From Ascidiella aspersa (Eukaryota), in NCBI GenBank assembly GCA_963924565.1, contig OZ004611.1:22878001-22942000 (forward strand): 64,000 nt of DNA, read 5' to 3'. The notes beneath the pieces were generated by a model. That model searched no databases. It saw only the letters and a program-made list of their open reading frames with translations, and was not told where the DNA came from. How positions within the stretch are numbered: position 1 is the stretch's first letter; each line of letters begins with the position of its first letter. Positions 1 to 64,000 of the stretch are shown here, piece by piece. The position numbers and the translations under genes were made by a program.

Positions 1-1454
1 GCAGACCCTTTGACCTCTGTTGCAGTTTCACCGTAAATTTCAGAGTTCTTTTGGGCAGATTTTTCTGTAGGCAGAAACATGGGAAAGTGGTTTAGGAAAT
101 TGAAAGCCGAAAAATTAGTTGCACAATGCGGCACGCAAAGTTACATTGAAAAACAATAGGTTAGGTACTGGTGAAAAGTAATAACAGTTGGCTAATTGGT
201 CAGTAAATTAACATGGAGTACAATTTAAAAGCAAATTCGAAAATCTTGCTAACCTGATGAAAAATTAAATGACTTGTAAGTCGAAAAGTGCATTTTATGC
301 ATCATATGTGTTTTGCCTTCATAGTTCTATTATTAGGTTAATGATTGGTAAAAAGTAATGAAAGTTGGCTATTGGTCAGAAAAGTAACATAGATTTCTTA
401 AATACAATTTAACAGCAAGTTTGAAAAATCTTGCTAACCTCACAAAAATAAATAATTTGAAATTTGAAAAGTGCATTTTAGGCATCATATATCTGTTCTG
501 CTTTTATAGTTTATTAGGTCTCTGGTAAACCACATCTTACCGTTACTTGCAAACATGACCATGACGTTAGTCTTTGTTCGTAGAAGCTTTTTGAAGCTTT
601 TGAGGTTGTCGATTTGCTGAACCCACTTCATTGGGTCTTTCTTTTTGGCGGAAACACTTGCCACAGCAAATGCCTTCAAAACAAATTTGGGAAATTGTTA
701 TTTACTGTTCAACATTTTTGCACGTTGAAAAGAACATTAAAAGAGCTTAATAATGAATCTCAAAATGAAATCTTGATAAAGACGTTTCAATACATTTTTA
801 AGCTACATTACAGATCTGTACATTGTGTACCTAACCATTAAAATACGATTGCTATTCAACTAACTTTTATATATCAAGTATGTATTTTAATAAAAGGCTG
901 TTTTAAAAATTTTTTTCTTAATACACATTTTATTACAGGATTCAATAACTTTCCGTCACAAACAATTCCACTCAAATCTCTCTTTTTATAAAAAATACAA
1001 ACCAGCAACCAGTGTTAGAATGACTTAAGTCACTGTTTTCAAATGACTTGACTTAAGTCTTTTGGACATTTGACTCGGGTTGAAAAGAAGTGTTTTGAGG
1101 TATTTATTTAAGGTTTCAACATACAACAAGTTGCTAGCTATATGTTGCGCTTTGTGTTACTTTTTAATTGAGGTATTGCTCATAGTGGACAAGTCCACCA
1201 ATTTTCAATAACCTAATTTGTACAGGGATTTGACTTGGAATTGACTTGCTCTAATTGTGACTTGACTGGGACTTTATTGTTATTTATTGCTTTGCACAAA
1301 GTAAAAAAAAATGCAATAATGTATGCTGCTAACCCACACTTTGGTTTAATAATTGATCTAGATAATATATTTATTTTTGTACAAGTTAAACAAAATGAAT
1401 GTAGTCTGAACTTACCGTAATCAGAAAAAACAAGCAAACTTTGGTAAACTCCAT
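1..1454 (-). CDS. PDIA5: Protein disulfide-isomerase A5-like, first three coding exons (1454-1416, 673-541, 64-1); gene continues beyond the left edge
   Basis: Hand-spliced GT-AG exons read MEFTKVCLFFLIT|AFAVASVSAKKKDPMKWVQQIDNLKSFKKLLRTKTNVMVMFASN|EKSAQKNSEIYGETATEVKGS. This gives a signal peptide plus the KKLLRTxxNVxV and xEVKG segments I recall from the PDIA5 N-terminal domain. Exon phases are consistent (39 and 133 nt). Confidence 0.85.
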
Positions 1455-1618
1455 TCTAAACTAAACTGGGTTTTGCACAAGGCAACCAGTTATTGAACAT
1501 AGGTTGGAAACTAAGTCCAAAAAAAAAATTAACCTAGAAAAACAAAATATTTAATTCAACAGCAACTATTAGTAGCTTCTTTAAATTGCTGTTTCCTTTA
1601 ATAATAAATAATTTTGGT

Positions 1619-1811
1619 GCTGGTTTAGAATCCTACTACAAAGAACATTATTTCGGTTAGAGTGCGGGTTTGCGTTTGGGTAGATTAAGCAATATTATTA
1701 AATAACAATACGTCACCCACCCTCATCCAAACACTAACGACACATTATCCAAAACATTGCGCGTTGCTTTGATATAATTATTTCAACGCTGTGGTAGGAT
1801 TCTAGACCAGC
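1619..1811. mobile_element. Short MITE
   Basis: ~22-bp terminal inverted repeats GCTGGTTTAGAATCCTACTACA / TGTGGTAGGATTCTAGACCAGC. AATTTTGGT occurs on both flanks (1610-1618, 1815-1823), a possible 9-bp TSD. Confidence 0.65.
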
Positions 1812-2125
1812 CTCAATTTTGGTACTATATGGCATAGTATCAACGTTCTGTAAATAAAAAAATGCGAATGATAATGTTTTTTTGGTGTTATACGGTTTTA
1901 ACTTCACAGATATAAAATCTATTTAAAATACTTGTTGCTACGTCTTGTTACGCTTGGTTGATTACAACTCGATACTTTTCCGCATTCGAGGACACGTGTT
2001 TTCCCACGATACGATTTCTACTGAACTATTTTAACGTTCGTACAAAGAGATTATATTAATCACTTTGGTTCGTATCAACAGCTATCATAATGGAAATATT
2101 GCAGTTTTTATGACTAACTTTTACC

Positions 2126-2514
2126 CAGGGAGTCGAAACGTTTGCTTTTTCCGGTTCAAGTTCTGTTCGCGTTCAAGGATTGTTTTGGAAAGCGGTTCAG
2201 ATCCGGTTTCGGTTCGAAGCAAATTAAAACTCTGGTTAAGTTTCGGTTTGACCATAAGTAAAAGGTTGCGTTAAACCTGAAAATGTTGGTCAATAAATGT
2301 TGAGAATAATGAGTAAATTTTAACTCGCATTAAATCTAATTTTCGTGACATATTAATAACCAAGTAGCTCATTATTGAAATATCTGAAAAATTAAGGCAA
2401 TGGTTTATTTAGTAAATATTAGTTTTTTTATAAAATTTCGAAAATGTAATAATTTTGACTCTCCTTAAAATCTTACAAAAAACGGTTCAGGTTTGGGTTC
2501 GGTTCGACTCCGCG
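2126..2514. mobile_element. MITE with GGTTC(G/A)-rich subterminal repeats; related partial copy at ~62603-62900
   Basis: Ends CAGGGAGTCGAA ... GGTTCGACTCC. The same 5' end and internal sequence recur at 62603. Confidence 0.6.
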
Positions 2515-3018
2515 GTTTTAAGTTTAATTTTTGTGTAGTTTAGGCTTAGAAAGTTCAGCGATAGCGAGTGTTAAGTGCTTTATTAATTTGTAGCGATAAC
2601 TGTAAGGTTTGGTACTGAAGGGGTAAGGTTACTTATGAATATGATTAGAACACTTTGCCTCGGTGAAGTTTCCTTACTCTTCAAGATGGGGGCAGAAGTT
2701 GTGGACAGTTGTTCATATCACTGTTGTCTGAGTCTGATACAGGTCCACACAGTATTTTTGGTTATAGGCCAGCAAGCAAGTCGTAAGCCTCAAGCGATAT
2801 TTATATTCATATAAAGCTCTTGCTTTTATAGAACTTTAGAAGATAAATCTACACGAAAAAGGCAACATAGACAGTATGATATTTACGTAATCAATAAGTA
2901 CATTATTCTAATATATTGCGTAGGCATAACACGTGATAAAGGCGAGGCAGCACAGCGTTTTTTTTCTTGCTTTTCTTTGGCACACGGAAATAAATTTTTA
3001 TCCTAATATGGCTTAAAC

Positions 3019-4002
3019 TAGTGGTCTCCAACCTTTTTAATAAGCGACCCCAATTTATAATTTACATTGCGACCCCATTTTTTTTAGATAGAAATAAATA
3101 CTGTATATAGTGTATATAATAATGGTGGAACTAAGTAACAGGAGCAAATATGTGTAAAATATACACATTTCCAGAGAACTGTGGCTATATATGTGCACCA
3201 AAATTATTACTTTTAGGTAGTTTTATTTAGGTTATGAACTTAAATTTAGCACACGAACTGAAACAAAAAAATATTTTGTTTTAACAAGTCCGATGGTTGC
3301 GCTTGCATAATGTCCACCAGTTTTTGAAAACGCGGCTCCACTTTACATAAGCATAACGGTAATGCTCTACTTCCAAGCGATTTACGATGTTTCGTTTTTA
3401 ATATGATCAGTGCGCTAAATTTCGTTAAACAAAGATGTGTGGTTGAAAACGGAAAGAGTAGTAGACTCACAAAATTGGACAGAGTCGGGTAAGTTAGTTG
3501 CATAAAAGTCCAAAAATAAATATTTATTTGCTGAATTCTTTGTAAAATAGCAGCTCTTAAGAGCTAAAAATACCTATTAACAAAATACATAAATCGTACT
3601 AAAACAGTAGGAAACATATGTACACACATATATGTGTGTACATATGTTTCATTGTATTATGATATGATACTGGCGATCCCCTTCATTATGAAGTTGCTTG
3701 TACTAACAGATTGAGCAAGCATTGGCGTATGGTTGTTTCTCGACTCGTTCCCTTCTGAGCCTGCATAGCTCAGTTGGTAGAGCGACGGTCCCGGCTTGAC
3801 CGGAGGTCGTGAGTTCGAACCTCACTGCAGGCTAGTTGTTTTTCTAGTCTGCTCTGCTTGCATCATTGATCGACAGATTCGGTGAGTCTGCAATGGCTTT
3901 TCGGTGTACTAAAACAGTAGGAATGCGATAAGTTTGGGCGACCCCAGAAAAAATTTAGGGGACCCCACTTTGGAGTCGCGACCCACAGGTTGGAAACCAC
4001 TG
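3019..4002 (-). mobile_element. Non-autonomous hAT (Buster/Charlie-type) element retaining a transposase C-terminal fragment
   Basis: TIRs TAGTGGTCTCCAACC / GGTTGGAAACCACTG; perfect 8-bp TSD GCTTAAAC (3011-3018, 4003-4010). ORF 3503-3246 YPTLS..LLFPFSTTHLC..FSAL..LKTKHRKSL..LCLCKVEPRF resembles the hAT dimerisation region of ZBED5/SCAND3-type proteins. Confidence 0.85.
3759..3833 (+). tRNA. tRNA-like sequence (pseudo-tRNA or SINE head) with an aberrant anticodon loop
   Basis: Perfect acceptor stem GCCTGCA/TGCAGGC, D arm GCTC-AGTTGGTA-GAGC, T arm GTGAG-TTCGAAC-CTCAC, and a downstream T-run. The anticodon arm CGGTC-CCGGCTT-GACCG lacks U33 and purine-37. Confidence 0.7.
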
Positions 4003-4429
4003 GCTTAAACAAAGGTCCTGAATTCACATAAACAGTAAACAATGCTTACGGATACAGCTTTTATCAAACTGAATATGTGTCATAACTCGCGGTTATTTCA
4101 CTAGGAGAAAGCTTTTGTCAGAAATGCTGTTTTTGCAGTTTTGGCAAAACTAGTTACTAAAAAAACGTTTTAGAAATTTTCCGTTGTCGCGCCGAATCGT
4201 TTGCCAAGCGAAAAATCGCTTGTCGCTTGAAACCTGACCTTGGAGTGCAGTGAATACGTTCTGCTGTTTGTGTAAATTTTTTGACTTTCCTGTTTGTTTT
4301 ATGAAAAATACGATTACTTGAGAAGTTTGGTATATATTTAATGCTTTCTTGGGGGCAAATATGCGAAATGACTGGCAGTTTGTGTAGATATACTTATTTA
4401 TTTCTGATTTGCCTTTTTTTGCAGTCAAA

Positions 4430-5048
4430 ATGGACGAACTTTTTGTTAATAAGGTAAAAGAGTTAACTTGTTTGTATGACACCAGTTGTCGTGATTGCCA
4501 CGATCGTACTGAAAAGGAAAACTGTTGGCAGCAAGTTTCAACTTGTTTAAATATTACAGGTTAGTAGTTTGGACTAAATTGTTATCAGTGTGACAGTACC
4601 TATGTCTGCTAGATACCTTATAATATTTTTATTTTATATGAACACATTATCAAATTGGTAAAAAGTTAATAAAGTATAAAAGCAGCAACAAAAATTCCAA
4701 CCTTACAAACATGCATTGATCATGTGTGTTAGTCATTTTTGATACTTGAGTTTATAGGCAGTACTGTAGTTATGTTCAAAGTACAGTTGTAGAATACAAT
4801 CAGCAGCACTTCAAACAGTAAAGAAGGCATCTATATTTTGATATAGTAGAATCTAAAACATTTAGTGTAAGTCTTTTCACTTTTTTTAATGAAAGATGCA
4901 ACAGACAAGTGGAAGACGTTGAGAGACAAATATGTCAAAATAAAAAAGGAACAACAACATTTGATCAGGATCAGGCTATAGTCCAATCCACAATTGGCCA
5001 TTGCTTGGAGCAGTGGCGTTTGTTGAGCCATTTATTCAACCGAGGAGG
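4430..5048 (+). pseudogene. Disrupted MADF/Myb-SANT-like gene, probably a PIF/Harbinger accessory ORF relic (exons 4430-4559, ~4896-5048)
   Basis: MDELFVNKVKELTCLYDTSCRDCHDRTEKENCWQQVSTCLNIT|DATDKWKTLRDKYVKIKK, then a frameshift and TGA before SGSGYSPIHNWPLLGAVAFVEPFI. LYD, W, WKxLRDxY and WP..F..PFI are MADF hallmarks. Confidence 0.7.
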
Positions 5049-7017
5049 TATTAGCTTTGGTTTATTACAAATAGCTTGGTTAACAGCGTGATATAGGGCG
5101 TACTGTACAACACAATAAATTAAATATTCATTGGTGCTACAGTACACCTTTTGAATTTCAGTGCTGTGGTATGCTTGTACGTTTTGTCAATGGGCCTACG
5201 TTTTGTCAATGGGTACGGCTTAACTTGCCCAGTTATTACTACTTTACCAGACATTGAAGGTCAGCCGTAGCATTAAATATAACTGATGTAATTTGTTACT
5301 TACGTTTTTTTGTTAAATGAGCCCCAATTTATATATTGGGGGTAAATCTGATATCCCTCTTTGTTAAAAGGGTAAAACATACAAAAAAGGTTTAAGCGCC
5401 GGACGCGGCCGTTTATGAAAACTTTTGCGGCCGTGAATGTGTTTACGAAAATAGAGGTGTTGGCGGCCGTACGACGTTCATACAAACTTGTTTTCACCTA
5501 ATACGCAAATTGGAATTTTTAAACATGTATAAAATTAGGCAGGGTTTTTACGTTATAGACCAGGCGAACATAAGTTTTTAATTGCTGGTCACCAGATTTG
5601 TTAAGAGCATTGAGAATGTGAGCAGGGGCGGATCCAAGAGGTCATCTGGCCACGAACCTCCAAAAAATACTGTAGCCTATTTTATAAAATATAGAAAATG
5701 GCCTCTTTCCCACTTTTGTAAAAGAGGCGTGTTTTCCCTGTATCAGAATATGGCTTGAAGCAGTCACGTTATTCTATATTCGCGATAATTAGGTTAATTG
5801 GCCTATAAATGCAATTTTCCTTAACCGTAAACCGAAGAGCGAATTTCTAACTTTCGATGCCCAGTAAAAATAACTCTTAGCAAGTAAAATATACCGTGAT
5901 TTATTTTATACAATGGGTTTAGGACGCACCTCTCTCATACTCCATTGAAAAAACAGCTATTTCTTCATTGAAACTAAGGCCGTAATACAATTTTTGAAAC
6001 GTCGCAATATTTTAAGAGGGTTGGAGTTTGAATTTAGGTTTGGGTGGTGCCAGGGTTAGCATTTTTGTTATAATGTGTACACTTATACATAAATAATTCG
6101 CGAATGCATTCAATGAGCTTAGTCCAGGCCGAAAAAGTTAAAGACCCGACTTAAAGTTATTGAAATTAGTCGGATTGACCGTTTTGCGAAACTGAAAGTA
6201 AATTCAATCACACATTATCTTGCAATCGTTGTAGTTCTAGTTGTTGAGCTATGATTGAATTGAATATATAATCCGGAAATCTATGTAGAGTAACAGTCCC
6301 AAAAGTGAAGCGCACATTTTAACATTTGGTAGGGCATTCCTCTTAAGCCTAATCTGACATTTATGTTGTTTTAGGGGATACCCTACTAAAATACTTCTCA
6401 TTAATGGTACAATAAAATTTACATCACAACCTCAAAAATAAAAGTTTGCAACAAAATGCTTAAATCCTACTTAAATCAAAATACTAAAAAACTGCTTAAA
6501 TTTTTTATCTTTCACTTTTAATCAACCACAATAGAAACTCAATTATGTAAATTAAATTAAGCATTTTAATCTTGTTATCCTCAGTGCTTACTGGTAAGAC
6601 TATACTTGGGTCAATTCCAGGCCCAATTTTTTACGGTTTCCTTCCTGACAAAACGTGTGAATTGCGGGGCACATCTTGCGGATTAAAGGTCGGGATTTTT
6701 TTTAATAACTTTGTAAATATAGCAATTTTTCTCTAATTATAGGTACTCGGCTGTATTCTATGCAAAAAAAGTCGTTACAACAAAGCACATACAAACGAAG
6801 ATGGTGTATCGTAATAGCCATATAGGGTTAACGGTTATGCCGCTTTCCTATTAAATTAAACCCATTATATGCCGCCGTTTTGCTTAAAACTTTCACCATC
6901 GTAAAATGTATAGTACCGTTGCCTGAAGGCTACACACTTGCACATTAGCCAGGGAAACATGCTGCATGTAAAAACATGCCGCACAGTGAATAAACTGAAT
7001 ATACTTCCAAAAGCGGG

Positions 7018-10000
7018 TCACAATACGAACATGTACCGGGACACAAACGCTGCAAACTGGTAAATCAAAACGTACGTCAAAATAAATAAAATAATGCCGG
7101 GATTTAGCAAACGGCGGTTGTACAAATCGCGTCGCCTCCGTTTGATTTTCATCGCCGAAGTGGGAAAAGAACCGTTCTGGAAAAAGTAGCCCAGCAGTTG
7201 CTCTTTTTCCTCGTAGAGCTTGTACATCCATTGCGTTAAATGCCGCTCGCGTTCTTGACGGTTTTTCGAAACACTTAGCACTTCGCTAGCCGGGAATACC
7301 CTGAAATTAACACGAATAAATTTATTTTCAGGCCTATAAAACACAATGACCTATACTGTAAATCAATGCTGATGCCACCATAGAAAATAAAATCGACAAT
7401 TTTTCGAATGTTTGCTTAGCGTTTTAAATTTGATGAAAGTTTTGTCGTTCCACGCAAGAAACCAGTACGAACATACCGGTACTAAGAAACTTGCTCCAAC
7501 AGTTTTCAGCTGTTGAGAGAATATTGGGCTTGGGGCCTTAAAGCTGTACAACACCATCATTTAATTACTTCTTGAACCGTTTAATCACTTATTTATTCCT
7601 TAGTGTGTATGTGGGTGAAAGGGTCATAGGATTTATAAATCAAACGATTTATACGGGTTATATGAAAAGTTAGACTTAACTGACTATAAAATTTTTCATC
7701 CTTCGTGTCGCAATTTAAATGACAAAAATATTTACAAAACTTGCCTGTAATGTAGTTCAGTTTCTTGCACTCCATCCCATGCAAAGATGAACTTAAGTGG
7801 GGAGACTGGTGCTTTGTAGCCAATAGTTACGTCCACAATCCAACCTAACTTAATTGAATCTGAACACAAAAATGTTCGATTTAAAACGAGGAAAATTATT
7901 CAGACTGATCTGGTTTATCAAATATATATAAACCTACAGTTAGTCAATTAGTATATATACAAGAAAATAATATTTGCATAATTTTATGTGAAACGTATTA
8001 AAAATACCTTTCTTAGCATCCATGTCGTATCGATTAAGTGCGTTAATTATTGACTCCGCGGCGCCAACGTGTGGTAGCGTGACGTTGTTCAATATCGGAA
8101 GTCCGTTCTTTCTTGCGTATCTTCGTAAATAAACACAAATGACAACCCACAGTTAAAAGTGGAGTAACGCGAATATAGACCGAGTCATGTCTGTGGCGAG
8201 AAGTTAAGTAATTATCAGGTTTATTGCAAGATTTGATCTCGGGCGAGAGTGTGTGTAAAGTACACGCAAAGGTGAGTACGCCAAAGCGTTTGCAAAACTC
8301 TCTATAGTTTTTTTTCTTGTGCCTCATGCATCTATTTAAATCAAATATTATAAAATGTAATTAATCAATAAACAAAGCAACAAAATGTTTGTTACGTTTT
8401 ATAAAATGCAATATTCATTATAGCAGTTTGCTACCTCCTGTCATTGTCCCTCAACTCTTTGTGCCCCCTTACTCAAGTTTTGCGGAAAAAAAGATTTAGG
8501 CAATCGATAAAACTGTTGCTTTTTAAGGCGGTTTGCAGTAAGATTGCATGGAGCGTCACTGTTGCATTATGAGCAATATTTTTACAAGAGGCCACTCATT
8601 TAGAGATTTGCAATCGAAACATAAACGCAGCGGCCGAGTCACAGAAAAAAGCTTTACCTCTGGCTGCTTTCTTTTCGTTTATAGAGGAAGCCACCCTCGG
8701 GAAACAGGACGATCCACTTGTGCTTTCCCTCGACCACAAACTGGGTAACGTCCTTGTGAATTTGCACGCACGGGTCGTACTGCGGTCCTATAACGCTGGG
8801 CTGGCTTCTGTTTACCTACAAAGCAAAAATTATTCATTAAAAGAGCAAGGTTGGTCGGTATATTAAATGCCAGATGTCAAGCAGTAGTATCGAGTGTGAA
8901 AAACTAGGGCGATATAAGTGTAGATCCGATATCTAATCTATTTGGTTTTATGTTTTTAAAGTTATTTTTTTTTTTGAAAAATAGAATATTCCCAATATAA
9001 CTAAGTTTCAAAATCCCCACACATCTATTTGTCTTAGTCATCCGGAAAATGTTACGTGCACAAGTTTCGATCAATTTGCTTAATTGGCCATGATAATTAC
9101 GTCATATAGCATAGGTTCGTCAGTACTTTGCCTTACACATAGGGTGTCGTTATCGGAATAAAACAGAAAGTATCGGACAATTCTAATAGTCGGTTAGATT
9201 GTTAGCATGATTTAGTTCGAACGTGGATTTAGCTCCGTTTATAAGAGTGGCGTAAATGCTTTGTAAAGTTCATTAAAAAAATACCTATGTATTAACGGCC
9301 ACATCTTGCAACCTCCGAATCGTTTAACATAAAATAGTCATGTAAATGCTTAAAAAAATGGTCGCAACCTTTCGAACGAACGAGGTCCCGTGGCAGTAGC
9401 TGATAAATCCGAAGTGAATGTACTTGAACCACCATTCCATGATGAATGTAATTTTGTGAAGCACATTGCGATTCTGAAAGAAAAATAAAGCGCTGTTATA
9501 TTTTAAAATGGCTAACATAAACATTTGTTCATCAGGTGTTTTAATCAATATATACGTTTTTTTGACGCTTTTCGAAAAACGCTTGCGTAGCTTGCCTTTG
9601 TTATTCAGGTCTATTGTATATAGGACACATGTATTTGGTCACTTATGTATAAAACTAACGGTGGCCTTAGATTGGCTGAAAGCCAAAATGTTTATCGCAT
9701 GTACGATGTAGAATAAAGCAAATTTCAGTCGCATTTTTCTAACCGCTTGCCTAGATTACATTTCCTTTCATTGTTTTGCGTCGAGATAAACGCAGAGCTG
9801 CGCAACCTTAATCCACTTGCGGGACACAAACAAAGCTAAAACGATTTTGCAGCACACGTACGAAATGTATGTCGATCGACAATAGACAACTTGTTTTGGT
9901 ACAAACTAACGCCAGCCTTAGATTCGTATAAAGCTAAAATGTTTTATCGCTTGGACGATGAAGAATGTAGCTGTTTCTAAAAAATAACATTTTAGTCGCA

Positions 10001-12044
10001 GTTTTCTAACCGTTTGGCTATATATCAAGGGTGGCCAACACGCGGCTTTTTACCCAGTTTTGTGCGGCTCTTACGTTCATGTTGCACTTAGTTTTTTTTA
10101 ATGTTTCGATTTCGTTCGGTTGAGTTGTGGATTTTTGCTGGTTCCGACTCGGACGGTTTGCCTTAGGCCATTGTGTTATTGTAACATTTTTAAAACAAGA
10201 TAAACGACAAAAGTATGCTCAAATATTATTAATAAATGCCATTATATTGCGAAATGTGCGTCGCGTCTCCTTCTGAATTAAAATTTTGCATATTTAACCA
10301 AAAAAGCACGTTTTTTTGCGCATCGTGCGATCGCTTTGTGGCTGTGGTCAAGAAATGGAATGATAGGCTATTCTTTTTTCTATGTGTGAGGTGTGGCTCT
10401 TTGCGTTTAACCAAGTAAGAAATGCGGCTCTTGGTATCTGGCTGGTTGGCCACCTGTGCTATATACCATTGTTTCGTGTCGAGCTTAGCGCCAGGGTAAC
10501 CTCCTACTGTCATTTTACAGACTTTGATTCTTCTTTTTCAATGAACAGATAAAAACCAAAACGTTGAATAAACTTTAGGAACGATATAGTCTCAAACTCA
10601 AAGTAATGTTATAAGTTTTCTGATAGAACTCTATTATCATGATAGAACTCTCTTGCCATGAAAATATGTCTTGAAAAGCGTGTAATTTGACATCCTTGTG
10701 AAGCATTAGAGAACCACAAAAAATCGACATTTAAAAATTGTATCCCTATAAAAGTACGTACCTGAAATGCAGTAAGCAACAATGGAACGTCAATCATGTT
10801 CTGATGATTCGGCATTGCTAAAACCACATCGTCATCTGGAATTTTCGACAAGTCATCTCCGCTTTCATAAACTACAAAATGTTAGATGTTAATATACAGA
10901 CCGTTTAGAAAATATAGGTACAAAACATGAGGCACGATATATTTTTCGCCGGATGAACATAATATAAAATATATATTAGTTTTATCAGAAACAAAACCTT
11001 TCTTCTCGGTTGCAAATTTATTCACAAGTTTGGCCGAGAACAGCAGTTTTTTTAAGTTGTTTGGTTTATCAAACAGTGGGTCCAATGAGTCGCGAAAGCT
11101 ATTTCAGGTGGGTCGTAAAGCATTTCTAAATGTTACAGTTCTCTATTAGATCGGGAAATTATGCATTACCATTACCTAACATTTATGCATCAATATCACA
11201 AATACGTAACTATTAGATGTGTCGTGTCGCATTACCTATTTTAGTATGTACGCCAGTAGACGATGCAGGTTTTATGTAACTCAGATATTTGTTTCGTCAT
11301 ATTCATTGTGGGTCGCTAGTTTTGTTTTACATTCACATTATTGGCAGCACTGAAGAAAATCGACACTTACTGATTTGTCCCGGAAGGATTAGGTGTAGTG
11401 CCCCGAGTGCAACAGCGAACTCAAACAGTTTGCCTTCAAGCTTCCAGTACAGGTCGAACGAGAAAAGTCGGATGGGCTACAATAAAAAAACTGATCGCTA
11501 AACATTTGTATAAAAAACGCCTATATTGTATGAATATACGTAGTAAGAATAGCAAAGCCCATACAGGAATAAGTATTATTTTAAACGTTTATTTTACTAG
11601 TGTCTTACTACAACTTACAAACCATTATGCTCCACTGTATGAATACTTGCTTAAAAAATGTAAGCGCACTTTCTAAATATAGTATATAATTTACAACTTT
11701 TCGTTCGTTGTTTTTTTTTTAAATACAACAAGAAAACAGAAACACAAAACGCGCTTATCAGATTTATCTGCAATTTTGGCGGTTTCATTGATTTTAAAAA
11801 GATTAATAAGGATCAAGAATGTCGCATCAACATAAAGTACAAATTTTTTCGTAAGTAAAATCTTAACTAGAATGTTAATATACATTAGCGAAATAAACTA
11901 CTCGTATTACAAATGATATGCAAGTACTTTCAAATGACTTACCTGAAGCACTAGAAACCAGAAGAGATAAACGAAAGGACTAAGTATGTTTAACACTAAA
12001 TAAACGAAAACCAACGCCAACGCCGGAGTCCTTCCGAATATCAT
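7018..12044 (-). CDS. LPGAT1: Acyl-CoA:lysophosphatidylglycerol acyltransferase 1-like, 8 exons (12044-11943, 11476-11371, 10871-10762, 9473-9369, 8815-8658, 8120-8008, 7859-7745, 7300-7018), 363 aa
   Basis: The exons splice in frame (1092 nt). Acyltransferase motifs NHQNMID (HX4D) and WIVLFPEGGFL are present, along with LPGAT1-like segments FKYIHFGFISYCHG, NGLPILNNVTLP, WIVDVTIGY, HYRVFP and EKEQLLGYFFQNGSFP. N- and C-terminal hydrophobic helices. Confidence 0.92.
10026..10458. mobile_element. hAT-type MITE in an LPGAT1 intron
   Basis: Ends CAAGGGTGGCCAAC / GTTGGCCACCTGTG; TSD CTATATAT / CTATATAC. Confidence 0.7.
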
Positions 12045-12193
12045 GTTTATTCAGGAAAAACCTTAGTTGGGTCACAGTGTATTAAGCGCTAAAAACATAA
12101 CGTATTTTCGGTATTTTAATATTTGCTGGAATTCTTAAAAAGGTAGAATATTGCAACGAAATAGTAATTTTATAAACTTAAAAAAAGTAATAC

Positions 12194-12715
12194 CAGTGTT
12201 GTAATGACTCAAGCTAATACCGACTTAAGTGTACTAATTTGATTGCCTTTCAATGACCTGACTTGACTTAAGTCTTTTGACCCTCTTCTTGACTTAACTT
12301 AAGTCTTTTGACCCTCTTTTTCACTGGACTTAAGTCTTTTGGGCAAATGACTTGAGTTGGACTTAAGTAACTGAGTTAAAATACGTAGGTTAAAATCAAG
12401 AGTTTTTACAAAATGTATTTTATGAAATTGATTTCTTATCTCAATATCTGCACGTAGAACAGTTTACTAGCTATATTTGTGTTTTTGTTATTTTTAGTTG
12501 AGATGTTGCTCATTATCGGACGAGGTTACCATCTTTATTAGTTAACGTTTTGTTTGTGTACTAATGACTTAACTTAAAGTTGACTTGCTTTAATAATGAC
12601 TTGACTAAGACTGCTGATATTTCGCGAAAGATTTGACTGGTTCTTCATTTAAAAAAATGAATTGTTAAACTTAAAAAAGGACTTGTCATTTAAAATGTCT
12701 TGTGAACAATAATGC
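12194..12715. mobile_element. GACTT(G/A)ACTTAAGTC-rich MITE family; related copies at ~1010-1300 and ~26899-27170
   Basis: All three copies start CAGTGTT and share the repeated GACTTGACTTAAGTC motifs and the internal GCTCAT..GGAC..CCA segment. Confidence 0.6.
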
Positions 12716-15700
12716 GTAATAGCTCAAGGTTGCTTTATTTGTAGGACTCTAACCCCAAAACAAAGATTCCCTGCCACAAAAAGCGTATTTTAACGAAAGT
12801 TGTTATGATTGGATGTCTGATAAATACATACCGCAGCCATTACAGAGCCTTGGCCGCCTTAGCCGGTTCATATACCTGTACAACAGCCGAACTGTAGTAA
12901 AATGTAAAAAAGGTTGGGAGTTGGAATCGACTTTAAACAAATAGTATTGCACATGCATATAATTTTATGCAACAAGATTACGACTCATATTGCAACTTAA
13001 TCTTTTTTTAGAATTCCACAAACAGCGTTTTTAAACCAAACTGTACCAATCAATGTACCAGATGTGTTTTTGTTTTAACGGCGAAGTTCTGTGAAACAGT
13101 TGTTGTCTTAGAAAACCAAAGTTTGTTAGGTAATCAACCTCCCCAAAGTCAAAGAGAAGCATTATAGCCTACTATTCCCAAAACGACAATAAAATACGAT
13201 AGACAACATTGAACGAAATGGCCTTTCTTCTAAATCTAAAATCCAAAGGTTCGGTATTCCCTGCAAATTACGCAAAGTCTCCAAATCTGGCTGTGCCTTA
13301 CAGTGTGGCCAATTCTATTAGCCTGTGGGCAACCGAAATACTTCCTGTCCCACCATTATCAACGCCTCAAACGATAAAATCACTGGTCTGTATAGTCACT
13401 ACTTATTATCAGACCAAAGGTTTACAGCTGCAAACTTACAGCAACAATGGGCAAATGCACCACGACTACGTCGGTTAACTGATAAGGTCACTGGTTGCAA
13501 TCACTGCTGCCTTGCCTCGCGTAATCACCATATGCGGTGTAATTCTTGTTTTTACCGCCGAACTGACACGGTTCATTTAGTTCGACCAACGACTGTAATA
13601 AACTGGAAACAGCAGCTGTTTAGTTCAATTTCTGTTTTAGCGGGATAAAGTCCGTGACTGAATTGACCTAGTTATCAGAAAAAATCCATGCTCTAACAAC
13701 AGCAGCACATGGCATCACAGTATGCGTCTATCAAAGGCCCTATTGAATTACATAGCACGAGGTTTGAGGGTGCTGTGTAGACTCAGACTGCGTAAGCTTT
13801 AGTGAATTGCTCGCTGACAAAAGCTACAATGCAAACTAAATCAGTAAGACTAAGGTCTTCGATCGGGTTGACCAGTTGTACCTATAGATGCCAGCTCCTT
13901 TGAGCCTAATAGTCGTGAGCGCTTTGTAATGATACAAATAGCAGCAAACTTCCGTTGTTGTGTTGATTAATTATAGGCTAATGATATGCCGGGTGCGTCT
14001 GTTTTTAATGCTATATTAGCTGGTTCGAAATGCACCACTATAGTTTAAAGTGCCAAATTGAGGCAGGGTAACTATAACACTGTCTGCTTAACAATACAAG
14101 TTCCTTCTATTGTATACTTTGCTTGCTGCATATTCATAGCTTAAAATATTTACTCACCCTTTACAAAAATTAGCTTTAGTGACAACAGTCACGCACAATT
14201 GCTTGTTAAATTTCGATCTAGATTTAAGCGCATGCCCTGAGGCAGAACAAATTCAGCAGCAGTATGTATACCAATTACCAAAATGTACAGTAATAAAACT
14301 AATAACAAAATCGTTATTGCCTTACGTTAGACAATCACTAAGCAGTAATTAGTCAAGCCATGTACCATTGTTTGATTTTCTTTTAACAAAGAGAACTGCC
14401 TCTTTTAGCGTTCCATTAGATTCTAGAATACATGACCTGCAAATACGGTTGTTAATGGACGTTAATCTTTACGTTTTAACTTCTTATAACTTGTTGCACT
14501 TACCTAGAGCCCTACAAAGAGAGCACTTTGTATAAGACCTGACACTTAAACTAAAACTGGCTATTAAAGCAACGCAATAAATAATATATTTTTGTGAGCA
14601 AAACTATAACGCTACCTAGCGGCATGAAATATATCGGTATACCGGTATCTAGTTTAAATTGCTGTGGATGCAGTTTTTTTATTCGGCGTAGCCGTAAGAA
14701 TCACAGCAGGGCGACTTGGTCCGGAAAAAAACACGAAAAGCGCATAAGCATTGTTGCTTACCCAGGTAATAAAAACATTTTAACTATTTAAATATTTATT
14801 GTATTGTAACTAAAAATTTTCCCTTTAATTGATGTGCTATTTTGGTTGGTTTCTAACCTATTTGCGTACACTGGATATGATGGTAAACATTGCAGCACAT
14901 TTATTGTTTCTTTTCTTAGCTTTCGTCAATTGACTTGTTTTTAACTCTTGGGTCCAGACTAGATAACAAACAGGCGACGTACTAATACAATTAATATTTT
15001 GAACATATTTTGTTAGAACCACTATGCTAAGCAGGTTGCAAGGTTACATTTGACATGTGTCTAGTATAGGGGGCCTAAGCAAAACAAAGCAATACCATTT
15101 TCTACCAACAGTTAATCCACTTGAAGCTAAAAATAATGCCCCGTGGAGCCCACAATATTAAAACAGGGGCAAAATTTGTTCACGAAAGCCCTGGCGGCGG
15201 CCATTAGTTGGATTTATACTGGACTCATACTTTATAAACCTTCTTTTTTTAAATTGGTCAGTAACATAAGCTTTTAGCAGCAATCCGACTAAATCTATTT
15301 TGCGTTTTTATTTCGTTTTAGGGGTTAATGTGTTATTTAAACAATGAAAAGATATTTCCCCCCGAAAAAATGTGAATTAAAAAACGCTTTGGCGCCTTCT
15401 CCTTGAATGTATATTAAGACATTAAGACTCTATTTTTTTGGAAAGTAAAAGTGTTTTATGACGTCATCTCTAACAAATTAATACCAGCCATGTGAAGACA
15501 CGAACATAAGTTTTCCTTGGGGATTCGCGTATATATTTAACAACCGCTGGTCTAGGTCACTTTAACGCAAAGTGCAAAATCTATTGAATTTGCGCAAATT
15601 GCGAGGGGGCGTGACCCAACAAGTTCCAGTACACCTGATCTAAATGTTTTGAATATTTAGTGTTGTATTGCATGTGATTAGGTAAATTGTTGACCCAAGC

Positions 15701-16401
15701 AAAACTCAGATTAAGCTTTGCAGCACTTAGAATTACACTTTAACTTACTTTACAAAAATGTAAAGGTTATTGGGGCAGATCGTAATGGGAAACATTCCAC
15801 GAACTTAAATTAGGTAGCTTTTTATTGCGTGTTTGTCATTAGCTGCTCTGGAAGAATGCCTTCGTGTACCTGTCACCGCAACTATTTATTCAAGTTTAGA
15901 AATACGAATCAAACCAAAAGTGATGTACGATAGAATGGCAAGGTCCCAAACTGTTATTAAATTTCAAACAATATTAGTAAAGATAAAATACCGCCACCAA
16001 AAGCTTTATTAAAAATGCATCTATTGCTGTCAAGCAGTTACACATTCGTAAACGATAACAATTACGCAGCTGTTACAATAAAATTTCTCTTTAAAATGAG
16101 TAGCGTACACTTAAAAGTTTCTATACTAGTAGAAAAAATTTGAGTTAGCTTTATATTGAGATTTGTAATTGACGTTTTTATGTTGTGGCATCAATAATCA
16201 AATACCTGACTGTTAATTTTAATTCTATCAAAAAAATAACAAAATTGTTCAAACATGCATAAAATTCCATGCAAGACGAACACAATTATGACTAAATTAT
16301 ATTTTACGGTTAGAAGCCGCAAAGTCAGCTGCAATTCATCGTACGAGAAAGCGGGTATTTGCACGTGAAATTTTTCGGAACCACCTTCGTTGTGCTAAGC
16401 T

Positions 16402-19400
16402 TCAACCGTTAAAGGGGCAGCTCAAAGGCACGACACAGCTTCCGAACTGGTCCAAAAGCTTGTTATCCTTGCAGACACACTGGTGGGTGCACGATTGTCG
16501 GTGGCACGGCGCTTGGCTGATGGAAGTCATGCCGCTTCGGTTGGAAGGACAGCTCGGTACACATTTCACGCAGCGGCACATCTGGTCCGGGTTGCAGTGT
16601 GCTTGGAAAAATAGGAGAAATGTTAGGGCCCAATGCATTGGTGTGATTCAGCCGGTTCGCACCGGTTCTGTAGAACCGTTTCGCGAAATTTTATGAATTC
16701 AGCGAACCGGTTAGCATTGCTCGTTACTGTCCATGGATTTTTGCATCTTAGCTGATCAAAATAGCTCACGTGTTTTTCCAAATGTGGATGTTCTCTATGT
16801 TTATTGATCAAGTGCTAAATGTACACCAGATGGTTATAAAATGTATAGCTAATTTCATCCAGAAACAACATTTACCATGTTGTACAGCAGTAGTCGGCAA
16901 AATGTGGGCCGCAGAGCCATTTTTAGTGGGCCGCAGGTTGCTTTTGAATAGCTTGGTGTTATCACGTAGTTGTGGGTCGCGTGATAGCCGTACATTTTTT
17001 GTATTTTATTTTAGAAATTGGTGTGGCATATAATTTTTTTAAATTTCTCAGCTTGGAAAGGCCCACGTGCCAAATGTGGTCTTGAGAGAATGGCAAACTA
17101 TACTTTTACCAACTTTAACTCTATGTAAACGCAAAAATTTTCTCGCTTCGCGCATATATTTTTCTTTTGTATTATGTTTTTGACATTATGGCATGGCAGT
17201 TTAATGGCACTGAGAACAGTACTTTGGACACTGTTGTGCAGGCTAATTTGAATGGTGAAAAACGGATAGTTTCATCATTTAGCTTTAATTTACTTAACTT
17301 TTCATTTTTGTTATTTCTATTATTCCCTTGTATGACACCGTGTTAATGTAGCCTATATGCCCGCTGCTCAGTTTATTTGCCGAAAAATATGACTTTAGTA
17401 ACAGAAGCGGCTGGAAAATATGACTTTTGTGATAGAAACCGCTGACAAAAACATTGAATCCCACTACTGGCCCAGTGGTTCTCAACCAGGGTGCCGCGGC
17501 ACGCTTTGGGGCGCCATTTCGAATGCCCAAGGGGGACGAGAGATATTTGAAAATCTTTAAAAATCTGATCACTGCTCAAATTTTACAACTTTTTTTGTAA
17601 GATAAAGATGGAATAAATTTAATTAAAACTTTTTACGTTATTTAGAGTGCTGTTCCAGTTCCGCTTATTGTAAAATTTTCTGAACTAGCCTAACTACGGG
17701 AAAAAAGTCTTGTAGAGGTGCCGCAAGATATTTATTATTTCTGAGGGATGCCGCAAGCCATAAAAGGTTGAGAACCACTGGGCTAGGCCGTTGCAGCTTT
17801 GTTTGCGGGAGCACAGCAATTCCACAAGGTTAGGTTTAACTATATATTGGATAATCTATATTGTTTTTATTTACGGGAGCTTTATTAATGTACGCGGTAC
17901 AACGTTATGATATGTAATATAATGAAAAATGAGTTTTTTTCAAGTCACGGAATTAGGCAATTGTGCCTCATGTACAGTATGTGTTGTATATTGTTCTATA
18001 TTGGTATGATACAAACGGATGACAAAAACGGATAATAATTTGGAATCAAACAATAATATGGCTATTCTATATTGTTTTTATTTCCGGGCGCTTTGATAAT
18101 GTCCGCTGACTATGCAACGTTACGATAAGCATTATGATAAAAAATGTTTTTTTTTTCAAGTTATAAATTAGGGAATTAGGCAATTGAGCCTCACTTATGT
18201 GTATATTATTCTATATTGGTACGATATAAAATGATAACTAAATCCGATAAAAATTTTGGAACAAATAATAATACCGACATTGGATCAACGTAAATGAAAC
18301 TACATTCGGAATTAGGCTAACATTAGACTGACAACGCTAGGTGGCAATGGGAACTACAACGAAATAAGACGTAAACCGCCAGGTAAAGATTCAAACAACC
18401 TCCCAAACTATAATCCACCTTCCTGGCAAATTTGTCAATTACAACCCAAACTGTAACCCAACCACTGACCATTGCAAACTCCTACCAAGGGCAAACAGTT
18501 CACTTACGGTTATGATGGCACTGGCTCGGGATGACGCACTTCGTGTGCTGTTTGTCCCAAACCTTTCCGACCGGACAGGCACATCCCGCTTTGCATTCGT
18601 TTGGGCTCGCGCAGTAATGGATGTGGAAGCCTGTTTGGATGTGGGTGCCGCAGTCAAAGTCTTCGCAGCCGCGCTTGCACGGCATACATTTGTGGTACAC
18701 CATCCCGTCGGAACAGCCTGTCGATATAGAAGAGATCGAAAAATAACAGAGGTGCTTTTTGGCTGTTTGAAACCGATCCGAAAAAACAGAACAGATATTT
18801 CGACCCGATTGACCACAATATTTATATAAGCCAGGGGTTCTTAAACCTTTTTTTTACTGCGGACCCCTAATTTTTTTTTGGATTTGCATGGACCACGGTA
18901 TAGGCAAGGAATTTCCAAAAATGACGTCACAATACAAATAGACTTTATAAATCTGCTGATTTCGGTTCCAAAAACGTGAAAGTGAGACGGAGTCTTACTA
19001 CATTCAGTACGAAATGTTTTTTTAATTAAACTTTTTTCCTTAAAAAATTGATTACTTCTTAGAAATACACTAATAATTTAACTAAGCCTCTATGAGCCCC
19101 TAAAACTACCTCACGGACCACCAAAGGGTCCATGGAAATAGTTTAAGAACCGCTGATATAAGCGAATTGTCTTACTATAATTATACCCCTCAGGTGTCTT
19201 TCGCGAACCATGCAATTATAACGTAATCTAACTACACGACAAGGTAGTGCAGGTAAACACCATACTCTTATCAGCTATCGAATCCTAATAGATAGTAAAT
19301 TTCAAGTCTACACGTCTATTTACAATGCAAATAGGTTATTTTGCCTAATAACAAAACGTTCCGTGGCACGCTTGTGGACGTTTTACAGTGCTAGGATCAC

Positions 19401-21192
19401 TGGCCCACATACTGTATATCTAAACGTGGCTCTTTTCAGGGCAGGATTATTCGCTCTTGGCGCCCTAAGCATTTGGTGCCCTAAATTCATTACTATAGCC
19501 CATAACATTTAGTTTCCCTCTGCAGATACAAGTAATTCAAAATATAAATGGACGTATTATAAAATATAATTTGATTTTTTTAATAACTTTGTAATTAAAA
19601 TAACTTTGCATATTGTTTGGCGCAGAAAAAAATATCTTAAAAAAATAGTTAGGGTAAAATAAACCATTGTAAATCCCAAAACAATTTTTTTGTTATAACC
19701 GCCTTCCCATATGATAACCGTATATAACTCTCGCATGCATGCACGCATCGATTTTTGTCATATTTTTTTATACTTTTTTGTTAAAATATTGTCATCTTGG
19801 GTACACTATGCACGGATCTGTAATATAGCCTAGCTTGATATTAAATTGCAAAGCCAAAAGGTCGAGTAGATCGACATCATCTTAATTAGGACGTTTCAAA
19901 ACGAGCTTGTATCATCTTCAGTTAATTTGTGTGTGATTGTCATTCTTATAGCCTTAAAAGATAGCCTAAACATCAAAAATGGCTTACTGTGGTGACATTG
20001 AGTTTTGCTGACGCAGTTGCTGTGGACGTCACTCCAGTAAAGACCTTCAGGGCAGGTGCAGCCTGCCACACACGGAGTGACCGGGTCACTTCTGACAGGC
20101 GAGGAAACGATTTGAATAGGGTCGGAGTGACCACTCGGCTTGTTGCTTGGAGATGAGTGAGAATGGCTACTGGGATTGGTGTCTTGACGCGAGTGAGAAT
20201 GGCTGCTGGGGTCGGTATCTTGATGCGAGTGAGAATGGCTGCTGGGGTTAGTGTTTTGATGTGGGTGTGGGTGAGAATGGTCATCCGGTTGATTGCCTTG
20301 CGAGCGAGTGGGGCCATACGGAAGACGATAGGGATATCGTCTCCGTGGAAGGTATGGCCTTCGTGGTGTAAGGAGCCAGTAGAATCCAAGTAATCGCAAC
20401 AATCTCGGGTCTAGTATGGGAGTGTTTGGCACAGGTTCAGGCATAGGGTTTTGAGCTTGGCGTTTCGCCCTAGTCGGCGGCACATTGGCAGCTCTGGAAG
20501 CCTGGTTAGCCACATCTTCGCACTTCATCTGCATTTTGATACAGTCGCTGAACACTTGGTTTCCTTTGCATTCTGAAACGAGGGCAACAGGTTGCAAAGG
20601 AACTTTCAAGCTAGCATTGTAAGGCTGGTCAGTATTTAGAAATATTAGAAGAAATGGCCTGTATGTTTTAGACTGCTTAAACTCCCGTATTTTGAAAATA
20701 TCTATCGGGGCTTTACCAGAATTAAACCGAAATGTCTAAAATCGATAGTAAAATAAAATAAGATGTAACATTTTTTCCCAGTTGTGACAAAATTAATACC
20801 ACTTTTAACTTAATAATTTTATAAAACACTATCGGTTTTAATATATGTTACCGGTCGTTTGAAATGTCACTTTAATAAAAAAGATTTACTCAAAATGGGG
20901 TAATTTTAAGCATAGAATATAATTTTTCTTAAATAGCAATGTAATTAAGCAACCATAAGGCGGCAAAACACTTGTAAATCAGCTCAGTTTGTGCACTAAG
21001 TCATATAATTATATTCGCAGTATGGTTGGAAACGGTCATGCGATGTATTATTCTACAGTAATTACAGTAAAACTTTAAGCTTTGGAAATATAAGCACAAC
21101 ATAATTCACACGGAAAACAAATTACCTTCATGAGCGAGGTTCCGTTGTGCAAGCGTGACCAGCAACAGGCAACAAAAAAATAATTTTATCAT
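16402..21192 (-). CDS. Split-TIL gene A: secreted 353-aa protein with one furin-site-interrupted TIL domain and two further TIL domains (exons 21192-21126, 20572-19988, 18717-18508, 16601-16402)
   Basis: Signal exon MIKLFFCCLLLVTLAQRNLAHE; all introns GT-AG phase 1. Exon 2 reads C-x8-C-x6-C...RAKR...CVAGCTCPEGLYW...CVSKTQC. Exons 3 and 4 each carry a TIL-like Cys pattern. Joining exons 3-4 to exons 1-2 is inferred from phase compatibility. Confidence 0.8.
17473..17780. mobile_element. hAT-type MITE; related copies at ~23232-23461 and ~51549-51838
   Basis: Perfect 15-bp TIRs CAGTGGTTCTCAACC / GGTTGAGAACCACTG and GGTGCCGC subterminal motifs shared among the copies. Confidence 0.75.
17855..18270. 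repeat. Diverged ~210-bp tandem duplication in a gene A intron
   Basis: TCTATATTGTTTTTATTT...GGAATTAGGCAATTG..CCTCA...TTCTATATTGGTA occurs twice in tandem. Confidence 0.7.
18832..19155. mobile_element. hAT-type MITE; same family in opposite orientation at 27755-28020
   Basis: TIRs CAGGGGTTCTTAAAC / GTTTAAGAACCGCTG; perfect TSD ATATAAGC. Confidence 0.8.
20158..20285 (-). repeat. 36-bp coding tandem repeat (HSHSHQDTNPSS-like, ~3.5 copies) in gene A
   Basis: GAGTGAGAATGGCT(G/A)CTGGG recurs at 36-bp spacing. Confidence 0.85.
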
Positions 21193-24100
21193 TATGCTTT
21201 TAAACGCCGCTAATCAAAGTAAATCAGTGGTAGGACGTTATACAGAACGACAAAAAAAAACAGTTTCGTGTATTATTGTGAGCAAAGTACACTCGCTTTA
21301 TAGCAGGGCTAGATGGGGGGTTGTCTATGAAGGGAATTACCGTTTTTCAATTTAGTTTAACCCAAATCTGATTTTTGAAATTTACTATAATAGTTATATG
21401 TATAAGCTTAGTTTTGCAAAATAATTAATTAGGATAAGCTTTAAAAACCGTCCGTAAGTTTGATGATTATTGCAACATTTTTATGACTAAACATGTTAGA
21501 AACCTCTATACTTGTTGTAATATGCGACACTTCACAGGTTATTCCGATACTGATCCCCGATACTTTTCGAAAAAACTACTGCGGTCATATATAATACCTA
21601 ATGACGTTATAAATATGCCCAAACAAGCTAAATGGATTAAACTACGTTTACATGTCATTAGGCCTTCAATCCTCAAACGTCAGCAAGTTTTATTTACCCC
21701 TTATTATTTAACACATTTTTTTGAGAAATTTAGTTTTTAAGGTAGAAATCGCTGCCCTGGATCGCAAATTTTGGAATTTCTATATCAATTTGGTAACAAA
21801 TCGACAACGATTCCACTTTAGTATCGGACGAGTACCGATACTACTACTACAAATATCTTATTCAATCCGATCCAATTTTGCTGGACATGCCGGACATGCC
21901 CAATACTAGCAATGGGAGTGGCCCAGGTTGGTACGCGTAAGTGTTGTTGAAATGAACTGCACGAAACCACCCGTTTATACTTGCGACTCAACTTATAGAA
22001 CATTCGTATAGATTTAATAAATCTCTTTAAGGTTATTTTATACCAAATGCTTTTTTTGGCTTGTAGATCAATTAAAATTAACCGTTTTCTACGACAAAAC
22101 CAACGACAAACAAAGTAGGTATCGAAGGAAAACAACGAACCTCCAATATACGCTCCAGAACGCTTAATTGTAAGACTTAATTATTACCAAGTTTGATAAG
22201 GGCTGAGGCGCATCAACATATAACCATCCTATAGCCTATATGCAGCGCATTTTCCGAAAAAGCCACTCGTTTTCCGAGAGATCTGTATTGCCTCAAGTAA
22301 GCTTTTTTTGTTTCTTCTGTAACAAGACTTACCCTCAAGAGGCAGGTACACATGAGCTCCCAGAATCGACTTGCACGGACTGGTGCTGCCCGGGGCTATA
22401 GGAGCCTAGAACCTGGCGCACATTGTAAAATTACGTAAAAGGGCATGTGTAATAGCGAATACAATCACGGCAAGACCCTGTAATAATTAACAACCGAAGC
22501 TCATTTAAACGCGCGTTTTTTAACAAAACTTTAGGCAAAAATTTTTTTGCAAGACTACACAACAAGTGATTCTTCGACAAAATTATAAGCTAATAGATTT
22601 TTTATATTAGTAAACCTATATGCTAAACATGAGAGTTGATTAAAGACATGCATGTAGAGTCGGAGGACGCCTTAGGCCTTTTAGTTAGTTCGGTTCAACA
22701 CAATTATAGCGTGTGTTTACGCTGTCGGCTCGTGAATTGCGCGAGAAATAGCTTTTCTCTGAACCAGATTAACTTGTTTTTGGCCGCAACCTAATTGCAC
22801 CAGGAAAATTCGCGCCGGGTAGATTTCGTTTAGGCTGATTGTCCGGAAACCTGTCCAGGGTCTCCAACACTTGCACTGATCGCTTTATGATGAGCAATTG
22901 TGCAAATGCGCCGCAACGAAGCATTTGTGCAGTCAAAACATGTTTCTCGCGTGCTTGCAACACGCAGTTTCAAATAAAAAATCATCACATTTTTTCGGAC
23001 CAATTTTAACAGTAAACCCGGTAAATAGTTTTGTACTATTGGTAAAATGTTATGCTAACGTGCACGGCAAAGTCTTTTTGTCGCGGCCCAAAGTACTCTT
23101 TTCAGACCTATTGAAGGCCCACTACGTAAAACCAGTACTAAAACAGTGGCGCATTCAGGATATTTGTGTTTAAGGTAAAACATTACACGGCGCCTTAATG
23201 CCCAAAACACTGTCATGCCCATAATGTAAAACAGCGGTTCGTAACTGGGGTGCCCCGGCGCCCTGGCGTGCTAATTCTAATGTTTAAAACGTGCCGATAG
23301 GTATTTGACAATCTTCAAGAATCTGATTTTTGCTCAATTGGTAAGCTTCTTGATAGAGCTATTTGTGTACGATTGGAGAACGAAAATTCCAATCGGGGTG
23401 CTCAAAATCTATTAATTATTTTTGAGAGGTGCCGTAAGCCATAAAAGGTTGATAATCACTGATATAAAACATATAACAAAAGTAAGGCTAAACGCGCCAA
23501 GCGCGAAACTTTTTGCGTTTACATATAATTAGAGTGGGCAAAAAATATAGTTCGAGAGGCTCTCAGGACCACATTTGACATGTATGAGTCTGAACCACGC
23601 TGAGACAATATAAACATTCTTAGCCACACGAAGTTTTGAAATAAATTGCAATCAAAATACGGCTCTCACGCGGTCCATAACTACATGATAACACTAAGTT
23701 ATTCAAAAGTAACTCGTGGCCTACTTAAAATGGCTCTGCGGCCCACAGTTTGCCGACCACTGTGCTAACTCGTCTAGTTTAGCAAGCAAACACTGTACCC
23801 CCAACGAAACTCATTAATATTTGTGTGTTTTCCTAAAGAAAACGTTCCCCGTTAGGTGGTTTCTAAATTCGTTGCAATTTTATTTATCCTAATCCAATTA
23901 AATAACTGAATTTAAAAATAGACTTAACATAAAGTTGGTAATAAATTTGTTCCTGTTACCTTTAAGTGTTGGCAAATCATGTGTTTTGTTTTTAGACTGT
24001 GTTTCAGGGGACAATATTTAACGCGATTGTAAGGCTTTGTATGACTTTTTGGCAATTTTGTTGTTGGAAACAAGCTGTAGCCTAATGCCAGAACTTGATG

Positions 24101-26488
24101 TGCATGTGTGTTTGCCTTGTCGTGCTGTCCAAAAAACGTCTTGTTTCAGCAAATAAATTTGAACCTCATCCCAGGCAGCTACTTTGGGGATCGCGTCCTG
24201 AACTACAGTCTGCGAAAATTAGGAGTTCGTCCGGGATTTTTGCAGGTGCGACTTAGGCAGACGACCTCTTCAAGATGTAGTGGAAATGGACCAGATATTA
24301 TAGGCAGGTCATGGGGCTCGCAGGTGATGACCTGGTAAAGCTCGTGTTACAGCAGCAGCAGGCCCAAAAACTCGAGAAACCAGCTGTATAACGTCACTAC
24401 CGGCACGCCCGTGAGGTAGCGACAGAAAGCTCAAAACGTGCGATAGCAGAGGTAGCTGTCGAATAAATTTGAAAGTTAAATTCGATCAACTTCATGTATG
24501 TATCCCCAACTGCTTTTTAAAATAGGTTAATGTCACTTAATGTCTTCGAATTTTCTGTTATATTAAATTTATATCTCGTTAAAATGTATACATCGCAAAC
24601 TTGTTTTAAGTGGGGTGAAGTGTTGAATGTAGTTTCTTTAAATTTTTGCTTTAAATTTGTTTTGTTGAAATTAGCGAATCGCAAGGATTGTTTTCAAGAG
24701 GGAATAAATGTCACAAATTTAATTATCGCAGCCTTTTGGTAGCGAACTATTGAGCGATGCGTTTGGTGTGCATTTGTGTTTGCCTTATTCTGACTGTCTT
24801 ACGTTTTCTCGAGAAAGTAAAGTCAATCCTTATCATCAGCAGCTATTTTTTGGAACATCGTGTCCGAACTGTAGTCTGCGAAAATGCCAACCAAGGTATG
24901 CAAAGCAAATCGAAAGGGTAAACATCGAGCTACTTTGCTTCCCTGAAAACCGTTTAAAACCATAAATAAACCCTGTAATATATAGGGCAAACGTTGTGCA
25001 AACTGATTTAACTTGATGCAACTTTTCTCCAGCCGAGTTGGTTTATAGGAATTCAACGCCGACTACAGTCTAAAAATAAAGTCGAGTCATACTCTGGCGA
25101 AATGTGCCGATTCCGCCAAGTCCCGAGTTCGGCTCAGACTCTACAGCAATCTACTTAGAAAGGTGACAAATAACTTATACATGGTTGGCAAATATTCCAC
25201 GATATGCTATTTTACTTTTTTAATTTTCAATTTATACTGCGCCAGCGCACTTTGGGCTCGGGACTCGGATAGTTTTACGTCGCTTTACTCGAGTCCGAGT
25301 TCAAATTCTCGAGTCCGAATTCGACTTCACAGCCCAGCTTATTGCTACCCGTCATGTTCTACGGGGATAAAAAAGTGTTTCTCGTTATTATCAAAAATTT
25401 ATGAGATTTTACTTCGTTTATATAGTTTTGACGTTCGAAAGATAAATATAGTTTATATAATTTAAACTTTATACGCGCGACAAGCGGGTGCCACACCCAG
25501 TTTAGGTAGCTGTGTATACCAAGGCACAAAAACATGCTTTACGAATTAGGTCTACAAAAAAGTATTTCCAAACCTTTTTTAATTCACCTAATAAATAATG
25601 CAATTAAATTAAAATGTTGTATGTAAACCATAGGTGAGACACATTATTTGCCATAACCACATGAACACATTTATTTTGCTTATTTAAAGGAACGACAAAT
25701 TTGGTTTATCGAAATACATGAAAATCCTTAGAGATGACGACACAAAGTTACGTCAAAAAACAGAAATATTAACAACACTGAGGTTATCGTTCGTTCATAT
25801 ACACAAATATGCATCTATGATCTTTAGAGTCTTATAGAGTCTATACTTATAGTCTGAATAAAAATGGGGATTGGCGACAAACCATTTGTGCAAAAGTTGA
25901 TTTATGCGGTATAAATTGGCAAAAAGAGAAGCAATGCGCTGGACACCCAAAAAGCATATTCCGCTATAGGCTATTGTTGAAATATCGAAATTTGTTTGAC
26001 CAATCTTTTATTAATAAAAATTGCAGCCATGGCTGTATGACTACGGAAAGCCACGCGAAAAGTTAGCTAAGCGTGAAAAAAATTCGCGCCATTATGTTTG
26101 TGCAGTTGTGATTGAAAAAGGCAAACAATATAGTTTGTTGACGAAGTGTCGTGATAAACAACTTTTTTTAAGGCTCTTATTCTAGGTCTTTTTCAGAATG
26201 CCGTTTGGGAGCGTTTCGGCATCAGTGGTTTTAAAAAAACATCAGAATTGTACATATAAAGCAAATAAAAGTTAGTAAACATAATAGGGATTATATGCGT
26301 ATAGTCTAATTTTTACAAGGTTCCAATTTAAATACTGTAGAAAATTAGTTCCAAATTTTCCATTAAGCGATAAACGAAAGTATTCTGATGAGAACCTAAT
26401 AGATTCGGTTAACTGCGGAATTTAGAAATAAGGATGTTACAATTGTCCAAGTTAAATCAGCAATGTCGGGCTCGGTTAAGTGCAGGGT

Positions 26489-27535
26489 TTAGGAATGAGG
26501 ACACTGGTTCGCGTTCACGCATTCGGCGCCATCCCAGAAGAGTCCCCGAGAGCAGTAGCAGCCGCTTTCACACGACGGCGAGCTGCTACTTCGGAGCGAT
26601 TGCGAACGAGGGCCTTGGTAACCGCTTGATCCTGGATAGCGAAGCCTAGAGTAAAAGTAAGGTCGTCGTCGTAGACGAGCAAGTTGCCACAGGTATAAGT
26701 ATGTAAGGGCAAGTTTTGGATTTAACCCTTGGAATGTCGCGAGCATAGACATTTGCATTGGCACTGGGTCTTGGTATTGGTCTTGGTCGGTTCCTCGTTT
26801 CACCCTTGAAGTGTGGCCGTTTATATCGCTGCATTTTCTGCCTTGCGGCATGCATGTGCTGTATTGCCGGTCTCCATCGCACTCTAAAACGAAAATACCA
26901 GTGTTGTACATCAATGTGACTATTTTCAAATGACTTGACTTGACTTAAGTCTACTTAAGTCGTTTGGATAAATTCCTTGACTTGGACTTAAGTCATTGAT
27001 TTAAATTACGCGGGTTAAAAGTAAGAGTTTCTATAAAATGTGTATCCCTAAAATTGATTAATTTATCTGACTATTTGCACGTAAAACAACTTGCTTACTA
27101 TGCTTTTTATTTTCGTTATTTTTTAATTAAGGTAATGCTCATTATTTTTGGACGAGGTTACCAATTTTGATACAAAAGCGATATCGCAAAGGCGGTATAG
27201 ATTTGCGCAAAGCGCGAAACGAGCTCAAACATTTTCTTTTGTACGTCATTACAACTTCTAAGCCCTAATTTCCAAGCAAGGCTAACAACACATAACGATA
27301 AATTACAACTATCCTAGATAAAATCATGAAAACATTAAGTATTCCGCGATCGTTTTACTTTTTGTTAGATAGAAATGTTACATGTGAAGGTGTACATAAG
27401 GTTTCATATTGTTCTTGATTTGTCACTGCAAAAATACACGAGCATTTTAGTGAAGTTAGAGAGCAAATTACCTGGATGAGCGGTTACACAATATCCGAGC
27501 ATGACAAGCAAGACGCAACAATAAATCAGGTCCAT
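26489..27535 (-). CDS. Split-TIL gene B: secreted 152-aa protein (exons 27535-27472, 26883-26489)
   Basis: MDLIYCCVLLVMLGYCVTAHP|ECDGDRQYSTCMPQGRKC...RVKR...LRRRPYFYSRLRYPG...CESGCYCSRGLFWDGAECVNANQCPHS*; phase-1 GT-AG intron. Confidence 0.88.
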
Positions 27536-27754
27536 TATTGTTATCTTTACTGGCTAAAAGAAAAAAACAAACAATCATTAAATTGTTTTAACAGGGCTGT
27601 ATTTCCATGACAGCATATTAGTGCGACCAGCGATATAACATAAGTCGGGGCTGCATAGTGTCGTATTCTGGACTCAAATAAGTCTATTAATTTGGCGGGA
27701 TTCTACACTCGAAAATCAAGTGAGACTATCCTGAGTCGGAGTATACGCTTATGC

Positions 27755-28020
27755 CGGGGATTCTTAAACTGGGGTCCATGAACCCCTTGGGGGTACGTGA
27801 AGCCCCTTTAGGGGGTCCATGAAAGCCTAATTGCACTGAATGTATTCAGACTCCATTTCACTTTCACATTTTTTGAACCGAAACCAGCAGATTTCTAAAG
27901 TTCATTTGTATTGTGACGTAAATCTACGACATCGTCTCTAAAAATGTTTTCCCTAACGTGGTCCATGCATAGCAAGTAAAATCTTTAGGGGTCCGCGGTA
28001 AAAAAATTTAAGAAGGGCTG
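27755..28020. mobile_element. hAT-type MITE upstream of gene B
   Basis: TSD GCTTATGC / GCTTATGT; internal sequence is the reverse complement of 18832-19155. Confidence 0.7.
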
Positions 28021-30700
28021 GCTTATGTGGTAGAGTTACACAGTTCGGACCCGACAAGGCGGCAAACCATAGATTGTAACAGCGTGTGATAAAATAGTTT
28101 CCACCTATATACGTATTGTAGGTGGGTGAGTTACACGAATCCCCTATAAGTTAATACAGGGCTGTAAGTCGGAGACGGACTCGTTATTTGACTGAATCCG
28201 ACTAGGACATCGACTTTATTTTCCCGGCTGCACCTGTACTCAAGCTGTTGTAAATTATTAGGCAGGTTGGTTTATTGTAAGTAGCATTTCCAATGGCACA
28301 TGTTGTAGAACTAAAACTGATTAGGTCCTAATTAAGCAAATAGCAAAAAAGGCTATGCCTTTTGTTTAAAGATCTTTCTTGATTTGATAAAGATTTATAA
28401 TGTAGCCCTACCGTTTCGGATTTAACCACACACGTTCAATTAATTTTATTTGTTTTTAATTTTATATAGGCCTAATTCTTTTAAAAGCGAAATATGCTTA
28501 AGATACTATAAAATTTACGGAATGTAATGTTAGTTTTAGACGATTTCCGACTAGACCAGGGGTCACCAAACTACAGCATGCGGGCCAGATCCAGTCTGCC
28601 GGGTCAACCGATCCGGTTTGCGGCAAATTTTCTTAATAAACCTGACGTATATTTGAAATGTTGTTAAATGCAATTCAAAAATGAATTTTGAAGAAATTTT
28701 AAACTGTATGCGACAATTGAGTAAGGCCCATTACAGTTGTTGTTATTTTTATAGTTATTTATATTTCCTTCGTTTTGAATTGACCAAGGTAACTACATTT
28801 TGCTGCAACAAGCGTTAAGGAATATTAAAAATATTTCGAACGGAAAGATCGGTTAGCCTAAACATAACTTGTACAAGATCCTTCGGTTTAGGCTACGGCC
28901 TCGCTTCTACATCGGCAAGATAATTACATTTCACACCAATGCTCTAAATGAGGATTCATTACCCTTAAGTTATATATATAGGATATAAGATCGATATCAA
29001 AGCAGAAAGTAGGCAAGCGTCCTTCAGTATTTCAGTTTCGTACCCTGCACGGCAATGAACGACAAAGAAATATTACACAAACCGGTTTATCAAGAAGTTT
29101 ACAGCTAGTTAAGAATTTATTGAAATAAGGCTATGAAGCCCGCGGCAATTAAGCTCTTCTCCAAGTGATTTAACTGTTGAAGAAAGTTAACAAAATACAT
29201 CAGCAACTGTGCATATTACATGCTATGCTCCTGTAGCTAAAGCAGGGGTGTCTAACATAAGGCACGCGTGCCAAATGTTCCACGCGACCTAATAAAAAAT
29301 TGCACGCAAGCCCAAAAAATGCAGCCAATTGTCAAAAAAGCTAAATTTTGTTATACTACCAACTGTTATTTTTTATTCACAATACCAAACAATCCAAGCA
29401 ATTACGACAACAAACAGTATTCTGATATTATAACACTGTACTGTTTTTACTTTTTTGTATAAAAGCGCTTTTAATATTAAAAGAAAAAAAATAGTTGCTA
29501 AACTTTGCACGAAAACAAGTTATAAGATAAAAATTGACACGTCGGCATGTTTGAGTTGGACATTGCAATAATGTGTATAAAAAATCCATCGTGGATCGTA
29601 GTTTATCAAACGCTGCACAAGTTTATCTGAAATTATCTCAGACTAAAAAAATTCGTTGTCAGCTAATTGCACATTCCCACCACTATTTCCAGCACGCCGC
29701 CGCCCATAGACGACAGTTAAGTTATTTCCAGCACAAATACCAAAGCATAGCCGGAAGGTAAAACTAAAAAGCTTGCCGAATCCGCAACGTGCCAGTTAAA
29801 CGCTTAATCGATTATTTTACCCTTGTAAAATATATCTCCGGGCGGATTTCAATTGGGAAACGAGCGACTGAGGCAAAGATTTTTCCACACAACGTAAATG
29901 TTGCCACACATCTTGATTGAACAAGCAGTTTAAGGCGTTAACGCGATATTTCTTTGTCAGGGTCGTCAAAGTAGCGCGAGTTTGTTCCGCTTTTTTAAAT
30001 TGTTTGCTTGAAAATTGTAAATATGGCGTCTCAAAGCTACGTCGAACTCATGCAACCGTGTCAAAAAGCATATACAGTTATACACGGATATTGCGGGCAA
30101 GCGCGAAACAATTGCCTTCATGTTGGTTCCAAATAAAAAATGGATAACTGAATAACTTTTAGATTGGCACATTTTTAAAAACAATTTCATCTATCAACAC
30201 AATTCCTTAAGACGATAAACTGAATTTTAGCAAGTTTTTGAGGGCAGCTGAACCAAAGCTAAATGGCTTCACAAAATTCACGATAAAAAGTTGGCGCAAA
30301 TATTTAATTGTATTAAGCGCAAATTGGACTTTTTTTAAATTTCACACGGCTCGAGCCTTTATGTTTGTACATAAAAATGTGCAAAAAATATTATTGTTTT
30401 CCAGTTGACGTTAGCAAGCAATGTATTTAATATAAGAGGTATTTGCAGTAAACAGCCCCAATTTAACACTTGCCCAAGTTGAAAAAAAAAACCGTATAGA
30501 AGAACACAAGTGGTCACACACAAGAAACCGGTTCGGTTAAGTGCAGAGTTTAGGAATAAAAAAGGAAAAAGAACGCAAACTAAACAATTTATGAAAGAAG
30601 AGGTTATTGCAGTAAACAGCCCAAAGTTAACAAATGGCCAGTTGAAAATCAGCGTATAGAATACAAGTGGCCACCACACAGGTTCGGTTAAGTTCAAGGT

Positions 30701-31889
30701 TTAGGAATAAGGACACTGGTTTGCGTTCACGCATTCGGCGCCATCCCAGAAGAGTCCGCGAGAGCAGGAGCAGCCGCTTTCACACGACGGCGAGCTGCTG
30801 CTTTGGAACGATTGCGATCGAGGGCCTTGGTAACCGCTTGATCCTGGATAGCGAGGCCTAGAGTAAAATTAAGGTCGGCGGATAAGACGTCAAAGTACGT
30901 AGTATTTTGACAAGCGTCTAACAACGTCCAAGTTAAGCCCTAGAAAGTTCGAGGGCACCATTGGCGGCATTTCAGGCACCGGAACAGGCGCGCCACGTTA
31001 CACTCTTGTAGTGCGTTCGTCGATATCGCTGCACTTCCTTCCTTCCGGCCTACGCCGGTAGTATTGCTGACCTCCGCTGCACACTAAAGCAGATAACAAA
31101 ACAGTTGTAAAGTGTAACCGGGTTTATATAGTGTTCACGAAGATCTAATATTGCAATATAGGTGGTAATAATGTCGGATCGAAGCCTAAACTTGACGTAA
31201 AATGATAGTACAGGTACGCGAGCGATACTAGGGTGGTTTCGCTGCCGATCCGATATTAAATTTTTCGAAAATTCTTAGCCATGATTGGCTATCGCTGTTA
31301 TTTCTACTTTGAAGGGGTGATTTGTCATAAAAGGTAGGTTAACAAGTGGGGATAACTAAACTTCATAATGCTGAAGCACACTTTAGCCAAATAACCTTGA
31401 AAAAATACCTCAGACGTGGTTGAACATAATGACGTCACTCGGTATCAGGTCGGATCGCGATATAAAACAATGATTTTTTAAGTGTAACGTAAAATAATGT
31501 GAAATACCTTTGTCGAAAACCTATGAACTACCTGGTTAACCTTTTTTTACATTTTACGGTATTCAATAATGGTTTATTCGCTAACCGGCAAACTTATATC
31601 GAATTTGAAACCACTTAATCAACCTGACAATGTACTATGCTTTCAGAAAAGGCCTTGTAGGTTAACCATCGGCCCCGGACTGTCAAATAGGAAAGACAGT
31701 CATCAGGATACCATAGGCCATGCGTAACCAACTGACCGTACATGCGTAAATTGTTATACTGTTCTAAAATGCTACTACAATTTTTACCAAAAAAACAATT
31801 TAATTTATTTTGCATAACGTTTACCTTGTTGGGCGGTGACGCAATATCCAAGCAGAACCAGCAAAAATTCAACCGTAAGTTAAATTCAT
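30701..31889 (-). pseudogene. Split-TIL pseudogene C (exons 31889-31825, 31083-30701)
   Basis: The signal exon is 65 nt rather than 64, with a frameshift and TGA. Exon 2 has RV*R in place of RVKR, a further TAG, loss of C2 and frame disruption. The 3' ~170 bp is near-identical to gene B. Confidence 0.85.
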
Positions 31890-34501
31890 TGTGATACTAG
31901 TGGTAGGCTTCTGAAGAAGATTTAATACGGTAGTTAGAGAAAACCTTTAGGCAGCAATGTAAAAAATGAAAACAAATAGAGACCGGTGTTAACCAAACTT
32001 CGACTTGGCTAAAATGTTTGGTATGTGCTGTGGACTGAGGTATATTAAAACTAAATTTTAATGTAAATTTTACCTAAATGTTTCTTTTAAAGATTCCTAT
32101 AGGTTCCGTTAGTTAATGCAAGCTGCATAACCCAAAATATTTTCTGTTGGTTTTCAACATTGTTGTTTTTGCTGGTATAATGATGACCAAGTATAGTAAT
32201 CCAATGGTGGATTTCAGCCTCCATGTCAAAAATAAAGGCTTAATCAGTTTGGTACTGGATCGCTAACGATACCACTCTGGAATAGAACTAGCACCGATAC
32301 AACCACTAGCCCTTGGCCGATAATCACGACCCTTCTATATTGATATTATTTAAAAACAAATGATCTAAAAGTAAAAACTAAATATGATAAAGATTTTAAG
32401 AGGTTAGTCTGGCAACTTTGCCGCAGTGCCGACTACCTTGACTTTCGTGGTTTGGTCAGCTACAGGCCAGATTGGAAACTTTGGATATTGCGCGGAGGAG
32501 ATGTTTTGCAGCTGAAAAAATGCGCGGCTGAAAATAAAATTTCGACTTGAACCATCCGCGGCTGAAAATAAACCACCAGACTACCGAAAGTTGTAAGTTG
32601 CGACATTATAATAAACTTACAGGTTTACAGCGTTCATAGAATACTTGAAGCACTGAGCAATTTTTGGTTGGTGTGCGGGCGCAGCGCGCAGGTAAATATT
32701 TAAAAAGTTGTGACCGCGGCTGAAAGGGATAAATCCAGGCCAAACTTTCCAACCTGGGCTACAGGCAGACCACGTTACTGCGAAAAAATGACGCGGGTAA
32801 ATACAATTATCCGTATCCTTTCATTCAATATGTTGTAAATTACCATTATTGTGATTGTTGTAAGTCAAAACCCTTGTCGCAAAATTTCAATCGTCCTAAT
32901 TTTGAAGTATAATCAGCTTCATTTTCTTTATTTTTTGTATCTTACTAAGTGTCAAAATTAAGACTTTTAATTTGACGGATTTTAATTTGACGGACTGCAA
33001 GTCACAGTTATGCTTATACGCTTATGATAGGAGAAATAAGCTGTTTTTCACAGCTTAGTAGCCAACATGTGACAACGTGGTTAATCTACTGAACAGTAAT
33101 ATATGCCCTGAAAAATCTTAAAATATTATTCTGTCATTAAAAAACGATTGAATACGCCTCCTTCTATGGTGGCCTTGACTGCAGCAAATGACTAACCGCA
33201 GCGACGACCTGTCATAACTGGGTGAAAAAACTGCGACGGTTAGCGTTTTCTAATTAGTATGGTGGAGCAATCAGCGACCGGTACAAGTTTGCTCGAATCT
33301 GGCATTCTTTCTAACGAATCATGATTTGGCGCTTGATTACAAAATAAGCGATCGAGACGAATTTCGCGCGCCGAGAGCATTGGCGTCGCTAAATACGGCG
33401 AGACTGCTGCGATAAGTCCAACTTCGAAACATAAAAAGTTAACGCAAAAGCTCAGACAGCGTTAAGTGGATTATCACATTTGTTACCACTTCTCTGTGAA
33501 CTTTATTGCGCTAAGCACCTTAGGAATTTCTGACCAAGGTATTTGTCACGATTTGTGACACCTTATTTAAATAAACGGATTTATATCATGATCGCGTATT
33601 TTTTTATTTTTTGAATGATTTTACGGGTGGATGGGTGGGTCCGGAACGACGTCATAAAATCACGTAAAACGTGACGTGATTAAAATAAGAGGGTATGTGA
33701 CTTTTTAAATCTACACTTGGTAATAAATCCATTCATAATTTAAAGTTACACATGAAAAGCAAGTTGGTTTGTTGAATGAATAAGTTTATTTTTTCGGGTT
33801 TAACAGTTTGCTTTAATCTTTTATATCTTGCCCTAACACCATGAGGCCTTATTTATGGATATTATGATGTTTTTTTATTGATTCAAGAATTTTGAACTAA
33901 TTGAAAACAACTAGGGACATTGCCTTACTCGATCCGTTGGCAAAATCAAGAAACAAGTCATCATAAAGAGGTGACTGTAATCGCAAGCCTGAATGAGCAT
34001 ATTACATGTGTTAATATTCGTTTATTCCGGTCCAAAGCTGCGCCAACATGAAGCAAACAAGTAAGCACAAAACAAAAGAAGCAAGTTTTAGAACCAAGGC
34101 AATATACAGCAAAGAGTGAAGCAATCTACGATTTTCAAACAGTAGCAGCCGATAAATTGTTTGCTTAGGCGGTTATTGATATTTATTGCTCACCACAAAA
34201 ACAAAGCTTAAATTCATAAATCTATGGGTTTTATGAAATTTGTAGATCCCTTTTTTTAAGGCAATATTTGCAGTGTATATAAACAATAGATACTTCATGC
34301 TTGCAAATGGGGAGAAGTCGATTCATGTTTAACACAAACCGTTTATATTATACATAAAATCAGGATTTTATTGTTTCCCAACTAGCCCCTATTAGTTTCA
34401 GACTACAAATATTTGGTTAAGATATTCTTAAAATAACCCAACTGCCAATGAATATTACAATTTCTTTTCCACATACAGCCTATGTTTATATATTGCGTGG
34501 T

Positions 34502-35301
34502 TTAGTCATGGGGACATTGGTGTGACTTTACGCATCTGTTGCCATCCCAGAAGAGATCATTCGGACATACACAGCCGCTTACACATGGCGGTCTGTCTTG
34601 CTGACCCTGATCGCTTTGTGACGAATGCGAACCACGACCTGGGTAACCATATGGGCCGGTGTAGCGAGGTCCGGGGTAATAATACGGTCGCCGTCGTGGG
34701 TACAAGGCTCGTAGGAAAATCCACAACCTTGCGGCAAGTTTGAAGTTGATTGGTGGAAAGAGTGGGTCCCTAGGGGCTGGAGGGGCTGGAGGGGCGGGGG
34801 GACCGGGTGGGCTGTCAGCCCCTCTTTTCACTCTTGTAATGTGATCGTCTATATCGCTGCATTTTCGTCCTTCCGGCTTACATTGGCTGTATCGTTGGCC
34901 CCTGTCGCATTCTGAAAGACAATTAGACGCTTGTTTTTCGAAGCCGAAACCAGGTTTGTGATAGTAGAGACAACTCTGTTCTTAATAGCTTTCAAGAAGG
35001 GCTGGTAGCATGGAATCAGAGCCGATAACCGATGGTTGAAATATTACATTTGTACGTGATTTCAATAATGCCTTATTTTGTTATATTATAAGTCATGAGG
35101 TCGTTTAGTAACCGACGGCCGTCCTTTAAAACTAAAATATTTTACGTGAAATAAAGTCCAGGAAATGTTATATGGAACATCTTGAATAGCTATGACTGCA
35201 GTACCGTGATGAATTTCAACAAAACAAAACAATTTACCTGGATGAGCTTTGACATAATTTCCAATGAAGGCCAGCAACACAAAACAAAAAATCAAATTCA
35301 T
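34502..35301 (-). CDS. Split-TIL gene D: secreted 157-aa protein (exons 35301-35238, 34911-34502)
   Basis: MNLIFCFVLLAFIGNYVKAHP|ECDRGQRYSQCKPEGRKC...RVKRGADSPPGPPAPP...YPRRRPYYYPGPRY...CVSGCVCPNDLFWDGNRCVKSHQCPHD*. Confidence 0.88.
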
Positions 35302-36294
35302 TGTTAAACTAATCGGCTAAAAATGATCTGAAAAGAGCCGATTTATATGTTAGATAAAGCCACCATGGCATTGCCAGTGATTTGTTTATCAACGCAATAA
35401 AAATATACGACCCCATGTTTCATTGGATTAAAAATAGGAATCATTCTCACACATGAAACTCCAAATGTTTATTTAGATTATGCTAAAGGACCACAAATGT
35501 TTTGCCTTTTATATGTTTGATAAACTAAAATCAGCATATATCTGAAACCATGTCTATTACCTAACGATCATATGCACATGTTGCTTTAATGCTACTGAAA
35601 GACATTTTTAGTTTTCTTTTTAAATACCGTAATAAAAAACTTACCAACAAAAAACATCAATTGGAATGTTCTTTATATGGACGTATTAAAAAAATTACCT
35701 TCCGATTTCAACTAAACGATTTCAAAGTTGCTTTGACGATTAGTTTGCCATCCATTGAAAAAAACGATAGCAAACTTAAGAAAACGAAGTGTCAGAGCAA
35801 GACCAAATCTACAAACAACTTCAAGGCTGTAGTTAGGCTTAATAACCAACACACATCGGCAGAAGAGGTCGGTGTATCTGTACTGTTTGTCTGCTCAAGC
35901 AGCAGCTTTTATTACCTGGGAGATTAATTTATTGCCTAGTCCTAGAAAAACGCGGATAATTGGCTGCAGTGCCTTGAAACTTAGGCTAAGTTTAGTACGC
36001 CCAAGTAATGTGAATTAGCCATAATTTCACAGTCCTCGAAAACCACCAGTTTCACTGTATTACAAAGTAATGAAAATCTTGAAGTATAACTGCACAAAGT
36101 TTTTTATATTGGAATGAGTTTCGGTCGTCGAACATAATTTTTTAGATATTAATACTTTTTTTAGCAACAGTGCATTCCTAAAATTTCTAACCACGCAGTC
36201 CGCTTTAATCAAAAAAAGAATTTCGATAAAAGTACAAAGTTGATAACAAACATTTTACGAAAAACTTCATTATTTCCAAATGGTGCTGCCGGTA

Positions 36295-39111
36295 GGGGAG
36301 ACCGGGGCGTAAAGTAACACGGGTCGATTGTAACACTCTAAATTGCGCCACCCATGGACACGCTGAAATCACGTGATTAACAATGCGCATGCGCCTTTCG
36401 GTTCATTTCCGCCATTGAAAGTTTGAGCAGGCTACGTGCAGTACAAACAAAGTTGTGGACAAAAACATATATTTCAGGTAAGAAAGTAAGTTTTTTTCTT
36501 TTTTTAGTTTTTGTTAGTGTTGTTTAACCATTTAACTTAAAAAATTGGAAAGGATACAATCGGATTTAGCAATTATTATAGTTTATTATTGCATACTTTA
36601 TGAACTAGCCAGTTGACTGGGCAAGTGGTGAACGAAGGCAATTAATGGCTGACATGGGCCTGGGTCGGTTGTAACAAAATTGACGGGGCTGGTTGTAACA
36701 TTTAAAAGGTGTTACAACTGACCCCGTCGAAACAGTATAATGTACTAAATCTTTAAATATTTTCAGCCATGGTGAGAAACTTTAAACGAAAAACTGACAG
36801 AGGGACTACGCCTGTGTCAGAACTTGCAAGAGCTGCCAACGATATGAAAAACCAAGGAAAATCTATTCGATCAGTAGCAAAAGAATATTCTATTTGCCAT
36901 GTCACGTTGTCTAGATTTTGTAAAGCAAAACAGAAGTTAGAAGATAGTGGTTCAAATGAATTGCCTTCTGTTGGTTACCGCAGTGCTACTCAAGTATTCA
37001 CGGAGTTGCAAGAAATGGAGTTGACAAAATATATCTTGATGTCAGCGGATGCTTATTACGGATTGTCTCCAAAAATGTAAGATATTACACTTACTTCATA
37101 TTGCTTTTGTAGAATCGGTGATATCATTTCTAAATCACATAAATTATAAGTAGGCTGTACTTGAAATTTTGGAAATCAAGTTTAATTTTGTTTAGGTCCG
37201 AGAATTCGCTTACGAACTTGCAGTGAAATACAAGTGCAATATTTGGTTTACTGGCTGCATCAAAAGAAACTCAACGGTGCAGAAAGCAACAAGTCTGTCA
37301 AGGGCTACGAGTTTTAACAAACCCAATGTCGGTGTGTTTTTTTCCAAACTAGATGGCGTGATATCAAACCATAAGTTGAATGGTAACGATATTTGGAATG
37401 TCGACGAAACAGGTATTACCACTGTTCAAGTTCCTAACCGTGTTATCGCAAAACGAGGGTAAAACAGGTCGGTGCTTTCACCTCAGGTGAGAGGGCCACG
37501 TTAGTCACTCTTGCTTGTGCAATAAACGCCATCGGAAATACAATACCGCCCATGTTTGTTTTTCCTCGGTCTCGATATGCCGATCACTTTGTTCGAGATG
37601 GTCCCCATGGCTGCATAGGATCCGGAAACAAATCCGGATGGATGCAACAGGACAACTTTCTTATTTTCCTTAAACGCTTTGTTAGCTACACTAAAGTCAC
37701 AGTTGAACGAAAGGTTTTGCTTTTGCTCGACAATCATAGCTCCCACCGTACAATTGCAGCCATAGATTATTGTAAGCAAAATGGTGTCATACTTCTTTCG
37801 TTTCCTCCTCACTGCAGCCACAAACTTCAGCCGCTCGATCGTAATGTTTATGGACCTCTAAAAAAATTTGTTAATGGTGCCAGTGACGCTTGGATAAAAA
37901 TGAACCCCGGAAAAACCATGACGATTTATAATATTCCTGGGCTTGTGAATACCACTCTTCCACTGGCAACAACGCCAAATAACATTCAGTCAGGATTCCG
38001 TTGCACAGGAATCTGTCCCTTCAACTCCGATATATTTGAAGAACACAAATTTTCTCCTTCACAGGTGACTGATCGGCCTGACCTAGCTCTCCTAGACTCC
38101 TCTTTATAGGCTCAACATGAAGAAGAACCTTCATCGTCTGGCAATTTGCCTCCAGCTCCCCTTCAAACATCTTTTTTGACTCAAGATGCTAAATAAGCTT
38201 CATCGTCTGGCAATTTGCCTCCAGCTCCCATTGGGACAGCTTTGTTGTCTCAACATGGTCTGCCACCAGCTCTTCTGTCTTCGCATTCCACAGGATCGGA
38301 CTTCTTACGTCAAAGTCCATCAACTTCTTCCGCATGCGAACCTCATTCTAACTTTAGTCCTGAAGAACTTCGTCCATTGCCAAAAGCACCATCAAGAAAA
38401 TAGTTGTATCCAAACGAAAAAAGATGCAAGCAGAAATTTTAACGGATATACGCCAGTCAAGAAAGCAATGGAAGAGGCGGAGAGACAGAAGCCTGCTAAA
38501 GCTAAAAGAAAAATAATTCTGCCCAAAAAGTCAACAAAATAAATTTAAACAACCCAACAACAAGCAAACTGATTCTTCGGACGACGAAGAAAATTACTGT
38601 TTGGTATGTATGGAACATTTCCAAAATTCTAAAACAAAAGAGGTTTGGATTCAATGTGTCAGATGTCACTTGTGGGCCCACAAAGCGTGCACCCCCGACA
38701 TGAATTATTCGTATTTATGTCACAACTGCGACTCGGATGATGAAAACTTTAAGCCATTTGCATCGTAGGCTAACACTGTCTGTTGCATTTACCTTTTGAA
38801 TTTGACATTTCGTTGAAATATAACAACAAAAATAAGTTTCCAATATGTTTATGCGGTTGTTTTAATTTGTTACAATTTGCCCCATCAGGTGTTACAATCG
38901 ACCCGTGTACGGGGCACGTTGTACCACATTTTTTGTCTTTTTTAAAAGGTCATAACTTTTCCGGTGAACAAAATATTTTTATAGAACCTGTGGCAACTTA
39001 TTGCTAAAAGATTGAATTTTTGTATGGCGAAGGTTTTATTTTATTTATTCAAAAGATAAACAAGTTATTAGATAATATGTCAAAATTGTATCAACACGCC
39101 CCGGTCTCCCC
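36295..39111 (+). mobile_element. Degenerate full-length pogo-superfamily (DD35D, Fot/Passer-like) DNA transposon
   Basis: TIRs GGGGAGACCGGGGCGT / ACGCCCCGGTCTCCCC flanked by TA. N-terminal psq-type HTH (KSIRSVAKEYSICHVTL); catalytic motifs WNVDETG, LLLLDNHSSH and LQPLD with 35 residues between D2 and D3; C-terminal PHD-like finger. Confidence 0.9.
36769..38770 (+). pseudogene. pogo transposase (HTH-DDE_1-PHD), intron-containing and disrupted
   Basis: GTAAG..TTTAG intron at ~37077-37195; frameshift at ~37460 (KRG/KQVG); in-frame TAG at 38107 and further lesions downstream. Confidence 0.85.
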
Positions 39112-40308
39112 TACATAGGAATTGGGAGAAAATTTTTTTATAAAAAGAACACGTGTTAATGAACGAGATTCTAGGCAAACGGGCAAAATACACCATTTAA
39201 TAAGTCATACTTACGAAGCGACTCGTTAAAGTCTCCTTTAAATTCTTTCGAGAAGTTAAATCACCAGTTTAGTAGGCTAAATTCCTTTCTAACTGGGATC
39301 GTGCTGGGTTGAAGTGTGTTGTACCAGGCACCGGTTGCTTACGAAAACTGACTTAACCTGTTGAACAAGTAGTGCTTGCACAAACAACACAATACACCCG
39401 GAAGACGCACCGAGCGAAAAGGTGCAAAATAATGTTACCAGCAAGTAACATACCCGACTCTGCAGGTGGTAGTTTGTAGAGAAAAAAAGCGACCATAGAT
39501 TAGGTCGATTCTTGCATTCCATAGAAAAATCGTCATTAAACCACGGCGAGCAACAGCGTCAGGGAAAATCGTTACATACATTGTTGTATTAAATTGAATT
39601 TATTTATATATTTGAAGTCGTTGAGTAGTTTGGCATTCTTCTCGTGAAAGTTTTTTTTCTGTTTATTTTCAGCAGTAATTTTTAAGGCGAATATTGCTAG
39701 GCCTATCTTTTATTTGACCAGACGCATTTACCTTTAACCAATTCACTCTTCTTACAATCTAATACAATACAACGTCGGTTAATAGTTGTTTTTCGAAAAA
39801 AGATACGATAATTAAAATTTAGGGGCATAAACAAAGCGGTTCGGTCGGATCAAACTGGTTGTACTTTCTGGAAAACAGCAAGCAGTGGTATAGTAAACCG
39901 CTGGCTCTGAGGGCCAAATCAAAACACAGACAAACCTTTTCTTTTTATGAATGAAAATGAATGAAAGACACACAAACATATGTGTTTAATAACATCTGTG
40001 ATCTAGCCCCCCTCGTACTTTTCTTTTTATGTTTCTAACCATAAGTCCAAAATCTTACGCAATTATTTAATGTTTAAGTATATTTGCCATACATTGTTTA
40101 TACATTAAACGGATATTAGTTTGCTGTGATTGGTCTGTTTTGCTAACTTAATAAAACGTGACCACTGTGCGTTTTTATTTCCACCCACTAAATGCAATTG
40201 TTACGTCACTATATCGAGTGGTCGTATTTGTGTGTATCTTTCATTAAATGATATGGTACTGTAGTGTATATCCCTCTGTGAAGGCTCTGATACGTAAAGG
40301 GTGATAAG

Positions 40309-40736
40309 TAGGGTGATTATTTTTTGACTTGTCAGAAAAAGCCAAAATTTTGTCAAAATTTTCAGGTTAGGTCAAAATTTGTCAAAATCCAATAAAAATG
40401 CACATAAATCGTTTACAAAATTAAAAAAAAAACTATAGTCAGCCATTTGAAATTAGTCGTTTAGTTGTTTTGAAATTTATCGTTCAATTTTATAAAAAAA
40501 AAATTTAGTTTTGATTTATGTTCAAAGTCATTTAAACCGTATTATATCTATCTTTATTAGAGCAATACACGGTATAAAACACGTGAGTTTAAGGACGCCT
40601 AGTGTATTTAAATTAATGTATTTCTAACAGGTCAAAATTTTGTCAAAATAAATTATTTTTGGGTCACAATTTGTCAAAATTTTAATTTTTTTAGGTCTAA
40701 ATTTCCAATTTTTTAGGTAAAATATTAATCGCCCTA
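40309..40736. mobile_element. hAT-type MITE with GTCAAAATTT subterminal repeats
   Basis: TIRs TAGGGTGATT / AATCGCCCTA; perfect TSD GTGATAAG (40301-40308, 40737-40744). Confidence 0.8.
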
Positions 40737-42651
40737 GTGATAAGGTTTAGCATTTTGTTACTGGCTTCATTCAAAGCTGTTGAGTACTATCGCTGTGTGT
40801 TGTGCTATAGGCAATCAAGTAATCCTGGTCGACTGTGTATGGGTGCCTGGCGCATCTGTATTGTTAATGCGAACGAAGTCAAACAAAAGAAAGCATAAAA
40901 GTGACATTTGGGCAGATCACCCTGTCGGTGATCCGCGGAAGATCTTTGAGTTCAGAAACATAAGAGATAGCCTTGTTAAGGTGTCACAAAAACTATAGCG
41001 ATATTTTTTGTCTTATGCGCATTTCTAAATCTAAAATGTGCAAATAGAAACTTAACATAATTAATACCGCGATAAAAGCGCTTCGAATTAAAATACAAAT
41101 CGCCCTATAGAAGCACAACTTGTGTTTTTTATTATTTAACTTATTCATGTACGAAATCTTCGTTATTAGCCTAAGATTGTAGTATAGGAGTGCTCCTGCG
41201 AAACCACAAATATTTCTAAATTGTTTGTTGAATGCAACGTAAAAAGGTGTATAAACACAACAGCTATGATGTGCGTCAAAAACAAACATACGTTTTGGCG
41301 GCGACTTGATTATTTTGCCAATAAGTAAAAATGCAAACGGTAAAAAAATAAAAAAATAAAATTTTTAATTTTTATTTAAAAAAAAATTAAATTTTTATTT
41401 GAAAAATTTTTGAATTTTTTGTTAATTTAAATTTTAGTTCCATAACTATTGAACTTTTAACGACCATAAATGACCAGAATAAATGATTTATTTAGTTTGA
41501 GTCGTCGTATCTTTGCGAAGGGGCGTGTGGATGGTTCCACGGCGGAAAGGTGGTGCAGCGAAGTTTACAACATACTTTTACGCTACATGAAATATATAAA
41601 CTGAATTAGTATGGATTAGTTATGATTTTGCCGTGACATATAGAGCAAGTTTTTACCCGTCGCCTAACGGCTTATGACGCCACTTATATAACGTACATTA
41701 ACCGTAGTGGACATGTTGGCTTATACAGGCAAAACACAGGCCATTCGGAAAACCGGCCACGTCTAAAATGTTCTGTATAGTATAAACACAGAGGGCTTAC
41801 AAGGCACAACTCACTTAAAAATGGCCCTGCCTCTGAACATGCTACGGTACGTTACCTCGCATTTATGCGCAATATGTGTTATAATTTCGAGTATCTAGAC
41901 TGTCAGTTGATTTGGTTTCCGGCCGCGAATATACAATTTAAATTTAAAGTTTAATTTTATATTTAAAGAAAAAACAGAATTTTAGAGGAGCAGAACAACT
42001 CATGTTAATCTAAATATATATATTAACAACGCTAAAAGTAGTACGATTAAAAACGTTATAATTGGCAAATCTGTTTTGAAGTCGTATGTTTTATCCTCCA
42101 ACTTTACTTTGTGTTTAAACGTATATCGCTTTAGTAATGTTGTCTATAATCCTTACACTTTGCGGGCGAAAATATTGGCGCATATCACTCGATATCTTGT
42201 TTTCCAGATTGTTCATTATTAACTTTTTAGCAGTGAATCTCAAACTGTGTGCTGTGGCACATAAGTGTTACATTTTTTCTCATTATTATCAAAACTGAAT
42301 TAGTCGAAATAGAATATTTTGCGGAAAAGCATGCGAGACTTTGACTGCAGACATTTAATAACGGATAACATTATTATGGTATATACCTGCCTAGTTTTGT
42401 TTCAAAGGCTGTAAGGCAAAATGGTTTTTAAAGATATTCTATTTATGGTGATTAATTATGTTAGTCCGCCGCGATCAATAACAGTTTAAAAAACACTTCT
42501 GTACAGCATTAGTGTATTTGACACCACGTTATCGCCGAAAGTAGCGAGTACAGAAATCAGCAACATCTGAATAAGCCAGACGTCGATTTAGAAGCATTCA
42601 TTTTGTGTAATATGCATATACATCTTCCAAAAAACTCGAATTTTTTGTTCA

Positions 42652-44017
42652 TCAACACTCTATTCGGCTGACGCAGTGACCGTTTTTCCAGTAATAACCC
42701 CGTATGCAATCACAGCCTGGGTTACAACCACTTTGATATGAAGATGGACCACTAGGGTAACCACTTTGATATGAAGATGAACCACTAGGGTAACCGCTTT
42801 GGGATGAATAACTTGGGTAACCGCTTTGATAATAACTACTAGGGTAACCGCTTTGTGGGTAATAGGAACCACTCGGGTAACCGCTGTAAGGCGAGTAGTA
42901 AGAGCCGCTCGGGTAACCGCTGTAGGACGACGGGTAGTAGTAAGGGCCGCGTCGGTTGGACGGGTAGTAGCTGTAGGGGTAACGTCTCCGGTAGAAGTAT
43001 GGCCTGCTGTAGTGAGAAAATAAGGCTAATCTCGTCAAAGCCGAAAGCCCAGAATTGCGAGGTCGGTCGCCGTCTCCATTTCCACCCCTCCCTCCGCTCC
43101 TTCCTCCATCTCTCCCTCCGCTCCTCCCTCCATCTCTCCCTCCGCTCCTCCCTCCGTCTCTCCCTCCGCTCCTCCCTCCATCTCTCCCTCCACTCCTACC
43201 TCCGCTCCTCCCTCCATCTCTCCCTCCGCTCCTACCACCACTTCTCCCTCCATCTCCCCCTCCGCTCCTACCACCACTTCTCCCTCCGCTCCTACCACCA
43301 CCTCTTCCTCCTCCGTCGCCATCCGATTGCCTTCTCACTCTCGAATGTGCGGGTGACGAACAGTAGGTTGGTGACGGCTTGCAATCCAACCATTCCTGGT
43401 TAGGGCCGCACTCTGCAACAGCAATAAGAATAAACTATGTGGATTGACCAGTTCACTGGACGCTGGAAGGCATCATCGGGCTTAATGGTACCCGTCGACC
43501 TCTTAAGGGTTCTTACTGTTGGCCAGTATATACGCGACTACGCATTGGCAACGAATTCCACTTACGCACATTGAACATGTGTGTAAATGTTTTAGTCGTA
43601 ATCAGCAGAGATTTTTAATTGTTTTAGTGTTGTTATCGCCAACATTATGACCTGGTATTGAATTTACCATACCACTATGACCTAATAACATGCATTCAAA
43701 ACTTTAAAAATTGTATATAATTTGAAGAATAAACAATAAATATAACATTTCATTTCAAACATTTTTCCAAACATACTGACATATTTTTCTAAATTACTGA
43801 CATTTTATAGTAGTGGGGGCTTTATCTATTCTGTGTCTTAAAACAAAAAAACTTTTTGTAACTGGTTGAAATGCCGAACCATTATCAATTTTTTGTTGGA
43901 AAGGGTTTGAAAATTCAACAGCATTGCTATTGTACAAAATAAAAACAATTTACCTTGGTGGGCGATTGCATATTTTCCGAGCAAAGCCAGTAAAACACAC
44001 AAATATAGCAAATTCAT
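42652..44017 (-). CDS. Split-TIL gene E: secreted 274-aa protein with a GGRS/GGRD repeat and Tyr/Ser/Gly/Pro repeats (exons 44017-43954, 43412-42652)
   Basis: MNLLYLCVLLALLGKYAIAHQ|ECGPNQEWLDCKPSPTYC...RVRR-Q...(GGRS/D)n...(YxSGYPS)n...CNPGCDCIRGYYWKNGHCVSRIEC*. Confidence 0.88.
42725..42935 (-). repeat. Coding repeat YxSGYPS(G/S/Y) in gene E
   Basis: GGGTAACC(G/A)CT recurs seven times on the + strand. Confidence 0.85.
43084..43313 (-). repeat. 12-bp-based coding repeat (GGRS/GGRD) in gene E
   Basis: CTCCCTCCGCTCCT / CTCCCTCCATCT units in tandem. Confidence 0.9.
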
Positions 44018-45274
44018 TGTTTCTTGGCTATAAACCTAAATTCGTCAAAATTTTCTGAAGAAGCAATTTGCCACATAAGTTACCACTTATAGTTCAATAT
44101 ACACAAGATTAGACAATTACAAAAAAATACTCCTTATTAAAAAAAAATAAAAGTTGGCCAATCACATCTTAATTTTTGAAGATTTTTGCTGTCAAACCAT
44201 TTATGCACTGTAGCCTTGGTACTTAGAATAAGAATAAATTTGGTCTTTTATCCTTATTTTTCACTATACATTTGACACTTCAATGTTTTTTTAAAGGGGG
44301 TCAGTGCCTCTTGGAAAATTGCTAAAAAATTATTGTAACTATCGTCCTTTAAAGAACTGCTAAACGGGGTTTTATTGTTTAATATTATTATTTAACTTTA
44401 CTATTATCCATAAATATAAATCGCTCTTCTGGTGTAAACGAAGTAGCTGGTATCCGCTGCCGTAAACGTCGGTTTTTACTTCGTTTACACCAGAAGAGCG
44501 ATTTATATTTATTTACTATTATCCCTTCGCGTAGTAGTAACATGCAACAAACATTGCCGTAAGGTTTTTTTCCAGAACGTACCATTGCCCAAGCTATCAC
44601 GCCGCCATTTATTAAAATCTGTAAAATCTGTATGTTCTTTTGTTTTTATTACATTAAAAAATAAAAGAAGCAAATAAAGCTTAGTTAGTTAAAACTCTAG
44701 TGTGTTAATTTAGGCGTACACTATACAATGTAGCCTGCTTCCAACTTTCCAAACTAAATGAAAATGCGAATTATGAACCTAATAAGCTTAGCTAGCGCAA
44801 GCTTGGCGTGCGTCGACTATAGTGTTTATCGGCAAAGTAGCTGCATTACACTTTTAATCCCGAACGACTCTGAATGAGGCATTTTTGCCTGGCGGAGTCG
44901 ATTTATAACGCATAAGAAGGCAAACAAATAGGCCACAGGCGACGGACGCTACATGCTCGCTTTGAATAAGTAATAACTAAAAAAAAGTTTTCCATAATGC
45001 GCCAATGATGGGCAAAAAACTTAATAATCCAACCGGTGAAGGTCAAATTGCTTTGCGATGCAACACAGACTATTCATCATGCGGAGGTGGATTATATTCA
45101 AGGATTTTCAATGTTTCGGTAAATGGAAAAGACACAGCGCGAATTTACAAACACTGCGCGAACTTCATCGTTTTGTTCAAATATTAGGAGTAAAATTCAT
45201 TTACATTTTTCTACAGTTTTCTGATCTGATTTGATGATAACTTAAATGAACACTGTTTTTTCAATCTACTATAC

Positions 45275-46108
45275 CAGCGGTTCCCAACCTGGGGTCCGTG
45301 AGAAAGCATTTGGGGGTCCGTGATTACCTTGATGAATTTTAGGGAAAAACGAAGAGCGATCTTTTTACTTTCATTTCTCTCTTTAAATGCACATATGTCA
45401 AGCTCAAGCTCAAGAGAATAAACTGTACCGTTATATTTTGTAAGCTTCTTTTGGAAACTACCAAGGCAAGTAATATATTTGAAACGATGAAAGAAATTTT
45501 CGTCAAACAAAATTTTGATTGGAAAAAGAAACTTTGTTCTATATGCATGGATGGAACACCAGCTATGCTCGGGAACAAATCCAGATTTGCTGCTTTAGTA
45601 AAAAACGAAGCTCCTCGCGTGGTTGTTACCCATTGCTTTTTGAAAGGTACGCAGCAAAAACTTTACCAGCAATTTTAAATCCCCGAGGAAAACCGCTTGA
45701 CGAAGGGCGACTAAGTCCTAACAGTGCGAGGCGCAACTCCCGCTAAAAACCTCTGGCCCTCTTTCCCTGCTGTGCAGATGTAGTGGGTTGGTCGTCAGCC
45801 TATCTTGTCTTTATTTATATATTTTCCCCCACGTTTTTCTAGTTTCTTTATTTTAGTATTATGTCAATTGTTTGTTCAACTTTTATGCCAATGGTGTATT
45901 CAACTTTGTTCTTTCTTATGTTCGTTCTTTCTTTCTTCCTTCAACAACAACAACAACAATTTGACACAGTACAGTATAGTTGAGTAGCCTAATTATTACA
46001 ATAGTCAATAGTATGTTAATTGAGTTCCGGCAAAATTTAGGTAGGGGTCCGCAGAATTAATAATTTGTCTAAAGGGGTCCGTGACAACAAAAAGGTTTGG
46101 AACCACTG
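45275..46108 (+). mobile_element. Internally deleted hAT (Buster/ZBED8-like) element with a transposase fragment and a nested insert
   Basis: TIRs CAGCGGTTCCCAACCT / AGGTTTGGAACCACTG; perfect TSD TACTATAC. Fragment TTKASNIF..LCSICMDGTPAMLG..FAALVK..THCFL has the DG.PAM and THC motifs of Buster-type transposases. Confidence 0.88.
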
Positions 46109-49100
46109 TACTATACTGTTGTTATTACTTTAATCAAGATTTTATTTTATTATTACAAAAAAACTTTAGTGTTAGTTTAACACAATATTAAAAATATACT
46201 ATTCAAACAAAAACGAATATAAAGAATCATTTTTTTTTTTGAAAGATCACTCTCTAGACCCGCCAATCAAGCCAATCAAAAAATGAAATATCTTTGTATA
46301 GATAGATTGCGTAAGGTGAATATTTAAGTGTAAATTTTAGTAAAAATTATAACATCTACCACGATTTTGACGTGAGTATTATTTGATTTGCAGGGCCAGC
46401 CAAGTGTCAATTAGTTTCCGTATTTAAAAATCTATAAGCAGATTTGTATAATGTCCATTGCGCCGAGCTACAGATTAAATGAACATTCCCATCAGCGGCT
46501 GCTAAATATATCTGGAATGCGTCTAGACCAAGCACGTAGTTATTTTTCTCGCAAAACAACACGAAAGACTTTTAGGCTTCAAGTCGGGTTGTGTTGGTTC
46601 ACCACATCCCGTGCGAGCAGATTATTGCTGACACGTCGATTTGCAAATTGCGCGAGAAATTCCAGGTGGCGAATGCTGCAAACCAGCTAAACTTGTTTTA
46701 AAGCGAATCTTAATTGCTATAGAATTAGGCTGCTACGCGCACCACCAGCAAGCAATCAATGTGTGCTCCAGCCACGAAAGTTGAACGTCTTTGTACAATT
46801 AAAATTACCAAAAATGTTCGACCGAAAATCACATTACATGATGGAAAACTCTCTGATTAAATAACCACGCTAGTTTAGTGTTTTACAATTTGTCACATCT
46901 TGTATATGCACACCGGGATTCTTTAACCGACTGAAATCCGTCGATCAATTTGAGGTTTTCGTGTAAGAATGACCATTGGCGAGCCTGTAAACGTCTAGCA
47001 TGCGCTTAGGTAGGTAAGTGCCGTTAACTTTGTCACGTACGACTGCCATTTAGGTTATTATTTCACTAAAAAACATTGATTACCAGTATCAGCCCCGATT
47101 TCGAACAAGGTCATTACGTACGTAATGCAAGCTATACGACAAACTTTAGACAAAGCGCCATGAATTAGGTTTTTATTGTAAATAGGATGAGTTTTGCCCG
47201 ATTTTACACCCATCTTTGTTAAAATTACATTTAAAAGCAAGAGGAATCAAAAAACTTGAAATACTGGTACCGGTAATGCATAATTTAACGACTGTCGTTT
47301 GTTCAAAAATCTAACGGGTTACTGACAAAGCGAGGAGGTAATTTATTAGTTAGGTATGCTTATACATATTTTTTAATCAAAACGTTCTTTATATAAGGTG
47401 TGCTGGTAATATTTGGAAAGATTGTAAAATGGATCTTGTTGAGCGCGAAAATGTTTTGTTGAAATAACAAAAATTAAGTTTTGAAAAGACAATGTTGATT
47501 TGATCTAAGGGAAATAGCCATGTTTTTGACGGCCTTTAGAAAATAGAAATGCTCCGCAAACTTCAGTAATTGGCATCAGCTTCCATTAGTGTGAAGGAAA
47601 ATTAACAAGTTATAGTTGTCCCATGACTTTTTGACACTAAGCCGATAGAACCCGGTTTACACTGACTGGAATGCCAGCAGGTTTGTTATTCTTCGCATCA
47701 AGTTTGACGTTTATACTTGATTAGTTCCCGTTCACACATAACTTCTGGCAACAATATAATGATCTGCAACGCACCGTAGTACATTTTTAAATCAATGCTG
47801 ATATTATTACAAGGACGGGTCTGGAATATTGCTTTAACGTCAATCAATTATATTCGCCCTTATACTTTTCATGAAATTATATTAAGCAAAACAATCAATT
47901 TAGAGAGAACCATGTCACTAAAATATCGCTATATAGCAAAACGGTAAATATCGCGGCAGCGCAAATTTTATTACATTTACAAAAATTGGCTGAACGTAAT
48001 TTAAGATTAACGCACAACACCACAACAACTTTCCTCTTTAACTTAATTAAAAGTAGTTGGCAGACAAGGATTTGTTTGTAAGGAAGGCTTTGTTCATCAA
48101 AAGAGGTAACCTGTAGTAAGATTTGGACACTCGACCATTTTTATTCAAACATGCAGAAGAGGATAACAGCGCACCACGTGTTTGCTGAGGTTTTGAGAGA
48201 CAAAAAAATAAGATAAAAATAAATTCCAGCCTGGCAAAAAGATTTTCATCGCCCATATTGTTTTACTACTCAACTATTCTAACCTCTCCTGCTGTTTTAA
48301 CTTTTAGCGCTTACTTACCTTAATGTGATAGAAAACCCACAAGAAGTGAAAGAAAAAGCCCCTAAAATTTGAATAAAGAAATACTATTTAACATAAAAAG
48401 TGAAGATAAGTGGGTGACAAGTCGTATATTGATTCATTTTAATTATTATCTTGCAAAGCTATTTATTGTTGTTACTCCTCTTACCATGAGTTCCACAAAA
48501 CAGACAAGCCCTATACAATGTCCTGGTAAGCGACCCGATGTTCCGTCACTCTTTATTGTTTTAATCGGAACAATCGAAATTAATGCAGTTCGTCAATATC
48601 GAAATGTACTTTACAGGCTTGGTTTACACTAGTTTATAAAGGTTTCTTCGAAAATCCTAAAATCGTGACTTAATTTGTTGACGTCATTCCAGCAATTCGC
48701 GAAAATTTTGACGAAATTGATAAACCTGGATCTGATCTACTGACGTTTCCCAGGTTCTTACAGATTTCTTTTCACAATTCTGCTGATCCTATAGGACAGG
48801 TATTAAAACGCGAGCTTAAATCTGAATAGGTGGGTTAACAACAGGGGTAGAGTGGTTTAACGTATTCGACAGTCTCCGGGGTCTCAATGCTTAATTGAGC
48901 GACGGTTTGTTGCTGGGCCCTAATGTATTTCTGATACCTAATGTATTGTTGGTATTTTTCGACATTTGATGATATTGATTTTCCTGTTGTTTTTTAGGGG
49001 TCAGTAACATTTAGTGTGCTGGGGCAAGTATGCTGTATATATAATGCTTGCCGTTAGAGCTCACCATTACCTATTACCTTGAGTAAAAAAATTGGTGTAT

Positions 49101-49589
49101 GGCGATAAACAAGAGAAACCAAAAATGTGACATTTTGGTCGGAAATGTCCCTATTATTTAATATCAAAGAATTATCATTTAAAGAAGCGGCGTGTCGTTT
49201 TTCTATTCATTTTACTTCGCGTTCTACAAAGTTTTGTTCTGTTATTTTTGTGGCTATCACAACAAGCAAAAATAGCAATGCGATTTTAGATGCAGCGATC
49301 TCTAGGTTTTCCACAGGGCTAACAAGCCTTGCATTGTCTGAATGCGTGATCCTATAAGTCCGTTGTCTTAGGAACAAAGACGTGTTCAACCAGCGCCCTA
49401 TATGCTGCTTAACTAAGCCATGTGAGTGCAGACAAACCGCAGGTTACTTCCAGCGCAATCAGCGAAATTACGATAGCCTGAAGACAAGAGTGACATGAAA
49501 ACGAAAACCCGCTTCGTGGAAATGTTATTGGTGGTTGCAATTTCCGTAAGAGAAGACATTCTTGCACGTAGATTACTCTAATTAGCAAC

Positions 49590-49763
49590 AAACTATTTGC
49601 AATCTCATGATCAGATCCTATAACGGTCGTTCTCGCCACAAAGGCGTCTCTTGCATCAAACTTTATTGGTCCACGTAAACTATTTGCAATCTCATGATCA
49701 GATCCTATAACGGTCGTTCTCGCCACAAAAGCGTCTCTTGCATCAAACTTTATTGGTCCACGT
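49590..49763. repeat. 87-bp near-perfect tandem duplication
   Basis: AAACTATTTGCAATCTCATGATC...GGTCCACGT at 49590 and 49677, with one mismatch seen. Confidence 0.9.
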
Positions 49764-52259
49764 CAAAAGCCAATAACACCTACGCTTACCCTCCCAGGTT
49801 CATTTAGGTTAATTTAATAAAACGATTATCGTCATGTTTCGGGTACGTGATATGCCACAACAAAATGCAAATAAGCAAAATGAAATCCAACAAGCAAAGC
49901 AGTATACAAATTTAAACCCCTTCACGTTTGACAGCGATAAACATATTCAAAAATCTTGAAGTTTCGTAAATCTCTAGGGTTTGAAATTTACATACCGAAA
50001 GACAAAAAGGTACAGTTTACTTAGATGTAAGAGTTTATGTAAATTGATGTAATCATAATCGCGAACCTTAGTAAACAAGACCTTTTTGGGGGTATTTTTG
50101 GGTAACAGCTAGAAGTGGAGAGTCCGCACACGAAAGCGGTTAAGTTGTTTCGAGGTTTAACGTTTTGAGGACAAAAGCCTGTGAAAACATTTACAGAATA
50201 TTCTGTCGGTGTATTCTATAAAATGTCAAAACACTCAGTTAAAAAATTATGTCTAAGACATAAAAATTTGCCAATTTCGCCTTTGTGGCACTTTGTTAAA
50301 AAACAGAAGATTCCGATTTTATTAAGCAATACGTGATTCCGATATGGCCTTACATGACAAAAACATTCGAAGCGGTCGAGAGCTTGAAGGTAAAACTGAA
50401 ATGAAATTAGAAATTGTGGTGCTGTTAAGGTTGCAATTTTGTGCTCATTTGGCCTAATTAGCAAGCTGACAGCTGCGGCAATCAGCAAAACACGCCAAGA
50501 TTAAAAAGCACTTTAAATCTGCATTTTGCCAAGACCACATAAGTGGATAAAAACAGTTATTATTAAAAATGTAGTAACGCATTTAAAACTTTAACCGCTT
50601 AAGGCGCTTTCCTGACATTCTTAGTTTTACATTGAATTATTTACAAATTATTTAGTGCATGACTTTAATTAGTATAGCCTATATGCAAAATTAGGAAAAT
50701 GTTCAAAACAACTAAGCTGTTTATTGTTTTCATGACTTTTCTTTGCAACGAATAGGTGTTATAAATAAAACAAACTTATGTCAGAAAAACACTATGAGAA
50801 CTTGGGAACGCTGCTGCTGTTTTATGTCAGTACGGTACATTAATGAAATTGCTGCTGCAACTACCGCTATACGTCGCTGCCGAGTTGTTTCCATCATAAA
50901 GCTACTTACAGGAAGTACCTTGTTGTGGTTGTACTTTTATCCGGATAGCGGTTAATAGGTTACCTGAAGGTTTTTTTGCTGTGTGATATGCGGTTATAAT
51001 TTTACCGGTCAACCAGATAACATAAGTAGCCTAACGTTTTCAGTTCATCCTTCTATATTTTCGGCCCGTTTTTACCAAAGTTCCGTCAGGTGAATGTTTG
51101 CCTGCCAGGGACAGTGCCAACAGTTTTTATGTGGAACAGTAGGGGCTCCCAAAATCTCGCAGTTAAACAACAGTGATATTAGCGGTAAATAAACTTGAAC
51201 AGCTTACATCATTCAAACATCATATCAAGCCGTTAATCTTGTCATTGTAATTCAATAAGAAACACTAAGGGTCGCGTTCACAAGATTCGACAATTGATGC
51301 CTTGTGTGCTTCATAAGGAGGCAAACATTTAAAATATGTGTTTTATTCGTTTTTGTGGCATGTTTAAAGTTAACTGTGTTACTGTTGGTTAATTTTCCAA
51401 TCGTCTATTTGAGTAAATTACGAAAGATCGAGAGGCTAAAAACATATTTTCATTATCCGGTTAACCGGTTAGGTTAAAGTCGAATATTCCAATATATCCC
51501 TTATCCGGATACTAAAATTGGTTAATATCCGAACCCACCCTAAAACTCAGTGGTTCTCAACCGGGGTGCCGCGGCACCTCAGTGTGTCATTTTTAATCCC
51601 CAAGGGTGCCGCGACATATTTTGGGAATCTTCAAGAATCATTTTCAACTCGTACAAATTTTGGTGTGAGATTAGAGTGGAATAAATCCAATTATGTTGTG
51701 TAGAGTTGATGTGTGTTGTTTCAGTTCTGTTTATTATGACATCTAGTGAATTACCTACGGAAAAATCTTATAGGGGTTCCGCAATCTATTTAATATTTCT
51801 GAATGGTGCCGCTAGCACTAAAAGGTTGTGAAACACTGCTATAACCTGTACAGTCGGGATGCACCAGAAAGCGATAACTTGTGCTTCTTCTATAGCCTTA
51901 AGGAAACAAACAACAAAAAGTAATGTCAAGTTTTGAAGAAACATAAAAAGTTTATACTAATTGAAAAGTACTGAAGGATTCAATATGTACACACAATCGC
52001 ACAAATATGCCAAATTCACGCAACACGCGCACAGCTGCACATCGAACACTAATTAATTATCCAAGTAACGTTTAAGAGAAATACGAGTCAAAAATCGTTT
52101 CGGAGCGATATGGGTCTAAGTCAAAAATCGATTTTGTTCAGGAGATCAAACAGACCTCACCAAGTGAAAAATCTCCAAAGTTGTGCCAAAGATTTACTCA
52201 AATCCACACAATTTGTTCAGTAAGCCAGTTATCTTTTAGTGTAGCCTAATCATTTGGTC

Positions 52260-55200
52260 TCGGCATTTAGAACATTTCACGATACTTAAAAAATTGGAGA
52301 AAGCAAATAATGTTTAAAGCGTTCCATACAGATTCATGCCGAGTTTGCATACAGTAGGCCAGAATTACATTGGCCGTAACAACAGTTTAATTATGCTCGT
52401 TCCCGTAGGCGTAAAAAACATCCGCAATGACCGAGCACAAATTCCTGCCACTAAACCGGTAAAGAGAACTTCCACCTAAGAATCAATGTTTATGACCACA
52501 TTGCATGCGAGCTGATACTAGCTGACAGGCTGTTTTGTGATTTGCGCGTTAAGCTTCAGTTGTCGAATGCAACAACTTAAACGATCCTAATCTCTGTATG
52601 TTGCCTAATTGCGTTCGCAACTATCCTATTCAACACAACACTTTTTAACAGAAAATCAGGGAGTAGAACCGAACCCAAACTTTAAAAACCGATTTTTTGA
52701 ACCCTAACTTTTATGGACCTTTTTTTAACAAGAATTTTTGAACCGATTCCTTTGGAAGTTTGTCAAACCTAATGCATAGGTTGCTTTCGATTCCAAGCAA
52801 GTGATTTCGTCATTGAGCTGGTTTGTCTTGATGTTTTACGCAACATGTAAAACAACCTTAATAACGGCAACCGCAAAAAACATTAAAAAGGAGAAGATAT
52901 CGCTTAATATTTGTCTGTTTAAATGCATTTGTTTTTGGTTCTCATGCATTTAGTTTAAAATCTCGGTCCACTTTGAGGAAAACAACTTTAAATAGGCTAA
53001 TTACCTAATTTTGTGTAGAGGCTATTCCAAGTTCGACAAATTAAAGAGAGAAAACGGTGTTTCAAGCGATCCATACAGATTAATTCCGAATTTGCATACA
53101 GTAGGCCAGAATAACATTGGGCGCAACAAGAGTTTAATTATGCTCATTCCCGTAGGCGTAATAAACATCCACCATGACAGAGCACAAATTCCTGCCACGA
53201 AACAACTAAAGGGAACTTCCACCTAAGAATCAGTTTAAGTTTATCGACCACATTGCATGCGAGCTGATACTTGTTGACAGGTTATTTGTGATTTGCGCGT
53301 TAAGCTTCAGTTGTCGAATACAACAACTTCGTTCGCAACTATCCTATTCAACACGACACTTTTTAACAGAAAATCACGGAGTAGAACCGAACCAGAACTT
53401 TGTAAACCGATATTTTGAACCCGAACTTCTATGGACCGTTTTTTTCCCAAGACTTTGTGAACCGATTCCTTTGGAAGTTTGTCAAACTCCATGCATAGGT
53501 TGCTTTCGATTCCAAGCAAGTGATTTCGTCATTGAACTGGTTTGTCTTGATGTTTTACGCAACATGTAAAACAACCTTAATAACGGCAACCGCAAAAAAC
53601 ATTAAAAAGGAGAAGATATCGCTTAATATTTGTCTGTTTAAAAGCATTTGTTTTTGGTTCTCATGGATTTAGTTTAAAATCTCGGTCCACTTTGAGGAAA
53701 ACAACTTTAAATAGGCTAATTACCTAATTTTGTGTAGAGGCTATTCCAAGTTCGACAAATTTGGAGAAAGCAAATAATGTTTCAAGCGTTGTATACAGAT
53801 TAATGCCGAATTTGCATACAGTAGGCCAGAATAACATTGGGCGCAACAAGAGTTTAATTATGCTCGTTCCCGTAGGCGTAATAAACATCCGCCATGACAG
53901 AGCACAAATTCCTGCCACGAAATAACTAAAGGGAACTTCAACCTAAGAAGAATCAGCTTAAGTTTATCGACCACATTGCATGCGAGCTGATACTTGCTGA
54001 CAGGTTATTTGTGATTTGCGCGTTAAGCTTCAGTTGTCGAATACAACAACTTAAACGATCCTAATCTCTGTATGTAGCCTAATTGCGTTCGCAACTATCC
54101 TATTCAAGACAACACTTTTTAACAGAAAATCAGGGAGTAGAACCAAACCCGAACTTTATAAACCGATATTTTGAACCCGAACTTCTATGGACCGTTTTTT
54201 TTCCAAGACTTTGTGAACCGATTCCTTTGGAAGTTTGTCAAACCTAATGCATAGGTTGCTTTCGATTTCAAGCAAGTGATTTCGTCATTGAGCTGGTTTG
54301 TCTTGATGTTTTACGCAACATGTAAAACAACCTTAATAACGGCAACCGCAAAAAACATTAAAAAGGAGAAGATATCGCTTAATATTTGTCTGTTTAAAAG
54401 CATTTGTTTTTGGTTCTCATGCATTTAGTTTAGAATCTCGGTCCACTTTGTGGAAAACAACTTTAAATAGGCTAATTCCCTAATTTTGTGCAGAGGCTAT
54501 TCCAAGTTCGAAAGAACAAAATTGCTTGTCAAAGTATTAGGAGACTACAAAATATACCACGTTCGGAGAAATTAAGCTTTAATTCATTCAACAAAAGAAT
54601 TTTGCAGTGAGGTCCACCTAGTTTCGGTTTTGCCAAAACACTAAGTAACTGCATTTAAACATTTGACCGTTTAAGGCGCTTTCCTGGTATTCTTAAATTT
54701 ACATTAATTTATTTACATTTTATAGTGCATGAATTTAATTAGTAGATAAAATTAGGAAAATATTCACAACAAACTAATCTGTTTCTCATTCCCATATGGA
54801 CATCCATTGGTAACGCCTATTTTTCATAATAAAAAAGTGATGTCAAACAAACACTATAAGAATTGGGGAACGCAGCTGCTGTTTTAGGTCAGTAACTTAC
54901 TCATTAAATCGCTGCTGCAACTACCGCTATACGTCGCTGCCGAGTTTTTCCAATATTAAGCCTACTCGAAAACAAGTATAGAGTTGACTGTCATAGTTTT
55001 CCAACCTGAGAAGAAATGAAACAGACAACGTGAAGCAATGTGAAATTTGATAAACGAACTTAGGCCTACCCAGTTATGCACGAACAGCTGGACGAACAAT
55101 AATTAATTATCCAAGTAACGTTTTAAAGAAATATGGGTCGAAAATTGTTTCGAAGCAAATAAATAAAACAAAAAATCGAACCTGTTCAGCAAAGACAACC

Positions 55201-55730
55201 GATGTGAAAAGGTAAAAAAATGTTATGCTAAAGATTTACTCGCAAAGTTGTGCCAAAAGATTTTCTCCAATCTACACAATTTGTTTAGCAAGCCATAGTT
55301 AACTTTCAGTGTATTCCTTGGGTCTCGGCATGTGGAAAAATTCACGATAATTAAAAATTTGGAGAAAGCAAATAATGTTTCAAGCGTTGCATACAGATTA
55401 ATGCCGAATTTGCATACAGTAGGTCAGAATTACATTGGGCGCAACAAGAGTTTAATTATGCTCATTCCCGTAGGCGTAAGAAACATCCGCCATGACAGAG
55501 CACAAATTCCTGCCACGAAATAACTAAAGGGAACTTCAACCTAAGAAGAATCAGCTTAAGTTTATCGACCACATTGCATGCGAGCTGATAGTTGCTGACA
55601 GGTTATTTGTGATTTGCGCGTTAAAGTTCAGTTGTCGAATACCACAACTTAAACGATCCTAATCTCTGTATGTAGCCTAATTGCGTTCGCAATTATCCGC
55701 TTCAACACAACACATTTTGAACAGAAAATC
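52260..55730. repeat. Tandem array of a ~0.72-0.76 kb unit (three copies 52260-54510 plus a partial copy ~55320-55730) within a ~4 kb segmental duplication
   Basis: TTTGCATACAGTAGG(C/T)CAGAAT and GAGCACAAATTCCTGCCAC occur four times. 50575-50890 matches 54648-54950, and ~52050-52260 matches ~55100-55330. Confidence 0.9.
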
Positions 55731-57033
55731 GACTAAAACAATCGTTCGGTGGAAGCAGCAACGTTGTAAACAAATTATTTTAAACATAACGTAAGTCCAA
55801 GTGAAGTTACTTGCAAAGAATAACAAGTCAAGGCCCAGTCCAAGTCATCAGTTCAAGTCAACTCATTGACATAAAAATAAAACGTTAAATTAATAAAATT
55901 GGTAAAATAATCAGATTATTATGAACCAGAACTAAACTACAAAATCACAATCGCAAAATATGCCTTGAGAGTATTGATGTTGATTTCTTGAGAAATCGAT
56001 TTATTACGCCTTCATGTGAACTCGTCTGGCGTAGATCTTTCAGACTGAAAGGTGCCATTAATGTAACATTCCACTTAACTAGGCTACATGCGTGCTTTAC
56101 GTACCGGCAAGTCGCACGCCTATACTGCGCAGTATGGTCATTGGTCAGGTGTTTAGCCAGACAAGTTGATTCAAGAAAAATCCCAAACGCAACTTTCAAA
56201 CGATTTTAGTGTTTGAAAGCTGATTCTTCTTGTACTGTAACTTGAGTAGCAGTTATAAGTATGTGCTAACCAAACTGAAACAACCACAGACGTTTTAATT
56301 CAAGGTTAAAAATCTTTATATTTTGTCTTCTGCGAGTTTATAGTAAAATTCAGTGCCTGTTAATACTAACACACAAATACTACACATATCTAATGGTTTA
56401 TCATTGCTTGAAAAATAGTTCCAAACCTTTTGTTTTCTTTTATTGGGGACTAAAGACATCAGCTAACCGTACTTAGTTATTAAAAATAAGTTCAATCTAG
56501 TTGGAAGTCATTAATGGTATCAACGGAAACTTACCTGTATTTATTCCATTTAGTTTCAGATCATTTGTTAAATCTCTTTCCCTATTAGTTCTAGTTAAAG
56601 ACTAATAATAACAAATAGGGATTCAAAAAAGACATACCTAATGGCAATGTTAAAGAGAGCAAGCAACTTAGAGCAAAACAGTCGAACAGCATACGCTTGC
56701 AAGTTTCCTTCATTTTGGCGTTTATAGTTGTACAATGAACTAGTTTGAATTAAAATGTTCAAAAAAACTTTGCCTAACCAATAAGCCATTGTTTTAAGTC
56801 GCCTGTGACGTAACATAAGCCGTATTAAACGTATCAACAAAAGCAAACTGTTATAATTATGTTTTAAAACATATAGGCAGAGTTAACATATTTTTAAAGC
56901 TTAAATTCGGGACGCGTTTAAAATGGCCATTTATTTAATGCAAAACTAAAACCTAATTTTAATTATAGGCTGAAAAAATAGAATATTCGCTTAATAAATT
57001 ATTGCGACACGAACTGAGAACCATACCCTGGCC

Positions 57034-58105
57034 CAGGGGCGCCCGCAGAAAATTTTCCAGGGGTGGGGAATCAGGGGAAAATCAAAAAGGGGGTCCTGAA
57101 TTTTCAACTTAGGGAATTCCCCCTTTTTCGTCTGACTTAATGAATAACGACGTCATAAAATAGTGACAGTATGACGTCATAGAATGGTGATTGCAAGACG
57201 TGATAAAAAAACTAATCAGAAACAGCCAAATGCGTCCAGCAAAGCGACCACGTGCGTCGTCAACAATCCTGTTAGGCGCCAGCTGCGAAACACGGTAACT
57301 TCAGGCAAAAAAAACAAACCAAGACCGTGAAATATCTGTGATTAATTGTGGTAGAATCACACATAATTCGACTAGCAGCAGCGCATTTTTTTCCATGAAC
57401 GGAACGAGCGCTAAAAAATTGTATTTCATCACCTGCAATACTAAACGAAGATCGTTTTTTCCTGGTGTTATTATGCCACGATTAGCGCAACAATTGCGCC
57501 GAGCTGTGTGCCAAGTCAGCTAAATTACAAGCCGCGGTTGAGGGAAAATAAGTTGTGTCCATTGTACACTTAGCACGTGGTCTAAGAGTATGCTTAAAGA
57601 GCATAATTTTGCGTTAACCATCATTACTTAAAAATGGAGACTTTGAAACGCGCACGACAGTCACCATTATACCTCCTTTTAAGAATCTACTTCAGTTAAA
57701 CAAATGAGACGGTGTTACACTAACATCGGATATTAGCGCAGAGACCGAACAGCAATTAGTTTTTTAGCGAGAAAAAGTAGAGAAGGTTTGACTTAGCGTT
57801 GTCAATTGTAGAATACACACTTGCTAATCAGTCAACCTAAACAAATAACGAAAGAGAAAAACTTCCAGCGTTTACGGTCGGCCAAACAAAAAACGAAAAA
57901 CGGCGTTCTGCACTCGATTTTGGTTTCGCATTAGATTAAGACGCGTGACCCAATTACTTTAAAAGCACGCCGCTTCAAACAGTTTGTTAAACCATGACAA
58001 AAACGAACAATAAACGGTAATATCACTTACAAAAAGAGGGTAAGAACTCCCGCCCCCTGGATACGCCACTGGTGCATCCCCTTGCACCCCGTGCGGGCGC
58101 CCTTG
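57034..58105. mobile_element. Non-autonomous hAT-type element
   Basis: TIRs CAGGGGCGCCCGCA / TGCGGGCGCCCTTG; perfect TSD CCCTGGCC. Confidence 0.85.
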
Positions 58106-60392
58106 CCCTGGCCCATATTAAAATACCACGGAAATCGTAATAAAATCAGTAGAAAATTTATATGTAAAACTTATATACTGATTTGACTTAACCCATCCTA
58201 AATTATCAAATTTGGGGCAATCACTATCAACTTGCAGAAATTGCATTTAAAATAGGTTGCTAAAAGCAATGTTAATTTAATTAGGGAAGTTGTCCTTTTT
58301 TCACATTTTTGTCCTTGATTGTACGATTGTATTAATCTTGTATTGAATTCAATGGTTGAGTGCTTCAGTTCGTTTTTATTGTAGTTGGATTTGGCTTTGG
58401 CCGGTCAGTGAGCAGTCAAAATATTCCGAACAGCCGTGGTGCACTATATGGTTACAGCTTCTTTTTTTGGGAGGGGGGGGGGAGGAAGGGTTTGGGGGGG
58501 CATGTATTCTTTTCATAGATGGTGTCAAAAAGTTACATCTAAACGTGACGTCATCAAAAGTAATCCTATGAACACATCACAGTTCGTTTATTTGGTTAAA
58601 GTTTTTTAGATTGAACAGGTGGTCCTTTAATACAAAAGCTGTGTAATCGATTTCGCGCCAAACGTAAAAAGGCCTTTATATCGTTTAACTTGTACACACT
58701 TTTATTTTCGATGTTACAATAGGACGTACGACGTCCTACAGCTTCTGTGTTGCATATTGTCATTGTGCTTTTTGCGCCTTGTTCGAATCTAAACCGTGTA
58801 TATAATATTGATGTTATTGTATTGTAACACCATAAAACAAGATAATAAACGCACTGTATGCTTACGGCTTCTTGATTCTGTGCCGCCATCGGGCGGTGAG
58901 GTCAATAAACTTCACAACTTATCTGACCAAAAAAATCAAATTGATGAATGCCATTGTATCGAGTAATACGCGAATTATGATCGTTAGCTCATGGCGCCGC
59001 GGATCCTGCGTAATTAAACAATTTTTATTCTCGAATGAATTTGTAACTGTTTTTTCAGCGGCCTATATTTGTGCATATGAACAGTGTCTCAAGATTACTG
59101 TTTCAAGTTAGGAAGTAACAATCTGACGTTATATCTGAACACAATCTTCTAGTGTAAATATTAAAAACTATTTTTATATAGTTTAAATGTGATGATCGCC
59201 TCTTAAGATCTTTCAAAGTTAACGTCACATAAAAAAGTTCGAAATGTCAAGGAAATCCTAAAGTTATTGCCTATGTCCAAAATGCCTGCTCTCGTGTGCA
59301 TTTTCGTCTTAATTCTTTTAATTACACCGACAAGTCATCTTTAAAAAAAAGGACAGTACAAAGTCTCACACTTGGCAAGGTCTCGCGGCAAATCAGTGTA
59401 AACCGCTGCACACCGGTTGCTGAGTACTGATTTACAGTATTGACACGAGCACAATCCTCTGTTAAATATTTTATGCTGGTAAAAATTTCACATGTAACGT
59501 TTTAAATAAATTTGTCACGTTTTTTAATAAAATAAACTTTGGCGCGCTTATCTCTACGGTTAGTAAAGTAAACCAATCATGCAAAAAATCACCTTTTTAA
59601 ACTTCACACTATACTACGTTTCAAACCAAACTAAATTATTCGTATGCTGGCTGCTACCATAAAAAACATAAAATCGTTAATTTTAGTAAACAGTCTCAAA
59701 TTAGGTCAAATCCGCTTGGCAAAGCACTGTCTACAATCTAATTAGAATCCTACAAAAGTGATAAATTGATAACCTAAGACAAGGATATAACCGATGTATG
59801 TTTAAGTAAAAACGCTCGCCACCGGTCCTAAAGGTTTTACGTCACAAATAGGTTCAAGGGTATAAAGTGTTATAATTTGCCGATACTTGTTTGTCAGTCT
59901 GCGCCAAAAAGTATAGGCCTTTTCGCGTTACGCACTCAATAACTTTTATTTAAGATTCCAAAGGGGTTAGGCATGGAGAAAACAATAGGAAAGTAGACAT
60001 GCCACACAAACACATTTTTCCGAAACATATGTCTGCGGAATATTGAAAGACGTCCGTGTAAACTCGAATTAAAATCTAAGCTATAAGAATGGAACTAAGT
60101 GGTAAGAAGCGTCTTGTTAAGCATGTACACGATTACAGCAAGTTGCTGGTAAACAGTTATGGGTGACCTATAAGATGTACAATACGGTAAGAATTAAGGC
60201 TGAGAATAAATGATACGTGCATGAAAACGCTTTAATATAAGCATGAATAGCTGATACAGTTAAAATTAATAAATGTACTTTTGAACATTATGAAAGCGTC
60301 TAAAAACTAACAGTACACTACAGACTCCGTAACAATATAAGATTCACATGTGTTAAACAAATACGAAATAGTCATTAGACCACGTTGTAGGT

Positions 60393-60711
60393 CAGGGATC
60401 CCCAAACTTTTTTGGCTCGCGGCACAGTAAAAAAAACTTAACTATTTCGCGACTTCCTTTAACAGAACAACAATAGATTGATTTTACAATCGTCCTAAAC
60501 ATACGACAAACTATATGTAAATGTCTCAAAATTATTAATTTGTAATTAATTTGTAATTAATAATGCATATTTAAATCTAAAATGATTGCTTGTATGCCTA
60601 TTGGTAACACAACTACTTTCTTTTCCAAAATTACAAAAAAAGTTTCGCAGCACATTAGATAAACTCTCGAGGCACACTAATGTGCCACAGCACACAGTTT
60701 GGGAATCACTG
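60393..60711. mobile_element. hAT-type MITE
   Basis: Ends CAGGGATCCCCAAAC / GTTTGGGAATCACTG; TSD TTGTAGGT / CTGTAGGC (6 of 8 match). Confidence 0.65.
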
Positions 60712-63539
60712 CTGTAGGCTGTGCAAATGACAATTGTAGATATAAAAACATTGATTTTAACAAAGATAAGTCATGGTAGGATCAAATAAAATTGGACGCA
60801 AATTGAAAGAACTCAGTCGAATTTAAACAAAATTCTGTGTAAGACCAAAAATTTACCATGTTGTACCTCTGTAAAAAATTAAATACTAGTGTTTCTTTAT
60901 AGCATGTTTCGGAATTGTATTTTTGACGTTTGTGCGTACATTTACAATCCACATGATATAAGGCTATTGTACTGTATTGTAAGTAACATATTAAAACAAG
61001 ACAATCAACGCACTAACTTTTTTGATTTCATTTTTCGAAAGCGATTAGACATGTATAGAAACAAAGGAAAGAAGATCTGAAAAGCCCATTAGGAACTGCA
61101 CGCAAAAATTCCGGTGTCGATTCGCATAAACAAACCAAACATGCTGTTCGGAAAAAATGAAAAGCATTATATTTTGGGCTAACATTTTACGACAATGCTC
61201 ATTAACCAGATTTAAACGAGATGTGAACTTATTAAAAAAAACAGTTTTTTAAAACAACTGTTATAAAGCTTTTTTAGTTAAAAATTGTACTATGTGAGAC
61301 TTCCAATGTATTTTTTACTTCTATGTTTTACTATAAATGTTAACCGTTAAAATGACAACATAGATAACAAACCATGGCGAAAATTCACATACTAATTTGG
61401 TATCGCACAGGTACCGATACTATCACTTGTCTTTGCGTGTTGACTCAGCTCGATATTATCGGACATCCCTATATTGTTGTATGAGTTTTTACAGCAACTA
61501 ACAAAGAATAATTTTCGGGACTGGGTACGGGTACAGTTTTCCAGTGGTGTGCAATTGTACAACTATATAAACTTATCGCGCAAATTAATATGTGTTAATT
61601 TGGTTTCATTTGTGAAAAATATTACCTTATTAGAATAAATTATCACTATCTAGGCTCCATAGCTAAATAACTACAACCAAATCAGCGCAAGACAGAATGC
61701 ATTGTTTTGCCTTGTTTAAAAAGTTAGGTACGTCAGTAGTGCAAAATACCTTACAGATTTACGTAAACAGCAAAAACTTGTACAAACTAGATAAGTTGAA
61801 AGTAATGTCGTTATGTAAAGAGTTTTACAGTGCAAGGCTATGGACACATAGAAAAGTTGAAGATATTTTCTTTGGGCTGAACAAATTTCCTTGAATTGAC
61901 TAAAACATGATACAAATGTTCGCGCGGCTGTTTATGTATTTAGGTATAGTTAAAGTACGCAAAAAATCTAGTGTATGAGGCACGCCCTTCCAGGATCCTC
62001 GCATGGCGGCAAACAATTGCTTAACTATATGGAGGATCCAATCAAGTGTAGTAGATGAACTTGAGAAACTGCTTTTATAACTAAAACAAGTCTAGGAAGA
62101 GTATACAGTAAGTGTTAACTTACACAAACAGTTAAACCAATTAATAAGTGTAGCCTACTTTTGAACATTATGCAAATGTCAAAACTATCACACAACAAAA
62201 TCCCTAACCGAGATGCAGATGTGTTGAACAAATGCGTGCAGAAACAACCAGAAATTTTCTGTAGATTTATAGGGATGTTTATTTAAAAGGGTCGCGAGAA
62301 ATTTTAAGGATAACGCGAGAAATTTTAAGGATGGTTTTAGCTCCGATATCAATCAATTCAAGGCTTTCTGTAAGAACCAGGCAAGACAAGATAACACTAG
62401 GATGTTTTTCGTGGATGCTGCAACATATCGGGAATACCGCACTACAAGAAATGCATTTTACCATTTTTTTAATTCCCTCGATTTTAAAATTTTCCACAAT
62501 GTTGTTCTATAGCTATATGCACTCCTGTTTAATGATTTTATTTTGAAATAGTCAGGCTCTACCAATTACAATTTTTGTAGCTATAAAAATATGGTTTTTA
62601 ACCAGGGAGTCGAACCGTTTGACTTTTCCGGTTCATGTTCGGTTGGGGTTCAAGGATTTTTTCGGAATACGGTTCAGTTCCGGTTTCGATTCGGAGCAAT
62701 TTAAAAGTTCCGGTTCAGCTTCGGTTCGACCATCGTTATTTCAAAACCGGTTCATTAAGTTCCGGTTCGGATATAATATAAGTTGCGTTAATCTAAAAAT
62801 GTGTTTCAACAAATGTAGAGAATAATCTTTGAATAGTAAGTCATCCAATTAAACGTGACGTATTAAAAAAACAGCAACTCATTATTGAAATAAACCAAAA
62901 TACGTTATGGTAGGATCAATAAGTAAAATTATATTCAAATTCAAGTACCTCAGTCGAATTGAAACAAAATTCTATGTAAGACTAAAAGTTGACCATGTTG
63001 TACGCTGGAACAAAATAAAAAACAGGTGTTTATTTTCTTTTTGTACTGGAATTGTAATTTTTTAAGTTGGCGCGAACTTATACATTGTAAGTAATAAGTT
63101 AAATTAATAAGGCTATTGTATTGTAATTAACATCTTAAAAACAGATAATAAACACACCGACTTTTTTATTGCATTTTTAAAAGCGGTTACACAAGTAGAA
63201 ACAAAGAAAGACGCATATGACGCACAAACGTAGTTTGAGACACGCACGTATGCGGTTTCTAGTAAGAAGTCAATGCAAATTTAAATTTCATTAAGTTTAA
63301 GGAATGGAATTAAATGGGTAAGAAGCGTTTTGTTAAGCATGTACAAAATTTAGCAGGTGCGGTTTTGGCTCCTAATGAAATAAACACAGAGGATCTCCCG
63401 CCAAGGCGCGGCCCTCTAAGAAATAAAAGCTTTGCTCTATACGATTTAGATGCGTGAGAAATGGTGGGGTTTTTTAGATGCGTGAGAATAAAATTTGGAT
63501 GGAAGCATGAACAACTATAAGTAAAGCAATTTATGATGA

Positions 63540-63748
63540 CTAGTAATGACCACGGTTATTGTAGTAGTTATAGTACGGGTAACCGTAGTAGCTTCTGTAG
63601 TATCTTCGAAACGGATTTCGGTATCTGCCATAGCGCCCATAGCGCCCATAGCCATATCGTCCTCGGTTATAACCTCCATAGCCATAGCCATAGCCATAGC
63701 CGTAGCTTCTTTTCACTATTGCATGATCCGCATTGTTTTCGATAGACG
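63540..63748 (-). CDS. Terminal exon of a Tyr/Gly/Arg-rich peptide precursor; signal exon presumed beyond the right edge
   Basis: Acceptor TTTTCGTTCCAG (phase 1), then SIENNADHAIVKR-SYGYGYGYGYGGYNRGRYGYGRYGRYGRYRNPFRRYYRSYYGYPYYNYYNNRGHY*. Confidence 0.75.
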
Positions 63749-64000
63749 CTGGAACGAAAAGAAAATATTTAACCTCTGCATTAAAGGAAATCCCACCGTT
63801 GTTTAAAGCGAATATCAACTGACCACAAAATAGCACACAAATATAAGTGTTGGGTTTAACACCACTTTGAAAAAGGGTCGTTTAAAATGCTCGTTTCGAT
63901 TATTGCAAATTTAGTTGCGTAATTGAGTCAGTAATTTATTGGACTGTTTTTTCTGCAAAAAATGGCGAAGCAAATCAGCAATTTAAAGTAATAGCTAAAT

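Follow-up and report, generated by a model that had tools for sequence, protein, structure and literature searches.

A likely spliced gene for a probably secreted tyrosine-, glycine- and arginine-rich peptide

The far end of the 64 000-nt stretch of DNA analysed here (the window) holds a short exon of unusual composition, and it raises two questions: does the exon belong to a real gene, and what would the product do? An earlier note had described a 55-residue peptide with 21 Tyr, 13 Gly and 10 Arg, free of acidic residues and Cys, and had likened it to mussel foot protein 3 (Mfp-3), a protein rich in Gly, Tyr, Arg and Asn. The last coding exon is on the minus strand (63748-63540) and is entered in phase 1. 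It follows the 3' part of a phase-1 intron (63749..64000, minus), in which a run of pyrimidines precedes the AG acceptor (63750-63749); the intron donor and the likely signal-peptide exon lie outside the window, past 64000, which is upstream on this strand. The exon translates into 13 residues ending in I-V-K-R, then the 55-residue peptide and a stop. The remainder of the pro-piece (63714..63748) has His at P6, Ile at P4 and Val at P3, the Lys-Arg dibasic site (63708..63713) is a predicted convertase cut, the peptide occupies 63543..63707 and the TAG stop codon 63540..63542, all on the minus strand. The spacer had been called acidic; the VKR motif is there, but the acidity is mild, with two acidic residues among the 13 within the window (4/16 when the spliced upstream part is included).

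A recount gave the same composition on the minus strand, in full Y21 G13 R10 N5 S2 P2 F1 H1, and no Asp, Glu, Cys or Lys. Tyrosine thus makes up 38% of the peptide and aromatics 40%, and Leu, Ile and Val are absent from the mature part. The calculated mass is 6.97 kDa, the pI 9.9 and the computed charge at pH 7 about +9.5. The first half is repetitive, and Tandem Repeats Finder detects both of the arrays that had been noticed by eye, (YG)n at 63676-63706 (period 6, 5.2 copies) and (GRY)n at 63628-63652 (period 9, 2.8 copies). The second half contains four Tyr-Tyr pairs; the peptide also has an internal Arg-Arg and ends in His-Tyr. Against a background of 4.0% Tyr (the six-frame mean of the window), the binomial chance of at least 21 Tyr in 55 residues is about 1e-15. 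Such a count is reached in two of the roughly 127 700 55-codon windows, both at the peptide exon, and the exon ranks top in Tyr content among the 1160 stop-to-stop open reading frames (ORFs) ranked. Tyr is encoded by 11 TAC and 10 TAT codons, and the Gly and Arg codons are mixed too; since the C-terminal half also lies outside both arrays, the sequence is not merely a microsatellite. AlphaFold2, run on the single sequence, returned coil across the mature part with a pLDDT of 50.8, a value too low to warrant a fold search and consistent with a mature peptide that is likely unstructured. An Rfam scan of the window found no RNA family at the exon.

Three public runs from one study (X1, X2 and X3) were compared with the window over 62500-64000, leaving out 62908-63009, where X3 has no cover. 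Their contigs carry no information on strand, ends or level, and depth was not taken as expression. The X1 contig is identical to the window over 62863-64000, reads across the acceptor and on into the intron, and extends 1213 nt past 64000; X1 may be the source of the window sequence itself. X2 represents a second haplotype and also continues past the acceptor into the intron. A 646-nt contig of X3 spans 63149-63750 and follows the genomic sequence up to precisely the AG acceptor, where it ends in 38 loose nucleotides, and a separate X3 contig (63747-63874) retains the intron. Read by hand, 30 letters of the loose end give L-L-V-Q-F-V-F-A-E-E in the frame of the peptide and with no stop, and the loose end finishes in an exon-type AAG. 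Up to Ala, all but one of the eight residues are hydrophobic; Val stands at -3 and Ala at -1, and two acidic residues follow. Signal cleavage has its preferences at -3 and -1, and on that basis the upstream stretch is likely to be the end of a signal exon of which the last 10 residues are covered, although the loose end, being rich in T, has the look of a splice-acceptor tract too and there is no Met within the covered part. A signal exon ending here would give a pro-piece of 16 residues, four of them acidic. We infer that X3 is RNA and that its 646-nt contig is the spliced form. The earlier note had made its reading depend on a signal exon or transcript, and the X3 contig does join the acceptor to a signal-like stretch.

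The differences between haplotypes speak for the reading frame. In the 3' untranslated region (UTR), the 646-nt contig has seven indels of 1, 5, 4, 1, 1, 1 and 13 nt, none a multiple of three. In the coding part it has 12 additional nucleotides (two extra YG pairs) and lacks 18, a net change of -6 nt, which leaves the frame unchanged and shortens the peptide of the second haplotype to 53 residues. The 18 missing nucleotides were taken from dips in depth (6+12 in X3, 10+8 in X2) because repeat rows had been dropped; with them the gap total of 56 is fully accounted for (602-7-18+19+12 = 608 = 646-38). The comparison lists 40 of 78 substitutions and 12 of 23 indels, and 20 of the 23 substitutions of the contig were placed. 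In the Tyr frame, the four codons with listed substitutions show Ser-Asn, Ala-Ser and two silent changes, versus four replacements and no silent change in the shifted, Met-rich frame. The acceptor join and the in-frame haplotype change together argue that this is likely a real gene of signal, pro-piece, Lys-Arg and peptide, in other words a transcribed and spliced gene for a secreted prepropeptide.

Within the joined X3 contig, the 3'UTR covers 63149..63539 (minus). An AATAAA at 63170-63165, 16 nt ahead of the end of that contig, points only weakly to a poly(A) site; a second X3 contig extends to 63046, and another AATAAA lies at 63034-63029. Three minus-strand relics suggest an earlier local duplication. 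One (60750..61072, 73% identity) copies the distal 3'UTR and downstream DNA, another (59944..60143, 69%) part of the 3'UTR, and a short third (58743..58854) copies the 3'UTR end with a score of 69 compared with 37.8 +/- 4.7 in shuffles; all three lack a coding exon. No degenerate coding paralogue was found beside them within the window. A high-copy interspersed repeat (62596-62892) lies just beyond the 3' end of the gene and has another copy at 2119-2382.

The same strand carries a set of split-TIL genes, four of them intact (at 42.6, 34.5, 26.5 and 19.9 kb) and one broken (near 30.7 kb), and the earlier note had suggested that the peptide might be a member of their system without the scaffold. 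The nearest (42652..44017, minus; signal exon 44017-43954, main exon 43415-42652) lies 19.5 kb from the peptide gene, carries a Gly/Ser/Tyr/Arg insert behind R-V-R-R and is possibly a distant relative. The signal exons of the intact genes (44017-43954, 35301-35238, 27535-27472 and 21192-21126, minus) have 21-22 codons, end in Ala-His-x and are followed by a phase-1 GTAA(A/T)TTG donor and introns of 324-586 nt. The register of Ala-x-x with a phase-1 intron is found in all four and in the loose end of X3, a layout that is common among secreted proteins. Over the last 31 nt, the loose end matches the four signal exons at 17, 13, 15 and 14 positions by hand count, as against 20, 22, 16, 22, 14 and 17 between one TIL exon and another.

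At the processing site, all four TIL exons have the furin-type R-x-K/R-R and the peptide gene has I-V-K-R, its Ile codon being one change away from an Arg codon; without Arg at P4, the site departs from the furin consensus that those exons share. Comparison of the DNA before the dibasic codons with the four TIL genes gave anchored scores of 6, 6, 4 and 1. A score of 6 equals what the 42-kb TIL gene reaches against two of its paralogues and is obtained by 1 of 1004 arbitrary dibasic sites; given Arg-Val, 1.3% reach 6 and 12% reach 4. The test was post hoc and the four TIL genes are not independent of each other. Intron register and pre-dibasic DNA show a modest likeness, at p of about 0.01 to 0.05. 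Aligned to the TIL inserts, the peptide scores no better than composition-preserving shuffles (p 0.22, 0.87, 0.95 and 0.35), whereas among the inserts themselves four of six pairs do (p<=0.001); their Tyr content is 4-13% as opposed to 38%. A blastn comparison of the peptide locus with every TIL locus of the window found no similarity, and the TIL cysteine halves are absent from the peptide gene, which has no Cys and no TIL match in Pfam. The peptide gene has in common with the split-TIL genes the strand, the phase-1 register, a His...Val-Lys/Arg-Arg region with its dibasic site and a Tyr/Arg-bearing low-complexity segment after the site; it differs in the missing furin Arg, the insert that does not align, the lack of a Cys scaffold and the distance. 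Because the score test was post hoc and the TIL genes are related, common ancestry of the peptide gene with the split-TIL genes is held, on these sequence comparisons, to be a real possibility that stops short of probable. A wider proposal is doubtful: the peptide gene would be the free-standing form of a cassette also found inside split-TIL genes, so that one family would supply Tyr-rich tanning peptides both on their own and attached to a disulfide scaffold, and would at the same time be an ascidian DOPA-peptide gene. The cassette as read would comprise a signal exon, a His-x-x-Val-dibasic site and a Tyr/Arg-rich segment.

Several other features of the window deserve mention. The broken split-TIL copy (~31890-30704, minus) has a frameshifted signal exon and several stops in its main exon, one of them in the dibasic site, and over its 3' part it shares 93% identity with the 26.5-kb gene. 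The 19.9-kb split-TIL exon, with an insert rich in His/Ser/Pro, may splice onto two intact TIL-like exons (20573-16405, minus), at 18.5 kb (Pfam TIL, E 2.5e-5) and 16.5 kb (E 0.002), to give a multi-domain product. The inserts at 42652-43415 and 34502-34914 (minus) contain Tyr-Tyr-Tyr behind Pro; in its unmodified form this is the template of tunichromes An/Pm, and it is absent from the 55-residue peptide. Just ahead of the TIL start codons at 44017, 35301 and ~31890 (minus), within roughly 30-50 nt, lie a pyrimidine tract and CAG, which suggest a trans-splice acceptor or an intron in the 5'UTR. Between two split-TIL genes lies a decayed DDE transposase (36757-38542, plus; Pfam DDE_1, E 1.5e-17), and downstream of the cluster is a multi-exon acyltransferase gene (7021-10881, minus; Pfam Acyltransf_C, E 4.9e-11), which we take to be LPGAT1-like. 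Together with the introns and the TIL genes, this gene suits an invertebrate animal as host. A split-TIL query had no match among 76 candidates and none among 228 pattern matches, and an acyltransferase exon had none among 83 candidates and drew only ESM Atlas rows below 0.85. The window also contains a tRNA (3759-3833, plus; Rfam RF00005, 55 bits) and a tandem array (52028-55730) of ~750-nt units that are 81-96% identical and have no long ORF.

Searches for relatives of the peptide, all of them weakened by its low complexity, gave little. A homologue search over 1224 candidates returned four matches, all with E of at least 1.9 and sharing only YG/GRY repeats. There were no matches at E<=0.001 among 1 835 955 588 sequence representatives, none in the 24 736 families of Pfam and no usable one in the ESM Atlas; a PDB search gave a single match (E 1.8), judged to be chance, and in metagenomes 604 pattern matches were found, none of them confirmed. 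The literature searched, which lay mostly outside subscription journals and was queried with exact peptide motifs as well, contained no such gene and no split TIL in ascidians. By sequence comparison the peptide appears to be an orphan without a detectable relative.

What, then, might it do? The reading we tentatively prefer, though it falls somewhat short of probable, is that of a secreted, KR-cut Tyr peptide whose oxidised tyrosines would be cross-linked, hardening or sealing the outer coat or a wound of an invertebrate. The precursor would consist of a signal, a short acidic pro-piece, Lys-Arg and the cationic peptide, and would be exported. The cut at Lys-Arg would be made in secretory granules by a PC1/3- or PC2-type convertase and not by furin, an assignment that follows the preferences of these three enzymes. 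Until cleavage the acidic pro-piece may mask the positive charge of the peptide; once free, Arg could bind an anionic or sulfated matrix, and Arg and Tyr could promote self-association. Oxidation of Tyr to DOPA-quinone or dityrosine would then yield a cured, tanned extracellular material. Support for this function comes by analogy, from the granule-stored DOPA peptides and other DOPA peptides of tunicates and from the cationic Gly/Tyr-rich glue proteins described below. Among the window ORFs inspected, a non-systematic selection, none was recognised as a tyrosinase or peroxidase gene.

Against this coat or wound function stand the lack of a homologue to anchor it, the chance that the tunicate analogies do not carry over to this host, the different make-up of the holdfast peptides of Halocynthia roretzi (small at 1.5-2 kDa, with much Glu/Gln, Ser and Gly, versus an Arg-rich peptide of 7 kDa here) and the anionic pro-piece before a cationic peptide, which is typical of antimicrobial precursors (PMC10608444). 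The last point belongs to a rival that is rather unlikely, yet the most serious: the pro-piece would mask the charge of a cationic antimicrobial peptide, and the KR cut would free a +10 aromatic product, with or without DOPA, that binds and damages microbial surfaces. Neutralising anionic pro-pieces are indeed common in marine invertebrate precursors (PMC10608444), Gly/Tyr-rich nematode peptides are induced by infection and include the antifungal NLP-31 (PMC2453101), styelin D offers a precedent (PMC3039461), and the neighbours on the same strand are TIL-domain genes. The peptide, however, has neither aliphatics nor an amphipathic pattern, is 40% aromatic and shows no homology to any such peptide; the nematode genes occur in clusters, and here the window contains no second coding copy. 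The cross-linking reading leaves room for antimicrobial activity on the side. That the peptide instead acts as an Mfp-3-like interfacial wet adhesive from an attachment organ, with DOPA beside Arg displacing surface cations, is unlikely. Its mass and pI lie in the Mfp-3 range, many Tyr adjoin Arg, and the allelic polymorphism would fit; but Mfp-3 is described as non-repetitive (PMC9999432), and this reading was graded low because known ascidian adhesives differ, being large vWA/EGF/VWC proteins where studied recombinantly (PMC12817120) or small DOPA holdfast peptides (PMC13079984).

The remaining alternatives question the product itself. Cleavage of a polyprotein at internal Arg or Arg-Arg into Tyr-Tyr oligopeptides, destined for tunichrome- or plicatamide-like catechols, would use the four Tyr-Tyr pairs, the internal RR and the C-terminal Tyr, and would suit a class whose biosynthesis is listed as unidentified (PMC10880069). 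The absence of GYY, LYY, YYY and YYGPY, the templates in a table of PMC3039461, weighs against it, and we regard it as improbable. Only slightly less so is a non-secreted product: a larger protein of the RNA-binding or condensate type that stays inside the cell and ends in this low-complexity Tyr/Gly/Arg stretch, with KR incidental. RNA-binding proteins often carry such Y/G/R tails, and the upstream exon is covered for only 40 nt, 30 of them read; what is read, however, has the hydrophobic run, the Val and Ala at -3 and -1 and the register of the four TIL signal exons. Finally, the stretch could be non-coding in the Tyr frame, whether as microsatellite-rich DNA, transcribed or silent, or because a shifted Met/Ala/Thr-rich frame is the coding one. 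Two short tandem arrays do lie inside the exon, the shifted frame offers an ORF of 60 codons that begins with Met, and a net change that keeps the frame has one chance in three. Yet the acceptor join leaves the Tyr frame open and puts two stops in the shifted one, and the mixed codons, the Tyr outside the arrays and the pattern of silent changes led us to reject both a coding role for the shifted frame and an origin from microsatellites alone; non-coding status is very improbable.

Cationic secreted peptides rich in Gly and Tyr have evolved repeatedly, which makes the kind a known one. The 38% Tyr of this peptide nevertheless exceeds the DOPA content listed for any Mfp (up to 30 mol%; PMC9999432). 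It is short enough to synthesise, so that adhesive, coacervating, cross-linking and antimicrobial behaviour can be tested directly. If the host is an ascidian, the gene would represent a cloned DOPA/TOPA-type polypeptide, a kind known mostly from extracts, and would give a handle on the biosynthesis of a DOPA peptide class for which that step is listed as unidentified (PMC10880069). If the signal exon proved homologous to those of the split-TIL genes, a cassette would have moved between a free and a scaffold-tethered form.

Among known systems, tunicate DOPA peptides have been linked to tunic formation, wound sealing and defence (PMC3039461, PMC10531651). In H. roretzi, DOPA peptides stored in granules become cross-linked, once secreted, within the protein-rich cuticle of the holdfast; they are rich in Glu/Gln, Ser and Gly, with ~50 mol% catechol (PMC13079984). 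The peptide described here has no Glu/Gln and 18% Arg. It shares a high content of Tyr-derived residues with the ascidian DOPA/TOPA peptides as a group (holdfast peptides, tunichromes, plicatamide, styelin D and ferreascidin), most of which have 3-10 residues or 1.5-2 kDa and none of which matches it in sequence. By inspection, none of the four tunichrome templates tabulated in PMC3039461 occurs in it, and tunichromes are among the dehydro-peptides of the biosynthetic list in PMC10880069. Tunichrome-type peptides carry a C-terminal dehydro-DOPA-amine; the last residue encoded here is Tyr. Plicatamide ends in His-dehydrodopamine, and styelin D is a DOPA-bearing ascidian antimicrobial (PMC3039461). 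A C-terminal His with a Tyr-derived residue there parallels the His-Tyr here, a weak likeness because 38% of the peptide is Tyr.

Outside the tunicates, the NLP/caenacin peptides of Caenorhabditis elegans are Gly/Tyr-rich, epidermal and infection-induced, and synthetic NLP-31 is antifungal (PMC2453101). The present peptide resembles NLP-29, NLP-31 and the caenacins as a small Gly/Tyr-rich peptide, but their genes are clustered, whereas here there is one coding copy in the window, with a pro-piece and KR and without homology. Gly/Tyr-rich cationic DOPA proteins form both mussel plaque and sandcastle-worm cement, and the worm proteins Pc-1 and Pc-2 are polycationic, Gly/Tyr-rich, stored in granules and cured by catechol oxidase (PMC9999432). 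Pc-1 and Pc-2 are rich in Lys/His, and the peptide bears Arg and has no Lys. They are also larger than this peptide. For Mfp-3, 5-7.5 kDa, a pI of 8-10, 5-20 mol% DOPA, polymorphism, disorder and a non-repetitive sequence are given (PMC9999432). Hydroxyarginine and a place at the plaque interface further mark Mfp-3. The proposed likeness to Mfp-3 therefore holds for mass and pI, and both are basic and polymorphic; it fails for the tandem (YG)n/(GRY)n repeats, the 38% Tyr and the pro-piece with KR, and no Mfp-3 homology was detected in 24 736 Pfam families or, at E<=0.001, in 1.84 billion representatives, searches whose power is lowered by low complexity. The peptide would be a convergent look-alike of the mussel glue proteins, standing outside their family.
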